A stretch of DNA of 64,000 bases, taken from Candidatus Multivoradales bacterium (lineage in GTDB: Bacteria; Acidobacteriota; Thermoanaerobaculia; Multivoradales; JAHEKO01). Shown here in pieces: positions 1 to 64,000 of the stretch (position 1 is the first letter of the stretch; each line of letters starts with the position of its first letter). The position numbers were made by a program, and so were the translations under genes. The stretch spans positions 576,001-640,000 of the forward strand of contig CBDCXM010000009.1 in NCBI GenBank assembly GCA_965223855.1. The letters are read 5' to 3'. The notes below the pieces were generated by a model. It saw only the letters and a list, made by a program, of their open reading frames with translations, did no database searches and was not told the DNA's origin.

Positions 1-401
1 ATCTGGTCGTCGATCACCATCACGTCGCCGACGCGATAGTTCGGGTTGAGGCCGCCGGTCGCCTGACTGACGATCAGCAGCTCGGCGCCGAGCGCCTTCA
101 TCACCCGGATCGGCAGCGTGATCTGCTGCAGCGGGTACCCCTCGTAGAGGTGGAACCGGCCCTGCATCGCGACGACGGTGACGCCGTCGAGCGTCCCCAT
201 CACCAGCCGTCCGGCGTGCGACAGCGCCGTCGAGTGCGGGAAGTGCGGCAGGTCCGCGTAGTCGATCGTCATCGGCGACTCGATCTCGTCGGCCACGCCG
301 CCGAGACCGCTGCCGAGGATCAGGCCAGCGTGAGGGGCACCGTCCCATCGTTGTCGGATCGCCGCGACCACGTCGTCGATCCGGCCTCGCAGTTCGAGCA
401 T
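1..401 (-). CDS. Purine nucleoside phosphorylase (PNP I/XapA family), 3' end outside window
   Basis: Manual translation from ATG at 401: MLELRGRIDD...GLILGSGLG...AMQGRFHLYEGY...LPIRVMKALGAELLIVSQATGGLNPNYRVGDVMVIDDQ, typical trimeric PNP motifs. Not in the ORF track because it is truncated. Confidence 0.9.
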   Translation of the reverse strand, partial: MLELRGRIDDVVAAIRQRWDGAPHAGLILGSGLGGVADEIESPMTIDYADLPHFPHSTALSHAGRLVMGTLDGVTVVAMQGRFHLYEGYPLQQITLPIRVMKALGAELLIVSQATGGLNPNYRVGDVMVIDDQ

Positions 402-406
402 TCCGT

Positions 407-769
407 TCAGGCCCTCCCCTCGATCGCCGCTTCCTCGCGGCCGCGCGGCTGCCCATCGACCTCGTCGGCGGCCGCCTCCTGCTGCAGCCAACGCCGGAAC
501 TCCTCGTCGACCGTCGCCGTGATCTTGCGCCGGAAAGGGCGGAAGATCCACGGCACCCTGACGTCGATGTCGTAGCAGTCGTCGCACACCGTGATCCGGC
601 CTCCGATGCGGGTCCCTGAGACCTTGAAGCCGACCTCGGCCGTCTCAGCATCGAGCCACGAGGTGGCGACGTCGTACTCGGCATAGTTCTGCCGGTAGGC
701 GCCCAGGGCGCGATCCAGCAGATCCTTCGCCCGATCGGGGGCGAGCGTGTGGCGAACGGAGTGCTTCAT
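407..769 (-). CDS. Polyhydroxyalkanoic acid system (PHA_gran_rgn)-like small protein
   Basis: 120 aa; N-terminal 'SVRHTL..RAK' and C-terminal 'IDVRVPWIFRPFRRKI..V' pattern resemble this family; co-oriented with PNP. Confidence 0.55.
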   Translation of the reverse strand: MKHSVRHTLAPDRAKDLLDRALGAYRQNYAEYDVATSWLDAETAEVGFKVSGTRIGGRITVCDDCYDIDVRVPWIFRPFRRKITATVDEEFRRWLQQEAAADEVDGQPRGREEAAIEGRA

Positions 770-944
770 CCGGGGTTCCTCGAAGACGCCGGGATGATAG
801 CGCGTGGAGTCGCCACGACCGCGCCGGCACCGCGCATCCCCGCCCGTTTGGTACCCTCACCGAGGCCCGCAGCGGCACCGTCCGCCGCGGTCTCGAAGGG
901 AACGGTGGGACTGGGGAGTCCCGCGAACAGCAAGGGAGATTGGA

Positions 945-1214
945 ATGAAGGTGCGTGTTCCGCGCCCGGAGCGATGGGCCGTGGTCTATCTCGCAAGGGG
1001 AGACTCGGAGCCGGAGCTGCTGGGAGGCTCGGTATCGCTGGCGGGAGCGAAGCAGATTGCCCGCGCCTGGTGGGACCTTCACACCGAGCGCCGGCTCGAC
1101 CGCAGCGACCGCGACTTCGTCGCCGTCTGTGCAGTCCAGGGCGGGCAGATCGACCCGGGGATATGGCATGCCAGACTCGACCGACGGGGTTGGAGCGGAG
1201 TCGACGATCGCTGA
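945..1214 (+). CDS. Hypothetical protein
   Basis: ATG at 945 preceded by AAGGGAG; protein-like composition (MKVRVPRPERWAVVYL...). Confidence 0.45.
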   Translation: MKVRVPRPERWAVVYLARGDSEPELLGGSVSLAGAKQIARAWWDLHTERRLDRSDRDFVAVCAVQGGQIDPGIWHARLDRRGWSGVDDR

Positions 1215-1335
1215 CACTTCCGGCCGGGCCGGCGGGAACCTCCCGCGACCTGGGAGGGTCGAACCAGCCTGACCTCTCACCTCACGCCACCTCGCTCGCC
1301 GGGCCGGTGAAAGTACGCTCTCTGAGGAGCCTGCC

Positions 1336-3642
1336 ATGCCTCGACTCTCAGCCTTCAGCCTCGCCCTGATCCTCGCTCTGGCAGCCGGATCCGTGTTCGC
1401 GGACTGGTCTCACTGGCGAGGGCCCGCGCGCGACGGCGACGCCGGGCCAACCGGCTTCCCACCCGGTTCCGTGACCATGGAAGTGCTGTGGAACCAGGAG
1501 CTCGGCTCGGGGTACTCGAGCGTCTCCGTGGTCGCGGACCTCGCGGTGACGGCAGCGACGATCGGCGACGCCGACTGGGTCGTCGCCTTCGATGCGGCGA
1601 CGGGGCGGAAGCGGTGGCGCTATCGGCTCGGCGACGCCTTTCGCGGCCGCTCCGGTTCCGATGACGGCCCGATGGCGACACCGGCACTCGCGGCCGGCAA
1701 GGTCGTCGCAGTGTCGGGAGAGGGGTCGCTCGTCGTTCTCGACGCGACCAGCGGGCGGGAGCTGTGGAAGCGCGACCTCGTTGCCGACGACGAAGCACGG
1801 GTCGAGGTCTACGGCTACTCGGCCGCGCCGCTCGTCGACGGCGACACAGTGATCGTTCAGCTCGGCTCCGAGAGCGCCATGCTGGCGGCGTTCGCCCTCG
1901 AGGACGGGACGTCGCTGTGGCGTTCCGCGGGGGCGCTTGCGACCCACCACAATCCGTCCATCGTCGAGCTGGCTGGCCGGCGTCAGGTGGTCGCCTCGGG
2001 CGTCACCTCGGTCCACGGTTTCGACGTCACAGACGGCTCGACGTTGTGGAGTCTCGATCTCGAGGACCATTCCGAGAGCGGGGAGATCGTCCCGCTCGGG
2101 ACCGACCGCGTGCTCGTGACCCGCTGGAGCGATGTCCACGCCATCGAAGTGACTGTGGCTGGCGAGGCGATGACGGCGGCGCTCGTGTGGAGCTCGAACA
2201 GCCTCGGCAACACCTACGCGGTACCGGTGGTCCGCGACGGCTACCTCTACGGCCTCAAACGCGGCTTCCTGACCTGCGTCGATGCCGCCACCGGAGAGGT
2301 CGTGTGGCGGTCCAGACCTCCGGGCGGAAACACCATCGTGGCGGCCGGCGGCAGCCTCTTCCTGCTCACCACCGACGGCGAACTCGTCGGGGTCGAGGCG
2401 ACGGCCGACGGCTACCGTGAGACCGGACGCGCGGATCTGTTCGACACCGGCTCCGTTCACACTCCGGCAAGTGCGTCCGGCGGCAGGCTCTTCGTTCGCA
2501 ACCTCCACTCGATCGCCGCCGTCGCCGTCGCTCCCGGGCAGGCACTCGCGGCGACAGGCGAGTCGATCGCCCCCCCAGCCGGCTCCGTTCTCGCCGGGCT
2601 CGCGAGCGACCTCGCCGGCGAAGGTGGAGCTTCGGCCGTCGACGCGTTCCTCGATCGCCACCCGGTGTCGCCGATTCTCGACGGCGAACACGTTCATTTC
2701 GTCTACCGTGGCGACGTCGAGGACCTGGCGCTGCTTGGAGACATGACCGGCGGCAACACCGAGGAGGTGATGCACCGCCTCGGAGACTCCGACCTCTTCT
2801 TCCGCAGCTACCCGTTGCCGGCCGGTGAACGCTGGGAGTACACCCTGCGCGAGTTCGACCGCGGATTTCCCGACCCGCGCAATCCCGACCGGGTGGGCGC
2901 CGAGGGACGGGAGCGCTCGGTCGTTCGGTTCCCGGGCTGGTCGGACCTCGAGACGGCGGCTGAGGCTGCCGGCGAGTTCGCCGAGCACACCCTGCCCGCG
3001 GAGTCGGAGGACGGTGACGAGCTGGCGCTCACGATCTACTCCCCGGCGGCGGCGGGCGACGGTCCGCTACCGATGCTCGTCTGGTTCGACGGCCGGGGGG
3101 CGCAGAGCGACGGCAGGATCCCGCAGACCCTCGACCGCCTCGCGGCGGAGGGCCTGGCAGTGCGGGCCGTCTTCCTGAGACTGCCCGGGAACTACGCCTG
3201 GGAGGTGGGTCTCGACGCGCTCCGAGCGGCGCTGCGCGACAGGATCCTCCCTCTCCTCGACGCGCACTACCCCGCGAGCGGCTCCCGCTTCCTCGTCGCG
3301 CAGGGCTGGACCGCGGAGGTCGCCCTGCCGGTCGCGCTCGAGCTGGGTTTCTCGGGCCTCGCGCTCCAGTCGCCGGTCATCGGCTCGCCGCGGCCGGAGG
3401 CGAGGGTGCGGGAGGCCGCCCCCGGAGTCGACGAGTTCGCCCTCTGGGTCGACTACGGCCGCTTCGACACCACGTACCCGGTGCAAGGCTGGTCCGCCTC
3501 GGGAGCGGCGGGGGACCTGGAGTCTCTGTTCTCCGAACTCGGCTTCCGCGCCACGCGGCTCGAGACCGGAGGAGGCGCCAACTGGACTCGCTGGCGCGGC
3601 GCGACCCCGGCGCTGGTGCGCTCGCTCGCCGGGAACGAGTAG
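1336..3642 (+). CDS. Secreted PQQ-like beta-propeller protein fused to a C-terminal Fes/esterase-like region
   Basis: Signal peptide; DWSHWRGP start; repeated 'AFDAATG..W' propeller motifs; C-terminal 'V.FVYRG..LALLGDM..', 'YTL..DPRNP' and 'IYSP' motifs of enterochelin-esterase-like folds; RBS GAGGAG. Confidence 0.75.
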   Translation: MPRLSAFSLALILALAAGSVFADWSHWRGPARDGDAGPTGFPPGSVTMEVLWNQELGSGYSSVSVVADLAVTAATIGDADWVVAFDAATGRKRWRYRLGDAFRGRSGSDDGPMATPALAAGKVVAVSGEGSLVVLDATSGRELWKRDLVADDEARVEVYGYSAAPLVDGDTVIVQLGSESAMLAAFALEDGTSLWRSAGALATHHNPSIVELAGRRQVVASGVTSVHGFDVTDGSTLWSLDLEDHSESGEIVPLGTDRVLVTRWSDVHAIEVTVAGEAMTAALVWSSNSLGNTYAVPVVRDGYLYGLKRGFLTCVDAATGEVVWRSRPPGGNTIVAAGGSLFLLTTDGELVGVEATADGYRETGRADLFDTGSVHTPASASGGRLFVRNLHSIAAVAVAPGQALAATGESIAPPAGSVLAGLASDLAGEGGASAVDAFLDRHPVSPILDGEHVHFVYRGDVEDLALLGDMTGGNTEEVMHRLGDSDLFFRSYPLPAGERWEYTLREFDRGFPDPRNPDRVGAEGRERSVVRFPGWSDLETAAEAAGEFAEHTLPAESEDGDELALTIYSPAAAGDGPLPMLVWFDGRGAQSDGRIPQTLDRLAAEGLAVRAVFLRLPGNYAWEVGLDALRAALRDRILPLLDAHYPASGSRFLVAQGWTAEVALPVALELGFSGLALQSPVIGSPRPEARVREAAPGVDEFALWVDYGRFDTTYPVQGWSASGAAGDLESLFSELGFRATRLETGGGANWTRWRGATPALVRSLAGNE

Positions 3643-3669
3643 GTAGAACAGCCGGGCCGGACTCCGCCT

Positions 3670-3924
3670 TCAGTCGACGATGCCGACGACCAGCGAGCGC
3701 ATCGGCGCCGAGTCGTCCTCGAGGATCTGCCGCGCACCGTTGCCCTCGTCGAGGACCAGGACCGTCTCTCCGTGCCCGGCACCGATGGCGTCGAGCGCGA
3801 GCAGGTAGCCGTCGGTCGGTCCGCCTTCTTCGTCGAGTCGCTCGACCACCAGCAGCCGGCGACCGTCGATCACCGGGTGGTGGATCGTCGAGACGACGCT
3901 GCCGACGATGCGCCCGAGAATCAT
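3670..3924 (-). CDS. BMC pentamer (EutN/CcmL family vertex protein)
   Basis: MILGRIVGSVVST.H...A.D.IGAG.GETVLV...IVD. Confidence 0.92.
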   Translation of the reverse strand: MILGRIVGSVVSTIHHPVIDGRRLLVVERLDEEGGPTDGYLLALDAIGAGHGETVLVLDEGNGARQILEDDSAPMRSLVVGIVD

Positions 3925-4205
3925 CGCGGTGATTCCCCGTCGAGACGGACGTCGTCGACCAGCCCGACGACGGCGTGGTCGACCGGCACGTACCAGGGGT
4001 CGAGGGTCAGCGCCGCCTCACGACTCTCGACCCAGTAGACGAGTTCGCCGGGGCCCGCCATCCGGGTCCCGTCGGCGCAGACGATCGGCTCGCCCGCCGG
4101 CTGCCGGCGGCGATCGAGGGGCTGGACCCACAGGAGCGGCACCCCTTCGAGGCCGTCGGCGACCAGCGCGGGCACCAGGGTTCCGGTCACCCGTCCCAGG
4201 AGCAT
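3921..4205 (-). CDS. BMC pentamer (EutN/CcmL family vertex protein)
   Basis: ATG at 4205: MLLGRVTGTLV...LLWVQPLD...AGPGELVYWVESREAA...PVDHAVVGLVD. Confidence 0.9.
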   Translation of the reverse strand: MLLGRVTGTLVPALVADGLEGVPLLWVQPLDRRRQPAGEPIVCADGTRMAGPGELVYWVESREAALTLDPWYVPVDHAVVGLVDDVRLDGESPR

Positions 4206-4828
4206 GCGACCTCCTCGGGGTACTCGGCGCCTGCGGGCTCGACTCCGGGGCCGGGCGCGAAGGCGCTGCCGGTGGCGAGCAGCGCGCGCAGGTTGTCGTC
4301 GAGGCGCGGTAGCAGCGAGCGGCCGAGGACGGCCTCGCCGGCGCGCTCGGCGGCCAGCTCGAGGGCGGTCGTCGCGGTCGTCAGATCGCCCGACAGCAAT
4401 CCGACCGCCTTGCCGCCGAGATCGTCGGCGAGGCGTACCTCGACGATCTCGACGTCCGTGCCCTTGACCGCCGCGTCGAGGCCGCGCAGCAGCGCCGGTG
4501 AGGTGGCGCACTCGAGCACCGCGAGTGCGTCGCCGCCCGGCGTGCGGCGCTCGCCGACCACCGCGTCGTGAAGCTGCGGGTGGACGTCGCCCAGGAAGAC
4601 GCCGTCGAGCTCCCTCGCGGAGTCGGCGACCGCGAAGGCGACCTCGGTCGCCGCCACGCTGCCGCCGACGAGGACCAGGTAGCGGCCGGGGTGGACGGTC
4701 CCGGCGCGCAACAGGGCGATCGGTGCCGCCTTGACCATCCGGTCGGCGGCCGCGAGGCCGGCGGCGATGCTCGCCCACTCGACCAGCGCCAGTGCGGCGT
4801 GGCGACGCTCTCCCGCGGCCTTCGCCAT
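4187..4828 (-). CDS. BMC tandem-domain shell protein (BMC-T, PduT-like)
   Basis: ALALVEWASIAAGLAAADRMVKAA...PGRYLVLVGGSVAA; second domain ALAVLEC...LDAAVKGTDV...LGGKA. Confidence 0.88.
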   Translation of the reverse strand: MAKAAGERRHAALALVEWASIAAGLAAADRMVKAAPIALLRAGTVHPGRYLVLVGGSVAATEVAFAVADSARELDGVFLGDVHPQLHDAVVGERRTPGGDALAVLECATSPALLRGLDAAVKGTDVEIVEVRLADDLGGKAVGLLSGDLTTATTALELAAERAGEAVLGRSLLPRLDDNLRALLATGSAFAPGPGVEPAGAEYPEEVACSWDG

Positions 4829-4829
4829 C

Positions 4830-6272
4830 TCAGACGATGCGGAAGTGATCGACCATCACGCAGCGGCGCAGGCGGCTGAAGCTGATCGGCCCGGTCAGGC
4901 CCTCGCCGGTCGGGCTGGCGATGGTGAAGCTGGTGTGGCCCTCGCCTCCCTCGCCGAGACCGGCATAGAACGGACCGTTCTTGGTGAAGATGCTGGTGTT
5001 GATCACCCGGGCCATCTTCGACAGCGCCTCGATGTCGCGCGAGTACATGCCGGACGAATGGCCGAAGCCGTGCTCCGCCTCCTTCGCCAGCTCGATGCCG
5101 CGATCCACGTCGGGGACGGAGGTGACCGGCAGCACCGGCATCATCTGCTCGGTCCACACCAGCGGATGCTCGTTCGGCACGCGCGCCACGGCGAGGCGTG
5201 GGTTGCCGTGACCGGAGATGCCGGCCGCATCGAGAATCACCCCAGCATCCTTGCCGATGAAGTCTTTGTGGACCACCGAGCGGCGACCCGGGCCGCGGTT
5301 CTCGGCAAAGATCGTCCGCTCGACCTTCTCGAGCTCCGCCGGGTCGAGCAGGTAGGCACCGTGGCGCTCCATCTGCGCGACGAGCTCGTCGACGATCGAG
5401 TAGACGGCGATCACTTCCTTTTCGTCGGTGCAGACGATGTTGTTGTCGAACGACGCCCCGGCGACGATCGACCTGCCGGCGTGCTCGAGGTCGGCGGTCT
5501 CATCGACCACCACCGGCGGGTTGCCAGGGCCGGCGCAGATCGCCCGCTTGCCGCTCTTCATCGCCGCGCGCACGACTCCCGTGCCGCCTGTGACCACCAG
5601 CAAACGGATCCCCTTGTGGGTCATCAGCTCCTGCGCCGACTCGATCGTCGGCTGCGCCACGCCGCAGACGACGTTCGGCGGTCCGCCGGCCGCCTGGATC
5701 ACCCGGTGGAGCAGACGGATGTTGTGCTTCGAGCATTCGGCGGCGTTGGGGTGGACGTTGAAGACCACGGTGTTGCCGGCCGAGACCATGGCGATCGTGT
5801 TGCAGATGATCGTCGAGGTCGGATTGGTGGTCGGCGTGATCGCGCCGATGACGCCGTAGGGAGCGTACTCGGTGAGGGTGAGGCCCCGGTCGCCGGTCAC
5901 CGCCTGCGGCGTCAGCGTTTCGACGCCGGCGGTCTTGTTGGTGACCAGCCGGTTCTTGACGATCTTGTCGCTCGTGCGCCCGAGGCCGGTCTCTTCGTGC
6001 GCCATGCGAGCCAGCTCCTCGGCATGCTCGAGCATCGACTCGCGGATCGCCGCGATGATGGTGGTGCGTCGCTCGAGCGACAGCTCATCGAGTCGCCGGA
6101 ACGCCTCCCGGGCCGCAGCGACGGCATCATCGACGGTCGCGAAGATCCCTTCGCCGAGCCCGGCGCCGGTCGACGTCGACGGCACGGATGCCGGTCCGGC
6201 GGAGGCTCCTCCCGCAATCCGCGCCGCCAGCCGGTCGGCGATCCGCTCGACCTGAGCCTCGCTGAGGCTCAC
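4830..6272 (-). CDS. CoA-acylating aldehyde dehydrogenase (EutE/PduP family) with N-terminal encapsulation peptide
   Basis: PYGVIGAITPTTNPT, GPGNPPVVVDETAD, SFDNNIVCTDEKE, EQMMPVLP, FTIASPTGEG motifs; amphipathic N-terminal helix. Confidence 0.93.
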   Translation of the reverse strand: MSLSEAQVERIADRLAARIAGGASAGPASVPSTSTGAGLGEGIFATVDDAVAAAREAFRRLDELSLERRTTIIAAIRESMLEHAEELARMAHEETGLGRTSDKIVKNRLVTNKTAGVETLTPQAVTGDRGLTLTEYAPYGVIGAITPTTNPTSTIICNTIAMVSAGNTVVFNVHPNAAECSKHNIRLLHRVIQAAGGPPNVVCGVAQPTIESAQELMTHKGIRLLVVTGGTGVVRAAMKSGKRAICAGPGNPPVVVDETADLEHAGRSIVAGASFDNNIVCTDEKEVIAVYSIVDELVAQMERHGAYLLDPAELEKVERTIFAENRGPGRRSVVHKDFIGKDAGVILDAAGISGHGNPRLAVARVPNEHPLVWTEQMMPVLPVTSVPDVDRGIELAKEAEHGFGHSSGMYSRDIEALSKMARVINTSIFTKNGPFYAGLGEGGEGHTSFTIASPTGEGLTGPISFSRLRRCVMVDHFRIV

Positions 6273-6568
6273 CCGTCAGCCCCCTTGCTGTAGCGCTCCT
6301 TGCCGTCGGTCTCCCAGCTGTCGACGATCGCCATCACCACGGCGTCGACCGGCTTGCCGTCGGTCGCCGCCGTCTGGCGGGCCGACGAACCGCTGGCGAA
6401 GAGCACCATCTCGCCGACCCCGGCACCGACGCCGTCGACCGCCACGACCGATCCACCGGCCGGCTTGTTGTCCGGCCCGTAGAGACCGAGCATCAGGAAG
6501 CGCAGCCCCCTGAGCTTCTCCTCCTTCTGGGTGGCGACGACGGTGCCGAGCACCTTGGCGAGCTTCAC
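6269..6568 (-). CDS. BMC pentamer (EutN/CcmL family)
   Basis: GTG start: VKLAKVLGTVVATQK...VAVDGVGAGVGEMVLFASGSSAR...PVDAVVMAIVD. Confidence 0.93.
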   Translation of the reverse strand: MKLAKVLGTVVATQKEEKLRGLRFLMLGLYGPDNKPAGGSVVAVDGVGAGVGEMVLFASGSSARQTAATDGKPVDAVVMAIVDSWETDGKERYSKGADG

Positions 6569-6569
6569 G

Positions 6570-6872
6570 CTACTTCTTGGCCTTGGCGGCCTCGGCGTCA
6601 CGTCCCAGCGGGATCACCAGATCGACGTTGGTGTGCGGCCGAGCGATCACATGCACCGCCACGACGTCACCGACTCGCGCCGCCGCCGTCTGCCCGGCGT
6701 CGCATGCCGCCTTCACCGCCGCCACGTCGCCGCGGATGACCGCGGTCGTGTAGCCGCCGCCGGTCTTCTCGTAGCTCACGAGCTCGACCCGCGCCGCCTT
6801 GACCATGGCATCGGCCGCCTCGACCATCGCCGGGAAGCTCCGGCATTCGACCATTCCCAAAGCTTCGGACAT
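6570..6872 (-). CDS. BMC hexamer shell protein (EutM/PduA-like)
   Basis: ALGMVE...[14 protein letters not shown]...[11 protein letters not shown]...VHVIARPH. Confidence 0.95.
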
Positions 6873-6929
6873 AGACCTACCTCCTGACCCCCGTGCCGTC
6901 CGGCACGCGGTTGATGACGGGACGGGGCG

Positions 6930-7553
6930 TCACTTCGCCCTCCCGGTGAGACTCTCGATCGCCTGCACGGCCGCGACCTGCGCGACCTCGACGTCTTCTT
7001 CCTCTCCGCCGATGTAGACGCGGCCGAAGCTGCCGACCGCCCGTACCTCGAGGATGTTGATGTTCGCCGCCTTCTCCGCCTCGTTGGCCGCCAGCGCCGC
7101 GTAGGCCGCCGGCTCGCACTCGAGGACGAAGAGCGTCTGCCCTGACAGGATCATGTTGCCGTGGCGCATCCGATTGACGAGCATCGTCTGGGTGTCGGCG
7201 AGATGACGCACCACCTGGTTCGACACCACCCGCGGCTTCATCCGATCCTGCTCGGTCAACCCGAGCGCGTCGAGGATCGCCGCACCCGCCTCCCGGACCT
7301 GGGCCTGAGAGTCGGAGTGGACTTCCAGCATGCCGAAGTGCCGCTCGACGATCTGCATCCCGGGCGTCACGTCGGTCGACTTGAGCGCGACGTCGGTGAT
7401 CCGGTTGACCTCCATCCCGGGTGCGATCTCGATGAAGAGACTCGCCTGCCCAGTGCGGGGCAGATACCCCTTCGAGATCGTCGCCTGGAACGAGGCGAAC
7501 TGCGGCTGCAGAGAATCGAGGATCACGAAGGCCCTCAGATCGACGTCGCTCAT
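6930..7553 (-). CDS. BMC permuted tandem shell protein (BMC-Tdp, CcmP/CsoS1D-like)
   Basis: LRAFVILDSLQPQFASF...IEIAPG..NRITDVALKST..PG.QIVER.FG.LEVH...EPAAYAALAANEAEKAA...GSFGR. Confidence 0.9.
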   Translation of the reverse strand: MSDVDLRAFVILDSLQPQFASFQATISKGYLPRTGQASLFIEIAPGMEVNRITDVALKSTDVTPGMQIVERHFGMLEVHSDSQAQVREAGAAILDALGLTEQDRMKPRVVSNQVVRHLADTQTMLVNRMRHGNMILSGQTLFVLECEPAAYAALAANEAEKAANINILEVRAVGSFGRVYIGGEEEDVEVAQVAAVQAIESLTGRAK

Positions 7554-7569
7554 CGGTTCCTCATCTCCC

Positions 7570-8904
7570 TCAGGCGCTCACGGTGGCCGCCACCGCCTCC
7601 TGGACGATCGCGATCGAGGCGCTGGCACCGAGCCGGGTCGCCCCCGCCTCGATCATCGCCCGCGCATCGCTGTAGGACTTGATGCCGCCGGACGCCTTGA
7701 CCTCCATGCCGGCCGGCCGCACGACCTCGGCCATCAGGGCGACGTCGGCGACCGTTGCGCCGCCGGTCGAGAAGCCGGTCGACGTCTTGACGAAGTGCGC
7801 TCGCGCCTGGCGCGAGAGCTCCGACGCCCGCCTCTTCTCGTCGTCGGTCAGGAGCGCTGTCTCCAGGATCACCTTGCACACAGCGCTACCGTCGCGGCAC
7901 GCCTCGACCACCGCGCGGATGTCGCGCAGCACCAGATCCTCGAGACCGCTCTTCATGGCGCCGACGTTGAGCACCATGTCGATCTCCTTCGCCCCGGCGC
8001 GGATCGCGCGCCGAGCCTCGAACGCCTTGATCTCCGGCTCGTTGGCGCCGAGGGGGAAGCCGACCACCGTGCAGGTGAGCACCTCGGAGCCACGCAGCAG
8101 TCGAGCGGCCAGCGGTACCCAGGTCGGATTGACGCACACCGACCGGAAGTTGTGCTCCCGCGCCTCGGCACAGAGCTTCTCGACCTGGTCCTGGGTCGCG
8201 TCGGGTTTGAGCAGCGTGTGGTCGATGTAGCGGGCGAGGTCTTCAGGGATCCGCCCCGGCGGCTCGACCTCGGCGACACTGGTGAGCCCGGTTGCTCCCA
8301 GGCGGATCAGGCCACGGGCCGTCTCGGGGCAGTCGCCGACGCACTGCCCGGCAGGCTGCCCGACCGACCCGAGCTTGGCGTGAAGCCGGGCGATCACCCG
8401 CTCGAGGTCGTGCTCCGACAGCGCAGGTTCACCTCCGGCTGCCGCCGGAGCCACCGCGGGCCCCCCGGCGCCGGCGCCGTCGCCGATCATCGCCACCCGC
8501 TTGCGATGGCGCGGCTCGGTGCACTCCGTGGCAAGCCAGACGTCGACGATCTGACGCGCCAGCCCCGGCCCGATCAACGCGGCGCCGAGGGTCAGGACGT
8601 TGGCGTCGTTGTGCTCACGACTGTTGCGCGCGCTCGACACGTCGTAGGCGAGCGCAGCCCGCACGCCCGGCACCTTGTTGGCCGCCATCGAAGAACCGAT
8701 GCCTGCGCCGTCGATCATGATCCCGACGTCGGCACGCCCCTCCGCCACCGCCTCGGCCACCGCGCGGGCGAACACCGGGTAGTCAACCGCGTCGGTGGTC
8801 GAGGTCCCGAGGTCGGTCACCTGGTGCCCGGCCGCCGTCAGATGCCAGGTCAACGCCGCCTTGAGCTCGACTCCACCGTGGTCGGCACCGATGGCGATTC
8901 TCAC
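7570..8904 (-). CDS. deoC: Ribose-5-phosphate isomerase B / deoxyribose-phosphate aldolase fusion (RpiB-DeoC)
   Basis: N-terminal [42 protein letters not shown]; C-terminal [47 protein letters not shown]. The GTG start overlaps the upstream TGA. Confidence 0.93.
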
Positions 8905-9245
8905 GACCACACCTCCGAGTCGTCGCGACGTTCCGAGGCGAGCACCGGCCGGATCACCCCTTCCTCGCTCTCGAGCACCGACTGGAGCGTCCGAACATGA
9001 AATCGCAGCCGCTCGAGCCCGAGCTCGGTCATCCGGAACTCGGTCACCGAACGCCGACCCCGCAGCCCCTTGCGGATGTCGATGTATCCGGCATCGGCCA
9101 GCTTGTTGGTCTGCACATGGAGATTGCCGTCGGCAAGACCGGTCTCGCGCTTGAGCTCGGTGAAGCGCACCGCCTCGCCGGGGGCCAGGGTGGCCAGAAT
9201 GGCGAGCCGCGCAGGGGAGGTGATCATCTCGTCGAACTGTGGCAA
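8901..9245 (-). CDS. Winged-helix transcriptional regulator (ArsR/MarR-like) heading the BMC operon
   Basis: ARLAILATL...[16 protein letters not shown]...[10 protein letters not shown]...T..G. Confidence 0.85.
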
Positions 9246-9396
9246 CGCAGGGGCTTACGAGCTGTTTTTACTTCGTCTCTTGAAGTATTGCTCGCTACAG
9301 ACGCAGCAGTCAAGCTTTGCGGCCGCCCAATGCTGCCTAAACTTCACATTTTGAAGTAATGCGGCTCCACTGGCGTGGGGGCTTCTCGGATCGACC

Positions 9397-9520
9397 GGCG
9401 TCCGGCCGACCGAGGGATCCTTGCGACAGGGACGTCGCCCCGCTTTCAGGTGTGGCTCGGGACGGCTCGAACGAGGCATCTGATGCCCTGCTGCAAGGTT
9501 CCCTCGGTCGGCCGGACGCC
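9397..9520 (+). repeat. Structured repeat copy 1 (long hairpin with conserved core at 9427-9490)
   Basis: Outer arms GGCGTCCGGCCGACCGAGGGATCCTTGC / GCAAGGTTCCCTCGGTCGGCCGGACGCC enclose CAGGGACGTCGCCCC...GCTCGAACGAGGCATCTGATGCCCTG. Confidence 0.8.
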
Positions 9521-9623
9521 TATGTGGGTGAGACTTCGGGCCGGCTCGCAGTTCGCGGGTGGACTTGTCGAAGCAGGGGCATCGAGCTTTTCGAGCCTTC
9601 TCGCGGTTCGAGCCGGCACTCTC

Positions 9624-9732
9624 GACTCTGCTCAGGCTCCCCCCGCAGGGATGTCGCCCTGCTGTTCAGGGTGAAGCCGGTCTGCTCGAACGAGGGTACT
9701 CATACCCTGCGGCTGGGAGCCTGGGCAGGGTC
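9624..9732 (+). repeat. Structured repeat copy 2
   Basis: GACTCTGCTCAGGCTCCC / GGGAGCCTGGGCAGGGTC arms enclose CAGGGATGTCGCCCT...GCTCGAACGAGGGTACTCATACCCTG. Confidence 0.8.
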
Positions 9733-9838
9733 TCGGTTGCCTACGGTTCGTTGCGGGGATGGAGAAGGGGTTCGACGAGATTAGAGAGAGGGGAGGACCC
9801 CCCTCCCGTCCCAGTGGTGCGCACCGGTACCGTGCGTA

Positions 9839-9965
9839 GGAGCCCCAGCCTTGCGGAGGGTTCCGGCCGCAGGGTGTCGGTGCCCTCGTTCTAGGAGGTC
9901 CGCGCTTCAGATTCCCCTGGGGCGACATCCCTGCGGGGGAACCCTTCGCACGGCGCAGGGGCTCC
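9839..9965 (-). repeat. Structured repeat copy 3 (inverted orientation)
   Basis: TGCGGAGGGTTCC / GGAACCCTTCGCA arms enclose CAGGGTGTCGGTGCCCTCGTTCT...GGGGCGACATCCCTG, the reverse complement of the core. Confidence 0.75.
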
Positions 9966-10064
9966 GGGTGTATCCGCGCACACCGTCGCTGAGACCCTCT
10001 GGATCTTCCAAGCCGACTTCACTAGGTCCCTCCACCTCGGAGACCCACCGTCGCCGCCCCGGTA

Positions 10065-10190
10065 GGCGGGCGGCCCGAGCGCAGATCCCGTCAGGCAGGG
10101 CATCAGATGCCTCGTTCGAGCAGAACCGCAGGACACATACCCCTGGGGCGACGTCCCTGCAGACGGGAACTGCGATCGGGCCGGCCCGCC
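10065..10190 (-). repeat. Structured repeat copy 4 (inverted orientation)
   Basis: GGCGGGCGGCCCGAGCGCAGATCCCGTC / GACGGGAACTGCGATCGGGCCGGCCCGCC arms enclose CAGGGCATCAGATGCCTCGTTCGAGC...GGGGCGACGTCCCTG. Confidence 0.8.
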
Positions 10191-10266
10191 GGCAGTCAAA
10201 GAAGGCCGTCAGACTTCCAGTGCGGATTGAGCGGTCGGATCCGAGCCGCCGGCAACCACCAGGGAG

Positions 10267-11211
10267 TCAGGTCTTGCAGGAAACCCCGTACACATGGCAA
10301 GTCCAGCAGGCCGGATGTGCCAGCGGGAAGGGGTTGAGGGTGTCCTTGAGCGTCTCCCCCATCTTGCCGCTCGGCTCGTTGACGAGGATCGGGCAGACCC
10401 ACACTCCCTGGTCGGTGACCATGCGGCAGTTGGAGCACTGGAGGTGGTCCCAGTCACCGTCCGGGGCGTCGCCTTCGCGCAGCACCTGCCAGCTCTCGTA
10501 GGCGGCGGAGCGCTCCGCTTCGGCGCCGATCCGGAACACCGGGAGGATCTTGAGCCGCGGGCGTTCGACGCCGAGCTCGCGCAGCAGCTCGAAGAAGCGC
10601 TCCTTGCCGGCGGCCGAACCGTTGGCGTCGTGGACCTCGGTGACGGTGATCACCGGGTTGATCCCGGCGGCGGCGAGGTTCGAGATCCCCTCGAGGATAC
10701 GGACGAAGGTCCCTTCGCCGCGGATCGGATCGTTGGACTCCGCATCGTAGCCGTCCATCGACACACGGAAGTCGAGCGAGTAGTCGGCTCCGGTGGCGAG
10801 CTCGGCCAGCCGCTCGCAGCGCGCCGGATCGAGCAGCAAACCGTTGGTCAGCACGTTGGCCGGACCGAAGTCCAGGGTGCGCGCGAGGATCGCCTCCATC
10901 TCCGGGTTGAGGAACGGCTCGCCGCCGGTGAAGTAGAACTCCCGCACCCCGAGCTCGGCCGCCTCGAGCAGGTAGGGCTCGATCTCCTCGAGCGTCATCC
11001 CCTCGTGGGTGTGATTGGTCGGCGACGACGAGACGAAGCAGTGGGTGCAGGCGAGGTTGCAGACCGTGCCGGCGACCTGGAACCACAGGGTGTCGAGGGA
11101 GCGCAGGGCGGCGACCGGCACGGCGCCGGGGCGCGGCTGCGGACTCACGGTCGCCGGGGTCGTCCCCTCCTTTTCAGTCACCGCGTTCTCAGCCATGGTG
11201 TTCTCAGCCAT
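10267..11211 (-). CDS. Radical SAM protein, ArsS (arsenosugar biosynthesis)-like
   Basis: LDTLWFQV...CNLACTHC.V.SSP, FTGGEPFLNP, LTNG, DPIRGEGTF; C-terminal Cys cluster ending in CWTC...GVSC. Last gene of the operon that carries the ArsM-like gene. Confidence 0.8.
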   Translation of the reverse strand: MAENTMAENAVTEKEGTTPATVSPQPRPGAVPVAALRSLDTLWFQVAGTVCNLACTHCFVSSSPTNHTHEGMTLEEIEPYLLEAAELGVREFYFTGGEPFLNPEMEAILARTLDFGPANVLTNGLLLDPARCERLAELATGADYSLDFRVSMDGYDAESNDPIRGEGTFVRILEGISNLAAAGINPVITVTEVHDANGSAAGKERFFELLRELGVERPRLKILPVFRIGAEAERSAAYESWQVLREGDAPDGDWDHLQCSNCRMVTDQGVWVCPILVNEPSGKMGETLKDTLNPFPLAHPACWTCHVYGVSCKT

Positions 11212-12010
11212 CGGTGCCTCCCACGTCGAGATAGTCGATCACTTCCGGGGTCTTGGGGTTGTCGAACAGCTCTCCGCAGCAGCCCACCTCGAGCACGCGA
11301 CCGACCCCGTCACGTCGGCAGACGCAGGCGACGTTGTCGGCCAGGCGCCGCGCCTGTGCGAGGTCGTGGGTGACGAGGACCACGGTGTGGTCGCGGGCGA
11401 GGTCGGCGGCGAGACGTTCGATGGCGGCGGTCGCCTTCGGGTCGAGAGCGCTCGTCGGCTCGTCCATCAGGATCACCTCGGGCCTCAGCGCCAGGGCGCG
11501 GGCGAGGCACAGTCGCTGTTGCTGGCCGACCGAGAGTTCGACCGCCGGGCGATCGAGCCGGTCGGCGACCTCGTCCCACAGCGCCGAGCCGTCGAGCGCC
11601 TCGCGCAGCCGCTCCTCGAGGCCGTCGCGGCTCAGCCGCTCGACCTGGCGGACGCCGAAGAGGACGTTGCGGCGGATCGACGCCGGGAAGACCACCGGCT
11701 GCTGGAAGAGCATGCCGATGCGGCTGCGGAGGCGGTCGGCATCGACGGCGGCGCCGTAGATCGGTCGGCCGCGAAACAGCACCTCGCCCGTCACTTCGAG
11801 CGGCGGCGACTCGAGCTCGAGGAGCCGGTTGAACGCCTTGAGGAGCGTGCTCTTGCCGGCGCCCGACGGTCCGATGACGGCGAAGATGCCGCGCTCGGGG
11901 ATCGCGAGATCGACCGCGTCGAGGATCGCCTGCTCACCGCTCGCCACGCGCAGGTTGCGGGCGGTGAGGATCGGCTCCGGGGGTGCCGGCATCGACAGGA
12001 CGTCAGCCAT
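11204..12010 (-). CDS. pstB: Phosphate-type ABC transporter ATP-binding protein (PstB-like)
   Basis: GPSGAGKSTLL..FNRL, IGMLFQQP..FP.SI..NV.FG, LSVGQQQRLCLARALA, LMDEPTSALDP. Confidence 0.85.
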   Translation of the reverse strand: MADVLSMPAPPEPILTARNLRVASGEQAILDAVDLAIPERGIFAVIGPSGAGKSTLLKAFNRLLELESPPLEVTGEVLFRGRPIYGAAVDADRLRSRIGMLFQQPVVFPASIRRNVLFGVRQVERLSRDGLEERLREALDGSALWDEVADRLDRPAVELSVGQQQRLCLARALALRPEVILMDEPTSALDPKATAAIERLAADLARDHTVVLVTHDLAQARRLADNVACVCRRDGVGRVLEVGCCGELFDNPKTPEVIDYLDVGGTDG

Positions 12011-12854
12011 GTCGCGCCTCCTCCGCGGCTCTGAGGCGCAGCGGCAGCGCCGCGAGACTCAGACCCAGCACCAGCGCCAGCAGCACGAAGGCGGCCGCCC
12101 ACAGGTGGCTCGACGCCGCCGGGTCGAACGAGTCCTGGGCGAGCGTGAACACATGGTAGGGCAGCGCCAGGACCGGGCTCTCGACGACCCCGCGGGGGAG
12201 CGTCACGCCCGAGAAGACCGCGGCGGTGAAGAGGATCGGCGCCGTCTCGCCGGCGGCACGGGCGAGCCCCAGGAGCGCCCCCGACGCCCCGCCGGCCCAG
12301 CATTGCGGCAGCACCACGGTCGTAGCGACCTGTGCGCGGCTCAGCCCGAGCGCCGAAGCGGCCGAGAGATAGCGGGTCGGCAACGCCTCGATTCTCTCGA
12401 CGAGGGCGACGGCGATCGTCGGCACGATCATCCAGCCGAGCACGATGCCCCCACCGAGCCACGACTTGCCCCAGCCGAAGAACTTGACGAACACGATCAG
12501 GCCGAGGATTCCGAACAGGATCGACGGCACCGCGTGGACGGCGTAGAGGATCCGCTTCATCGTGCGGCCGGTCCGCGCGCCGACCCACAGCGTCTCGATG
12601 AGCGACCAGCCCAGCGCGAGCGGCGCCGCCACGGCCAGCGCCGTGGTCACCAGGAGCAGCGTGCCGAGAAGCTGGTATCGCACCCCGCCGCTGCCGATCC
12701 GTTCGCCGGCGGCGGCGGTGACGAACTCGCCGCCCAGGCTCGGCAGGCCGCGCACCAGGATCACAGCGACGATGCCGACGAGTAGCGCGCAGGCGGCAAC
12801 CGCGCAGGCGGCGGCTGAGACCTTCAGGCCGCGATCGAGCGCCCTACGCACCAC
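12003..12854 (-). CDS. pstA: Phosphate-type ABC transporter permease (PstA-like)
   Basis: VPSILFGILG, ASALG, GLARAAGETAPILFTAA. Confidence 0.85.
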   Translation of the reverse strand: MVRRALDRGLKVSAAACAVAACALLVGIVAVILVRGLPSLGGEFVTAAAGERIGSGGVRYQLLGTLLLVTTALAVAAPLALGWSLIETLWVGARTGRTMKRILYAVHAVPSILFGILGLIVFVKFFGWGKSWLGGGIVLGWMIVPTIAVALVERIEALPTRYLSAASALGLSRAQVATTVVLPQCWAGGASGALLGLARAAGETAPILFTAAVFSGVTLPRGVVESPVLALPYHVFTLAQDSFDPAASSHLWAAAFVLLALVLGLSLAALPLRLRAAEEARHG

Positions 12855-13728
12855 GCATCTCCCGGCGATCCGGCAGCCAACGGCCGGCGATCAGGGTGAG
12901 CGCCATCACCAGCGACAGCAGGACCAGCCCGAGGCCGACGATCGCTCCCCAGTGAAGCGGGTCGCCGTAGGCGAGGAAGGTCTCGGACGAGCCGAGCTTG
13001 CTGGTGAGCGTCTGCCCAGGCTCGAGCCAGGCGCGGAAGCCGAGCAACGCCTGGTTGTCCATCCGCCCGACGACCAGGAAGACGGCGATCGTCTCCCCCA
13101 TCGCGCGGCCGAGGCCGAGCAGCAGCGCGGCACCGAGCCCGGGGGCGGCCTGCGGCAAGGCGACCTTGACGACCGACTCCGCCTTCGTCGCTCCGAGCGC
13201 CCGGGCGGCGCGGCGCTGAGAGCCCGGCACGCCACGCAGCGCGTCGTCGGCGAGCGTCATCACCGTCGGCAGGATCATCACCGCCAGCAGCACGCCGGCG
13301 GTCAGCAGGGTGTCGCCCGAGAGCGGCTCGAACGGTTCGAGCAGGCGGTAGATCCAGTCGCGCAGCAGCAGCACCCCGAGGAGACCGAACACGACCGATG
13401 GGACCCCGGCGAGGAGCTCGATCGGCACCTTGACCCACCAGCGCCTGCGGTCGCTCATGTACTCCGCGGTCCAGATCGCCGCGCCGAGCGCCAGCGGCGC
13501 CGCCAGCACGAGCGCGATCGCCGACACGACGACCGAACCGTAGACCATCGGCAACACCCCGAACTCCTGCGCCCGGTAGTGCCAGGTCTTGCCCGTGAGG
13601 TAGCCGAGCCCCTCGTGCTGCCACACCGGCACGCTCTGGGCGACGAACGAGCCGAGGAGGGTGACGACGAAGGCGAGCGTCAGCGCCGTCGCGACCCAGC
13701 TCGCGGGACGGATCCAGCCGGCGTTCAT
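12844..13728 (-). CDS. pstC: Phosphate-type ABC transporter permease (PstC-like)
   Basis: FGVLPMVYGS, IELLAGVPSVVFG, MILPT, ALGATK.E, GRAMGETIAV. Confidence 0.87.
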   Translation of the reverse strand: MNAGWIRPASWVATALTLAFVVTLLGSFVAQSVPVWQHEGLGYLTGKTWHYRAQEFGVLPMVYGSVVVSAIALVLAAPLALGAAIWTAEYMSDRRRWWVKVPIELLAGVPSVVFGLLGVLLLRDWIYRLLEPFEPLSGDTLLTAGVLLAVMILPTVMTLADDALRGVPGSQRRAARALGATKAESVVKVALPQAAPGLGAALLLGLGRAMGETIAVFLVVGRMDNQALLGFRAWLEPGQTLTSKLGSSETFLAYGDPLHWGAIVGLGLVLLSLVMALTLIAGRWLPDRREMRGA

Positions 13729-13762
13729 GGCCGGTCGGCGATCCCGTGGAGCGGCACGGACG

Positions 13763-14620
13763 TCATGGAGAACTCGTCGCCTCCGAGGATTGCGGCGGCA
13801 GCGGCAGGAAGCCGTGCCGGCCGACCAGCTCCTGGCCGCGCGCGTCGAGGATGAGATCGATCAGCCGCCGAGCTGCCCCATCGGGCGGACCGTCGGTCAT
13901 CACGTTGAGCGGCCTGGCAAGCGGATAACGGCCGCTGAGCACGTTGTCGCTCGTCGGTCGCACCTCTTCCTCGCCCGGCTCGCACAGCCCGAGGGCGAAG
14001 GTCCTCTCTCCGTCGGCCCAGGCGGCGGAGAGCTGCGTGACGGCGCCGCGGGTGGAGGCGACCTTGGTGCGCGCCTCCTCGTTCGAACCGACCTCCGGCA
14101 GACTCACCAGCGGCGCGGCGTCGCCGTCGCCGTAGAGCCAGTCGGCGAACACCTCCCATGTGCCGCGCCCGGGCTCCTTGTTGAAGAACACCACGCGGCG
14201 ATCGGGGCCGCCGACCTCGGTCCAGCGCGCGGTCTCGCCCTCGTAGAGGGAGCGCACCTGGGCACGTGAGAGACAGCGCACTCCGGCCTGCCAGACATCC
14301 GCCGACACGACCAGCGCAAGTGCATCCGAGCCGAGGGTCGTCACCCGGAAGTCGACGTGCGGGAAACGCTCACGGTCGCCCGCGGTGAGCGGCCGCGACA
14401 CCATCGCCAGGTCGGCGCGCCCGTCGGCCAGCGCCGCGATACCTCCGGAGCTGCCGCCCGCCGTATCGACGTGGATCTCGAGCCCCTCCTCGGCGCGCAG
14501 GATGGCCGCCGCCTCGCTGACCACCGGATTGACGGTCGTCGAGCCGTTGATGCGCAACGCCGCCGAAGCCGGCAGCGCCAGCAGCACGACCGCGACCCAG
14601 GCGACGCCCCTCAGCAACAT
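13763..14620 (-). CDS. pstS: Phosphate-type ABC transporter substrate-binding protein (PstS-like)
   Basis: Signal peptide followed by LRINGSTTV.P, GGSSGGI, D.AMVSRPL, GTWE.F, YPLARPL. Confidence 0.82.
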   Translation of the reverse strand: MLLRGVAWVAVVLLALPASAALRINGSTTVNPVVSEAAAILRAEEGLEIHVDTAGGSSGGIAALADGRADLAMVSRPLTAGDRERFPHVDFRVTTLGSDALALVVSADVWQAGVRCLSRAQVRSLYEGETARWTEVGGPDRRVVFFNKEPGRGTWEVFADWLYGDGDAAPLVSLPEVGSNEEARTKVASTRGAVTQLSAAWADGERTFALGLCEPGEEEVRPTSDNVLSGRYPLARPLNVMTDGPPDGAARRLIDLILDARGQELVGRHGFLPLPPQSSEATSSP

Positions 14621-15768
14621 CCGTCCGGGCCGCAACAGTCGGCGGCCGCCTCGACGGTGGCGTCGTAGTCCTCGCCCTTGGTCTCGCGCGGATGGCGGAG
14701 CACCGTCCGGGAGCAATCGAACGGCTCGGCACCTTCGAGCGGGATCTCCTCCAGCGGATCGACGAAGTCGAACTGCCCCGTGTAGGGCTCCTGGCGGTAG
14801 AGCTCATAGGTCTTGTCGCACACCGCGTAGCGGTAGCCACGCTGCATCCGATGGCCGTCGTCGTCGAGCACCTCCTTGAAGGGGCCGCGGTAGACCACCG
14901 CCTGCTTGCGCTCCCAGCACGCCCCCTCCTTGCCCTTGAACGCCTCGACGGTAAGCGAGCGGAACTCGATCCCCTCCACCGTCTGCCACGGCTCGACCTG
15001 GCGCTCGAGCACCCGGATGCCGTGAAAGCCGGCGCGCTCGAACGCCTCGAGGAAGCCGCTCTCGGTGAGCGCCCCGGAGATGCAGCCGCTCCACAACTCC
15101 GGATCCTGCTGCAGCTCGAGCGGCACTTCCTCGTCGCTCACGATGTCGGAGATCACCGCCCGGCCGCCGCGGCGCAGCACCCGGTAGATCTCTTCGAACA
15201 TCTGCTCCTTGAGGTCGCTGTCGACGAGGTTGAGGACACAATTCGAAACCACGACGTCGACCGAATCGGAGGCGATCATCGGCTCGCTGGTCCGCAGCCG
15301 GGCCGCGACCTCCTCCAGCTGGATCAGCCGCTCGACGCTGTCGACCGGCTGCTTCGCGAGCTCCGCTTCCAACCGGTCGAGATCGAGCGCCAGATCCTGA
15401 ATCCGGCCACGCCGGAACTCGACGTTCGAGAACCCCGTCTTCTCCGCCACCACCGGCTCGTTGCGGCGCGCGACGTCGAGCATGTCCGGGGTCATGTCGA
15501 CGCCGATCACCCTCCCCTCGGCACCCACCACCTGAGAGGCGATGAAGCAGATCTTGCCGGTGCCGCTGCCGAGATCGAGCACGGTCTCGCCGGGCTTGAG
15601 GTGCTTCGACGGATCGCCGCAGCCGTAGTCGCGCTCGATCACCTCGCTGGGGATCACCTCGAGGTACTGCGGGTCGTAGTCGACCGGGCAGCACAGCTCC
15701 GGCACCTGGGCGCGAGCCCCCTCGCTGTAGCGCTCGCGGACGTTCTTCTCTACATTGGCAACGGACAT
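14611..15768 (-). CDS. SAM-dependent methyltransferase, arsenite methyltransferase (ArsM)-like
   Basis: RYS.GA...LCCPVDY, YGCGDP, VLDLGSGTG, VIGVDMT..ML, DVVVSNCVLNL, WSGCISGA, C-terminal CCGPDGCC. Confidence 0.82.
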   Translation of the reverse strand: MSVANVEKNVRERYSEGARAQVPELCCPVDYDPQYLEVIPSEVIERDYGCGDPSKHLKPGETVLDLGSGTGKICFIASQVVGAEGRVIGVDMTPDMLDVARRNEPVVAEKTGFSNVEFRRGRIQDLALDLDRLEAELAKQPVDSVERLIQLEEVAARLRTSEPMIASDSVDVVVSNCVLNLVDSDLKEQMFEEIYRVLRRGGRAVISDIVSDEEVPLELQQDPELWSGCISGALTESGFLEAFERAGFHGIRVLERQVEPWQTVEGIEFRSLTVEAFKGKEGACWERKQAVVYRGPFKEVLDDDGHRMQRGYRYAVCDKTYELYRQEPYTGQFDFVDPLEEIPLEGAEPFDCSRTVLRHPRETKGEDYDATVEAAADCCGPDGCC

Positions 15769-15912
15769 CGCTCTCTCCTTCTCGGCACCACTCCACTCTG
15801 GCTTCACGCGAGTCGGCCTGCGGCCCGCGGAACGCTGCGGCGACCGCCCTCGCGGTCGACCGCTTTCCCGCCGGTGCGCGAGGAACGCGCTACCGGCTCT
15901 TCGCCCTGGAGG

Positions 15913-16674
15913 TCAGAGGGGAGGGGCGCGGCCCGCGGGGGCGGCAACCGCCTCGGCGGGGCGAAGCCGACGCGGCGCTCCGGCCCAGCGGGCGAGGCTC
16001 GCGAGGGTGACGCCGACGCGCGCCAGCAACCTGCGCCAGGCGCCGGTCAGCAGGCGGGCCCGTGCGCTCCACCATTCGAGATCGTTCCTCGAGTCGAGGT
16101 CGCGCAACGGCTCGAGCAGGTGGACCCGGAGGCCCGCGGTCTCGAGCGTCTCGACGAGCGAGCGGAGGGTCGCGGTGGAGCGCCAACGCACCCGGTCGAG
16201 CAACGCCGCCACCGGCCGCGCGGCCGCCAGCAGGTAGATCCCGCCGTCGGTCGACGGCCCGACGACCACGGAGTCGGGTCGGGTAGTGACCCGCTGCAGT
16301 GCCGCGGCCACCGTCTGGCGGCCGATGCCGGGCGTATCCGTGCCGACCACCACCAGCGGTGCCGACCCCTCCGCCTCGACGGTCGCCACGGCGGCGACCA
16401 GGCGCTCGCGGAAACTGTCGCCCGCCTGCGTCACGAAGGTCGCGTCGGCGACCCGTGAGGCGCTGCGCGGTGCCGCCATCACGAGGCGGCAGCCGTTCGC
16501 TCGCCCCGCCTCGAGGACCGCCGCCAGCCCCTGTTCGTGGACCGCGCGCTCGATCGCTGCGCCCCGCGCGCCGAGCCAGCCGCGACGGGCCTGTTCGCGG
16601 CCCGGCCCGAGCGTGAAAACGACGAGGGCGGGCGCGTCGGGGCGGGCGGCGGTGCTGGGGCGGTTCAGGGGCAC
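15913..16674 (-). CDS. DUF2064/CofC-like glycosyltransferase family protein
   Basis: Q.GDSF.ERL..A, VVVGTDTP, VVGPSTDGGIYLL, V.W, L.DLD...DL. Confidence 0.75.
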   Translation of the reverse strand: MPLNRPSTAARPDAPALVVFTLGPGREQARRGWLGARGAAIERAVHEQGLAAVLEAGRANGCRLVMAAPRSASRVADATFVTQAGDSFRERLVAAVATVEAEGSAPLVVVGTDTPGIGRQTVAAALQRVTTRPDSVVVGPSTDGGIYLLAAARPVAALLDRVRWRSTATLRSLVETLETAGLRVHLLEPLRDLDSRNDLEWWSARARLLTGAWRRLLARVGVTLASLARWAGAPRRLRPAEAVAAPAGRAPPL

Positions 16675-16798
16675 ACAGTTCCTACGAGACCGAAACGGCA
16701 ACGGTTTTCCCGTTGGAGTCTACCCGTTGGGGGATCCTTCGCCTCGGCCCTTCGCATCGACTCAGATGCAGCGGCGGTCGGGCTATCATCGGCCTCCC

Positions 16799-17185
16799 TT
16801 GATCCGCTTCCTCTTCCTCACGATCCCGCTCGCGACCCTGCTGCTGGGCGGTGCAGCGCTCGGCTTCGATCTGCTCGACGGCGGCGAGTTCGGACCGCGT
16901 CTCGACGGAAAGACGGTGGCGGGCGGCTGGCTCCTCGAAGCGACCGCTCTGGCGGCCCTCTTTCTGCTGGTCCAGGGCCGGGGCGGCAGCTGGTGGCTCG
17001 ACGGACTGCTCGCCGCCTGGCTCGGCTGGATCTTCCGCGGCCCGGTGATGGTGCTGGTGGTGGTCGAGCAGCTCGGCGGCGGCCGCGACCCGTGGTGGAC
17101 GATGGCGCTCCAGTCGCTGCTCGTCTACTCGCTGGTCGGCTTCCTGATGGCGCTCGTGGCGCGGAAGCTCGGGGTCCGGCGGTGA
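16799..17185 (+). CDS. Hypothetical membrane protein
   Basis: About four hydrophobic segments; stop overlaps the PKS start (GTGA); start codon uncertain. Confidence 0.6.
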   Translation: MIRFLFLTIPLATLLLGGAALGFDLLDGGEFGPRLDGKTVAGGWLLEATALAALFLLVQGRGGSWWLDGLLAAWLGWIFRGPVMVLVVVEQLGGGRDPWWTMALQSLLVYSLVGFLMALVARKLGVRR

Positions 17186-18243
17186 GGATCGCGGGGCTCG
17201 GGCACGCGTTCCCGCCCCATTTCTACGATCAGCAGCAACTCATCGCCGCCGCCGAGGCGCAGTGGGGCTCCGACTTCCACAACCCGGAGCGGATCCGCCG
17301 ACTGTTCTCGAACGTCGCCGTCGGCGGCCGCCATCTGGCGCTGCCGCTCGAGCGCTATGCCGACCTCGGCTCGTTCGGGGCCGCCAATGACGCCTGGATC
17401 GAGGTCGGCACGGCGATCGGCGCCGAGGCGCTCGAGGCGGCCCTCGACGACGCCGGGCTGACGGCGGAGACGCTCGAGGCGCTCGTCACCGTCTCCGTCA
17501 CCGGGCTCGCTACGCCGTCGCTCGACGCCCGGTTGATGAACGTGATGCCGCTTGCGCCGACCCTCAAGCGGACGCCGATCTTCGGCCTCGGCTGCGTCGC
17601 CGGGGCCGCCGGCCTGGCGCGCGCGGCAGACTACCTGCGTGGGCACCCCGGCGCGGCGGTCGCGCTGTTGTCGGTCGAGCTGTGCTCGCTCACGCTGCAG
17701 CGCGAGGACCTGTCGATCGCCAACCTGATCGCCTCGGGGCTCTTCGGCGACGGCGCCGCGGCGGCCGTCCTCGTCGGCGCGGAGCATCCCGCCGTCCACC
17801 ATGCGGCGGGGCCGCGGATCGTCGATACCCGCGCCTCCTTCTATCGAGACACCGAGGACGTGATGGGTTGGACGATCTCCGAGCGCGGCTTCCAGATCGT
17901 ACTGTCGGCCGAGGTACCGGAGATGGTGGAGCGCCACCTGAGGGCCGACGTCGATGCCTTCCTCGCCGACCACGGTCTCGAGCCTGGCGACATCGGCTGC
18001 TGGACCGCGCACACAGGAGGGCCACGCGTGCTCGAAGCGATGGAATCCGCGCTCGAGCTCCCGGCGGGTGCCCTCGACGCGAGCTGGCGCTCGCTGCGCG
18101 AGGTCGGCAACCTGTCGTCGACCTCCGTCTTGCTGGTGCTGGAGGAGACGGTCCGCGAAGATCGCCCCGAACCGGGCACGCCGGGGCTGCTGATGGCGAT
18201 GGGCCCCGGGTTCTGCTCCGAGCTGGTACTGCTCGAGTGGTGA
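17182..18243 (+). CDS. Type III polyketide synthase (alkylresorcinol/alkylpyrone type)
   Basis: Catalytic triad motifs FGLGCVAGA, AHTGGPRVL, GNLSS; also VELCSL, LFGDGAAA, MGPGFCSE. Confidence 0.92.
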   Translation: MRIAGLGHAFPPHFYDQQQLIAAAEAQWGSDFHNPERIRRLFSNVAVGGRHLALPLERYADLGSFGAANDAWIEVGTAIGAEALEAALDDAGLTAETLEALVTVSVTGLATPSLDARLMNVMPLAPTLKRTPIFGLGCVAGAAGLARAADYLRGHPGAAVALLSVELCSLTLQREDLSIANLIASGLFGDGAAAAVLVGAEHPAVHHAAGPRIVDTRASFYRDTEDVMGWTISERGFQIVLSAEVPEMVERHLRADVDAFLADHGLEPGDIGCWTAHTGGPRVLEAMESALELPAGALDASWRSLREVGNLSSTSVLLVLEETVREDRPEPGTPGLLMAMGPGFCSELVLLEW

Positions 18244-18321
18244 CCTGGGGACGAGGACGGCGACGGAAGGACCGATGAGCGTTCGCCGTACGCTTCTCGA
18301 GCCACTCTCGAAGGCCTCTCC

Positions 18322-19209
18322 ATGACCACCGACCCGACGTCCCCGGAACTGCGCCGCCTGGTCGCCTGCCCCGGCTGCGCGTTGCAGTACGACGCCACCG
18401 GCCACGAGCCGCCGGGGCGCTTCCGCTGCGCCTGTGGGGAGGTGGTCGTGGTCGAAGCCGGCGTCCCGGCCGAGGCGGCAGTGGTGCGCTGCTCCGCTTG
18501 TGGCGCTCCACGCCGCCACGCGGCGCCGGCCTGCGAGCACTGCGGCGCCGACTTCACCCTTCACGAGCGCGACCTCCACACGCTGTGTCCGGGTTGCGTC
18601 ACCCGTATCAGCGACCGCGCACGCCACTGCCACGCCTGCGGCATCGCGATCGTGCCGCAGGGCCGCGTCGGCGCGCTGACCGATCGACCGTGTCCGGTGT
18701 GCGGAGAGTCGCATCGTCTCTACAGCCGCAACGTCGAGGGGCAGATCACGGTGCTCGAGTGCGACCACTGCGCCGGTCTGTGGCTCGGCCACCGCATCTT
18801 CGAGCTGCTCGAGACGGCCTCGGAACGAGCGCTCGAGCCGCTGGGAGAGGTCGAGGCCGCGCCGGTGACGGACGTGGCCGCCCTCGACGGCACCAGCTTC
18901 TACCGCGCCTGCCCGCAATGCTCGAAGCTCATGCATCGTCGCAACTACGGGCGCAAGAGCGGGGTGATCGTCGACGTCTGTCAGCAGGACGGCATCTGGT
19001 TCGATCGTGGCGAGCTCGACCGCATCCTCGCCTGGCGGCGCGACGGCGGTGCGCTGCGGGCCGAGCGCCTCGCTGCCGAGACACCTCCGGCCCGCGACGC
19101 CGGAGCCGCCACGCCGACGCTGCCCGACCTGATGGGCGACGGCGACCACCCGGCTCTCGACTTCATCGAGATGCTGCTCGACGCGCTGCTCGGCTTTCTC
19201 CGGCGCTAG
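18322..19209 (+). CDS. Multi zinc-ribbon protein with zf-TFIIB-like C-terminal domains
   Basis: Many CxxC pairs; 'LEC..C.GLWL' and 'VDVC...GIWFDRGELD' motifs. Confidence 0.75.
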   Translation: MTTDPTSPELRRLVACPGCALQYDATGHEPPGRFRCACGEVVVVEAGVPAEAAVVRCSACGAPRRHAAPACEHCGADFTLHERDLHTLCPGCVTRISDRARHCHACGIAIVPQGRVGALTDRPCPVCGESHRLYSRNVEGQITVLECDHCAGLWLGHRIFELLETASERALEPLGEVEAAPVTDVAALDGTSFYRACPQCSKLMHRRNYGRKSGVIVDVCQQDGIWFDRGELDRILAWRRDGGALRAERLAAETPPARDAGAATPTLPDLMGDGDHPALDFIEMLLDALLGFLRR

Positions 19210-19245
19210 GGGGAAGACCAGCCGGGTCCTTCTGCGGGCCCGGAA

Positions 19246-20430
19246 TCAGCGCGCCGTCGCACGGCGCGGCCACCACCAGATCGCCGCCCCGACAGCGAGG
19301 GCGATCTCGAACGCTCCGCACAGGGCGAAGGCGAAGCCGAAACCACGCTCGGCGTACGCCCAGGCACCAACGAGCGGCCCGATGGCGAAGCCGAGCGAGC
19401 CGGCGAGGTTGAAGCCGCCCATCGCGCTGGCACGGGTCTCCGGCGCTGCGAGCTGCGCCGTCAGGAGCATCGCCGGCGGGAACATCACCGCGGCGAAGAC
19501 GCCGAGGGCGATCATCACCGGCCCGAGGAGCGCCAGGTCGGCGACGCCGACCGTCGTCAGCACGATGCCGTAGACGAGTGAGCCGAAGATCAGCGGCCGG
19601 TACGGCCCGGTGCGGTCGGTCATGCGGCCGGTGAACACCTGCAGGAACGCGAACGGCAGCAGGAAGAGCGACAGATAGCGCCCCCGCACCGCTGCGTCGC
19701 CCGCCCCCAGAGTGTCGAGATAGAGCGGGAAGACGACGACGAAGAGGCCCACCGCCAGTCGATCGACGAAGTGGAAGAGCATCGGCAGCAGCAGGCGTGG
19801 CCGCTCGCGCAGCGCCAGCGCGATACGCCGCAGTCGCACGCCGCGCTGGAGCGACTTCGACTCCACCAGTGCCAGCGCGGCCAGCGCCAGCACGGCGAAC
19901 AGGATCGCCGCCGCGCCGAGCGGCGCGCGGGCGCCGAACCAGCGCGTCAGATAGCCGCCGAACGGCGCCCCGATCCCCACTCCGAGGATGAGGCTCGCCC
20001 CCATCAGACCCATCGAGCGGCCGGAGCGTTCGCGGTCGGGTCGGTCGAGCACCGAGGCCATCACCAGCGACCAACCCATCACCGTGCACGCCCCCTGAAC
20101 GAAGCGCAGCGCCAGCAACGAGGGCACCGTTTCGACGCCCTGGTAGGCGGCGTAGATCAGCGCCGAGCTGGCGAAGCCGACGACGATGAACGGCCGGCGT
20201 CGCCCGAGCCGATCGCTGGCGAGTCCCCAGATCGGCGCGAACAGGATGTAGGCGATCGTCTCGACCGAGAAGAACAGCGTCGCGTCGCGCACCGTGCCGC
20301 CGAGATCGTCGATGACGAACTCCTTGAGCCCGGCGACCACCAGGGTGAGGTTGAACATCGCGCCGAACAGCAGCGCGCATGGCAGGAGCACACCGCGGCC
20401 GAAGCGGGAGGATTCGCTGGACGAACTCAC
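19246..20430 (-). CDS. MFS transporter
   Basis: G.ASDRLGRRRP motif A; about 12 TM segments; second GRMTDRTG repeat. Confidence 0.85.
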   Translation of the reverse strand: MSSSSESSRFGRGVLLPCALLFGAMFNLTLVVAGLKEFVIDDLGGTVRDATLFFSVETIAYILFAPIWGLASDRLGRRRPFIVVGFASSALIYAAYQGVETVPSLLALRFVQGACTVMGWSLVMASVLDRPDRERSGRSMGLMGASLILGVGIGAPFGGYLTRWFGARAPLGAAAILFAVLALAALALVESKSLQRGVRLRRIALALRERPRLLLPMLFHFVDRLAVGLFVVVFPLYLDTLGAGDAAVRGRYLSLFLLPFAFLQVFTGRMTDRTGPYRPLIFGSLVYGIVLTTVGVADLALLGPVMIALGVFAAVMFPPAMLLTAQLAAPETRASAMGGFNLAGSLGFAIGPLVGAWAYAERGFGFAFALCGAFEIALAVGAAIWWWPRRATAR

Positions 20431-20467
20431 GGCTGAAGGAAGCTGTTGGGGGAGCCGGGGGGCGGCC

Positions 20468-21172
20468 TCAGCGACCGGTGTCCTGGACCTCGAACTCGAT
20501 CCGGCGGTTCACCGCGCGGCCGTCGGGCGTTTCGTTCGAGACCAGCGGCCGATCGGGGCCGTAGCCGACCGCGGTCAACCGCTCTCGCGGCACTCCGGCC
20601 GCGACGAGGTAGGAGAGCACCGACTCGGCCCGACGCAGCGAAAGCTCGAGGTTCTCGTCGCGCGGCCCGCTGGCATCGGTATGCCCGGCGATTTCGATCC
20701 GCCCGCCCTCGCAGCCGGTGAGCGCCGCAACCAGTGCCGAGAGCGCCCCTTCGCTCGATTCGCGCAGGGCCGCACTGCTGCTCTCGAAGTCGATTCGCCC
20801 GGCGGTCAGAGCCTCGTCGATCGCTCCCTGGCAGGCGGTGATCGAGGAGCTGGATTCGATGCCCTGCGCCGGATCAGTGTCGACCCCGGCGGCAGGCGGC
20901 GCGATGTCGAGGGTGAGGCGGTTGGCGACGTTGCGCACGCCTTCAATCCCGGCGACGCTGTGTCCGGCGGCCTGCTTGCGCTCGACGTTGGGCACCGTCC
21001 CCTCGAGCAGCACGTCCCGCCCGTCGACCGTCGCCGTCACCTGGTCGAGACCCTGCTGGTCGACGGCGCTCTGCACTTCGTCGGAGAGTCTCGACTCGAC
21101 GGCGCGCGCCTCGGTCCAGGCGCACACGAACGCGGTCGCGACCAGCACGAGGATGGCGAGGAGCGGTCTCAC
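20468..21172 (-). CDS. BON + OmpA-family domain protein
   Basis: N-terminal BON-like 'V.L.GTV...GV.NV.N.L'; C-terminal IAGHTD...N..LS.RRAE.V...GYG..RP..N.T..GR..NRRIEF. Confidence 0.88.
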   Translation of the reverse strand: MRPLLAILVLVATAFVCAWTEARAVESRLSDEVQSAVDQQGLDQVTATVDGRDVLLEGTVPNVERKQAAGHSVAGIEGVRNVANRLTLDIAPPAAGVDTDPAQGIESSSSITACQGAIDEALTAGRIDFESSSAALRESSEGALSALVAALTGCEGGRIEIAGHTDASGPRDENLELSLRRAESVLSYLVAAGVPRERLTAVGYGPDRPLVSNETPDGRAVNRRIEFEVQDTGR

Positions 21173-21210
21173 GGCAGTGCCATAATGCTGTCACGATTCG
21201 AGCCTCCGAG

Positions 21211-21462
21211 GTGGACCCGCGACAGGAAATCCGGCAACAGATCGAGGGGATCGCCACCTCTGAGTTCGGCTGGCGGGGCGCCCTCGCGGAGGAGATGCGG
21301 ATTCAGACCGACCTCGGCCTCGACTCGCTGCGGGCGATGGCATTGATCGTCGAGATCGAGAACCGCTTCGAGATCGTGCTCGAACCGGAGGACGAGGCGC
21401 GACTGGAGACGATCGGAGACCTCATAGATCTGGTGATCGAGCGCCGGCCGACCCTGGGCTGA
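21211..21462 (+). CDS. Acyl carrier protein
   Basis: DLGLDSL..M.L....E.RF.I...TIGDL. Confidence 0.88.
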   Translation: MDPRQEIRQQIEGIATSEFGWRGALAEEMRIQTDLGLDSLRAMALIVEIENRFEIVLEPEDEARLETIGDLIDLVIERRPTLG

Positions 21463-21478
21463 AACGCCAAGCGACGAC

Positions 21479-23203
21479 ATGGCGACCACACTGCAGGAGC
21501 TCCTGCTCGCGACCGCCGATGCCGGTCGCGGCGGGCTGCGGTTCGTCGACCGCCGGGAGCAGGCGGTCTTCGTCCCCTGGCACGAAGTCGCCGAGCGCGC
21601 TCTGGCGGCAGCGGCGGAGCTCGCCGCTCGAGGCGTCGCCGCGGGTGACCGGCTGGCGATCATCCTCAGGACCTCGCCCCGCTTCTTCGACGCCTTCTTC
21701 GGCGCACTCTTCGCCGGCGCCGTCCCGGTGCCCCTCTACCCCCCGGTGCGCCTCGGAAAGCTGGCCGAGTATCACCGCCGCACCGCCGCCATGCTTCACG
21801 CGGTCGGAGCGCGCCATCTCGTCAGCGAACCGGGTCTCTCGGGGCTGCTGGGAGAGTCGACCGGCAGCACCGTCGCGATCCTCGAGCTCGGTAATCCGCC
21901 GACCGCAGGCGTCGCGACCCCGCCGATCACGACCCCCACCGAGCTCGCGCTGGTGCAGTTCTCCTCCGGTACCACCGTCGATCCGAAGCCGGTGGCGCTC
22001 GGCCACCGCGCGGTGCTCGCGCAGACACGGCTCCTGAACGACCACTGGCGGCATCTCGAAGAAGCGAGCGGCGTATCGTGGCTGCCGCTCTACCACGACA
22101 TGGGGCTCATCGGCTGCGTGTTTCCGGCACTGGAGCTCGCCGCCGAGCTGACCCTGCTGCCCCCGGAGCTCTTCGTCCACCGCCCGGCGCTGTGGCTGCG
22201 GACGCTGTCCCGCTACCGCGGCACCGTCTCACCGGCGCCCAACTTCGCCTACGGGCTGTGTGTCGATCGGATCACCGACGATGAGCTCGAAGGGGTCGAT
22301 CTCTCGCCCTGGAGGGTGGCGCTCAACGGCGCCGAGACCGTCTCGCCGGAGGTGCTGCGACGTTTCGTCGAGCGCTTCGCTCCATTCGGCTTCCGACGGG
22401 AAGCTCTGTCGCCCGTCTACGGGCTCTCGGAGGCGAGTCTCGCCGTCACCTTCCCGGACCTCGGAGCGCCGTTCGAGACGCTGGTCGTCGATCGCCGGCG
22501 CCTCGCCGAAGAGGGTGTCGCCGTCGATGCCGCCGAGGGGCGCGAGCTGGTGTCGGTCGGGCGGCCGCTGCCCGAGTTCGAGATCGAGATCCGGGGAGAC
22601 GACGGCTCGAAGCTCGGCGACGACCGGGTCGGGCGTCTGTGGGTGCGGGGGCCCTCGCTGATGGACGGCTACCTCGACCGCCCCGAAGCGACCGCCGGCG
22701 CGCTCGTCGACGGCTGGCTCGACACCGGCGACCGCGGCTTCCGGCGTGACGGCCAGCTGTACCTCGTCGGCCGCGACAAGGATCTGCTGATCGTGCGCGG
22801 ACGCAACCATGCACCCGAAGAGGTCGAGCGCGCCGTCGACCGGGTCGCCGGAGTCCGCACGGGCTGCTGTGCCGCGGTCGGCGCCCCGCAGGAAGACAGC
22901 GGCGAAGAGGCGGTGCGGCTGTTCGTCGAGCTGCGGCGCGGCATCGCGCCGTCGCCCGACCTGGAGCGCCGCTGTCGTGACGCCGTACGCGAGGAGACCG
23001 GGATCGAGATCGACGAGCTCCACCTGCTCTCACCGGGCACCCTGCCCCGCACTTCGTCGGGAAAGATCCGCCGGGGTGAGACGCTGCACCGCCACCTGAC
23101 CGGGCACCTCACGCCGCCGAAGCGCTTCCACCTCGGCCGACTCGCCGTCGCCTGGTGGCGATCGTGGCGGGCGCGCCGCGCACCGCGGAGAGCCGACGCA
23201 TGA
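21479..23203 (+). CDS. Fatty acyl-AMP ligase (FAAL)
   Basis: QFSSGTT..PK, SWLPLYHDMGLIG, PNFAY, YGLSEA, WLDTGD, GRNH.PEE.E, PRTSSGK. Confidence 0.88.
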   Translation: MATTLQELLLATADAGRGGLRFVDRREQAVFVPWHEVAERALAAAAELAARGVAAGDRLAIILRTSPRFFDAFFGALFAGAVPVPLYPPVRLGKLAEYHRRTAAMLHAVGARHLVSEPGLSGLLGESTGSTVAILELGNPPTAGVATPPITTPTELALVQFSSGTTVDPKPVALGHRAVLAQTRLLNDHWRHLEEASGVSWLPLYHDMGLIGCVFPALELAAELTLLPPELFVHRPALWLRTLSRYRGTVSPAPNFAYGLCVDRITDDELEGVDLSPWRVALNGAETVSPEVLRRFVERFAPFGFRREALSPVYGLSEASLAVTFPDLGAPFETLVVDRRRLAEEGVAVDAAEGRELVSVGRPLPEFEIEIRGDDGSKLGDDRVGRLWVRGPSLMDGYLDRPEATAGALVDGWLDTGDRGFRRDGQLYLVGRDKDLLIVRGRNHAPEEVERAVDRVAGVRTGCCAAVGAPQEDSGEEAVRLFVELRRGIAPSPDLERRCRDAVREETGIEIDELHLLSPGTLPRTSSGKIRRGETLHRHLTGHLTPPKRFHLGRLAVAWWRSWRARRAPRRADA

Positions 23204-24420
23204 AGGCGCCCGAAGGGACGGCGATCGTCGTCGGCGGCGGCCCGGCAGGGCTCGCGACCGCCATTGCGCTGCGCCGGCACGATTTCGAGGTGACGATCTT
23301 CGACCGCGGCGAGCCGCCGATCGACAAGGCGTGCGGCGAGGGCATCATGCCGGCCGGTGTCAGGGCGCTCGACCGGCTCGGGGTGCGGCGGGGCGCCCTC
23401 GAAGGACGGGAGTTTCGCGGCATCAAGTACCTGGGAGAACGCTTCGCCGGAGAGCTGCCGTCGGAGGCCGTGGCTTTGGTCCGAGAAGACCGGCCTCCGG
23501 CGAACGAGGCTCGAGAAGACATAGCTCCCGACGACATCGTCGAAGTGCGCGGCGACCTCCCCGAGCCCGGGGGTCTCGCGGTGCGCCGGACGGCGCTCCA
23601 GCGGGCGCTCGTCGAGCGCGCGGAGGAGGTCGGCGTCGACCTTCGCTGGCGCACGGCGGTCCGCGGCCTCGTCGAGTACGGCGTCACCACCGACGACGGC
23701 CACCACCGCGCGCGCTGGATCCTCGGCGCAGACGGCCTTCATTCCCGCGTCCGTCAGTGGGGCGGCTTCGGCCCCGTGCCGAGCCGCCGGCCGGCCCGCT
23801 TCGGTGTGCGCCGCCACTACGACGTCCGCCCGTGGAGCGACGACGTCGAGGTCTACTGGGGCAACCGCTGCGAGGCGTACGTCTGGGGACTCGCCGGCGA
23901 CGAGGTCGGCGTGGCGATCCTGTGGAGCGGCGGCAAGAGCAGCTTCGACCGGCTGCTGCAGCGCTTTCCGAGGCTCGAAAAGAGGCTCGCCGGTGCCACG
24001 CCGACCAGTCACGACCAGGGCGCCGGGCCGTTCGATCAGCGGGTCCGCGAGCCGAGCCGCGGCCACCTCGCCCTGGTCGGCGACGCCGCCGGCTACCGCG
24101 ACGCGATCACCGGCGAGGGGGTGGCGCTGTCGCTCGAGCAGGCACTCGCGCTCGCCGACTGCCTGGGGCGGGGATCGCTCAAGGGCTACCCGCGGGCGTT
24201 GCGCCGACTCACCGCGCGCCCCTACGCCTTCATCCGTCTGCTGCTCTTTGTCGAGCAGCGGCCGGCGATGCGGCGGCGGATGCTCGACGCTCTCGCCGAC
24301 GATCCATGGATCTTCCAGCGTCTGCTCGACATCCACGCCGGGGCCGCCCCGCTGACCTCGCTCGGTATCGTCGGCGGCTGGACCCTGGTGCGGCGCCTGA
24401 TCCTCGACGGCGGCTACTGA
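23200..24420 (+). CDS. FAD-dependent oxidoreductase/monooxygenase
   Basis: VGGGPAG, DKACGEG, GADGLHS, LVGDAAGY.DAITGEG. Confidence 0.85.
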   Translation: MKAPEGTAIVVGGGPAGLATAIALRRHDFEVTIFDRGEPPIDKACGEGIMPAGVRALDRLGVRRGALEGREFRGIKYLGERFAGELPSEAVALVREDRPPANEAREDIAPDDIVEVRGDLPEPGGLAVRRTALQRALVERAEEVGVDLRWRTAVRGLVEYGVTTDDGHHRARWILGADGLHSRVRQWGGFGPVPSRRPARFGVRRHYDVRPWSDDVEVYWGNRCEAYVWGLAGDEVGVAILWSGGKSSFDRLLQRFPRLEKRLAGATPTSHDQGAGPFDQRVREPSRGHLALVGDAAGYRDAITGEGVALSLEQALALADCLGRGSLKGYPRALRRLTARPYAFIRLLLFVEQRPAMRRRMLDALADDPWIFQRLLDIHAGAAPLTSLGIVGGWTLVRRLILDGGY

Positions 24421-24992
24421 GCGGCGGTCGCCGCAGCATCGGTCGGCAGCCCGGCTCGGCGCTCATCGAGTCGCGCCAGCGCCTCGGCCGCCACCCGCAG
24501 CCGATAGCCGAGCTCGAAATAGCGCCTTTCCCGGCAAGCCCGTACGCCGTCGGCGAGCGCCGCCAGGACGACGTGCACCTCCAGCGCCTCGAGGTACGGC
24601 GCCCCGGCGACGAGCGTGCGGCGATCGACCCGCTCCAGGCTCTCGAGGGCGAGGGCGCAGCGCTCATGTCGAGCGAGCCGCCACAGCCGGTGCCGCGTTT
24701 CGAGCAGGCGGCGGGACTCGCTCAGCAGCGGTACCGCCCGATCGAAGCTCCGCCACCACGAGGCGACATCGTCTTCCGCCCCGGCGGTGGGCCCCGATCG
24801 TTCGAGCGACACGCCGTCGGCATCGCCGACGATCACCGCCCGGGATTGCGTCCCGGCTGCCTGGGCCGCGGCCACGAAGACGGCCGCCGCGGTGAAGAGT
24901 CGAACGATTCCTACGACACCGGTCCGCGGGCGCTCGCGCGCGGCCTGTCGTTGTGTGACCAACGTTCTTCTGACACTCCGTAGGCATCTCAT
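24414..24992 (-). CDS. Hypothetical protein (possibly secreted); start uncertain
   Basis: Fills the gap between flanking genes; hydrophobic signal-like stretch followed by helical sequence. Confidence 0.35.
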   Translation of the reverse strand: MRCLRSVRRTLVTQRQAARERPRTGVVGIVRLFTAAAVFVAAAQAAGTQSRAVIVGDADGVSLERSGPTAGAEDDVASWWRSFDRAVPLLSESRRLLETRHRLWRLARHERCALALESLERVDRRTLVAGAPYLEALEVHVVLAALADGVRACRERRYFELGYRLRVAAEALARLDERRAGLPTDAAATAAQ

Positions 24993-25072
24993 GCCCCGAA
25001 AGACGCGAAGCGGGCGGAGATCCTTGCACCGCCGCCGGAGGTCACCGGGCGCACGGGACGTAGAATTCCCCC

Positions 25073-26650
25073 GTGGCACGTCGTCGGAGCAGGAAAGAGC
25101 CGTCAACCGGCTGGCACGCAGTGCGTGCCGTCGAGAAGCCGATCGTCCCGACCTCCGCGCACGGTCGCTTCTCGCTCGCCCTCGCCTACGCCAACAGCTA
25201 CCACGTCGGCATGTCGAGCCTCGCCTTCCAGCGGGTGTTCGAGCTCGTCCACCAGACGCCGGACTGGAGCTGCGAGCGCTTCTTCCTCGACGGCGACGGG
25301 ATGCCGCTGTCGGTCGACACCGACTCGCCGCTCGACGCCTTCGGTGCGATCGCCTTCTCGATCTCGTTCGAGGAGGACTACGTGCACTTCCTGCAGATGC
25401 TCGATCGAGCCGGAATCGCCGCCCGCCGGGAAGCCCGCGGCGACGGCGACCCGCTGGTGATCGTCGGCGGCTCGTGCGCGATGATCAACCCGCTGACGCT
25501 CTCGGCCTTCGTCGACGTCTTCCCCCTGGGCGCCGCCGAGAACGTCCTCCCGGAGCTGCTGGCGGCGCTCGCCGAGGAGGAGGACCGCGAGGCGGTCCTC
25601 GCACGCCTCGCCGGGTGCGACGGCTTCTACGTCCCGGCGCACCACCGCCCCGAGGAGGGGGGGCTCGAGGCGCGGCTCAAGAAGCTCGAGCTCTCCGCCG
25701 AGCAGATGCGCCGGCCGGGCAACCTGCCGACCACCGCCATCGTCACCCCGCACACCGAGTTCGCGAACAAGTTCCTGATCGAGATGTCGCGCGGCTGCCC
25801 CGAGAAGTGCCGCTATTGCTGGGCGACCTTCGGCATGGGGTCGTTCCGCTGGCACCCGACCGAGTTCATCCTCGAAGCGATCGAGGGCGCCCGCGGCATC
25901 ACCGACCAGCTCGGCTTTGTCGCCACCGCCGTCGGCGACCACCCGGAGATCGAGCGCATCCTCCACGAGGCTAACCGGATGGGCTTCCGCAGCTCGCTCT
26001 CCTCGGTGCGCATCCCGGCGGTGACCCCGGGTCTGCTCGAGGCGCTCAAGGCGTCCGGCGACCGGTCGATCACCCTGGCGCCGGAGACCGGCAGCGACTC
26101 GCTGCGGGTGAAGCTCAACAAGCCGATCCCGAACTCCGTGCTCTACGACAAGGTGCGAATGATCTTCCGCCACGGCCTGACGCACCTGAAGCTCTACTTC
26201 ATCGTCGGCCTGCCCGAGGAGTCGATGGAGGACGTGCAGGCGATCCTCGACGTCGCCACGGAGTGCCGCCGCATCATGCTCGAGGAGCTCGCCCCGACCG
26301 GTGTCATCGGCCACATCCACCTCGGCGTCAACATCCTCATCCCCAAGCCCTACACCGGCTACCAGCGCGAGACGATGGAGGACGAGGCGACCCTCAAGGC
26401 GAAGCTCAAACTGGTGAAGAGGGGCGCCGCGGCGATCCCCAACCTTTCGCTCGCCACCATGCCGATCCGTCAGGCGATCTGGCAGACCTACATCACCAAG
26501 GCGGGCTCCGACGCCGCCGACCTGCTCGAAGCGGCGGCGGCCGGGGAGCCGATCTCGTCACTCCTGAGGCGCCACGCCGGCCGCATCGAGGCGGAGGTCT
26601 TCGCCCGCGGTGAGGGGAAGCTGCGATGGCACTTCCTGCAGACGGGTTGA
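25073..26650 (+). CDS. Radical SAM protein (B12-binding-like/TIGR03960-like family)
   Basis: YANSYHVGMSSL, IEMSRGCPEKCRYC, ITLAPETGS..LR..NK, LKLYFIVGLP.E, IPKPYT. Confidence 0.85.
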   Translation: MARRRSRKEPSTGWHAVRAVEKPIVPTSAHGRFSLALAYANSYHVGMSSLAFQRVFELVHQTPDWSCERFFLDGDGMPLSVDTDSPLDAFGAIAFSISFEEDYVHFLQMLDRAGIAARREARGDGDPLVIVGGSCAMINPLTLSAFVDVFPLGAAENVLPELLAALAEEEDREAVLARLAGCDGFYVPAHHRPEEGGLEARLKKLELSAEQMRRPGNLPTTAIVTPHTEFANKFLIEMSRGCPEKCRYCWATFGMGSFRWHPTEFILEAIEGARGITDQLGFVATAVGDHPEIERILHEANRMGFRSSLSSVRIPAVTPGLLEALKASGDRSITLAPETGSDSLRVKLNKPIPNSVLYDKVRMIFRHGLTHLKLYFIVGLPEESMEDVQAILDVATECRRIMLEELAPTGVIGHIHLGVNILIPKPYTGYQRETMEDEATLKAKLKLVKRGAAAIPNLSLATMPIRQAIWQTYITKAGSDAADLLEAAAAGEPISSLLRRHAGRIEAEVFARGEGKLRWHFLQTG

Positions 26651-26760
26651 GGCGCGAAGCCGCCCCGCGAAATCCCGAGCCACGCGACGTCCGGTAACAA
26701 CCCGCGCCGCCGTGCCCCTGTAGGAGATTGAACCCGACGTGGCCCCTGGTGAGGTCTACC

Positions 26761-28416
26761 ATGCGTCGTCCCTTCGCCCCCCGTTCGAGTCCGACGGTTC
26801 CGGCCGCCCTTCTCCTCCTAACAGCTCTGGCGGTGATCGCCCCCGGCTGCCGCAGCTCGGGGACCACCGCGCCTCAGCAGCCGGTGCGATATGTCGCCGC
26901 CGCAAGGCCCTCGGGAAACGCCCTCGCTCGGGTGACCCAGAGCCTCGACGGGCTCGCCTGGACGGTGCCGCAGACGATCGTCGACTCGAGCGGCAGCGCG
27001 GTGCCCGCCTCGACCTCGATCGGTATCGCCTGGGACGGAGTGCTCTACCACGCCGCCTGGTTCGATGGCTCCCGCCTGCGCTACGCCACCTCCGGCAACG
27101 GAGACGACTGGCTCGCCTCCGCTTCCGACCTCGGGACCTTTCCGGTCGGCAGTCAGGCGCGGCCCGCCGTCGCCGCGGGAGCGGGAAAGGTGCTGGTGGC
27201 GTTCCTCAGCGGCAGTCAGATCGTCGTCGTCGACATCAGCGCACCGAGTCCCCTCGTCGTCTCCGGTTCGGCGTCGGCCGGTCCGGCACTGGCCTTCGGC
27301 AACGGCCGCTTCGTCCTCGCCTTCCCGAGCGCCGCCCCACGTTCGCTGCAGGTCCGCACCTCCGGCGACGGCGTCACCTGGGCGACCGGGGCCAACCTGC
27401 CCGCCGCGGGCTTCCAGCCCGGTGCCGTGGCACTCGGCTTCGATGGCGGTCGCTTTCAGCTCGTCCAGCGGATCTCGGTCAGCACCGGCACCCTGTCGCG
27501 TACCGACCTCCAGACCTTCACCTCGAGCGACGGCGCAAGCTGGACGGCCGCCGACGTCCCCCGCGGTCAGGCATTCGGCACCGGCACCGCCATCGCCGGC
27601 AGCGCCGGCGGACGGCTGCTGCTCGACGCCTCGACCCGGGTCCACGCCTACGTGGGCACTTCGCCGCCGGTCGCGGTCGGCTGGACCGCCCTCAACGGGC
27701 TCGGCCTCACCCGGGGTCGCGGCCGTGCGATGGCGAGCTTCTCGCTCGACTCGGTCACGGTGACCCGGGCTCAGGAGCGCAGTGGTGACGAGCCTTACTT
27801 CCTCGTCTACAGCTTCCACTCGCGGGTGGCGCGCCCCGGATCGACGCGGGTCCACTGGTCGGGGGCTCTCGAGAAGGTCGGCGACGACCTCGGCGACGGC
27901 GACATGCGGCCGATCCCTCCCGCCATGGGCAGCACCGCCTGGACGATCGAGCCGGCGCGCGACCTGGTCGACAACACCAACGGCCAGGTGGACATCATGG
28001 GGGCGGTGATCGTCGCGATCGAGGAAGACGGCTGCCCTGACAGCGGCGTTGCTGCCAGAGCACGGCAGGCGGAGACCGTGATCGCCGGCGCAATCGAGAG
28101 CCTCATCGCAGGCGGAACCCTGGGCACCCTGTTGAACCAGTCGTCGCGCAACGCAGCTGTCGCCGCCGCGACGACCTCCGTGCGCAACTCGCTCGGCGGC
28201 GGCAGCGGTTTCAAGAGCTTCTTCGGCTGCGCCACCGACCGCGACGATCAGATCCAGGATCGGATCGTGCTGTTCGTCGGCACGGAACTCTTCACCGAGG
28301 ACCCGTCGATGCGCACCTTCCGGATCGACCCGACGCGACCGACCCTGCCGATCTCGCTGACGTTCACCGACCCCGACACCACCTGGACGGTGGCCGCGAC
28401 GCTGCGGGTGCACTGA
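26761..28416 (+). CDS. Secreted hypothetical (lipo)protein with propeller-like repeats
   Basis: Lipobox-like IAPGC; repeated S.DG..W (Asp-box-like) motifs; C-terminal GDEPY domain. Confidence 0.6.
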   Translation: MRRPFAPRSSPTVPAALLLLTALAVIAPGCRSSGTTAPQQPVRYVAAARPSGNALARVTQSLDGLAWTVPQTIVDSSGSAVPASTSIGIAWDGVLYHAAWFDGSRLRYATSGNGDDWLASASDLGTFPVGSQARPAVAAGAGKVLVAFLSGSQIVVVDISAPSPLVVSGSASAGPALAFGNGRFVLAFPSAAPRSLQVRTSGDGVTWATGANLPAAGFQPGAVALGFDGGRFQLVQRISVSTGTLSRTDLQTFTSSDGASWTAADVPRGQAFGTGTAIAGSAGGRLLLDASTRVHAYVGTSPPVAVGWTALNGLGLTRGRGRAMASFSLDSVTVTRAQERSGDEPYFLVYSFHSRVARPGSTRVHWSGALEKVGDDLGDGDMRPIPPAMGSTAWTIEPARDLVDNTNGQVDIMGAVIVAIEEDGCPDSGVAARARQAETVIAGAIESLIAGGTLGTLLNQSSRNAAVAAATTSVRNSLGGGSGFKSFFGCATDRDDQIQDRIVLFVGTELFTEDPSMRTFRIDPTRPTLPISLTFTDPDTTWTVAATLRVH

Positions 28417-28532
28417 GGCGACCCCGCGGCTTCGACCCGAAGGCGCCCTGTAACCAATCGCGCGCTCCGGCCCCTGTGACTACAGACCTGACCACCACCC
28501 TCCGAATCACCGATCGTCGCAGGGAGAGGACC

Positions 28533-29555
28533 ATGCCGAGACCCTGGAGAACCTTGTTCGCGCTCTCGATTCTGTGCCTCGCCGCCAGCGCGGCCCAGGC
28601 GAGTGAGACCACGACGAAGTGCTACGAGAGCTGCCATCAGGAGCGGGCCAAGTGCACCGACACGGTAGCGGAGAACGCGCCGAAGACCGATTGCGTCACT
28701 CAGCTGCTGGGCGACCTCAACAACTGCACCGCCGAGTGGCAGCGCGCCTTCCGCGCCTCCTGGACACAGCCGGGGATTCTGCCGTGGGCACGCTCGCAGC
28801 GTCATGCCTGCGAGACCCGGGCGCACAGCCGGCGCTCGCAATGCGAGGCGGCGTGGAAGCCTTCTCAGGAGGCCCTGAAACTCTGCTTCGAGCTCGAGAC
28901 CAAGTGCGAGACCCGCTGCGAAGAGGAGTGCTACGCGCGGGAGGGAGACGAGACCGATTGCAGCAATCCGACGACCTACGGCGGCGGTGGCGGGGTCTCG
29001 TACCGGGTGCGACCCTGTCCGCCGAGCACGGTAAGGAGCTTCGGGGTGCTCGGACTCTGCGAGGCGACGTTCCGGGGTCGCGACTCCTCTCCGCCCGGAG
29101 AAGACGGCTGCCCGAGCGGGACGCGCCGGGGCCCCGACGACCGTTGCGTGCCGACCTTCACGGTCGCGGTGGCGCCCTTCGGCGACGAGCATCTGCTGCT
29201 TTGCCCGCCGGGGACTCGGCCGAGCCCGATCGATGGCGGCTGCGTCTTCGGAGGCGGAACCGATGGAGGCGACACCGGCGCCGAGCCGGGGCGCAATGTC
29301 TGCCCTCCCGGCACAACGCCGTCCCCCGACGACGGGACGTGCCTGCCGACGATCTCCCCGCCACAGCCCGGTGGAGTCATCGCCATCGACCCGTCGCTCG
29401 GACTGCGTCCGCTGCCCGAGCTCTCGCTCGAGCAGGTGAACGCCGTCGCCGGCTACGGCGCTCTGGTCACCTCGGACGTCGCTGCGGGCCTCGAAGCGAC
29501 GGCGGAGGCTCTCGGCATGGAGCTGGTGCGACCGGAGGAGACGCCGGACCCGTAG
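28533..29555 (+). CDS. Secreted cysteine-rich hypothetical protein
   Basis: RBS GAGAGGA; signal peptide; CxxxC helical N-terminal half and three CP.GT...C repeats. Confidence 0.65.
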   Translation: MPRPWRTLFALSILCLAASAAQASETTTKCYESCHQERAKCTDTVAENAPKTDCVTQLLGDLNNCTAEWQRAFRASWTQPGILPWARSQRHACETRAHSRRSQCEAAWKPSQEALKLCFELETKCETRCEEECYAREGDETDCSNPTTYGGGGGVSYRVRPCPPSTVRSFGVLGLCEATFRGRDSSPPGEDGCPSGTRRGPDDRCVPTFTVAVAPFGDEHLLLCPPGTRPSPIDGGCVFGGGTDGGDTGAEPGRNVCPPGTTPSPDDGTCLPTISPPQPGGVIAIDPSLGLRPLPELSLEQVNAVAGYGALVTSDVAAGLEATAEALGMELVRPEETPDP

Positions 29556-29612
29556 GCAGCCCCGGGACGCCCTCCCATCGGCACCGTACGCCCGCCCAAA
29601 CGGCGTGCGGGC

Positions 29613-30518
29613 TCAGGGGCCTCTTCCGGTCTTCTCCTCCAGCTCCTCCAGCGTCCGCGGCCAGTCCTTCTTCATCAGTTGCGACAGCACCCGGTCGGCG
29701 AGCAGCTTGCCGCCCGTCTGGCAGGTGACGCAGTAGTTGGCTTCGTTGTCGGCGTAGAGGATCCGCTGCACCGGATCGCCGCACACGGGGCACGGCTCAC
29801 CGTACTTGCCGTGCACCGCCATCTCGGGGCGGAAGGCGGTCACCTTGTCGGGGAACGCGCCGTCGAGCTCGGCGACGAAGCGCTCGCGCCATTCGGTCAG
29901 CACCTCGACCGCCGCTTCGAAGAGGCGCGCCGCCTCTCCGTCGCCGATCGTCGCGGTGCGCAGGAACGGCGAGAGCTGCGCCCGGTGGAGGATCTCGTCC
30001 GAGTACGCGTTGCCGACGCCGGAGAAGATCCGCGGGTCGGTCAGCGCCCGCTTGAGGGTGTGGCGGTGCGCCCTGAGCGCCGCGGTGAAACCCTCGACCG
30101 TACCGCCCACCACTTCAATGCCGCCCGGATCGTGCTCCGCGACCCCCTCCTCCCCCTCGACGACGTAGAGCGACGCCCGCTTCTTGCTCCCCGCCTCGGT
30201 CAAGAGCAGCGATCCGTGGGCGAAGTCGAACGCCGCCAGGCCGAGCTTGCGCGGCACCTTCACCCCGACGCCCTTCCAGCGCAGGCGGCCGGCGATCATC
30301 AGGTGGAGGACAAGATGGAGATCGCCTTCGAGGTCGAAGACGATCCGTTTGCCGAGGCGGCGCGCACCGACGACCTCGCGGCCATGAGCCTCCGTCAGCG
30401 GCGGCCGAACCGAGCGCAGCAGAAACGGGCTGCCCAGCCGGACGCGCTCCAACGGATGGCCCACCACATGTCCACGCAAAGCATGAACGTAGGCCTCTAC
30501 GTCGGGGTACTCGGGCAT
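29613..30518 (-). CDS. Fpg/Nei-family DNA glycosylase
   Basis: N-terminal MPE.P, R.GK, HLMIAG, GVGNAYSDEIL (H2TH), C-terminal CPVC...C..CQ zinc finger. Confidence 0.92.
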   Translation of the reverse strand: MPEYPDVEAYVHALRGHVVGHPLERVRLGSPFLLRSVRPPLTEAHGREVVGARRLGKRIVFDLEGDLHLVLHLMIAGRLRWKGVGVKVPRKLGLAAFDFAHGSLLLTEAGSKKRASLYVVEGEEGVAEHDPGGIEVVGGTVEGFTAALRAHRHTLKRALTDPRIFSGVGNAYSDEILHRAQLSPFLRTATIGDGEAARLFEAAVEVLTEWRERFVAELDGAFPDKVTAFRPEMAVHGKYGEPCPVCGDPVQRILYADNEANYCVTCQTGGKLLADRVLSQLMKKDWPRTLEELEEKTGRGP

Positions 30519-30590
30519 GCCTCGTCACTCTATCGGTGGCCTCACCTCCACCGGAGTACGAATCGTGCGAGACCGGATCGTGCTGGAGCT

Positions 30591-32576
30591 CTAGTCGGAG
30601 GCGTCGGGCTCGCGGCCGTTCAGGAGATCGAACCCCCGATCGATCTCTGCGTGACTGCCGACCAGCACCAGGTCGTCACCCTCCTCGAGCACGGTGCCGG
30701 CATCGGGGTTGGGCTGCGGCTTCTCTCCGCGAACGACCGCCAGCACGGTGGCGCCGGTGCGTCGTCGCAGGTCGAGGTCGCGCAGCGAGCGGCCGACGAC
30801 GGCACTCCCGGGCTCGATGCGGAAGATGTCGGTCGTCCCCGCCTCCAGCGCATCGAGGACCGCAGCCGACACCGCGGGGCTGCCCTCCGGCGAGCGGAGC
30901 ATCCGGTAGCCCTCGCCACGCAGCACCCGGGTCTGCGCCCGCACGACGTTGCGCGGCACGTGGAAGCGCTCGAGCACGAGGGTGAAGATCTCGATCGCGG
31001 TCTCGAACTCCTCGGCCACGACCTCGTTGGCGCCGAGCGCGCGCAGCTCCTCGATCTCGTCGAGCCGACGGGTCCGCACCACGAGCTCGACCGTCGGGTT
31101 GAGGTCTCTGGCGACCTGCACGGCGCGCTTCTGGGCGGTGTGGTCCGAGAGCGCGAACACCACGAGGCGCGCCCGCTCGATCCCGGCGTGCTCGAGCACC
31201 TCGCGCCGGGTCGCGTCGCCGAAGAAGATCGGTTCGCCGGCGCGCCGGCCGCGCTTCACCGTCTCGGAGTTGAGCTCCGCGACCACGTAGCGGATCCCCG
31301 CCTCCCGCAGCACCCGGGCGACGAGCCGGCCGCCGGCGCCGAAGCCGAGCACGATCACGTGTTCGCGGGCCGCCGCCACCTCTTCCGGCGAATCGGCGGC
31401 GGGCGACTCCCAGCGTCGAGCCCAGGCCCGGCCGGCGGCGGGTGCGAGAGAGACGAGGAGTGGCGTCAGGACCATGGTGAGCACCACGGCGCTCAGCAGG
31501 AGCTGGTACGCCGCCGCTTCGAGCAGGCCGTGCGATCGCCCCACCTCCATGAGGAGGAACGAGAACTCGCCAATCTGCGCCAGGCCGAGCCCGGCGACGA
31601 TGCGGATGCGCGCCGGCAGGCCGACGGCGAAGACGGCACCGCCGGCGACCACGCTCTTGATCACGACGACCGCCCCGGCCAGCAGCAGGATCGCCGGCCA
31701 GTTCGCGACGACGAAGCGCAGATCGACCAGCATGCCGATCGAGATGAAGAAGACGCTGGCGAAGAGATCGCGGAACGGCGCCACGTCCGCCACCGCCTGG
31801 TGGCTGTACTCGGTCTCCGAGATCAGCAGGCCGGCGACGAAGGCACCCAGCGCCAGCGAGAAGCCGAGCACATGGGTCCCCCATGCGAGCGCCAGGCACA
31901 GCCCGAGCGAGCCGAGGACGAAGGTCTCGCGGGCGCGGGTGCGGGCGATGCGGTCGAAGAGCGCGGGGGCGACCCGGCGGGCGATCAGCACGACGGCACC
32001 GATCGCCGCCAGCGAGCCGCCGAAGCGCAGCGCGAGATCGGCGGCCGACGCCCCCACCTCCCCGGCGAGCACCGGCACGAGGACGATCATCGGCACGATC
32101 AGGAAGTCCTGGAAGAGCAGGATCCCCAGCACCATGCGCCCCTGGGGCGTCTCGGTCTCGCGCCGGTCGCCGTAGAGCTTGAGCACGATCGCGGTGCTCG
32201 ACAGAGCGATGACGAAGCCGAAGAAAATCGCCCGCTCGATCGACAGGCCGAGCGCCAGGCTCGCCCCCGCCACCAGCACCGCCGTCACCCCCACCTGCAG
32301 CGTCCCGCCGACGAGGAACGGGCGGCGGAGCTCCCGTAGCTTGGCGAGCGACAGCTCGAGACCGATGACGAACAGCAGCAGCACGACGCCGATCTCGGCG
32401 AACACCTCGACATCCTCGGTGTCGGAGACCCAGCCGAGCGCCGACGGGCCGATCAGCACACCGGTCAGGAGCAGCGCGACGACCGGCGGGATCCGCAGTC
32501 GCGCCGTGACCAACAGAACGGTGACCGCGCTCGCCAGCAGGACGACGCTTTCCTGAAGCAGGTGTTCCAGGTGCAC
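30591..32576 (-). CDS. CPA2/Kef-type cation:proton antiporter with TrkA-N and TrkA-C domains
   Basis: AEIGVVLLLF.IGLE, LSSTAIV, LFQD, LAQIGEFSF, GFG..G, GDAT, C-terminal RCK-C domain. Confidence 0.92.
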   Translation of the reverse strand: MHLEHLLQESVVLLASAVTVLLVTARLRIPPVVALLLTGVLIGPSALGWVSDTEDVEVFAEIGVVLLLFVIGLELSLAKLRELRRPFLVGGTLQVGVTAVLVAGASLALGLSIERAIFFGFVIALSSTAIVLKLYGDRRETETPQGRMVLGILLFQDFLIVPMIVLVPVLAGEVGASAADLALRFGGSLAAIGAVVLIARRVAPALFDRIARTRARETFVLGSLGLCLALAWGTHVLGFSLALGAFVAGLLISETEYSHQAVADVAPFRDLFASVFFISIGMLVDLRFVVANWPAILLLAGAVVVIKSVVAGGAVFAVGLPARIRIVAGLGLAQIGEFSFLLMEVGRSHGLLEAAAYQLLLSAVVLTMVLTPLLVSLAPAAGRAWARRWESPAADSPEEVAAAREHVIVLGFGAGGRLVARVLREAGIRYVVAELNSETVKRGRRAGEPIFFGDATRREVLEHAGIERARLVVFALSDHTAQKRAVQVARDLNPTVELVVRTRRLDEIEELRALGANEVVAEEFETAIEIFTLVLERFHVPRNVVRAQTRVLRGEGYRMLRSPEGSPAVSAAVLDALEAGTTDIFRIEPGSAVVGRSLRDLDLRRRTGATVLAVVRGEKPQPNPDAGTVLEEGDDLVLVGSHAEIDRGFDLLNGREPDASD

Positions 32577-32707
32577 GGGGGGATTCTACGGGTCGGCTGC
32601 CAAGATGCCGTCTCGACTCGAGAACGAACTCACTCCCAACGGAGTCCGGAAGGACAGCACGAGCGTCAGACCCTCGCCCCTCTTGACTTGACCCAGAGTC
32701 ACACCAC

Positions 32708-32736
32708 TTGACAACAGCCTTTCGTTCGTCCATACT
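32708..32736 (+). promoter_or_regulatory. Sigma70-type promoter driving the retron locus
   Basis: TTGACA (32708-32713), 17-bp spacer, CATACT (32731-32736); predicted TSS near 32743. Confidence 0.75.
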
Positions 32737-32742
32737 CCCCTC

Positions 32743-33379
32743 ACTTCGGCCTTTGATTCAAAGGCCCAGATCTTTGAGACGTAGAGAATCTCTCTTGCGA
32801 GAGCGATCAGAAGGGGAAGATTCATGGAGCAGCGTCAACGCTGGCGCTGTTCGGGCTCCCGAGCCCTCTTAATGGGGACACATCCCCGCGACCGATTGCG
32901 GTCGAAACCTTCCACCACCCCTTGGCTGACTACCTACTGGTCTCGGTCTGACTATTCTCAGATCTAGATCGAATTGGTTCAGTTAGGAGTTGTGAGAGGA
33001 CAACGCGGCGGCAGCTGCGTTTGAAAGACGGGTTAACCAACGCTTCATCCCGGCGAATCTCGATCCAACCTTCTTTTCGGCGGCGGAAGGGCAATGGAGT
33101 CTTTCCGAGATTGCAAGGAGGTTTTCTATGAAAACCAAAGATCTGTCGCTCGCGCTCGCCAACCTTAGGCGTCTTCGGGCGGAACCGGGATTGGAGTTAG
33201 GTCATCGAAAGGTCCTGAACAAAGCTGAGAGGGAACTGAAAGCAGTAGCGCGATCAGGTAAGCCGCAACCCGACAGGGTATATCGAGCGGTAGAGCTGAT
33301 TTGCGAAGTTGCTCTTGAGGTGCTCTTTCAGTCGACGTCGGTGCGATAGACCAGGTTAACCCGTATTTCCATGAACTTC
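32743..33379 (+). ncRNA. Putative retron ncRNA (msr-msd-like hybrid RNA enclosing the small ORF); ends approximate
   Basis: Chain of short hairpins (32748-32766, 32830-32843, 32853-32866, 32874-32887, 32889-32904, 32947-32962). Long-range pairings 32816-32828/33368-33379 and 33023-33038/33354-33369. Lies upstream of a retron-type RT. Confidence 0.65.
33128..33349 (+). CDS. Small helical protein, putative retron effector/toxin
   Basis: 73 aa; strong RBS AAGGAGG at 33115-33121; first gene of the SP-HTH-RT operon. Confidence 0.7.
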   Translation: MKTKDLSLALANLRRLRAEPGLELGHRKVLNKAERELKAVARSGKPQPDRVYRAVELICEVALEVLFQSTSVR

Positions 33380-33380
33380 T

Positions 33381-33689
33381 ATGAACTACGGTAAAGCAAT
33401 AAAGATATGTCGCGCTGCATTCGACCTGAGCCAGGTCGATCTGGCGGCGCACCTATCTATTGGCCCGAGTCAGCTGTCGTTGGTCGAGGCTGGAAAGAGA
33501 CGTCCCAGCACGCGGACGATCGAGGAGATTTGCCAAACCCTTGGAATTCCGCCAGCGCTATTCCATGTACTCGCAGCCGACGGCGACACTCTGCAGTCAC
33601 AATCAAACGAACTAGTTTCCTCCCTTGGTGAGAGCCTTCTGCGGCTTCTGGTTTCCTCCTCATCGTCAACGGGCTCACGGCTCTCATGA
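33381..33689 (+). CDS. XRE/Cro-C1 helix-turn-helix protein (retron-associated)
   Basis: GKAIK..R....LSQ..LA..L.I..S.LS.VE.GKR.PS..TI..I...LGI; ATGA overlap with the RT gene. Confidence 0.88.
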   Translation: MNYGKAIKICRAAFDLSQVDLAAHLSIGPSQLSLVEAGKRRPSTRTIEEICQTLGIPPALFHVLAADGDTLQSQSNELVSSLGESLLRLLVSSSSSTGSRLS

Positions 33690-34564
33690 GGCCGCTTCTT
33701 TCCCTTCGAGATCTTGAGTGGAGACTCGAGATCCCACGTGAAGTACTTCGCAAGATCGCGAGTTCGATTCCGCTGCACTACCATCCTTGGCGAAAGGGAA
33801 ACCGGCTCATCGACAATCCGGACGAGCAGTTGAAGCACATCCAGCGGAGGATCAACTCTCGCCTCCTTGACGAGCTCGACTTGCCACTTCACCTTCACGG
33901 CGGCGTTCGTGGCCGATCACCTCGAACCAACGCACAAGCGCACAGCGCCGCCAAAACTCTCGTACGAATCGATGTAGAGAGGTTCTTTCCAAGCATCACG
34001 AACCGGCACGTGTACGGTGTGTGGCGCGACCAACTCGGAGCAGGCCGAGATGTGGCCAAGCTCCTGACTCAGCTGACGACGTATCGTTTTCGACTCCCGC
34101 AAGGCGCTCCATCAAGCGTAGCGCTAGCGAATCTCGCGCTGGCTCCGATCGAAGATTTCCTCTTGGTGCGTTCTGAGGAACTCAACATCGTTTTCACCCG
34201 TTTCGTTGACGACATCGCGTTGTCCGGGGACTATCCGCAGGAACTTATTCAAGACGTCGTTACGGGGCTTCGCTCGCTCGGCCTACGAAACAACCGCAAG
34301 AAGCTGAATATCATGGGGCCCCAATCGAACCGCCAACTGACCGGGCTCAACACCGAGAGCAGTGGCGGTCCTAGCGTCCCTCTGGAGTACCGAAATGGCC
34401 TGCGGTCAGCGGTCCATCGATATCGGCATTCTCGAGACGGCTCCGAGGAGAAGTCTAAGGCTCTCGACAGACTAAGGGGCCGAATCAACTACGTAAGGCA
34501 GACCAACCCCGGCTCGGCGAGATCACTTGAAGAGCTGCTGGTTGCCGTTGAAGCCCACGCCTGA
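33686..34564 (+). CDS. Retron-type reverse transcriptase
   Basis: LK.IQR.I, HGGV.GRS, NAQAH (retron region X NAxxH), D.E.FFPSI, LPQGAPSS..LANL, FTRFVDDI..SG (catalytic xxDD), N..K, QLTGL (region Y VTG-like). Confidence 0.9.
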   Translation: MRPLLSLRDLEWRLEIPREVLRKIASSIPLHYHPWRKGNRLIDNPDEQLKHIQRRINSRLLDELDLPLHLHGGVRGRSPRTNAQAHSAAKTLVRIDVERFFPSITNRHVYGVWRDQLGAGRDVAKLLTQLTTYRFRLPQGAPSSVALANLALAPIEDFLLVRSEELNIVFTRFVDDIALSGDYPQELIQDVVTGLRSLGLRNNRKKLNIMGPQSNRQLTGLNTESSGGPSVPLEYRNGLRSAVHRYRHSRDGSEEKSKALDRLRGRINYVRQTNPGSARSLEELLVAVEAHA

Positions 34565-34688
34565 GCATAGGTGGGCATCGCCGGTTTAGACCCAGCCGGT
34601 ACCGGCGAATGGACTGGGTCACGGAGTATTCCTCAGCGTCCGGCAGTAACCACCTTTCGCTCAGCTGTCCTGGCCGGTACCATCCCGC

Positions 34689-37600
34689 ATGCTTGATCGT
34701 CAGGTCGAATCAGGCCTGAACGTCTTCCACCCGACGATCGCGCGCTGGTTCACCGAGTCGCTCGGCACACCGACCGACGTCCAGGCGCGCGCGTGGCCGC
34801 GGATCGCCGCCGGGGAGCACCTGCTGGTCAGCGCTCCGACCGGTACCGGCAAGACGCTGACCGCGTTTCTGTGGGCGCTCGACCGGCTGCTCACCGGAGC
34901 GTGGGAGGGCGGGCAGGTGCGGGTGCTCTACGTCTCGCCGCTGAAGGCGCTCAACAACGACGTGCGGCGCAATCTGCTCTCACCGCTGGCGGCGTTGGAG
35001 ACTGCGTTCGAGACCGCCCGAGAGCCCTACGAGCCGGTGGAGGTGATGACCCGCAGCGGCGACACGCCGCAATCGGAGCGCCAGCGGATGGTGCGGCGGC
35101 CGCCGGAGATCCTGATCACGACGCCGGAGAGCCTCAACATCCTGCTCACCTCCAAGGGCGGGCGGTCGATCCTCACCGGGCTCGAGACGGTGATCTTCGA
35201 CGAGATCCACGCCGCCGCCGGGTCGAAGCGCGGCACCCACTGGATCACCGCCGTCGATCGGCTGGTGCCGCTGGCGGGGGAGTTCCAGCGCATCGCGCTC
35301 TCCGCCACGGTGCGGCCGCTCGAGACGGTGGCGCGCTTCGTCGGCGGCTACGAGATGCGGCCACTCGACGACGAGGGACGCGAGGTCGAATACCGCGAGC
35401 GGCCGGTCGGGATCGTCACCTCGGAGCGGGCGAAGGCGTACGACCTCGAGGTCGATCTCGGTGCGCCACAGCTTGCGGACGCGACCGCACCCGGCGGCAC
35501 AGTCCCGGGCACAGGCGAAGCCGGCATCAACGAAGACAAGGAGGAGAATGCCTGGGAGAGCCTCGCCGCCCGCATCGTCGACGTGGTGGCGCGCAACCGC
35601 TCGACGCTGGTGTTCGCCAACTCGCGCCGCACCACCGAGCGGCTGACGCGGCTGATCAACGAGCGCGGGAGCACCACCGGCAACGCCAGTCTCGCCTACT
35701 CCCACCACGGCTCGCTGTCGCGGGAGCTCCGCACGGTGGTCGAGCGCAAACTCAAGAACGGTGAGCTCCGGAGCATCGTCGCCACCAACTCGCTCGAGCT
35801 CGGCATCGACATCGGCTCGCTCGACGAGGTGGTGATGGTGCAGACGCCGCCGACGGTCGCGGCGGCGGTGCAACGGCTCGGGCGCGCCGGCCATCAGGTG
35901 GACGCCGTCTCGCGCGGGCGGCTCTATCCGCTGTTCGAGCGCGACCTGGTGAGCGCTGCCGTGGTCGCCCGCTGCGTGCTCGAAGGGGACATCGAGGAGG
36001 TGCGGCCGATCGAGGGGGCCCTCGACGTGCTCGCGCAGGTGATCCTCTCGATGGTCGCCACCGAGGCGTGGCCGCTCGACCGCCTTTTTCACACCGTGCG
36101 TTCGAGCGCCCCTTACCACCGCCTCAGCCGGCGGCAGTTCGACCTGGTTCTCGAGATGCTCGCCGGCCGCTACGCCGACACCCGGGTGCGGGAGCTGGCG
36201 CCGCGGGTGACGATCGACCGGGTCGAGGGGGTGGTGCACGCGCGCCCCGGGGCGGCGATGAGCGTCTACCTCTCCGGCGGCACGATCCCCGACCGCGGCT
36301 ACTTCGGCCTGCGCACCGTCGACACCATGGCGAAGCTCGGCGAGCTCGACGAGGAGTTCGTCTGGGAGCGCCGGGTCGGCGACACCTTCTCGCTCGGCGC
36401 CCAGAACTGGCGGGTGCGGCGGATCACTTCGAGCGACGTGCTCGTCTCCCCCGCACACCGCTCGGCCGCCATGACCCCGTTCTGGCGTGCCGACGCGCGC
36501 AACCGCAGCTTCTTCCTCTCCGAGCGGCTGGGCACGTTCCTCGAGACAGCCGACGCCCATCTCGAGGAGCCGGGCGGCCGTGAGGCGCTCCTGGCCGCCC
36601 TCACCGAGCGCCACGCGCTGAGCGCCGAGGCCGCCGCCGCGCTGGTCGATCTGCTGGAGCGCCAGCGCGAGGCGACGGGCGGGTCGCTCCCCCATCGGCG
36701 CCATCTGCTGGTCGAGCACGCCGACGACGCCACCGATCAGTCGGGCGGCAGGCGGATGCTGCTGCACACCGGCTGGGGCGGGCGCGTCAACCGGCCGTTC
36801 GCCATCGCGCTGGCGGCGGCGTGGGAGGAGCAGAGCGACCTGCCGCTCCAGATCGAAGCCGAGAACGATGTCGTGCAGATCGTCCTGCCGTCGCCGATGG
36901 CGATCGACGACCTGCTGGCGCTGGTGCGGCCCGACAACATCGAGAGCCTGCTGCGCGCCCGGCTCCAGCGCACCGGCCTCTTCGGCGGCCGATTCCGCGA
37001 GAACGCCGGCCGCGCGCTGCTGCTGCCGCGCTCCGACCTGCGACGCCGGATCCCGCTGTGGCTCACCCGCGAGCGCTCGAAGAAGCTCCTCGAGTCGGTC
37101 GCCGGCCACGAGGACTTCCCCGTCGTCGTCGAGACCTGGCGCACCTGTCTGCAGGACACCTTCGACCTGGAGGCGCTGCGCCAGGTGCTCGATGAGCTCG
37201 ACCGAGGCGAGATCCGCATCACCGAGTGCCGCACGCTCGCACCGTCGCCGTTCGCCGCCGCACTGGTCTGGCAGCAGACCAACCGGCTGATGTACGAGGA
37301 CGACGTGCCGGAAGGGGGCGGCGAGCTCAGCCGCACTCTCCTCCAGGAGCTGGTGTTCTCGTCGCAACTGCGCCCGCGACTCCCGGCCCAGTTGATCGAC
37401 ACGTTCCAGCGCAAGCTCCACCGCACCTTCCCGGGGTACGCGCCGACGACGATCCCGGAGGTCGACGCCTGGATCGGCGAACGGTTGGCGCTGCCGGTCG
37501 AGGAGTTCGAGGCGCTGCTTGCGGCGCGGGCGCGCCAGGTCGGCGACGCCACTACGGCCGAGCTGCTGGAGCTGGTCGATACCGAGGCGTGTGTCGTCAG

Positions 37601-39293
37601 CACGGCCGGCGGCGGGCGCTGGATCTCGGCACTCGAGCGCCTGCCGCGGGTGCTGCGCGGGCTGTCGTTGACTCCCGAAGACGTCGAGCTGACCTCGATC
37701 ACCGACCCTGGAGGGCCGGTGTCCGCGGAGTTCCGCTCCCATCTCGAGGAACTGTGGCAGAGCCGTGAAGATCCGGGCGAGGGCGCCGGGGAGGCGCTAC
37801 GGGCGCTCCTTGCCGAGTGGCTGCGCTTCTACGGCCCGATCCCGCCACGGATGCCGGTCGCGGTCTTCGGGCTCGAGCCCGCGGCGGCGCAGCGCGCGCT
37901 GGCGGCGCTGGTCGACGACGAGACGCTGGTGCTCGACCGCTTCCGCCGCGACGACGATGACGAGGAGCTGTGCGACGCCGAGAATCTGGAACGATTGCTG
38001 CGGGCGCTGCGCGCCCAGGCACGACCGTCGTTTCAGGCGCTACCGCTCGACCATCTGCCGCTGCTGCTGGCCGAGCGTCAGGGGCTTGTTGGCCGCGGCG
38101 ACGGCATCGAGGGGCTGCAGGACGCGCTCGAGGGGTTGCTGCTCTACCCGGCGCCGGCCGGGAGCTGGGAGTCGGATCTGCTGCCGGCGCGCCTCGCCCC
38201 CTACTACCCGGCGTGGCTCGACTCGGTGCTGCTCGAGAGCGACCTGGTGTGGATCGGCTGCGGGCGCGAGCGCACGACCTTCACCTTCGCCGAGGAGCGC
38301 GAGCTGCTGGCGGAAGCGCCGATCGACGAGGACCTCGCCGGAGAGCTGCCGCCGGAGATCGACGAGGCGTTCGCCTTCGGCCGCCGCCGGGCGTTCGAGG
38401 AGCTGGTGCGCTCGCAAGATGCACCGGCGGCCGACCTGGCGGCGAAGCTCTGGCGCGCGGCGTGGCGCGGCGAGCTGTCGAACACCACCTTCTCGGTGGT
38501 GCGCCAGGGAGTACTCCAGCGTTTCAAGCCAGCGGCAGCGGCGGAGCGGCGTCCTCCGAGGCCCGGCGGCCGGGGCAGCCGCTCCGCCGTCGGCCGACGC
38601 GCCTTCGATCGCTGGAAGTCGGCGCGTCCCTCGGGCGGCGACTGGTTCCGGCTCGACCCGGTCGCCGCGCCCGAGGACCCGCTGGCGGCCGAAGACCTCG
38701 AGCGCGACCGCGCCCGGTTGCTGCTGTCGCGCTACGGCATCCTCTTCCGCGAGCTGCTCGACCGCGAGCTGCCGAGCTTCCAGTGGTCTCGGATCTTCCG
38801 CGCCCTCAGACTGATGGAGCTCTCGGGCGAGGTGGTGGCGGGGCAGTTCTTCGAGGGAATCCACGGCCCGCAGTTCGTCTCGCGCTCGACCTGGCGGCGG
38901 CTCTCCGAGGGACTCGGCCAGGGGGAGGTCTACTGGGTCAGCGCAATCGACCCGGCGGCGCCGTCGGGGATCGCTCTCGACGAGTGGCGCGAGCGCTGGC
39001 TGCCACGCCGCTCGTCGAACCACCTGGTGTTCGAGGGGACGCGGCCGGTGGTCCTTTCGCGCCGCCACGCCGCCGAGCTCGACATCACGGTGCGCCCCGA
39101 CCACCCGAAGCTGCCCGAGTATCTCGGCTTCCTGAAGGTGCTCCTGACGCGCGACGCTCAGCCACGCAAGGCGATCGACATCGAGACGATCAACGGCGAG
39201 CCGGCCAAGCGGAGCGCCTTCGCCGGCCCGCTGGGAGAACTCTTCAGCACCACCCGCGAGGCGAAGAGCCTGCGGCTGCGCCGGCGCTACTGA
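34689..39293 (+). CDS. lhr: Lhr-family ATP-dependent DEAD/DEAH helicase (long form)
   Basis: APTGTGKT, YVSPLKALNND, ILITTPESL, DEIH, LSAT, HHGSLS, SLELGIDIG, QRLGRAGH, GGTIPDRG, ELDEEFV. Confidence 0.93.
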   Translation: MLDRQVESGLNVFHPTIARWFTESLGTPTDVQARAWPRIAAGEHLLVSAPTGTGKTLTAFLWALDRLLTGAWEGGQVRVLYVSPLKALNNDVRRNLLSPLAALETAFETAREPYEPVEVMTRSGDTPQSERQRMVRRPPEILITTPESLNILLTSKGGRSILTGLETVIFDEIHAAAGSKRGTHWITAVDRLVPLAGEFQRIALSATVRPLETVARFVGGYEMRPLDDEGREVEYRERPVGIVTSERAKAYDLEVDLGAPQLADATAPGGTVPGTGEAGINEDKEENAWESLAARIVDVVARNRSTLVFANSRRTTERLTRLINERGSTTGNASLAYSHHGSLSRELRTVVERKLKNGELRSIVATNSLELGIDIGSLDEVVMVQTPPTVAAAVQRLGRAGHQVDAVSRGRLYPLFERDLVSAAVVARCVLEGDIEEVRPIEGALDVLAQVILSMVATEAWPLDRLFHTVRSSAPYHRLSRRQFDLVLEMLAGRYADTRVRELAPRVTIDRVEGVVHARPGAAMSVYLSGGTIPDRGYFGLRTVDTMAKLGELDEEFVWERRVGDTFSLGAQNWRVRRITSSDVLVSPAHRSAAMTPFWRADARNRSFFLSERLGTFLETADAHLEEPGGREALLAALTERHALSAEAAAALVDLLERQREATGGSLPHRRHLLVEHADDATDQSGGRRMLLHTGWGGRVNRPFAIALAAAWEEQSDLPLQIEAENDVVQIVLPSPMAIDDLLALVRPDNIESLLRARLQRTGLFGGRFRENAGRALLLPRSDLRRRIPLWLTRERSKKLLESVAGHEDFPVVVETWRTCLQDTFDLEALRQVLDELDRGEIRITECRTLAPSPFAAALVWQQTNRLMYEDDVPEGGGELSRTLLQELVFSSQLRPRLPAQLIDTFQRKLHRTFPGYAPTTIPEVDAWIGERLALPVEEFEALLAARARQVGDATTAELLELVDTEACVVSTAGGGRWISALERLPRVLRGLSLTPEDVELTSITDPGGPVSAEFRSHLEELWQSREDPGEGAGEALRALLAEWLRFYGPIPPRMPVAVFGLEPAAAQRALAALVDDETLVLDRFRRDDDDEELCDAENLERLLRALRAQARPSFQALPLDHLPLLLAERQGLVGRGDGIEGLQDALEGLLLYPAPAGSWESDLLPARLAPYYPAWLDSVLLESDLVWIGCGRERTTFTFAEERELLAEAPIDEDLAGELPPEIDEAFAFGRRRAFEELVRSQDAPAADLAAKLWRAAWRGELSNTTFSVVRQGVLQRFKPAAAAERRPPRPGGRGSRSAVGRRAFDRWKSARPSGGDWFRLDPVAAPEDPLAAEDLERDRARLLLSRYGILFRELLDRELPSFQWSRIFRALRLMELSGEVVAGQFFEGIHGPQFVSRSTWRRLSEGLGQGEVYWVSAIDPAAPSGIALDEWRERWLPRRSSNHLVFEGTRPVVLSRRHAAELDITVRPDHPKLPEYLGFLKVLLTRDAQPRKAIDIETINGEPAKRSAFAGPLGELFSTTREAKSLRLRRRY

Positions 39294-39315
39294 GCGCGGC
39301 CTGCTCCGGCCAGCA

Positions 39316-42300
39316 CTACTCCGGTCGCAAGGCCCGCACCGGGTCCGCCGGCTGCTCGGGAATCTCGGGCCAGTCGCCCTCCTCGAGCAGACGCAGCGCC
39401 TCCGCCACCGCCGCCTCGAGTTGCGGATCGCCGCCGGCGATCACCTCCTTCGGCGTCATCTCGACCTCGATGTCGGGGGCCACCCCCTCGTTCTCGACCG
39501 CCCAGCCGTCCTCGGTGAAGAAGCCTCCACGCGGTGCGGTGATGAAGCCTCCGTCGACGAGCGGGGGTACGTCCCAGATGCCGACCAGGCCGCCCCAGGT
39601 GCGGGTGCCGACGAGCGGACCGATCCCCATGTTGCGGAACATCCACGGCATCAGGTCGCCGCCCGAGCCGGCGAGCTCGTTGACGATCATCACCTTGGGC
39701 CCCCAGATCCCCGCCCCGGGGTTGGTGAACGGGCGGTTTTCGCCCACCGGGTTGTTGAAGAAGCCCTGGAGTTTGCGGGACAGCAGATCGACAACCCAGT
39801 CGGCCGCGTAGCCGCCCCCGTTGTAGCGCTCGTCGATGACGGCGCCCTGCTTGTCCTGCTGGGCGAAGTAGTAGCGGTTGAACTGGGTGTAGCCGGCGCC
39901 GGCGGTGTTGGGGAGCCAGACGTAGGCGAGGCGGCCGCCGGAGAGTTCGTCGACCTTGCGGCGGTTGTCCTCGATCCAGCGGCGGCGACGCAGCAGCCGC
40001 TCGTTGGCCACCGGCACCACGGTGACGTCGTGCTCGTCGTCGCCGCGGCGCAGCGTCAGCACGGTCTGGCGCTCGGCCGTGCCCTCGAAGAGGCTGTGGG
40101 GGTTGGTCGGCGCCGTCAGATCGACGCCGTCGACGGCGATCAGCAGGTCGCCCTCGCGGACGTCGATTCCGGGCGCGGCCAGCGGCGCGCGCAGCTCGGG
40201 ATTCCAGTTCTCGCCGGTGTAGATGCGCGCGATGCGGTACCGCTCGCCCCCTGTCTCCCCCTCGAGCTCGAGGTCGGCGCCCAGCAGGCCGATCGGCACC
40301 TCGTCGACGTCGGGACGGTCGCCGCCGCCGGTGAACGAGTGGCCGACCGAGGTCTCGCCACCCATGATGTCGAGCAGGTGGGTGAGATCGCTACGGTGGC
40401 CGACGTGCTCGACCCACGGCGAGTAGGCCTCGTAGACCCAGTCCCAGTCGGCACCGTGGAGGTTGTCGACATAGAAGAAGTCGCGCTGGTAGCGCCACGC
40501 CTCACGGAACATCTGGCGCCACTCGGCCCGCGGGTCGATGCGGGCGCGCAGACTCATGTCGAGGGCGCCGTCGCCGGCAGACGGCTTGGAGCCGGTCTCG
40601 ACGACGTGCCACCCGCCGCCGCTCGCGTATAGCAGGTGCGAGCCGTCGGCGGAGACGACCCAGCCGCCGACGCCGGTGGCGAACTCTTCCGCCTCCCGTT
40701 CTTCGAAGCTGTACTTGTGGAGCGTCAGCGTGCGCTCGTTCGGCACCCGTTCGGTGACGAACACGACACCCTCGGGGCCGGCCTTCACCCGCACGTAGGG
40801 CCGCGACGGCATCGAGACCGAGAGGATGCGGTCGCGAAGACCGTCGAAGTCGATCTTCACCTCGGGAGCGTCGTCCTCCTCCGCGTCGTCGCCCTCGTCG
40901 TCGCTCTCATCCGTCTCGCTCTCCGCCTCGCTCTCTTCCTCGACGGGCTCCTCGTCGCTCTCCGGCAGCAGCGGTGAGGGGGTGTCGGCGCCGAGCACCG
41001 CGAAGTAGAGCTCGCGCCGCACCTCGTGCTCGATCGACGACAGATCCAGCCAGCCACTCGAGACCGAGTAGTTGGTGCTGCCGAGGAACCACAGGTACTT
41101 GCCGCTCGCGTCCCAGGCGGGCGAGATCACGTCCGACAACGAGTCGGTGATCTGGTGGGTCGTACCGTCCGCGGTCGAGTAGACGAAGATCGCGTGGTAC
41201 TGGTTGTCGAGACGTTTGGCGTATGCGATCCACTTCGAATCGGGCGACCACACCGGATCCATCGTCCGCTCCGGGTGGGCGAAGGCGTCGGTGTCGACGA
41301 GGGTCTGCTCACCGCTCTCGACGTCGAGGTGCCACAGCCGGATCTCCTCGTCGGTGTAGGTGAGCGACTTCGAATCGGGCGACCACGACGGGGTGAAGTA
41401 GAAGGTCGGGCTCTCGAGGGCGATCGTGCGCGGCTCCTCGAGCCCCTTCTGGTCGGAGATCACCAGCGCGTACTCGCCGCCGGAGTCGGAGAACCACGAG
41501 ATCCACCGGCCGTCCGGCGACCACGCCGGCGCACGCTCGGCCGAGCCCGAGCTGCGGGTGAGGTTGCGCCAGTTGCCCTTGTCGGTCGGCACGGTGAAGA
41601 TCTCGCCGCGCGCCTCGAAGACGGCGCGCTGGCCGGTCGGCGACAGTGCCGCCTGCCGCACCGCATCGCCGACCTCTTCCCACTGCGCTCGGGTCCACGG
41701 CAGGTCGCCCACCACCTCGAAAGCGAGCTGGCGGCTGCCGCCCGCGGGATCCCAGGCATGCAGGTAGCCGCCCGCCTCGTAGGTCAGCCGCCCGCCTCCG
41801 GCGGTCAGGTTCTTGGCATCGAAGACCTTGTGGAAGGTCACCTGCTCGACACTGTCACTGCCGGGCGTCCAGGCGTAGACGTTCTTCACGTAGTCGCGGT
41901 CAGAGAGGAAGTAGACCGTGTCGCCGAGCCACACCGGGTCGGTGTTGTCCGACCCGTCCGCGTCCTGAGGCGACTTCGTCAGCTCGTAGCTTTCGAGATC
42001 GACGACCCAGATCGGCGCCGCCTGCCCGCCGCGGTAGTTGCGCCACTCGCGGTCCCAGCGCACGTAGGGCTCGTAGGCGAGCCGGCCGCCGTCGGGCGAC
42101 AGACTGCCGACCGAGCCGCGCGGGATCGCCAGCGCCGTCGGCAACCCGCCGTCGACGCTCACCCGCCAGTAGCGCCCCATGAGGATCGGCGCGTCGTCGC
42201 GGGTCGAGAGGAAGAGCACCTCCGAGCCGTCCGGCGACCAGCCGATCGGGGAGTCGGGCGCCGGGTGCCAGGTGAGTCGCCGCGGCGTTCCGCCGTCGAC

Positions 42301-42579
42301 GCTCACCACGTAGACGTCGACGTTGCCGTCGTACTCGCCGCTGAAGGCGATCCACTCGCCGTCGGGCGAGAAGGTCGGTGAGCTCTCGCTGCCGGGGAAG
42401 ACCGTCAGCCGCCGCGCTTCGCCACCGTCACGGTCGGCGACCCAGAGATCGTTGGCGTAGGCGAACGCGATCCGGGACTCGCTCAGCGTCGGGTGCCGGA
42501 GCAGGCGGGTGCCTTCGTCGGCGGCGACGGGGGAAATGGCGGAAAGAGCCAGGGCGATGATCGGCGACAGTTTGCGCAT
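39316..42579 (-). CDS. Tricorn-type S41 protease (secreted)
   Basis: Signal peptide; WSPDG propeller repeats; PDZ; IDERYNGGG; GSGGD..PW.FR; VGTRTWGGL; ENEGV.PDI. Confidence 0.92.
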   Translation of the reverse strand: MRKLSPIIALALSAISPVAADEGTRLLRHPTLSESRIAFAYANDLWVADRDGGEARRLTVFPGSESSPTFSPDGEWIAFSGEYDGNVDVYVVSVDGGTPRRLTWHPAPDSPIGWSPDGSEVLFLSTRDDAPILMGRYWRVSVDGGLPTALAIPRGSVGSLSPDGGRLAYEPYVRWDREWRNYRGGQAAPIWVVDLESYELTKSPQDADGSDNTDPVWLGDTVYFLSDRDYVKNVYAWTPGSDSVEQVTFHKVFDAKNLTAGGGRLTYEAGGYLHAWDPAGGSRQLAFEVVGDLPWTRAQWEEVGDAVRQAALSPTGQRAVFEARGEIFTVPTDKGNWRNLTRSSGSAERAPAWSPDGRWISWFSDSGGEYALVISDQKGLEEPRTIALESPTFYFTPSWSPDSKSLTYTDEEIRLWHLDVESGEQTLVDTDAFAHPERTMDPVWSPDSKWIAYAKRLDNQYHAIFVYSTADGTTHQITDSLSDVISPAWDASGKYLWFLGSTNYSVSSGWLDLSSIEHEVRRELYFAVLGADTPSPLLPESDEEPVEEESEAESETDESDDEGDDAEEDDAPEVKIDFDGLRDRILSVSMPSRPYVRVKAGPEGVVFVTERVPNERTLTLHKYSFEEREAEEFATGVGGWVVSADGSHLLYASGGGWHVVETGSKPSAGDGALDMSLRARIDPRAEWRQMFREAWRYQRDFFYVDNLHGADWDWVYEAYSPWVEHVGHRSDLTHLLDIMGGETSVGHSFTGGGDRPDVDEVPIGLLGADLELEGETGGERYRIARIYTGENWNPELRAPLAAPGIDVREGDLLIAVDGVDLTAPTNPHSLFEGTAERQTVLTLRRGDDEHDVTVVPVANERLLRRRRWIEDNRRKVDELSGGRLAYVWLPNTAGAGYTQFNRYYFAQQDKQGAVIDERYNGGGYAADWVVDLLSRKLQGFFNNPVGENRPFTNPGAGIWGPKVMIVNELAGSGGDLMPWMFRNMGIGPLVGTRTWGGLVGIWDVPPLVDGGFITAPRGGFFTEDGWAVENEGVAPDIEVEMTPKEVIAGGDPQLEAAVAEALRLLEEGDWPEIPEQPADPVRALRPE

Positions 42580-42776
42580 CGGACCTCCTCGGTGACGCGT
42601 CTTCGGCGGCGGGGCGCGATCGCATCCGCGAGCCGGAAACATGAGCAGACAGCGAACCTCGATCTTAGTCGAGCGAGTCGCGGCTCCCTCTTGCCCGCTC
42701 GTCGGCAGGGAATCGTGCCGGGGCCGACGGAGGTAGTAGGGAGTACAAGGTCAACGATCGCGCCGAGGAGACACCG

Positions 42777-44171
42777 ATGATCGAGTTCGTCACCCTGTTC
42801 CTGGGACTGGCCGCCGGGCCCCAGACCGTCGAGGTCACGGCCGGCGACGCCACCGCGGAAGTCCGCCTGCTGCTCGACGGGGAGATTGTGGCGACGGACA
42901 GCGACAGCCCCTGGAGCCTGTCGTTCGACCTCGGCGCAGCGATGCGGCCCCACCTGCTCGAGGCGGTCGCGTTCGACGGGAACGGCAGGGAGCTCGGCCG
43001 TGCCGCTCAGCCGCTCAACCTGCCGCGCCCGGCGGCCGAGGCCCGGATCGCTCTCGAACGCGAGCCGGACGGCCGCGTGACCGAGGCGCACCTGTCGTGG
43101 GAGAGCACGGTCCGCGCCCGACCGCTGCGAACGGAGGCGTGGCTCGACGAAGCTCCGCTCGACGTCAGCGACATGCCGCGCATCCCGATCCCCTCCTACG
43201 ATCGGACGACCTTCCACCTGCTGCAGGCCGAGCTCGAGTTTTCGGCCGACGTGGCGGCCCACGCTCACGCCGCCTTCGGCGGCGCCTACGCCGACGAGTC
43301 ACGCACCGACCTCACCGCCTTCCCGGTCGTCGCCGCGAGACGGGCCCGGCAGGCCAGCCCCGACGCGATGAGTGACTGGTTCCTCACCTCTCCCCCGAGT
43401 CGTGTCGTCGCTCTCGAGAAGGGGGGTCTCGACCTGGTTCTCGTCCGCGGGCCGGGCGTTTCGCGTGCGCTGGCCGGGCTCGAGGGGGGGTTCACCAACG
43501 ACCTGACCTCCGGCGGACTCTCGAGCGGCGGAAGCCCCGGTGGGGTGGGGAGCATCAACGACGTCGGCCAGATCGCCAACATGGGTGTCGCCCGGGAGAC
43601 CGAGCGTTTGCGGCAGGTGATGGCGCTGGAGGGCAACCAGCGGCTGCGCATTCTCGAGCCGCGGGCCCGCCGGCAGACCGGTCGCGGCACCGAGATGGAA
43701 GTGTTCGCGCTCTCGCCGGAGATCACCAACGAGCGTGGAGGCCTCTACTGGGCGCTGATGCAGGAGATCGAGCTACCCGGCCTCGCTCCGGAGCTACGCC
43801 TCGCCGATGCGGTGTCGGTCGCCGCCCTGCAGGCGGCCAACGGCAATCGGCGCCGGGCCGTGCTGCTGGTGCTGGCCGACGAGGCCTCGGACGAGAGCCG
43901 TCATGCAGTGTCGACGGTGCGCAGCTACCTGGCGGCACTCCAGGTGCCGCTGGTCGTGTGGCGGGTCGGCGAGGGCGCCGGCGCGTGGCGGGAGTGGGGA
44001 GAGGCGACCGAGATCCCTCACTTCCGGGGGCTCCAGAACTCCGCCCGCAAGCTGGCCGATCAGCTCGATCGGCAGGCGATCGTCTGGCTCGAGGGACATC
44101 ACCTCCCGAACGCCGTCGAGCTCACGGCCACCGCGCGAAGGTACGTCTCGAAGGCGACCGCCGGGCTCTGA
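42777..44171 (+). CDS. Hypothetical protein (Ig-like N-terminus, VWA-like C-terminus)
   Basis: RBS GAGGAG; 'LEAVAFD.NG.E' Ig-like segment; 'RRAVLLVL...D.S' VWA-like segment. Confidence 0.6.
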   Translation: MIEFVTLFLGLAAGPQTVEVTAGDATAEVRLLLDGEIVATDSDSPWSLSFDLGAAMRPHLLEAVAFDGNGRELGRAAQPLNLPRPAAEARIALEREPDGRVTEAHLSWESTVRARPLRTEAWLDEAPLDVSDMPRIPIPSYDRTTFHLLQAELEFSADVAAHAHAAFGGAYADESRTDLTAFPVVAARRARQASPDAMSDWFLTSPPSRVVALEKGGLDLVLVRGPGVSRALAGLEGGFTNDLTSGGLSSGGSPGGVGSINDVGQIANMGVARETERLRQVMALEGNQRLRILEPRARRQTGRGTEMEVFALSPEITNERGGLYWALMQEIELPGLAPELRLADAVSVAALQAANGNRRRAVLLVLADEASDESRHAVSTVRSYLAALQVPLVVWRVGEGAGAWREWGEATEIPHFRGLQNSARKLADQLDRQAIVWLEGHHLPNAVELTATARRYVSKATAGL

Positions 44172-44195
44172 GTCCCCGGAGGGTCGGCCGGCGGG

Positions 44196-45181
44196 CTACT
44201 GCTGCTGGTCGAGGCGCATCTCGAGCCTCTGATCCATCTCGAGCGACGTTCCCATGGTCTGGTCGCCGAAGGTCATGGCGATGTCCATCCTGACGACGAA
44301 GTCGAGGTCGCTCGTGCGGGTCACACCGGTGGCCGGCTCGACGCACAGGCTGCCGCTGCCCGACATCTCGTGCACGGTGGCCTTCATGTCGAAGCCTTCG
44401 GCCTCCGGGAGGCCCAGCATCCCGAAGAGCCCGGCGAAATCGAGATCGACGTCGGAGGTCATCTCGACGCCGATGCCGGCGCAGTCGCCCTCCTCACTCT
44501 TCTCGAGGCCCAGATACTCGTAGCTCACATCGGTCTCGAACTTGCCGAAGATCGGGTTGCTGAGATCGAGAGTCGTCTGCCAGGTGTCGCCGACGACGAC
44601 CGCCTCCTCCGGGAAGACGACGCCGTTCATCTGCATCTGCGAGCGGAACGCCTCGTCGCCGAAGGCGGCCTTCGTCTGTTCGAGCACCAGCGCCATCTGC
44701 GGATCGTCGGAGGACAACGACTCCCACAGCTCGTCGAAGCCTTCGATGTCGACGATGCTGGCGTCGCTCGCCTGATGGACGACGACCTCGTGCCCGATCA
44801 TCGCCAGCACGGGGGCGAGTTCGTCCGGCGCCTCTTCGTCCGACTCCGAGTCGAAGGTCATCCCGCCTTCGTCTTCGCCGCGCAACTCCATCTGCACCCG
44901 CTCGATCACCTGACGGGTGGTGATCGTCCCGTCGGCCGCCGCCTCGAGCACGTCCTGGCGCGCCGTCAGGGTCTGAACGCTCGTCATCGCGACCGTCTGA
45001 TCGGGCCCCATCGACAGCCTCATGTCCTGCTCGATCTGTGCGGTCATCACGTAGCTCGACCCCGGTGGAGGCTGGAAACGCAGGAACCACGCGTCGTCCT
45101 CGGTCGCCGCGGCTCGCGCGCCCGTCGCAGTCGCCAGCGCGAGAGCCAGGACCGAGACTCCTCTGAGGAAACTGCGGCCGA

Positions 45182-45185
<4 letters not shown>
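44196..45185 (-). CDS. Secreted hypothetical protein (DUF6263-like)
   Basis: Signal peptide; 'FDS', 'FPE..V.VGDTW' pattern. Confidence 0.6.
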
Positions 45186-46594
<1,409 letters not shown>

Positions 46595-46627
46595 GGGGGA
46601 TCCCTCCCTTGGAGCCGGATGTGCCGG

Positions 46628-48256
46628 TTAGCGCTTGATTCTCGCCCCCTGCTCCTCGACCGAGAGGATCCAACCGACGATCTTCCCCGGCTGGAGGGGG
46701 CTGTTCTCTTTCCAGAAACGAGCGTCCCGAAGATATCGGCTCGATGTGTCGTTCTCTGGGATGTTCTGCGTCTCGGCGTGGATCGCGCGCACCCGCTCGA
46801 CCCAGCGACGACAGTTGTCGGGTCTGAGATCGACCCACCCGGCCTCGCACCACTGATCGATCAGCTCCGGCGTCGTCGGCCGCGCCTCACAACCGCTCGG
46901 CACGATGACCTTCGGGCCGCGCAGCAGCTTGCCGTCGGAGCGCAGGATCGGAATGCCGATCGCCGCCACCTCGTCGACAACCCTCGGGTTCTCGCGTACC
47001 AGCGCGTCGAGTCCCGCCGCGACCTCCTCCGGCTCGAGCTTGCGCAGCTCAGCCATCGAGCCGAACGCCTCGCGCAGCAGGTGAGCCTCGAACAGCAGCT
47101 TGGTGTTGCGCGGCGGGCCTAGCATCTCGAAGGCGACGCTTTTGACCTCGCCGCCACGCTCGAGCTCGGCCATCTTCTCGAGCGCCCAGTGGCGCATGAG
47201 CCCGGCGCGGTAGGTGGGGCCGAGCACCGCGTTGTCGAGCGCGTTGACGATGTCGTGCCCTGTGTTGCCGCCCTCGATCTCGAAAACCAGATAGCGGGCG
47301 ATCTCCTCGGGGGTGACGAACTCCATCTGGCGCGCGGTGGTCAGGAGGGCGAACTCCTCGAGGCTGAAGAGGCCGTTCTCGCCGGTGTCGATGAAGACCG
47401 TCTCCAGCACCTCTTCGGTCTCCCTGCCGGCTGACGGGTCGTGGGTCGAGAAGGTGTCGCCGAGCTCGGTCTCCGCCGCCTCGACCAGGTGGATCGGCTG
47501 TCCCTTGCGGCGGATCGGACCGTGGTCGATCGCCTTCCAGGCGATCGCCGCCGCCGGTTTGATCTCCTTGACGATCGGCCCGCCGGCGGTGCGCCCCATG
47601 AGGAAGAGGAGCATCGAATGGGCGCCCGCCATCGCCGCCTTGGAGAGCAGTGTGCGGCTCGGCTTCTCCTCCGAGTGCGTGTAGGGAACGTTGAGGCCCA
47701 TGCCGCCGGTGCCGCTGGTGCCGACCTTCATGTAGACCGAAGCGCGGCAGTCGGTGAGACCGCGGTAGAGCACCTGGATGTGGCGGATGAGCCGCGGCAC
47801 GTAGAGCGCCTCGAGCAGGTCGCGAGCGGTCTCGTCGTCAACCCCGCCGTCGGCGAGCTGGTGCCACAGCTTCTCGGCGTTCGGGTAGATGTCCTTGTAG
47901 GCGATCGCCGTCGCCGTGTTGACGCAGTCGATCACCACGTCGGGACGACTGTCGACGAGGAGCTTGTAAAGCAGGAACTCCTCCAGATCCTCGTCGGCGA
48001 GCTGATGGAGCTGAGCACCGATCCGCTCGTCGCGGTCGGCCTCGTGGTCGAGGCCGAAGATGTCGCCGCCCGACACGGTGAGCTTCGTGCCGTTCGCCTC
48101 GGCCGAGAGCTCCTCGCGCGCCTGCTCCGACTCCTCGAGGTGCAGCGAGTGGATCTGGATCTCCCCGGCACCGCGCTCGAGCAGCTCCCTGCACACGGCA
48201 GTGCCGACGAGGCCATAGCCTCCCAGCACCAGGACTCTGCTGCCTGCGATCTTCAT
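46628..48256 (-). CDS. Atypical short-chain dehydrogenase-like Rossmann-fold protein
   Basis: VLVLGGYGLVG; VIDCVNTAT; KVGTSGTGGMGLN.PYTHSE. Confidence 0.7.
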   Translation of the reverse strand: MKIAGSRVLVLGGYGLVGTAVCRELLERGAGEIQIHSLHLEESEQAREELSAEANGTKLTVSGGDIFGLDHEADRDERIGAQLHQLADEDLEEFLLYKLLVDSRPDVVIDCVNTATAIAYKDIYPNAEKLWHQLADGGVDDETARDLLEALYVPRLIRHIQVLYRGLTDCRASVYMKVGTSGTGGMGLNVPYTHSEEKPSRTLLSKAAMAGAHSMLLFLMGRTAGGPIVKEIKPAAAIAWKAIDHGPIRRKGQPIHLVEAAETELGDTFSTHDPSAGRETEEVLETVFIDTGENGLFSLEEFALLTTARQMEFVTPEEIARYLVFEIEGGNTGHDIVNALDNAVLGPTYRAGLMRHWALEKMAELERGGEVKSVAFEMLGPPRNTKLLFEAHLLREAFGSMAELRKLEPEEVAAGLDALVRENPRVVDEVAAIGIPILRSDGKLLRGPKVIVPSGCEARPTTPELIDQWCEAGWVDLRPDNCRRWVERVRAIHAETQNIPENDTSSRYLRDARFWKENSPLQPGKIVGWILSVEEQGARIKR

Positions 48257-48397
48257 GCGTCTCTCGGGGATGAAAAAGCACCCGGCCGGCACGCGGGTGC
48301 TCGTCGAGGAGCTTAGCAGGGAGGAACCGGTCGCGTTCCGGTCGGTTCGCGATCTGCGAGGTTGACTGCCGCGCGACGCTGGCGGACGATTCGAGGC

Positions 48398-48919
48398 ATG
48401 AGCGACCCGCGCTACCCCATCGGCCCCTTCGACCAGCCCGACTCCCTGACCTCCGACGAGCGCGCCCGCGCGATCGCGGTCCTGGCCGCGTTGCCCGTCG
48501 AGCTGCGCGCCGCCGTCGAAGGGCTCTCCGACGAACAGCTCGACACTCCCTACCGCGACGGTGGGTGGACGCTTCGTCAGGTCGTCCACCACCTTCCCGA
48601 CAGCCACATGAACAGCTTCGTGCGCTTCAGGAAGGGGCTGACCGAGGACGAGCCGACGATCGGCACCTACGAGGAGGCGCGGTGGGCCGAGCTTCCCGAT
48701 GCGGCGCTGCCGATCGACGTCTCGCTGCGCCTCATCGAGGCTCTGCACGAACGGTGGGTCGCCATGCTCGGCGCTCTCGACGACGAGCAGTGGGCGCGCC
48801 GGATCGACCACCCCGAGATCGGGTGGATGCGGCTCGACCAGCTCCTCGCTCTCTACGAGTGGCATTCGCTTCACCACGTGGCGCACATCCGCTCGCTTCG
48901 CGACCGCGAGGGTTGGTAG
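48398..48919 (+). CDS. YfiT/BstA (DinB superfamily) thiol transferase
   Basis: RYPIG, LDTPYR.GGWT.RQVVHH..DSH.N, Y.E..WA.L.D, Y.WH..HH.AHI. Confidence 0.9.
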
Positions 48920-49028
48920 TCTTCGCGAGCCTCTTGGGAAGAGCCGCTCCGGCGGCCCACCTCATCGCCTGACATTCAGGCGCCTTCCGAATCCTCCCGA
49001 CCCGACGTCTCTGGAGTCTGCCCGAGCT

Positions 49029-50639
49029 ATGGACAACCAAGGCCCGGCCGTGAATCGCCACGGCCTCGAACCGCACGGCATCACCGACGCCGCCACCGTT
49101 TACTGGAATCTCTCGGCGCCCGCCCTCTACGAACGGGCGCTCGCCAACGGCGAGGCCGAACTCACGGCACACGGGCCGCTGGCAGCACGCACCGGCGAGC
49201 GCACGGGGCGCTCCCCCAACGACAAGTTCGTCGTCAGGAGTGGCGCCTCGGCGGAGGAGATCTGGTGGGGCCAGGTCAATCGGCCGTTCGAGCCCGAGCG
49301 CTTCGAAGCCCTCGAGGCGAAGGTGCTCGACCACTACCGGGGACGGGACCTCTACGTCTTCGACGGCTATGCCGGCGCCGACCCCGAGCACCGGATGCGG
49401 GTGCGGGTGATCACCGAGTTCGCCTGGCACGCCCTGTTTGCCCGCAACATGTTCGTCCGCGAGACCGACCCGGAGGTGCTGGCCGGCTTCGAGCCTGAGT
49501 TCACGGTGCTGAGCGCGCCGACGCTCTCGGCCGACCCCGAGGCCGACGGGGTGAACTCGGAGGCGTTCATCGTCGTCGACATCGAGCGCCACAAGGTGCT
49601 CGTCGGCGGCACCCGCTACGCCGGCGAGATCAAGAAGAGCATCTTCTCGGTGATGAACTACTACCTGCCGCGCAAGGGGGTGCTGTCGATGCACTGCTCG
49701 GCCAACTACGGCGCGACGCCCGACGACACGGCGCTCTTCTTCGGCCTCTCCGGCACCGGCAAGACGACGCTCTCGGCCGACCCGAACCGCACCCTCATCG
49801 GTGACGACGAGCACGGCTGGAGCGAGCGCGGCACCTTCAACATCGAGGGGGGCTGTTACGCCAAGGTGATCCGGCTGTCGGCAGAGGGGGAGCCCGACAT
49901 CTACCGCACCACCCGCACCTTCGGCACCATCCTCGAGAACGTGGTGGTCGACCCGGCGACGCGCGAGCTCGACCTCGACGATGCGCGCTACACCGAGAAC
50001 ACCCGCTCGAGCTACCCGATCACCCAGCTGCCGAACGCCGACCTCGGCGGCTGCGCCGGCCACCCGAAGCAGATCCTCTTCCTCACCGCCGACGCCTTCG
50101 GCGTGCTGCCGCCGATCGCCCGGCTGACCGAGGAGCAGGCGCTCTACCACTTCCTCTCCGGCTACACCGCCAAGGTCGCCGGCACCGAGGGCGGGGTCAC
50201 CGAGCCCAAGGCGACCTTCTCGGCCTGCTTCGGAGCGCCGTTCATGCCGCTCCACCCGGGGCGCTACGCCGAACTGCTGGGCGAGAAGATCCGCCGCCAC
50301 GGCGCCACGGCGTGGCTGATCAACACCGGCTGGACCGGCGGCCCCTACGGCACCGGCGAGCGGATGAAGCTCTCCCACACCCGGCGCATGGTGACGGCGG
50401 CGCTCTGCGGCGAGCTCGACGCCACCCCCTGCCGCACCGATCCGGTGTTCGGCCTCGAAGTGCCCGAAGCAGTCGACGGAGTGCCGACCGGGGTTCTCGA
50501 CCCGCGCGGCACCTGGGCCGACCCGGTGGCCTACGACGAGCTGGCAGCGAAGCTGGCGCAGATGTTCCGCGACAACTTCGAGCCGTACCGCGACGGCGTC
50601 TCCGACGCGGTGGCAGCGGCCGGGCCGCCCGAGCGGTAG
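49029..50639 (+). CDS. pckA: Phosphoenolpyruvate carboxykinase (ATP)
   Basis: [67 protein letters not shown]. Confidence 0.96.
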
Positions 50640-50746
50640 AGCGTTCCCCATTCTTTGTTCGTGCCCATCGCCGAGGCGATCGGGCCGAGTCCGATCCTCG
50701 CGCTTCGGAGGGAGGGCATCGCCGCTGAGCTTGTGAGCCCGGCGCG

Positions 50747-52717
50747 CTAACGCGGAGTCACCCTGGCGTCGATCGAGGTGCCGACGAGCTTGCGCAGGCA
50801 GTCCGAGACGCCCCACCCGCCTGCGATGGCGGGGACCGCGAGGACCAGGGCAGCGAAGGGGCGACCGAGCAACAGGTGACCGAGGGCGAAGACGGTGCCG
50901 AAGATCAGCGCCAGACCGGCGACGACCCCGACGAGCGCGACTCGCAGCTCGCCTCGCGGCGGAGCCTCGACTCCGGCGAGAGCACGCACCGGCCCCCAGG
51001 CGCCCGCAGGGCGCAGACGGCGGTAGAAGTCGGTCAGCGAGGCCGGGTCAGGGCGGGGGCCGAAGGCGATCACCACGAGGGCCGCCGTCAGCGACGCACC
51101 GGCCACCATCACCAGTCGTCCCTCGTGAGCGATCGCGCCGCCCGGGCTCAACGGCCCGAGCGACCATTCGACCGGTGCCCACGTGACCGCCAGCGTCGTG
51201 GCCGCCGAGGTCAGCATGGCGGCGATCTCCGCCCACGCCGTTACCCGCCACCAGAACCAGCGCAGCAGATAGACCGGGCCGACACCGCCGAGGAACGAGA
51301 TGAAGAGGGTGAAGAGCGCGGCGATCGACGACGCCCGGGAGGCAGCGACCGCCGCCGCCGCGAGCACCGCGGCACTCGCCGCCCGACCGGCCCACACGTA
51401 GTGGCGCTCCGATGCGTCGGTCCTCAGGAAGCGCCGGTAGACGTCGTTGACGAAGAACGACGCCGCGACGTTGATCTGGGTGTCGATGGTCGACATGAAG
51501 GCGGCCAGGAGCGACGCCGCCATCAGCCCCAGGAGGCCGACCGGCAGGTAGCGCTTGAGCATCACCACGTAGGCGCGCTCCGAGTCGGTCACGGCGACGA
51601 GCTCGCCTGCCGTCACCGCATCGCCCGCTTCGACCCTGGGGACGGCCTGCCAGTCCGGCGCGCTCCCTTCGCCCAGGAGCGGCAGGAGCCGCTCTTCGCC
51701 GTCGGCACCGACCAGATGAATCCCGGTCGAGCTCACGATCGACACGGTGCCGTCGACCGGCGCTTCGACCGTCAGGGGGGGCAGCACGAGGAGCGAGGCG
51801 ATCGCGACCACAATCCACGGCCACGGCCGTAGCGCATTGTTGGCGACCGCGAACCACACCACCGCCAGAACCCCCTGGCGCTCGTCGCGGGTCGCCGAGA
51901 TCCGCTGCACGGTCAGCGGTGCTCCGTCTGCGCTCTCGACGGCGAACCAGGCGAGGCCGAGGTAGACCGCCAGCGCCGCGACCGGGGTGGTCCAGAAGCT
52001 CGCTTCGAGGGGTGTGCCGGGGCCGGGCGGAGGCAGAAAGGCGAGTCGGTCGGCCGGCACCGCTCCGGAGGCGACCGCCTCCCAGAGCGCCGGTGCTCCG
52101 CCGATCGCCTGCCAGGCGAGCACCGCCAGCACCACCGCGCCGATCATCGACAGGGTGAACTGCGCGAGATCGGTGACCACCACTCCCCACAGGCCGGCCG
52201 CCAGCGAATAGGCAAGAGCGATCGCGCAGGCGAAGGCGAGCGCCACCACCTTGTCGACGCCGAAGAGGACGTCGACGATCTTCGCTGCCGCCAGCAGCAC
52301 CCAGCACAGGCCGATGACGTCGACGAAGCCGGCATGGAGGGCGCCGAGGAAGCCGCGCAGCCAGCGCGCCCCGCGGTCGCCGTAGCGCAGCTCGGCGAAC
52401 TCCGCCTTCGTCATCACGGCGCCGCGCCGCCACCAGCGGGCGAAGACGAAGCCGGTGACGAGGCCGGTGATGGCGTAGCACCACCACAGCCAGTTCTTCC
52501 AGATGCCGAAGTCGCGCACCCAGCCGGTGATCACCAGCGGCGTGTCGATGGCGAAGGTGGTGGCGACGATCGACGTCCCGGCGAGCCACCAGGGGAGCTT
52601 GCGGCCGGCGAGGAAGAAGTCGTCGGCGCCGCCACTTCCGCGGCGCGCGAGCACCGCACCCGCGGTCAGAGCGAAGACGACGTAGGCGCCGACCAGCCAC
52701 CAGTCGAGGGGGTGCAT
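50747..52717 (-). CDS. Sodium:solute symporter family protein
   Basis: FFLAGR.LPWW.AG.S..ATTF..DTP, NWLWW, GV..TD..QF, AA.MST..T..N...S....D.Y. Confidence 0.9.
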   Translation of the reverse strand: MHPLDWWLVGAYVVFALTAGAVLARRGSGGADDFFLAGRKLPWWLAGTSIVATTFAIDTPLVITGWVRDFGIWKNWLWWCYAITGLVTGFVFARWWRRGAVMTKAEFAELRYGDRGARWLRGFLGALHAGFVDVIGLCWVLLAAAKIVDVLFGVDKVVALAFACAIALAYSLAAGLWGVVVTDLAQFTLSMIGAVVLAVLAWQAIGGAPALWEAVASGAVPADRLAFLPPPGPGTPLEASFWTTPVAALAVYLGLAWFAVESADGAPLTVQRISATRDERQGVLAVVWFAVANNALRPWPWIVVAIASLLVLPPLTVEAPVDGTVSIVSSTGIHLVGADGEERLLPLLGEGSAPDWQAVPRVEAGDAVTAGELVAVTDSERAYVVMLKRYLPVGLLGLMAASLLAAFMSTIDTQINVAASFFVNDVYRRFLRTDASERHYVWAGRAASAAVLAAAAVAASRASSIAALFTLFISFLGGVGPVYLLRWFWWRVTAWAEIAAMLTSAATTLAVTWAPVEWSLGPLSPGGAIAHEGRLVMVAGASLTAALVVIAFGPRPDPASLTDFYRRLRPAGAWGPVRALAGVEAPPRGELRVALVGVVAGLALIFGTVFALGHLLLGRPFAALVLAVPAIAGGWGVSDCLRKLVGTSIDARVTPR

Positions 52718-52776
52718 GGGAGCAGTCTATGCTCCACGGGCATCCCGCTCGCCGACCCACCCGATGGCCGAGCGAC

Positions 52777-53781
52777 CTATTGGATCGTCACGTTCCAGAC
52801 GCTGGTGTCGCCGCTCTCGAAGCCGTCGGCGAAGATGAAGAGGTCCGCCGGGATGATCCTCGTGGTCCGGGTCGGTCCACCGCCGCTGAGCTCGGCTCGC
52901 ACCCGACCTTCGCCGAGAGCGTTCAGCTGATCGGGCGTCATCTCGCACTCGAAGCTGAAGTCCTCTGGGATCGAGAAGAACTCGCAGATCGTCTCGTCGC
53001 CGCCGAGCGACATCTCCTCGATCGTCGAGCGAGTCAACCTCAAGTCGGAGATTCCGCCGGTCCCGGGAGAGCCCAGGTAGCGCCCGCTCCATGCAGTCCC
53101 GAGCGGCTCTCTCCCCTGGATGGTCTCCTGGGTCAGGTTGAAGCGACCGTAGAAGGTGTAGACGCCGGCGCCGAACGCGGCTGAACTGAGGTTCGGATTG
53201 CCGTTGGTGCACGGATCGGCCGGCACGGCGCCGTTGACGCCGGTCCAGCAGGCCATGTCCTGGGGACCTATCTGGTCGGCGACCAGAAACTGACCCGCAG
53301 TGTCGTCGCCGTCGAAGTCGGTGCTGACGAAGAAGTCGGCGCCATGGAGAGCGTCGTTGAGATTGCCGTTGCTGGGGATGGGATCGAGGTCGAAGATTCC
53401 CTGGCCGGGGAAGATCGGGACGTTGACGAGGGTGAAGGAGGCTGGCTGGCTGCGTGGACCGCCGGGCATGGGAGGTCCGTCCGCCGGCGACGCCGGCGGC
53501 CGCAGCGCGATCCTCACCGGCATATCGGGCGCACCGCTCCCCAGCCGAGTGACCCCGATCCGGACTCTTGTCACCCACGTCCTGCCGCCGCGCAGACAGG
53601 CGGCGGGGACGCTCATGCGGACCGCGAACTCGCGCACAACGCCGGGTTCCGCGCCGATGCCGTTATCGACCGTCTGCCACGGCACGATGTCGCACGGATC
53701 CCCGAGCTCGACCTGAGCTGTCGCCGGCGCCGTGCCGGCAAGGATCGACAAACCGAGGAGAAGGGCGGCGCTGACTCGCAT
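52777..53781 (-). CDS. Secreted hypothetical protein with CHRD-like region and C-terminal IFADGFESGD tail
   Basis: Signal peptide; 'FYGRF', 'QLNAL.EG' CHRD-like pattern; ends FIFADGFESGDTSVW. Confidence 0.6.
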   Translation of the reverse strand: MRVSAALLLGLSILAGTAPATAQVELGDPCDIVPWQTVDNGIGAEPGVVREFAVRMSVPAACLRGGRTWVTRVRIGVTRLGSGAPDMPVRIALRPPASPADGPPMPGGPRSQPASFTLVNVPIFPGQGIFDLDPIPSNGNLNDALHGADFFVSTDFDGDDTAGQFLVADQIGPQDMACWTGVNGAVPADPCTNGNPNLSSAAFGAGVYTFYGRFNLTQETIQGREPLGTAWSGRYLGSPGTGGISDLRLTRSTIEEMSLGGDETICEFFSIPEDFSFECEMTPDQLNALGEGRVRAELSGGGPTRTTRIIPADLFIFADGFESGDTSVWNVTIQ

Positions 53782-53884
53782 GACGACCTCCGTTCTGAGC
53801 GTTGCGCTCGTCTTTCGGGATGAAAGGGAGGCTATCAGCGGTCCCGGCAATCGAGCCGGGCCATGGTCGAATCCAGATCGACCC

Positions 53885-53922
53885 CGGTTATACGCAGTTT
53901 CAGTGTAAACTGCGTATAACCG
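53885..53922. promoter_or_regulatory. Perfect 16-bp inverted repeat (putative operator) abutting the nucleotidyltransferase start
   Basis: CGGTTATACGCAGTTT-cagtgt-AAACTGCGTATAACCG. Confidence 0.7.
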
Positions 53923-54965
53923 TGAGCGCTGAACGCCTGCCCGAGTCCACCCAGAATCTCTATGTGGAGCTGCTGGATCAGTCGATCCGGGCCGAGGCCG
54001 AGCGCGTTGCACGCCGCCTTCCGGCGCGGGGGCAGTTCGTCTCCAAGACAGTCAAGGGCGGGCTCTACTGGTATCTGCAGCGCCACGAAGCCGGACGCAA
54101 GCGGCAGTACTACGTCGGCAGAGACTCCGAGTCCCTGGTGTCGTGGATGCGTTACGCCTCGGAGGGTCATCGCGAAGTCAAGCTCGACGACGACCGGCGG
54201 GCCGAGCTGGTCGAGATGTTGGTGCTGGGTGGTGCCACTCGTGAGGACGCTTCGACCGGGCGGGTCCTTGAGGTGCTTGCCGAGGCGGGGGTCTTTCGGC
54301 TCGGCGGCGTCCTGATCGGTACCCAGGCGTTCCGCTGCTACGGCAACGCGCTAGGGGTCCGCTTCGAGTCGCAGACCCTGCGCACACAGGATGTCGATCT
54401 CGCCTACGACCCGGCTGTCCCGGTCGCGATCGACCCTGCGCGCGTCCCGCGGCCCATCCAGGAACTCCTTCAAAAGGCCGACGCGCGATTCCTCGCGGTC
54501 CCCTCACTAGACCCGCGAAGCCCGTCGACCGCCTTCAAGGTGCGTGGGCGCGACCTGCGCGTCGATCTGGTCGCCCCGGCTCGAAGTCCGGAAGACGAAG
54601 GACCGATTCGACTCCCGCACCTTCAAGCCGCCGCTCAACCGGTCGCCTTTCTCGACTATCTGCTCGAAGAGACGATGCAGGCGGTGGTCCTTTCGGGCGA
54701 CGCTCCGCTCGTCAATCTCCCCGGTCCGGGTCGCTTCGCCCTCCACAAGCTCTGGCTGTCAGGGCAGAGACCCACTACGTTCGAGGCGAGAGCACGGAAG
54801 GACCTCCGGCAAGGCGGTGAGATGCTCGAAGTGCTCGTCGAAGACCGACCGGGGGAAGTCAGGCGGGCCTGGAATGCGCTGACAGCCGAACGGCAAGATC
54901 AGGTCGCGACGGCAGCACGGGCGCTGCCTGACGCGCAGCAACAAGCCATTGAGGCGCTGATCTGA
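53922..54965 (+). CDS. GSU2403-family nucleotidyltransferase-fold protein
   Basis: Y.EL..., KG..YWY......Q.YVG, GVFRLGGVLIGT.AF..Y...LG, RTQDVDLA, P.RFALHKL, KD..Q. Confidence 0.8.
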   Translation: MSAERLPESTQNLYVELLDQSIRAEAERVARRLPARGQFVSKTVKGGLYWYLQRHEAGRKRQYYVGRDSESLVSWMRYASEGHREVKLDDDRRAELVEMLVLGGATREDASTGRVLEVLAEAGVFRLGGVLIGTQAFRCYGNALGVRFESQTLRTQDVDLAYDPAVPVAIDPARVPRPIQELLQKADARFLAVPSLDPRSPSTAFKVRGRDLRVDLVAPARSPEDEGPIRLPHLQAAAQPVAFLDYLLEETMQAVVLSGDAPLVNLPGPGRFALHKLWLSGQRPTTFEARARKDLRQGGEMLEVLVEDRPGEVRRAWNALTAERQDQVATAARALPDAQQQAIEALI

Positions 54966-55120
54966 GTCCGACCCTATGGACCGCGAGCCCCGATGAACTA
55001 CGACCGTAAACGGGCGGCTTCGCCTTGATCGCTCGCATCGACACGCGCGGCTACGACGTCGAGGGCAGGGCCACACTCCTGCCGGAGAAGAAGAGCCTTC
55101 ATTTCCGGCCGACGGCCGCG

Positions 55121-55663
55121 ATGGGAACCTATCTGAGCGGCGAGCTGCAAGTCCGGTTGGAGACCCTCGAGGAGCTGCAGGGTTTCCTGCGCAGCTGTCG
55201 CTACGTGTCCGATCCGGAGCAGTTCGGCGTCAGGGACTACTGGGCTCATCCCAGCGAGTTCGAGCGCACCCGGAAGGGCGACTGCGACTGCTTCTCCCTC
55301 TACGCGTGGCGGCAGCTGGTGGAAATGGGCTACGAGGCACGCTTTGTCATCGGCCGCGCCGGCTACGGCCGGCGGTGCCATGCCTGGGTGACGTTCCTCT
55401 CCGGCGACATCTGGTTCCTCCTGGAGCCCGTCGCGGCGAGACGCAGGGAGCTGTCCCGTCTCGCGACCATGATGTACGAGCCGACCCTGTCGGTCTCCTG
55501 GGACGGGAAGCGCTGCAGGTACCACCAGCATCGGCCTCGAGACTACGAGCCGACGTTCACTGAGTCGCTCGTCATCGCGTTCGAGTGGATCCCGTTGTTC
55601 CTGAGTCGGTGGGCTCGCCGGCCCTTCCTCTGGGGCTGGTCGAAGCTGCGCCGCGCAGGCTGA
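55121..55663 (+). CDS. Transglutaminase-like cysteine peptidase domain protein
   Basis: Y..D...FG..DYW..P.EF....GDCDC, HAWV, LEP. Confidence 0.7.
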   Translation: MGTYLSGELQVRLETLEELQGFLRSCRYVSDPEQFGVRDYWAHPSEFERTRKGDCDCFSLYAWRQLVEMGYEARFVIGRAGYGRRCHAWVTFLSGDIWFLLEPVAARRRELSRLATMMYEPTLSVSWDGKRCRYHQHRPRDYEPTFTESLVIAFEWIPLFLSRWARRPFLWGWSKLRRAG

Positions 55664-55809
55664 GTGGCCGCAGTTTCGCTTCGCGGCGGTCCCCGACCCC
55701 CATTTCCCGGCAGCGAACCATTGCACACCCGGCCTGTGAAGCAGGCCGTAGGAGCGACGGCGGCTGGTCTCTAGCATCTGGGGTCCAAATACCCTCGAGG
55801 AGGATTGCC

Positions 55810-57543
55810 GTGGGCAAGACAGCGCAAGACGAGCGAGAGCGGACCAGCCGGCGGGAGCTGTGGCGCTCGCTGACGAGATCCGGGTCGAGCGCCGCCGCGG
55901 CTCCCCGGCCCGAAGAGATCGCTCTGCGGCGACCCGGCAAGAGCGCCCTGGTAGACCGCGGCGACGCACCCGAGGGCGGCCCGGTCACCCCGTCGGGGGC
56001 GGTCATCGCCCTCAACCGGATGGGCTACGGCCCGCGGCCCGGGGACATCGCGGCCTTCAACGCTCTGGGCGGCAACGACACCGCGCGGATGGCGGCCTAC
56101 GTCGCCCAGCAGCTCGACCCCGACTCGATCAACGACAGCGAGGTCGAGGCGCGGATCGCAGCGGCCAACTTCGAGTCGGTCGACATCGGCAACGGTCTCG
56201 ACCACTACCTGACGCTGCTGTGGGCCTGGTACATCAACGACCAGGCGCCGAGCGGCAACACCTCCTCGAGCTGGCCGCGCGACGAGCTGATCCGTGCGAC
56301 CTTCCTGCGGGCGATGTATTCGAAGCGCCAGTTGCTGGAAGTGATGGTCGAGTTCTGGCACGACCACTTCAACGTCTACTCGAGCGCCAGCTCGTGGATC
56401 CGCGCCACGATCCCTCATCTCGACCGGATCCTGCGCAACAACGCCTTCGGCAACTTCCGCTCGATGCTCGAGCGGGTGGCGAAGGCGCCGGCGATGCTGC
56501 GCTATCTCGACAACTACACGAGCTCGAACGCCGGCCCGAACGAGAACTACAGCCGCGAGCTCTTCGAGCTTCACACCCTGGGGGCGGAGAACTACCTCGG
56601 CACCATCCCGCAGAGCCAGGTGCCGCTCGACGGCGACGGCATTCCGATCGGCTACGTCGACGCCGACGTCTTCGAGTCGACCCGCTGCTTCACCGGCTGG
56701 TCGTTCGCCTACGGCACCGGCGGCGACCCCGACAACGGCCTCTTCTACTACCGCTCCGACTGGCACGACCGCTTCCAGAAGTTCGTCCTCGGCAATTTCA
56801 TCCCGCAGGATCAGCCCGACCTCGCGGACGGCAAGGACGTCCTCGACGCGCTCGCCTCCCACCCCGGCACCGGACGCCACATCGCCCGCAAGCTGTGCCG
56901 CAAGTTCATCGGCGACGACCCGCCGCAGTCGGTGATCGACGCGGCGGCGGGAAAATTCACGCAACGCTGGCAGTCAGGCACCCAGATCGAGCAGGTACTC
57001 GAGGTCATTCTTCTTTCGCCCGAGTTCCTCGCCACCTGGGGTGAAAAGACCAAGCGCCCCTACGAGCTGGCGGTCAGTGCGATGCGCGCCGGCGGAGCCG
57101 ACTTCACGCTCAAGATGGACGACGGCGACACCAGCGACTTCCTGTGGCGCTATCGCTCGACCGGCCAGGAGCGCTTCGCATGGCCGGCCCCGAACGGCTA
57201 TCCCGACGTGCGGGGTGCCTGGGCGAGCATGAGCCCCCGGGTCCAGGGATGGCGTCTCGCCAACTGGCTGATCGACTTCGACGACGACAACGATCAGTTC
57301 TTCCTCAACGTTCTGAGTCAGACGCCCGGCGGGGTGCGCACCGCCAACGAGCTCGCCGACTTCTGGATCAATCGCATCCTCGGGCGCCCCATGGAGAGTG
57401 GCGACCGGGCGGAGATCGTCGACTTCATGGCGCAGGGGGTCAACCCTGACTTCGATCTCGATCTGAACGACGATGACACCCGCGACCGGGTGAGGTCGAT
57501 GGTCGGCCTGATCTTCATGTCGCCCGATTTCCTCTGGCGCTAG
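55810..57543 (+). CDS. DUF1800 family protein
   Basis: LNR.GYGPRPG, QL.E.M..FW.DHF, PAML.YLDN, PNENY.REL.ELHTLG, DV.E..R.FTGW, P.PNGY. Confidence 0.9.
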   Translation: MGKTAQDERERTSRRELWRSLTRSGSSAAAAPRPEEIALRRPGKSALVDRGDAPEGGPVTPSGAVIALNRMGYGPRPGDIAAFNALGGNDTARMAAYVAQQLDPDSINDSEVEARIAAANFESVDIGNGLDHYLTLLWAWYINDQAPSGNTSSSWPRDELIRATFLRAMYSKRQLLEVMVEFWHDHFNVYSSASSWIRATIPHLDRILRNNAFGNFRSMLERVAKAPAMLRYLDNYTSSNAGPNENYSRELFELHTLGAENYLGTIPQSQVPLDGDGIPIGYVDADVFESTRCFTGWSFAYGTGGDPDNGLFYYRSDWHDRFQKFVLGNFIPQDQPDLADGKDVLDALASHPGTGRHIARKLCRKFIGDDPPQSVIDAAAGKFTQRWQSGTQIEQVLEVILLSPEFLATWGEKTKRPYELAVSAMRAGGADFTLKMDDGDTSDFLWRYRSTGQERFAWPAPNGYPDVRGAWASMSPRVQGWRLANWLIDFDDDNDQFFLNVLSQTPGGVRTANELADFWINRILGRPMESGDRAEIVDFMAQGVNPDFDLDLNDDDTRDRVRSMVGLIFMSPDFLWR

Positions 57544-57578
57544 AGAACCCCGGGCAGACCGGTATCAAGGAGAACACG

Positions 57579-58949
57579 ATGAGCATGACTCGGAGAGGTT
57601 TCGTCACCGGTTGTTCCGCCGCCGTCGCGGCTTACGCGGGCACCAGCTTCAACACTCTCGCCTTCGGCGATCCGAACGGCACCACCGACGAGATTCTGGT
57701 CACGATCTTCCTGCGGGGCGGCATCGACGGGCTCAACGTCATCTGCCCGATCGCCGGCGCCGACCGCGGGCACTACGAGGCCGCCCGCCCCGACCTGGCG
57801 ATTCCCCTCACCGGGTCCAACCGCGCGCTGACCCTCAACAGCCAGTTCGGCATGCACCCGGCGGGCGACACCTGGCCGAGCGGCAGTCCGGTGCCCCCGG
57901 CGACGCTCTACGAGCTCTACCAGGCCAACAAACTGTCGGTCGTCGTCGCCGCGGGGATGAACGAGGGCAACCGGTCGCACTTCGATTCGATGGGCTACAT
58001 GGAACTCGGCACGCCGGGAACTCTCTCGACACCGACCGGCTGGCTCACCCGCCACCTGCAGAGCGCCAGCGGCTCGCCGCTCAACATCGTCGTGCCGTCG
58101 CTGGCCGTCGGGAACATGCAGCAGAACTCGCTGCGCGGCAGCCTCGAGACGCTGAACATGACCGATCCGGACAGCTTCACCTTCAACACCGGACCGTGGG
58201 ACTGGCGCGACGCCCAGCGGTTGGCGCTGCGCAACCTCTTCGACGGCTCGTCGTGGATGCACCAGACCGGCACCGCCAGTCTCGACGCCATCGACATCAT
58301 CGAGCTCAACGGCGGTGGCGGCGACTACGAGCCGGACAACGGTGCGGTCTACCCGAGCACCACCTTCGGCAACCACCTCCAGACGATCGCGCTGATGGTC
58401 AAGCTCGAACTCGGCCTCAAGGTGGCGACGATCGACTTCGGCGGCTGGGACACCCACAACGGCCAGGGCAACGACGGCACCGGCTACTTCTTCTCGCACT
58501 TCGAGGAGCTGGCGCGCGGCATGGCGGCGTTCTACACCGACCTCGACGGCTCGGGAGCGAGCAACTACACCGATCGCCTCACCGTGGTCGTGATGAGCGA
58601 GTTCGGACGCCGGCTGGCGGAGAACGCCGACAACGGCTCCGACCACGGGCACGGCAACATGATGTTCGTGCTCTCCGGCAACGCCACCGGCGGGATCCAC
58701 GGTCCGTGGCCCGGGCTCGCCAACGGTCAGCTCTATCAGGGCGCCGACCTCGAGGTGGAGACCGACTTCCGCCAGGTGCTCTCGGAGATCCTGATCCGGC
58801 GCACGGGGAACGTGGCGATCGACCAGGTGTTCCCCGGCTACACCGGCTACACCCCGCTCGGAGTCGTCAACGGATCGGACCCGAACGCGATCTTCAGCGA
58901 CGGCTTCGAATCGGGCGACACCTCGGCCTGGTCGAACACCGTCGGCTGA
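57579..58949 (+). CDS. DUF1501 family protein (Tat-exported) with IFSDGFESGD tail
   Basis: TRRGF twin-arginine signal; FLRGG.DGL, RSHFD, GGWDTH, SEFGR, N...G.DHG.G, DFR. Confidence 0.9.
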   Translation: MSMTRRGFVTGCSAAVAAYAGTSFNTLAFGDPNGTTDEILVTIFLRGGIDGLNVICPIAGADRGHYEAARPDLAIPLTGSNRALTLNSQFGMHPAGDTWPSGSPVPPATLYELYQANKLSVVVAAGMNEGNRSHFDSMGYMELGTPGTLSTPTGWLTRHLQSASGSPLNIVVPSLAVGNMQQNSLRGSLETLNMTDPDSFTFNTGPWDWRDAQRLALRNLFDGSSWMHQTGTASLDAIDIIELNGGGGDYEPDNGAVYPSTTFGNHLQTIALMVKLELGLKVATIDFGGWDTHNGQGNDGTGYFFSHFEELARGMAAFYTDLDGSGASNYTDRLTVVVMSEFGRRLAENADNGSDHGHGNMMFVLSGNATGGIHGPWPGLANGQLYQGADLEVETDFRQVLSEILIRRTGNVAIDQVFPGYTGYTPLGVVNGSDPNAIFSDGFESGDTSAWSNTVG

Positions 58950-59045
58950 GCGGTCAGGTAGCCGGAGCGCCCTCGTGTAGGCTCCTCTCGCCCGGGGTCG
59001 TGCACATCGGCACGTTCCCCGGGGCACTTCCCCGGAGGAGACCGC

Positions 59046-60296
59046 ATGAAGGCCTCTGCACGCCTGCCCGTCGTCCTGTTCCTCGTCGCCTGCGCGATCG
59101 GCAGTCCCGCTCCGGCCCAACCTGCAGCGCCGGGCGAGGCGGAGGCGTCGGCGACGCCGGGCGTGCGGCTTGCGGAGGCGCTCTCGACCGCCACCGGCAT
59201 CGCCATCACGCCGATGCTCGGCGTGAGCGCGGTCGGCGCCTGGCGCTGGTGGCAGGCGAGCGCAGCGGAGCGTGAGGCACTCGACTGGTTCTGCTCGCCG
59301 TGGGTCTGGGGCCCGGGGCTGTTCTTCACCCTGCTGCTGCTCCTCAAGGAGCCGGTGCTCGGCGCCGCACCGCCGCTCAAGAAGCCGCTCGACGCCCTCG
59401 AAGTGGTCGAGAGCAAGGTGAGCGCGCTCGTCGCCACACCGGCGGTGGTGCCGATGTTCCTCGGCGCCTTCGGCTCGGCGGCCGCGGTGTCGTCGCTCGC
59501 CGGATCGCTCCCGGTGCCCATGGCTGCGGTGGGTGGCGAGACGATGGCGGCACCGGTGGCGATTCTCGTCTACACCCTGGCCGGGGTGCTCTTCGTCGGT
59601 GCCTTCCTCGTGGTGTGGCTTGCCTTTCACGCCGTCAACGTACTGATCCTGCTGAGCCCGTTCGGCTTCCTCGACCTCTTCCTGCGGCTGATCAAGTTCG
59701 GAGCGCTGGCGGTGCTGCTCGTCGCCACCTGGATCAGCCCGTGGCTCGGCGCCGCAGTGGCGGCGGCGATCCTCGTCGTCTCGATTCCGATCGCCGGCTG
59801 GTCGTTGCGACTGACCTCGTTCGGATCGATCGTCGCCTGGGATCTGCTGACCGGCCGGCATCGGCGCCTCGGCGCGGATGGCGCGGCCGGCGCCGACGGC
59901 CCGGTCGTCGCCTTCACCGCCGGGCGGACGCACGGCATTCCGACGCGCGCCGTCGGCCGGCTCGAGGCCGGCGACGGTCGGCTGTCCTTCCGCTACCGGC
60001 CGTGGCTCGTTCTGCGGTCTCGCAGCATCGACCTCGGCAGCGTGCCGAATCGGCTCGAGCGCGCGCTGGTCTGCCCGCAGATCCGCGAGACGGCGTCCGG
60101 CGATCGCGGCGATGTGCTGTTCCGGTTGCCGCCCCGGTACCGCGGCCACGAGCCGCGGGTCGCCACCTCGCTCGGTTGCGCGGAAGTGATCGACGCACCG
60201 GTTCTCCGAGGGGTCAAGTCGGTCTTCGCCTGGATGCGCGAGAGCATCGGCACGGGCGCCGGCGCTCTCGCCCGCCGGGTCGGCGCGGCCGACTGA
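59046..60296 (+). CDS. Hypothetical membrane protein
   Basis: RBS GGAGGAG; signal peptide and several TM segments; LKKPLD and LSPF..D motifs. Confidence 0.7.
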   Translation: MKASARLPVVLFLVACAIGSPAPAQPAAPGEAEASATPGVRLAEALSTATGIAITPMLGVSAVGAWRWWQASAAEREALDWFCSPWVWGPGLFFTLLLLLKEPVLGAAPPLKKPLDALEVVESKVSALVATPAVVPMFLGAFGSAAAVSSLAGSLPVPMAAVGGETMAAPVAILVYTLAGVLFVGAFLVVWLAFHAVNVLILLSPFGFLDLFLRLIKFGALAVLLVATWISPWLGAAVAAAILVVSIPIAGWSLRLTSFGSIVAWDLLTGRHRRLGADGAAGADGPVVAFTAGRTHGIPTRAVGRLEAGDGRLSFRYRPWLVLRSRSIDLGSVPNRLERALVCPQIRETASGDRGDVLFRLPPRYRGHEPRVATSLGCAEVIDAPVLRGVKSVFAWMRESIGTGAGALARRVGAAD

Positions 60297-60353
60297 CGCC
60301 GGTCGTCAGCGGCCGGGGTGGTCAGCAGACAAGGTCGTCAGAGGCCGAGCTCG

Positions 60354-60767
60354 TCAGCGGCGAGAGTCGTCCTCTTCTGCCGACTCTTCCGCACCGATCT
60401 TCCACGGCGGGTCGAGCCGGTTCTCGCCGGCGTTGTAGAGCCGGATGTCGTGCCCGTCGGGGTCGGCGATCCGCGCTTCGCGCCAGCGGTACGGCATGTC
60501 GGTCGGCGGCTGGTGGAACCGGAGCCCCGCCTCCTCGAGCGCCGCCACCGTTGCATCGACATCCGCGCAGTCGAAGAAGAGCTGCGCCCGGGGCGGCAGC
60601 GGCGGATCGCCCGTGACCTCGATCGACAACGTTGACTCGCCGTCGGGGCACCGGAAGCGCGCGTAGCGGGGCGGGCTGTGAACGATCGGCTCGAGGCCGA
60701 GCTGCCGGTAGAACTCGTACGAGCGCTCGAACTCGGTGACGATCAGGGTGACGTGGTTGAGGTCCAT
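60354..60767 (-). CDS. VOC/glyoxalase family protein
   Basis: LNHVTL.V...RS..FY..LG, W.EA...DPDG..I. Confidence 0.88.
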   Translation of the reverse strand: MDLNHVTLIVTEFERSYEFYRQLGLEPIVHSPPRYARFRCPDGESTLSIEVTGDPPLPPRAQLFFDCADVDATVAALEEAGLRFHQPPTDMPYRWREARIADPDGHDIRLYNAGENRLDPPWKIGAEESAEEDDSRR

Positions 60768-60810
60768 CGCGATCAGAGTATCTCGCGACGCGTGACCCCC
60801 TATCGGCGCC

Positions 60811-61185
60811 TCAGCTGGAGTTGTGCAGCCTGGCTCCTACGGCGCTGGCAGGGACGAGCAGCGCGAGGAAGCTCAGGTGGAACCACAGCGGCATCTGGTC
60901 CCATACCGTCGACTGAACTAAGACGCCGACTGCCAGCAGCAGGGCGCCGAGGACGAGGGCGAGGACCGAGCTCCCGGCGCGGGAGACGGCGGTCGTCGTC
61001 CAGCCGGCGGCGATCGAGAAGAGGGCCGACAGCACGACGAACGCCGCCAGCAGGCCGGCATCGTCGGTCATCCCCCGCTCGTCGAAACGGGTCGAGAACA
61101 GCCGCAGCGCGAGCTGGTTCGAGGCCAGCCACAGGACGGTCCAGAGCGCGAAACCGGCGAGTACGGCAAGGAGCTTGCGGATCAT
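60811..61185 (-). CDS. Hypothetical 4-TM membrane protein
   Basis: Hydrophobic segments; 'P.WF' motif; co-oriented with the ArsR-SRPBCC operon. Confidence 0.7.
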   Translation of the reverse strand: MIRKLLAVLAGFALWTVLWLASNQLALRLFSTRFDERGMTDDAGLLAAFVVLSALFSIAAGWTTTAVSRAGSSVLALVLGALLLAVGVLVQSTVWDQMPLWFHLSFLALLVPASAVGARLHNSS

Positions 61186-61211
61186 CGGGATCTCCCGGGA
61201 GGTAGCGCCGC

Positions 61212-61724
61212 TCAGCGCGGCCAGTTCTCGGAGCGCAGACGCTTCGGCGTCAACGGTCCCATCAGCTTGAAGACGACGAAGAGCAGGCGGGCCCCCAAGG
61301 TCGGTCGGCCGGTCTCGACGATCGCCTTGAGGTTCTTGACGATGAAGGTCCCGCCCTGCTTCATCTGCTTCGTGGATTTCGTTCCCGGCGTCATCTCGCT
61401 GACGGTCAACGTGAGCTCGACGCCGCCCTCGACCTCTCTCAAGTCGTACACCACCGTCGCTTCAGGGTCGTCGTAGGAGGTGAAGCGCATGGTGTGCGCG
61501 AGTCGCACCGGCTGCTCGACCTCGAGGAAGGTGCCGACGACGGAAGTGAAGCGACCGTTCGGCGTGCGCATGCACAGCTTGTTTCCGGGCTCGAGACCGC
61601 GGGTGTCCATCCGCGAATTGAACATCGCCCTCTGCAGGCCGTCGGTGCGGGTCAACTCCTGCCACACCTCGTCGAGCGTGCTCTCGATGACGATCCTGAA
61701 GACCGCGCTCTCACTGTCGCTCAC
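61212..61724 (-). CDS. SRPBCC (AHSA1-like) domain protein
   Basis: I.I....D.VW..LT, G..LEV..P.RL.HT, LK..VETG; GTGA overlap with the ArsR gene. Confidence 0.85.
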   Translation of the reverse strand: MSDSESAVFRIVIESTLDEVWQELTRTDGLQRAMFNSRMDTRGLEPGNKLCMRTPNGRFTSVVGTFLEVEQPVRLAHTMRFTSYDDPEATVVYDLREVEGGVELTLTVSEMTPGTKSTKQMKQGGTFIVKNLKAIVETGRPTLGARLLFVVFKLMGPLTPKRLRSENWPR

Positions 61725-62047
61725 GATTCCTCCTTCGCCTCCAGGCGGTATTTGAGGCCGGTCAGGCGGTCGGCCCACAACGAGCTGTACTCGGTGGTCC
61801 AGCGGTCGTAGATCCGGCGGATCGGCACCGCGTTGAAGTACAGACGTCGCTCACGCCCCTCGCGCTCGCTGACCAGCAGCTCGGCGTCATCGAGCAGGTT
61901 GATGTGCTTCATCACGCCGATGCGACTCATCTCGAAGTGGCCGCTGACCTGCTGCACGGTCGCCCCGGGCGACTCCTTCACGATGTCGAGAATCGCCCGG
62001 CGTGCGGGGTGTGAAAGCGCGCGGAAGGTGCCGTCCATCGACTCCAT
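61721..62047 (-). CDS. ArsR/SmtB-family transcriptional regulator (SdpR-like)
   Basis: F.AL..P.RR.IL, F.MSR.GVMKH..L..A.L....GRE...Y.N..PI..I..RW. Confidence 0.9.
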   Translation of the reverse strand: MESMDGTFRALSHPARRAILDIVKESPGATVQQVSGHFEMSRIGVMKHINLLDDAELLVSEREGRERRLYFNAVPIRRIYDRWTTEYSSLWADRLTGLKYRLEAKEES

Positions 62048-62049
62048 CA

Positions 62050-62065
62050 GTAACCAAACGGTTAC
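62050..62065. promoter_or_regulatory. Putative ArsR autoregulatory operator
   Basis: GTAACC-aaac-GGTTAC palindrome immediately upstream of the ArsR start codon. Confidence 0.65.
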
Positions 62066-62142
62066 ATACAAAACGAAAGCCGTCAAGCTCCCTGATCGCG
62101 AGGCAGGGCAGGGCGGTATCATCCGCCGCCGGAGGAACGACC

Positions 62143-63933
62143 GTGAGCGAGCACACCTACACCCAGACGACCTGGTCCCTCGACGAGCTGTTGCCGGACG
62201 CCTCGGAGGCGACGATCCGGGCGAAACTGGACGAGGTGCAGCAGCTCGTCTCCGCTTTCGAGGCGCGTCGCGGTGAGCTGGATGCGACGATGGCGCCGGC
62301 GACGCTGCTCGAGATCGTCGACGAGTACGAAGCGCTCGTCGAGCGGCTCTACGTGCTCTCGGCCTACGGCTCTTTGTGGTTCGCCTCCGACACGCAGTCG
62401 GCGGAGGCCCTCGCGTTTCGCAACCGCATCGAGCAGGTGCTCACCGGCGTGCAGAACCGGCTGCTGTTCCTCGGCCTCTGGTGGAAGGAGCTCGACGACG
62501 ACGCGGCCGCGCGACTGCTGCCCGCGGAGGAGACGCACGCCGACCACCGCTTCTTCCTCGAGGATCTGCGGCGGCTCAAGCCGTTCACCCTGGACGAGCG
62601 CTCGGAGCAGATCGTCAACGTCAAGGACGCCAACGGCATGAGCGCCCTGATGACGGTCTACTCGATGCTCACCAACCGCCTCGAGTTCACCCTCGAGGAG
62701 GACGGCGAAACGCAGACGCTCACCCGCGGCGAGCTGATGAGTCACGTCTATTCGATCGACCCCCAGCGCCGCGCCGCCGCCTACCGGGAGCTCCATCGGG
62801 TGTTCGACGGCGAGGCGGCGATCCTCGGCCAGATCTACGTCCACCGGGTGCGCGACTGGGCCGAGGAGGGGCTCGAGCTGCGCGGCTACGGCTCGCCGAT
62901 CGCGGTGCGCAACGCCGGCAACGACATTCCGGACGCCGCCGTGGAGGTGCTCCTCGACGTCGCCACGGAGCACGTCTCGCTCTTCCGGCGCTACTTCCGG
63001 CTCAAGGCGGAATGGCTCGGGATGGAGCGGTTGCGCCGCTACGATCTCTACGCCCCGCTGGCGTCGAGCGACAAGGAGATTCCCTACGAGCGGGCGGTGG
63101 CGATGGTGCTCGACACCTTCCGCGACTTCGACGCCGACTTCGCCGCACGTGCCCGGCGGGTGTTCGCCGACGACCACGTCGACAGCGAGATCCGGCCGGG
63201 CAAGAAGAGCGGCGCCTTCTGCTCGACCGTGCTGCCGCGCCAGGCGCCTTGGGTGCTCTTGAACTACACCGGCAAAGTGCGCGACGTGGCGACGATGGCG
63301 CACGAGCTGGGCCACGCGGTCCACAGCCTGCTCGCCGACGAGCACACGGTGCTGACCCAGCACTCCTGCCTGCCGCTCGCCGAGACCGCCTCGGTGTTCG
63401 CCGAGCAGTTGCTGACCGACCGCCTGCTGGCAAACGAGGCCGACCCCGCCGTGCGGCGCGAGCTGCTGGCGGCGCAGATGGACGACATCTACGCCACGGT
63501 GATGCGGCAGGCGTACTTCACCCGCTTCGAAATCGCCGCGCATGAGGCGATCGCCGGAGGCGCCGCGGCGTCGGAGCTCGATGCGCTCTACTTCTCGACC
63601 CTCGAGGAGCAGTTCGGTGATGCGGTCGAGCTCTCCGACGACTTCCGGCGCGAGTGGGTGACGATCCCGCACATCTACCACACGCCGTTCTACTGCTATG
63701 CCTACAGCTTCGGCCAGCTCCTCGTGCTGGCGCTCTACCGGCGCTACCAGGAGGAGGGGGCCTCCTTCGTCCCCGGCTACCTGGAGATGCTTGCCGCCGG
63801 AGGTTCGGCACCGCCGGTCGAGGTCCTGGCCGAGGCGGGGGTCGACCCGAACGACGAGGAGTTCTGGCGAGGTGGCTTCGAGGTCGTCGCCGCCATCGTC
63901 GACGAGCTCGAGGCTCTCGACGCGCCGCAGTAA
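62143..63933 (+). CDS. pepF: Oligoendopeptidase F (M3B family)
   Basis: W.L..L, RYDLYAP, GK.SGAFC, HELGHAVH zinc motif, AETASVF.E, W..IPH.Y..PFY.Y.Y.FG. Confidence 0.92.
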   Translation: MSEHTYTQTTWSLDELLPDASEATIRAKLDEVQQLVSAFEARRGELDATMAPATLLEIVDEYEALVERLYVLSAYGSLWFASDTQSAEALAFRNRIEQVLTGVQNRLLFLGLWWKELDDDAAARLLPAEETHADHRFFLEDLRRLKPFTLDERSEQIVNVKDANGMSALMTVYSMLTNRLEFTLEEDGETQTLTRGELMSHVYSIDPQRRAAAYRELHRVFDGEAAILGQIYVHRVRDWAEEGLELRGYGSPIAVRNAGNDIPDAAVEVLLDVATEHVSLFRRYFRLKAEWLGMERLRRYDLYAPLASSDKEIPYERAVAMVLDTFRDFDADFAARARRVFADDHVDSEIRPGKKSGAFCSTVLPRQAPWVLLNYTGKVRDVATMAHELGHAVHSLLADEHTVLTQHSCLPLAETASVFAEQLLTDRLLANEADPAVRRELLAAQMDDIYATVMRQAYFTRFEIAAHEAIAGGAAASELDALYFSTLEEQFGDAVELSDDFRREWVTIPHIYHTPFYCYAYSFGQLLVLALYRRYQEEGASFVPGYLEMLAAGGSAPPVEVLAEAGVDPNDEEFWRGGFEVVAAIVDELEALDAPQ

Positions 63934-64000
63934 CCCACCGGTAACCGTTCTCCGGTACAGTGTCTCCGAACTACGAAGGCACCGTCCCGCGGACGTACGC

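Follow-up and report, generated by a model that had tools for sequence, protein, structure and literature searches.

Is translation of the small protein (SP) of a Type VI retron gated by the conformation of its own leader RNA, and would reverse-transcribed DNA be what opens it? The question is raised by a 64,000-nt stretch of the Candidatus Multivoradales bacterium genome (contig CBDCXM010000009.1, positions 576,001 to 640,000 of the forward strand), hereafter the window, to whose numbering all coordinates refer. An earlier note on this DNA had proposed a two-state switch at the RBS of SP, in which an anti-Shine-Dalgarno (anti-SD) strand either masks the Shine-Dalgarno (SD) region or folds into a competing hairpin that frees it, possibly in response to RT-DNA synthesis or to HTH/RT binding, and had suggested suboptimal folding of 32743-33380 as a check. 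The idea of gating is already published for Type VI retrons, which are anti-phage systems: a 2025 preprint on Retron-Vpa2 of Vibrio parahaemolyticus describes SP translation as gated by msDNA (Zhang et al., bioRxiv 10.1101/2025.10.22.683967). Conformational gating tied to RT-DNA synthesis has been shown experimentally for that retron, and the same architecture appears to be present here, whereas the specific two-state switch is unsupported by our analysis. The reading that we favor, with a probability of about 0.6 and by analogy with Retron-Vpa2, is that 33040-33136 constitutes the riboregulator arm of a Type VI hybrid RNA and that SP would be derepressed by msDNA in a Vpa2-like manner.

A Type VI retron locus and its relatives

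Profile matches to the encoded proteins identify the locus as a Type VI retron with the gene order SP-HTH-RT:

33128..33349, plus strand: SP, a 73-aa small protein and candidate toxic effector with a hydrophobic C-terminal helix (open reading frame, tblastn homologs, and family alignment)
33381..33689, plus strand: Cro/C1-type HTH protein of 102 aa (PADLOC HTH_VI, Pfam HTH_3)
33686..34564, plus strand: retron reverse transcriptase (RT) of 292 aa (PADLOC RT_VI, Pfam RVT_1)

The PADLOC RT_VI model matches the RT with an E value of 1e-64 (216.5 bits over residues 4-277, against 159.8 bits for the next-best family), Pfam RVT_1 matches it at 3.9e-12, and its catalytic FVDD falls within a conserved R[FY]VDD block. 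The HTH protein is matched by PADLOC HTH_VI at 9.5e-19 and by Pfam HTH_3 at 1.9e-11. For SP, no PADLOC or Pfam family scored above threshold, its best Pfam signal being a sub-threshold match to DUF5955 (17.1 bits versus a cut-off of 27.1). The HTH and RT genes share 4 nt (33686-33689). The retron forms an island of lower GC content (0.52-0.60) within flanks of 0.69-0.74, and it is flanked by a minus-strand Na+/H+ exchanger-TrkA gene and by a gene for an Lhr-type helicase. Nowhere else in the 4.52-Mb genome was RT_VI matched, and an Rfam scan of 32300-34800 gave no matches at E <= 10.

The nearest RTs in the protein collection, which are mostly metagenomic, are 60, 56, 55, and 49% identical to that of the window. 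When 50 aligned RTs were used to scan metagenomes, 370 relatives were recovered, from which 80 loci were kept. Besides the window, 29 of these kept loci matched SP in tblastn searches, most of them aligning from residue 1. After three with short upstream DNA (L039, L055, and L067) and six exact duplicates (L026, L037, L041, L043, L046, and L060) were left out, the comparison set comprised 21 non-redundant loci, window included. All 21 have the SP-HTH-RT order, and RT identity to the window among the related loci is 35-44%. A pattern search of genome contigs using the RT only gave 137 matches and no relatives. Within the same phylum, Type VI-like RTs occur in 21 of 401 genomes (E <= 1e-30) at identities of at most 39%; these were rejected as a comparison set for being too distant, SP being found among them only in the window's own locus.

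The predicted hybrid RNA

Between 32560 and 34720, a single promoter-like site was detected (10 of 12 matches, where shuffles led us to expect 0.5). An operator-like inverted repeat, AGTCA..TGAC (32697-32712), overlaps its -35 box, and the AGTCA-N7-TTGACA block is kept in the 21-locus alignment. Given a promoter at 32708-32736, the RNA is predicted to start near 32743, which was also the starting point of the earlier note. We infer that a single RNA beginning at about this position would hold the template in its first arm (32827-33021), along with the riboregulator and the coding sequence of SP, and that it would be closed by long-range helices joining 32815-33038 to 33354-33380. Its elements are the following:

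32697..32736, plus strand: promoter, with -35 TTGACA (32708-32713), a 17-nt spacer, and -10 CATACT (32731-32736) (motif scan, shuffles)
32748..32766, plus strand: 5' stem-loop, helix 32748-32755/32759-32766 (MFE; a stem-loop is aligned here in the 21 loci)
32815..32826, plus strand: 5' arm of the long-range closing helix, a1/a2-like (MFE: 32815-32819/33376-33380 and 32821-32826/33370-33375)
32827..33021, plus strand: first arm, msr-msd-like (MFE helices; conserved blocks across the 21 loci), with small stem-loops, a conserved TTAATGG (32869-32875), a long imperfect stem (32908-32999), and a terminal hairpin (33002-33021)
33023..33038, plus strand: 5' arm of the second long-range helix, which includes GGGTTAACC (MFE: 33023-33026/33366-33369 and 33028-33038/33354-33364)
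33354..33380, plus strand: 3' strand of the long-range helices, between the SP stop and the HTH start (MFE; conservation)

The fold of 32743-33380 reaches -269 kcal/mol, compared with -221 +/- 5.8 in 20 shuffles (z -8.25). In this fold, the continuous 3' strand 33354-33380 pairs with four upstream segments, such that the first arm protrudes from a long closing helix, with the riboregulator and the SP coding sequence making up the remainder of the MFE structure outside the first arm. The second long-range helix is conserved: across the 21 loci, the two strands of the same locus pair at a mean of -28.4 kcal/mol versus -22.9 for strands combined across loci, and none of 20000 permutations reached so low a value. 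The modeled three-arm layout matches the hybrid RNA described for Retron-Vpa2. As for the 5' stem-loop, an element of this type is described as essential in Retron-Sen3 (bioRxiv 10.64898/2026.04.27.721009).

Two predicted locks on the ribosome-binding site

All four strings named in the earlier note lie where it had placed them, and its central pairing was confirmed. The SD region AAGGAGGTT (33115-33123) pairs with AACCTTCTT (33067-33075) over 9 bp, one of them G-U, and this helix is part of the MFE structure of the whole transcript. In the full predicted transcript, its pairs have probabilities of 0.49-0.66 and all nine form jointly in 40% of the ensemble; the SD core has an unpaired probability of 0.07. 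The helix encloses a further, very stable hairpin, hairpin b, and the SD region partakes in a second hairpin that extends over the start codon:

33067..33075, plus strand: anti-SD AACCTTCTT, which pairs with 33115-33123 and aligns to the family CCT[CT] block
33115..33123, plus strand: SD region AAGGAGGTT, 6 nt before ATG 33128 (sequence)
33084..33107, plus strand: hairpin b, with a 9-bp stem (33084-33092/33099-33107; P 0.94-0.96) and the loop AAUGGA in a conserved GGGCAAT context
33120..33136, plus strand: start-codon hairpin GGTTTTC-TAT-GAAAACC, a perfect 7-bp stem with the start codon at its tip (-5.2 kcal/mol)
32904..32913, plus strand: GAAACCTTCC, base of the long stem with GAGG 32996-32999 (MFE)

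Folding of 32743-33380 returned the SD:anti-SD helix in the MFE structure but gave the competing hairpin of the earlier note probabilities of only 0.00-0.04. Its strings, AATCTCG (33056-33062) and CGAGATT (33106-33112), do pair on paper, and they form the MFE structure when, and only when, 33040-33140 is folded in isolation; in the full transcript, the outer helix has a probability of 0.02-0.04 and the inner CCTTC/GAAGG helix one of 0.00, and the hairpin is not conserved. It is almost unpopulated because its GAAGG and CGAG segments sit in hairpin b. Nor does it free the RBS, as had been claimed: the unpaired probability of G33120-U33123, in the 3' half of the SD, is 0.00 in every state tested, these nucleotides having an alternative partner in GAAAACC (33130-33136). 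The second state of the modeled ensemble is instead this start-codon hairpin, which the earlier note had overlooked. Its probability is 0.33-0.38 in the full transcript and about 0.99 for 33040-33140 in isolation; both main states have the G of the AUG paired. Even with the anti-SD forced into single-stranded form, the unpaired probability of the SD core reaches only 0.20-0.34. The further partial anti-SD noted at 32904, GAAACCTTCC, is indeed present and contains AACCTTC (at 32906), an exact 7-nt copy of 33067-33073, but it lacks a co-varying counterpart in the related loci, where the longest word shared by the two sites averages 5.81 nt within a locus and 5.49 nt across loci.

The predicted fold thus places the RBS and the start codon within stem-loops, as described for the hybrid RNA (hyRNA) of Retron-Vpa2 (bioRxiv 10.1101/2025.10.22.683967), but the extent of occlusion does not exceed that of shuffled sequences. 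Against 200 dinucleotide shuffles of the upstream 100 nt, the SD accessibility of 0.10 compares with a mean of 0.18, and 30.5% of the shuffles are as low. The SD duplex has an energy of -10.4 kcal/mol; dinucleotide shuffling of the 80 nt upstream gives -8.3 +/- 1.6, with 10.7% of 1000 shuffles being as good. Among 25 other genes of the window, a crude background in which starts were picked by their best SD, the mean accessibility is 0.31 and 12% have an equally hidden SD. When helix length was scored with G-U pairs free, 6.6% of 1000 shuffles equaled the 9 bp of the window; this statistic is uninformative, since a G/U-rich SD pairs promiscuously, and duplex energies were used instead. As thermodynamics alone does not go beyond chance, the case for the SD lock rests on the relatives. 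The shuffles also speak for an explanation by chance complementarity, in which any structured leader would offer a purine-rich SD some pyrimidine-rich stretch to pair with, the helix being devoid of regulatory meaning; for the reasons brought out by the family comparison below, we consider this very improbable.

The same figures are compatible with a regime like that of Retron-Sen3, in which the pairing would belong to the structural scaffold that the retron RNA needs for RT binding and priming, whereas SP would be made constitutively and be neutralized by the HTH protein until a phage signal arrives. In Retron-Sen3, the RBS is predicted to be sequestered, yet SP is constitutive (Garcia-Rodriguez et al., bioRxiv 10.64898/2026.04.27.721009): tagged SP is seen without phage, and HTH neutralizes SP without RT or ncRNA (bioRxiv 10.64898/2026.04.27.721009). 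Sequestration predicted in silico is therefore no proof of gating in the window, where the occlusion is no stronger than in shuffles or background genes. It is also in keeping with such a regime that HTH is the most conserved of the locus proteins (mean column identity of 69%, versus 53% for SP). On the other hand, a double layer of predicted pairing covers the SD and the start codon in the window, and the family has a co-varying direct repeat (R1/R2, discussed below) that is predicted by msDNA hybridization and would have no role in a purely post-translational scheme. On balance, we regard a Sen3-like regime as rather unlikely here.

Conservation of the anti-SD strand in the family

The aligned leaders of the family have in common the promoter/operator, the 5' stem-loop, TTAATGG, the terminal GC-rich hairpin, CCT[CT], the GGGCAAT hairpin, and the SD. 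In 13 of the 21 loci, the segment that pairs best with the SD has its end at -50 to -58 relative to the start codon, and a fourteenth (L061) has a 35-nt insertion. With the CCT block positioned by alignment, independently of pairing, each block fits the SD of its own locus better than those of other loci (-9.57 versus -8.01 kcal/mol; permutation p 0.0003). The two strands also tend to vary together: in 14 of 17 scorable loci, CCUU on one strand is accompanied by AAGG on the other, or CCUC by GAGG (Fisher test, 0.015, ignoring relatedness).

Other statistics are less favorable. The duplex energy is better than 95% of shuffles in only 3 of the 21 loci (family mean z -0.68), and SD accessibility falls below the locus's own shuffle mean in only 13 of 21, the family means being 0.31 and 0.33. 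On the RT tree, the anti-SD changes state about three times, and a test of independent pairs, with a single pair on supported branches, has no power. RNAalifold, applied to a MAFFT alignment, did not predict the SD helix; what it gave was a small hairpin whose loop contains the anti-SD and which is missing from the window. A family covariance model found 27 loci, of which six are new, and did not recover the window's own riboregulator at E <= 0.01. In the 27-locus alignment fitted to the model, hairpin b is paired in 96.2% of cells, and four of its five pairs show changes on both sides. The SD helix, taken in a fixed register, is paired in 56.7% of cells, a value that probably understates it because its SD side is placed in varying registers by both MAFFT and the covariance model.

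Comparison of these sequences thus indicates that the OFF helix, formed by the SD and the anti-SD, is conserved and that its fixed-register covariation is weak. Chance complementarity accounts poorly for an anti-SD position kept in 13 of 21 loci, for the better fit of each anti-SD to its own SD, or for a helix that surrounds a conserved and co-varying hairpin b; moreover, the same arrangement is functional in Retron-Vpa2.

A co-varying direct repeat beside the anti-SD

The heptamer CGGCGGC occurs twice in this region, once at 33006-33012, where it runs through stem and loop of the hairpin that ends the first arm, and once at 33078-33084, next to the anti-SD:

33002..33021, plus strand: R1 hairpin, with an 8-bp stem and the loop GGCA, carrying R1 CGGCGGC at 33006-33012 (MFE, family repeat)
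33078..33086, plus strand: R2 (CGGCGGC/GCGGCGG), separated by 2 nt from the 3' end of the anti-SD; candidate msDNA landing site (repeat search)

In the related loci, both positions are likewise occupied by a repeat, 7-11 nt long and different in sequence from one locus to the next. Within a locus, the repeat averages 7.76 nt, compared with 5.86 nt across loci; it is longer within the locus in 20 of 21 cases, and none of 20000 permutations was as high. An inverted-repeat control gave 5.38, and the extension to 27 loci gave 7.63 versus 5.70. The Vpa2 preprint reports that the msDNA cannot do without its 5' stem-loop and that 7-nt direct repeats occur in the msd and the riboregulator, the DNA copy of the one being proposed to hybridize with its riboregulator twin (bioRxiv 10.1101/2025.10.22.683967). 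By analogy, we infer that R1/R2 corresponds to the direct repeat proposed for Retron-Vpa2 and that the R1 hairpin is a candidate template for the 5' stem-loop of the msDNA. The co-variation of R1 and R2 is the best comparative support, at the level of sequence, for pairing of the DNA with the riboregulator.

R2 has an unpaired probability of 0.27-0.66 at 33078-33083, and, relative to a leader average of 0.32, the accessibility of R1 is not higher (0.29) and that of R2 slightly higher (0.43). The candidate msDNA, folded as DNA, is no more stable than its shuffles (z -0.67). The riboregulator of the window has four 7-mers in common with the upstream 380 nt, against an estimated expectation of about two, which speaks for chance complementarity.

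Proposed mechanism of derepression

In the mechanism that we favor, the SD of the resting RNA would be held either in the 9-bp anti-SD helix around hairpin b or in the 7-bp start-codon hairpin, so that SP is predicted to be poorly translated. Upon phage infection, reverse-transcribed DNA would accumulate, by analogy with Retron-Vpa2. The 5' stem-loop of the presumptive msDNA, being a copy of the hairpin at 33002-33021, would be complementary to R2 (33078-33086) beside the anti-SD. Hybridization of the DNA at R2 may then remodel the riboregulator, whereupon ribosomes would load and the putatively toxic SP would be made.

The folding model does not itself reproduce the last step. When R2 is held single-stranded in silico, the SD stays shut: its mean accessibility in the family drops from 0.28 to 0.24, an increase being seen in 4 of 20 loci, and the value for the window falls from 0.15 to 0.03. 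This result fits gating without DNA hybridization, in which binding or release of the RT-HTH complex, or a rearrangement of the RNA only, would open the SD helix. The RNA-only version is conceivable because R2 duplicates the 5' strand of the R1 hairpin, whose 3' strand is consequently complementary to R2 as well as to R1; this 3' strand could pair with R2 after its own partner had been copied and degraded. A complex of RT, HTH, and hybrid RNA does exist in Retron-Vpa2 (bioRxiv 10.1101/2025.10.22.683967). However, the same preprint reports that msDNA from another retron, given in trans, suffices for SP translation in Retron-Vpa2 (bioRxiv 10.1101/2025.10.22.683967), and the alternative RNA-RNA pairing in the window amounts to only about 5 pairs. 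Gating of this kind appears distinctly improbable to us, and msDNA-driven derepression remains the preferred reading.

A more elaborate form of the latter, which is speculative and which we would not expect to hold, has the msDNA act as a two-handed clamp, with its 5' hairpin on R2 and its 3' end, an SD mimic copied from 32904-32913, on the anti-SD at 33067-33073. The geometry would be suitable, as 4 nt separate the sites on the RNA and both DNA ends are brought together by the msDNA stem. If such a clamp were to form, RNase H could cut the DNA:RNA hybrid and sever the anti-SD from the SD, which would make activation irreversible.

Comparison with known systems

To our knowledge, Type VI is the sole retron type whose reverse-transcribed DNA reportedly turns the toxin on rather than off. 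The locus described here and its approximately 26 environmental relatives appear to share the RNA architecture of these retrons at a great distance from the Proteobacteria investigated to date. They introduce no new principle; rather, they furnish a divergent test case, in which the putative landing site adjoins the anti-SD and the start codon is predicted to have an additional lock, and their co-varying direct repeat lends comparative support to the proposed DNA-riboregulator pairing.

The two Type VI members studied, Vpa2 and Sen3, follow different logics (bioRxiv 10.1101/2025.10.22.683967; bioRxiv 10.64898/2026.04.27.721009). Set beside Retron-Vpa2, the present locus is alike in its SP-HTH-RT operon; in the prediction of one RNA with a template arm, an RBS/start-codon arm, and an SP coding arm closed by inverted repeats; and in its direct repeat of about 7 nt at the msd end and in the riboregulator. 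The hairpin at the 3' end of the template spans 20 nt here, compared with the 23-nt 5' extension of the Vpa2 msDNA, and the transcript is predicted at about 565-640 nt, compared with about 470 nt. The present locus differs in that R2 directly adjoins the anti-SD and in that a perfect 7-bp start-codon hairpin would supply a second lock. Further, its host is an environmental bacterium of 70% GC. With the Sen3/cl2075 lineage, it shares the SP-HTH-RT order, the long-range pairing that encloses SP, and a predicted sequestration of the RBS; that lineage is found mostly in Beta- and Gammaproteobacteria, and in Sen3 the control of SP is post-translational, through HTH. Neither SD occlusion computed in silico nor sequence separates the Vpa2 and Sen3 regimes.

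Beyond retrons, leaders that sequester the SD and are activated in trans include the rpoS mRNA, on which the small RNAs DsrA and RprA act, as well as synthetic toehold switches. In these as in the mechanism proposed here, the strand masking the SD is bound by a nucleic acid made elsewhere, and translation is turned on. What would set the retron apart is that its activator would be a reverse-transcribed ssDNA originating from the same transcript, with its landing site beside the anti-SD rather than on it.

Genomic setting and the SP family

The retron, which is of Type VI in the order SP-HTH-RT, forms a 2.1-kb low-GC island between two genes, with a GC content of 0.52-0.60 over its entire length (~32600-34690) as against 0.69-0.74 in the genome.

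Genes flanking the retron
30591-32576, minus strand: Na+/H+ exchanger-TrkA gene
34689-39293: Lhr-type helicase gene

The SP small proteins of the metagenome relatives L023-L062 constitute a clear family for which there is no Pfam or PADLOC model. In their protein alignment (A4), an SGK motif is almost invariant, the core DPR/L..Q..L..A.REL is conserved, and the C-terminal helix is hydrophobic.

A compacted riboregulator

A covariance model of the riboregulator preceding the SP gene, built from 21 family members including the window, recovered 27 loci (E <= 0.01); at the same threshold, it missed the window's own riboregulator (33040-33130). The family's two inner hairpins are condensed in the window to alternatives that overlap. 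In the first, msr-msd-like arm of the predicted hybrid RNA, the SD:anti-SD pair is mimicked internally, a feature absent from the related loci.

Base of the long stem in the first arm
32908-32913 with 32992-32999: copy of the anti-SD, CCUU.CAC, paired with the SD-like GUGAGAGG

Possible control of the HTH and of the promoter

No recognizable SD precedes the HTH start codon at 33381 (33366-33383 inspected). The long closing helix has its 3' strand immediately before this codon, and the predicted fold of the hybrid RNA may thus influence translation of the HTH as well.

Inverted repeat at the putative retron promoter
32697-32713: AGTCA-N7-TGAC, overlapping the -35 box

The AGTCA..TTGAC words of this repeat are conserved across the 21 related loci. 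Additional TTGAC words occur immediately upstream (32683-32693). By its sequence, the repeat looks like an operator, and its candidate ligand is perhaps the HTH protein of the retron itself.

Follow-up and report, generated by a model that had tools for sequence, protein, structure and literature searches.

The window analysed in this study is a 64,000-nt stretch of DNA from a Candidatus Multivoradales bacterium (contig CBDCXM010000009.1), and all positions given are those of its forward strand. Genes for a small protein (SP), an HTH protein and a retron reverse transcriptase (RT) were found in that order on the + strand of a 2-kb low-GC island, with a GC content of 53-60% across 32550-34650 versus 65-75% in both flanks. 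The SP gene (33128-33349, +) encodes a putative toxic effector of 73 amino acids and ends in a stop codon at 33347-33349. The HTH protein (33381-33689, +; 102 amino acids) is of the Cro/C1 type; its best PADLOC match was HTH_VI (9.5e-19) and it also matched Pfam HTH_3 (1.9e-11). The RT gene (33686-34564, +; 292 amino acids) shares 4 nt of its start with the HTH stop. The best PADLOC model for its product was RT_VI (1e-64, 216.5 bits), with RT_other as the runner-up (159.8 bits). The xxDD motif of the RT reads FVDD, with D175 and D176 invariant across 40 aligned relatives, and in the alignment of relatives the RT carries the invariant xxDD, NAxxH-like and TG motifs. The locus thus contains the features that define Type VI retrons, namely an RT of the RT_VI type with xxDD, a Cro/C1 HTH gene upstream of it and an SP gene upstream of the HTH gene. 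A search of 32000-35000 against Rfam returned no covariance-model match at E<=10.

The sole promoter-like site within 32500-34750 was of the sigma-70 type (TTGACA-17-CATACT; 32708-32736, +), from which transcription would be expected to start near 32744. The TTGAC of this promoter was aligned in all 13 of the core homologous loci. An operator-like palindrome, TGAC-N5-GTCA (32689-32701, +), is located 7 nt upstream of the -35 box. Of the 13 core loci, 6 had the full palindrome adjoining TTGAC, and the alignment showed a conserved GTCAT block; the palindrome is a possible autoregulation site of the HTH protein. A seventh palindrome row among the 31 loci scanned came from a locus outside the core set (L100) and was taken as spurious.

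The RT was without a match in all four genomes of the same genus (77-97% complete), and its best matches among 60 relatives and 400 genomes of the phylum were only 37-40% identical, with maxima of 38% for the relatives and 40% for the phylum. The retron system therefore looks horizontally acquired. No closer relatives of the RT were found among viral contigs, and for plasmids the 10 matching records listed reached at most 31% identity, while all 187 matches lay below 60%. Direct repeats flanking the island were not found. The closest RT relatives were 60, 56 and 55% identical, and their loci lie outside the comparison set described below.

For comparative analysis, 30 homologous loci with an SP-like ORF, an HTH gene and an RT gene in this order were collected from genome and metagenome contigs, which makes 31 loci with the window. 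The loci were found with an alignment of 10 RT sequences, as an alignment of 40 RTs proved too diverse. The RTs of these homologues were 29-44% identical to that of the window (32-44% by tblastn). In 12 of the 30 loci the SP was detectably homologous to the window SP, with tblastn E values of 2e-13 to 8e-3 to the ORFs at the same position, and the other 18 loci had an SP-like ORF of 65-97 amino acids. The AlphaFold2 model of SP, built with 24 homologues, was a three-helix bundle with a pLDDT of 91.6. SP had no match in PADLOC or NCBIfam. An assignment to Pfam DUF5955 was rejected as a chance match (17.1 bits against a cut-off of 27.1, with only 1 of the 24 SP homologues matching). We infer from the analogy with Retron-Vpa2 and Retron-Sen3 that SP is probably toxic.

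The SP gene is bracketed by a long-range inverted repeat. The 5' arm of this inner stem (IR1, GAAAGACGGGTTAACC; 33023-33038, +) and the 3' arm (IR2, GGTTAACCCGTATTTC; 33354-33369, +) pair at 15 of 16 positions, and the repeat was also returned by a repeat finder as 16 nt with 94% complementarity, 315 nt apart. Between the arms lie the SP ribosome-binding site and ORF. The duplex energy was -21.7 kcal/mol, which was matched by 1 of 1000 dinucleotide shuffles of the 3' arm paired against 32744-33127. An earlier note on this DNA had described two nested stems formed by the 26 nt just after the SP stop codon; the coordinates and letters given there for both the inner stem and the outer stem proved correct, and both stems were stronger than expected by chance (1 and 5 of 1000 shuffles, respectively). 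The placement just after the stop codon is right, except that the 26-nt strand does not follow directly, as it begins 5 nt after the stop at 33347-33349.

A helix between a 5' window (from -140 to -36 relative to the SP start) and a 3' window (SP stop to HTH start) was sought in each locus. The score of the IR1/IR2 helix was significant (p<=0.035, 200 shuffles each) in 17 of the 31 loci; the scoring was ungapped, so that bulged stems, e.g. those of L082, L086, L094 and L162, score low. The arm sequences varied widely among the loci, while their position recurred: IR1 ended 61-115 nt ahead of the SP start across all 31 loci, with 30 of them falling within 61-97 nt. When arms were swapped between 22 non-redundant loci using fixed windows, the mean score was 24.7 for cognate and 16.7 for non-cognate combinations (permutation p=1e-4), and none of 10,000 permutations attained the cognate mean. 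Nine near-duplicate loci had been omitted from this set; a run with all 31 loci agreed. With RNAduplex energies over windows of unequal length, cognate and non-cognate arms were separated in none of the 31 loci, a comparison judged to be confounded by window length. In the same 22 loci the IR1/IR2 helix was better on the coding strand in 12, equal in 7 and worse in 3 (Wilcoxon p=0.012), and the helices contained 33 G-U pairs. This strand bias and the G-U pairs argue that the pairing acts at the RNA level. On the evidence of these sequence comparisons, the inner stem is the conserved, covarying IR1/IR2 pairing of the family. The enclosure of the small ORF by a long-range stem as part of the retron RNA, as originally proposed, is thus supported by a stem that keeps its position while its arms differ among homologous loci.

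Several other RNA elements were predicted upstream of the SP gene. An 8-bp hairpin at the start of the transcript (32748-32766, +) was present in every fold, and a hairpin was found at the matching alignment position in the homologues. It is followed by a leader motif M (CAGAUCUUUG; 32767-32776, +), which is complementary at 10 of 10 base pairs to M' (33136-33145), corresponding to SP codons 3-6. In 14 of the 31 loci the early SP codons had a UCUUU motif as their best partner, and the covariation between leader and SP followed the Asp/Glu codon, with AGAUCUUUG pairing with CAAAGAUCU at K-D-L and AGCUCUUU pairing with AAAGAGCU at K-E-L. Further downstream, four short hairpins form an msr-like region (32827-32904, +); they were present in all folds and have aligned hairpins in the homologues. 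A long stem-loop (32908-32999, +), with helices of 18 and 13 bp in all folds, is the candidate msd, i.e. the template for reverse transcription, by analogy with the mapped Vpa2 msDNA. It lies in a region of variable length in the homologue alignment.

The outer stem is formed by 32816-32828 (GAAGATTCATGGA), which belongs to the candidate a1 (primer) arm at 32809-32828 (+), and by 33368-33379 (TCCATGAACTTC, +), which spans positions -13 to -2 relative to the HTH start codon. It contains a single bulged A, and G32829 directly adjoins it. The duplex energy was -16.8 kcal/mol, matched by 5 of 1000 shuffles when paired against 32744-33022; a scan without bulges over a 230-nt window recovered only the 9-bp core of the stem (p=0.119). 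The outer stem stacks on the inner stem, with no unpaired base between them on the 3' strand. Both stems were part of the unconstrained minimum-energy fold of 32800-33395 (z=-5.5; none of 100 shuffles was as stable) and also of the fold of the putative whole transcript, 32744-33400. Of 13 aligned loci, 9 have a conserved G flanked as A-G-C at the position of G32829 (+), and the remaining 4 read AAUGC; the candidacy of G32829 as the branching G, put forward in the earlier note, gains support from this alignment.

The outer stem had been taken for the a1/a2 repeat, and as a feature of the family this assignment was not upheld. When the far-upstream region was compared with the region from the IR2 end to 22 nt into the HTH gene, none of the 30 homologues had a significant counterpart (lowest p 0.119). 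In a test anchored on the a1 position (the 18 nt before the conserved G), none of 12 homologues showed the distal pairing, with 13-98 of 100 shuffles as good, versus none of 100 shuffles for the distal pairing in the window. Covariation in homologues had been named as the check on both stems, and it was found for the inner stem (swap test, p=1e-4) and not for the outer one (0/30). Seven homologues (L082, L083, L001, L086, L088, L094 and L108) instead paired a1 with a site starting 52-58 nt upstream of the SP start, where 1-14 of 100 shuffles were as good, which is moderate evidence. The arms of this proximal a1/a2 pairing differed among loci by compensatory changes, e.g. CAUGACC/GGUCAUG versus ACGACC/GGUCGU. 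In a wide-window scan for a1 and a2, none of the 31 loci was individually significant, so that the proximal a2 is supported by the anchored test and by the recurrence of its position; in a further eight loci the 3' arm again fell between 60 and 38 nt ahead of the SP start.

In the window, the segment at the alignment position of the homologues' a2 is 33055-33075 (+; GAAUCU ... CCUUCU), a candidate proximal a2 that overlaps the anti-Shine-Dalgarno strand at 33067-33075. It was weak, with 22 of 100 shuffles as good and p=0.5 in the wide scan. The a1 arm of the window had three nearly equal partners, at 33367 (-17.2 kcal/mol), 33055-33075 (-15.6 kcal/mol) and 33097-33107 (-15.1 kcal/mol), of which the distal one was the strongest. 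The distal partner ends directly at G32829, whereas the proximal partner stops 5 nt short of it, and the geometry of the former would suit a primer stem better than that of the latter. The a1 arm also matches UCUAUGAA at both the SP start and the HTH start. On the sequence comparison, the outer stem was read as a probable lineage-specific element of one of the two predicted folds (fold A, below) rather than as a productive a1/a2. The homologues compared were all distant, and the stem may be conserved within its own sub-lineage; it could also be a chance product of a near-palindromic CAUG core.

Two folds of similar energy were predicted for the window RNA. Fold A, the unconstrained minimum (-269.4 kcal/mol), contains the outer and inner stems; a1 is held in the outer stem, and the SP Shine-Dalgarno region (33115-33123) pairs with 33067-33075. 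In fold B (-267.9 kcal/mol), only the 10-bp leader pairing was enforced, and a 20-bp helix formed between the leader strand at 32780-32800 (+) and 33111-33130, covering the SP Shine-Dalgarno sequence and AUG, while a1 (32809-32823) paired with 33055-33074. In the window, fold B is 1.5 kcal/mol above fold A and buries the SP start region. The Shine-Dalgarno sequence itself (AAGGAGG; 33115-33121, +) was base-paired in both predicted folds, and the SP ribosome-binding site and start codon were accordingly predicted to be sequestered, with the Shine-Dalgarno sequence paired in fold A and the Shine-Dalgarno sequence, AUG and codons 3-6 paired in fold B. For six homologues the energy of B minus that of A ranged from -6.8 to +10.3 kcal/mol, and the minimum-energy fold contained the leader pairing in four and IR1/IR2 in two (four versus three with the window). 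These homologue folds were started at the aligned transcription start, as a version starting 420 nt upstream took in promoter DNA and was unstable. Folding thus suggests that two folds of similar energy may be a trait of the family. IR1/IR2 crosses both the a1/a2 and the leader pairing, and in these models the crossing helices would either alternate or coexist as a pseudoknot.

A canonical retron RNA, e.g. that of Ec86, consists of an msr-msd region with an a1/a2 stem and a branching G. The window resembles it in its candidate terminal inverted repeat beside a G flanked as A-G-C, in predicted msr-like hairpins ahead of a long candidate msd hairpin, and in the RT motifs. It differs in that the RNA fold encloses a protein-coding gene and a1 has competing partners, and in the lack of an Rfam match. 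In toxin mRNAs of the hok/sok type, long-range pairing of the leader causes fold-back inhibition until the RNA is remodelled. By analogy only, the window is similar to these in that pairing of a leader with a distant part of the mRNA would keep a small toxin untranslated until remodelling. Unlike in hok/sok, there is no antisense RNA in the window system, and remodelling would be tied to reverse transcription.

Type VI retrons have so far been studied in two systems, both from Gammaproteobacteria. In Retron-Vpa2, a single enriched hybrid RNA (hyRNA) of ~470 nt carries the SP coding sequence together with the msr-msd, inverted repeats bring its 3' end back onto the msr-msd arm, and base pairing covers the ribosome-binding site and start codon of SP (Zhang 2025, bioRxiv 10.1101/2025.10.22.683967). 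The msDNA of this retron (63-86 nt) maps to the msr-msd stem-loop, translation of SP requires msDNA, and the closing repeats are likened to a1/a2 by the authors (Zhang 2025). In Retron-Sen3, conserved repeats place IR1 upstream and IR2 right after the SP stop, an alternative 'ncRNA' fold holds the SP ribosome-binding site in its basal stem, a short stem in the extended fold joins the HTH start region to a leader sequence, and 18 covarying pairs lie within the SP coding region (García-Rodríguez 2026, bioRxiv 10.64898/2026.04.27.721009). Both systems contain far more of the hybrid RNA than of the operon RNA downstream of it (Zhang 2025; García-Rodríguez 2026).

The window shares with Retron-Vpa2 the SP-HTH-RT operon, a single RNA (putative in the window) with msr-msd and SP that is closed by inverted repeats after SP, and a ribosome-binding site and start codon of SP that are paired, as predicted here (Zhang 2025). 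The predicted RNA of the window is longer (~640 nt versus ~470 nt in Vpa2), and the conserved 7-nt direct repeat proposed as the msDNA target in Vpa2 was not found in the window's family. A model of this kind, in which the cDNA is complementary to the leader or SP start (Zhang 2025), was not supported in this family: 2 of 26 tests gave p<=0.05, and the best matches differed by locus. The window does contain a 7-nt repeat, CAGATCT, at 32767 and 32959 (p=0.15). With Retron-Sen3 the window has in common an IR1 upstream of the SP ribosome-binding site and an IR2 just past the SP stop, a hairpin at the 5' end, an alternative fold with the SP ribosome-binding site in a basal stem, and an extended fold in which the HTH start region pairs with an upstream leader (García-Rodríguez 2026). 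The 5' arm of the outer stem is, in the window, the a1 arm, ~50 nt past the 5' hairpin, and not a sequence directly after the hairpin as in Sen3. The covariation of IR1/IR2 was not statistically significant within the one lineage given for Sen3, in contrast to the 22 diverse loci used here (swap test, p=1e-4). The inner stem corresponds to the IR1/IR2 closing stem published for the Type VI hybrid RNA (Zhang 2025; García-Rodríguez 2026). The proposal that one transcript is both ncRNA and mRNA agrees with what is published for both retrons; a toxin ORF inside the retron RNA is an architecture already published in these 2025-2026 preprints, and the window is a further example of it.

These observations are best explained, with a probability of roughly 60%, by a Type VI retron at 32708-34564, comprising promoter, structured RNA, SP, HTH and RT, which is carried on an acquired island and works through folds A and B in the way of the published hybrid RNAs. 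The RNA from ~32744 to ~33380 would be a hybrid RNA that combines a non-coding, msr-msd-like part with the SP mRNA in a single molecule. None of the sequencing runs recorded as RNA contained this stretch. The inner stem would tie the 3' flank of the msd to the SP-HTH spacer, so that the SP ribosome-binding site and ORF are looped out. In fold A, the 'extended' fold, the outer stem would pair a1 with the translation-start region of HTH; a1 would be held on a decoy partner and cDNA synthesis would presumably be low. In fold B, the leader (32767-32800) would pair with the SP Shine-Dalgarno sequence, AUG and codons 3-6 (33111-33145), and a1 with the proximal a2 (33055-74), which would make this the priming-competent fold. 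The RT would start at G32829 and copy the msd lying upstream, passing through IR1 and the long hairpin at 32908-32999, leaving the SP gene uncopied. As in Retron-Vpa2 (Zhang 2025), a phage-induced build-up of cDNA or the loss of HTH control might then allow SP to be translated and the infected cell to be stopped. If the productive a2 is the proximal one, the toxin gene is neither copied nor bypassed. The dilemma posed in the earlier note, that the RT must either copy the toxin gene or bypass it at the stem junction, is thus probably a false one, given the proximal a2 in seven homologues. The bypass itself also seems at odds with the geometry of primer and template, as G32829 and nucleotide 33022 would leave the stacked helices on the same side, facing away from the continuous 3' strand, and would thus not serve each other as primer and template.

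Other explanations centre on the outer stem. It might be the functional a1/a2 of this lineage, in which case G32829 would prime on the strand leading into 33368, the cDNA would copy IR2 and then a hairpin in the 3' half of SP (33200-33352), and the toxin gene or a part of it would be the msd; with the outer stem as primer stem, IR2 followed by the 3' half of SP would be the sole template. This explanation, which we consider unlikely, draws on the strength of the distal pairing, the strongest of the a1 partners (-17.2 kcal/mol) and equalled by only 5 of 1000 shuffles, on its ending precisely at G32829, as in the classical geometry of retrons, and on the long imperfect hairpin into which the SP coding region folds directly upstream of IR2. 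Such a stem is, however, absent from the homologues (0/30, and 0/12 in the anchored test), seven of which carry a proximal a2 instead, and the RT would first have to unwind the 15-bp IR1/IR2 helix. The published systems point both ways, since the covarying pairs inside the SP coding region (18 pairs; García-Rodríguez 2026) and the likening of the closing repeats to a1/a2 (Zhang 2025) are in its favour, but the Vpa2 msDNA (63-86 nt) maps to the msr-msd part and not to SP (Zhang 2025).

The same lack of conservation in 30 homologues would also be expected if the outer stem had no function of its own and simply arose from a CAUG core common to the a1 arm and the start-codon regions, with only the inner stem under selection. 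The matches of the a1 arm to UCUAUGAA at the SP and HTH starts and the p value of 0.119 in the no-bulge scan are consistent with this. With a bulge allowed, however, only 5 of 1000 shuffles matched the energy of the outer stem, and the stacking on the inner stem without a gap in the 3' strand in the minimum-energy fold is also against an origin of this kind, which appears rather improbable. The two stacked stems might otherwise act as a double-stranded processing site of ~28 bp, at which an RNase III-type cut frees the hybrid RNA from the operon transcript. The helices are coaxial on a continuous 3' strand, and a release of this type would fit the much greater abundance of the hybrid RNA than of the downstream operon RNA in Vpa2 and Sen3 (Zhang 2025; García-Rodríguez 2026). 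The outer half of the site is nevertheless missing from the homologues, and processing is regarded as very improbable; it is compatible with the Type VI retron and its two folds, and the two are not mutually exclusive.

Within the preferred explanation, a Type VI retron with alternative folds, a more specific and quite speculative role can be envisaged for the outer stem. The 26-nt strand past the toxin gene would grip a1 and IR1 together as a double clamp, in which a 'decoy a2' locks both reverse transcription and HTH translation in the off state, and release of the clamp would lead to the priming fold. A control of priming by competing a2-like partners is not described for Type VI retrons in the available text of either preprint (Zhang 2025; García-Rodríguez 2026).

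With this locus the Type VI retrons gain a member from an environmental bacterium of high GC content, and the comparison of 31 loci provides independent cross-lineage support for the IR1/IR2 pairing and for the pairing between the leader and the early SP codons. If the double clamp is true, competition of three a2-like partners would let the retron control its own priming. The choice among the three partners of the primer arm bears on how these retrons silence reverse transcription until infection.

Pairing was predicted between the 5' leader of the retron transcript and the coding sequence of SP, the 73-aa putative toxic effector. Codons 3-6 of SP (33136-33145) pair with a conserved leader motif (32767-32776), both in the window and in homologous loci, where this pairing covaries with the SP protein at a codon that changes between Asp and Glu. 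An extension of this helix to approximately 30 bp is possible in the window and would cover the SP Shine-Dalgarno sequence and the AUG. A long imperfect hairpin (33200-33352), with helices of 8, 13, 9 and 9 bp, is predicted within the SP coding region, where it takes up the 3' two-thirds. This hairpin agrees with a published account of covarying pairs within SP coding regions (García-Rodríguez 2026, bioRxiv 10.64898/2026.04.27.721009).

An additional ATG (33371), in another reading frame from HTH, precedes the HTH start by 10 nt and begins a 7-codon ORF; two copies of the motif ATGAACT are present in 33371-33394. The HTH start in the window has no Shine-Dalgarno sequence ahead of it, and thus HTH translation may rely on coupling or on RNA refolding. 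A 47-aa ORF (32824-32967) overlapping the msr-like hairpins had no family match, and is probably not a gene.

The region 32550-34650 is a low-GC island (53-60%, versus 65-75% on either side). It is bordered on one side by a long minus-strand ORF for a putative membrane protein (30591-32576) and, on the other side, by a 1534-aa helicase-like ORF (34689-39293). A search for direct repeats flanking this island found none.

The conserved -35 box TTGAC is preceded, at a distance of a few bases, by a palindrome, TGAC-N5-GTCA (32689-32701). The palindrome is present beside the -35 box in six of the 13 core loci (the window, L001, L088, L094, L097 and L108), and a GTCAT half-site is retained upstream of the -35 box in the core loci without the full palindrome. 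The HTH protein is the likely candidate to bind this palindrome, which would amount to autoregulation. In the homologous loci L088 and L108, unlike in the window, the IR1 arm of the inner stem (near 1536-1549 in L088 and near 2343-2357 in L108) reads GAGTCAT and is identical to the operator half-site that precedes the -35 box. This identity suggests that in such homologues the HTH protein might additionally recognise the IR1/IR2 duplex or a DNA copy of it.
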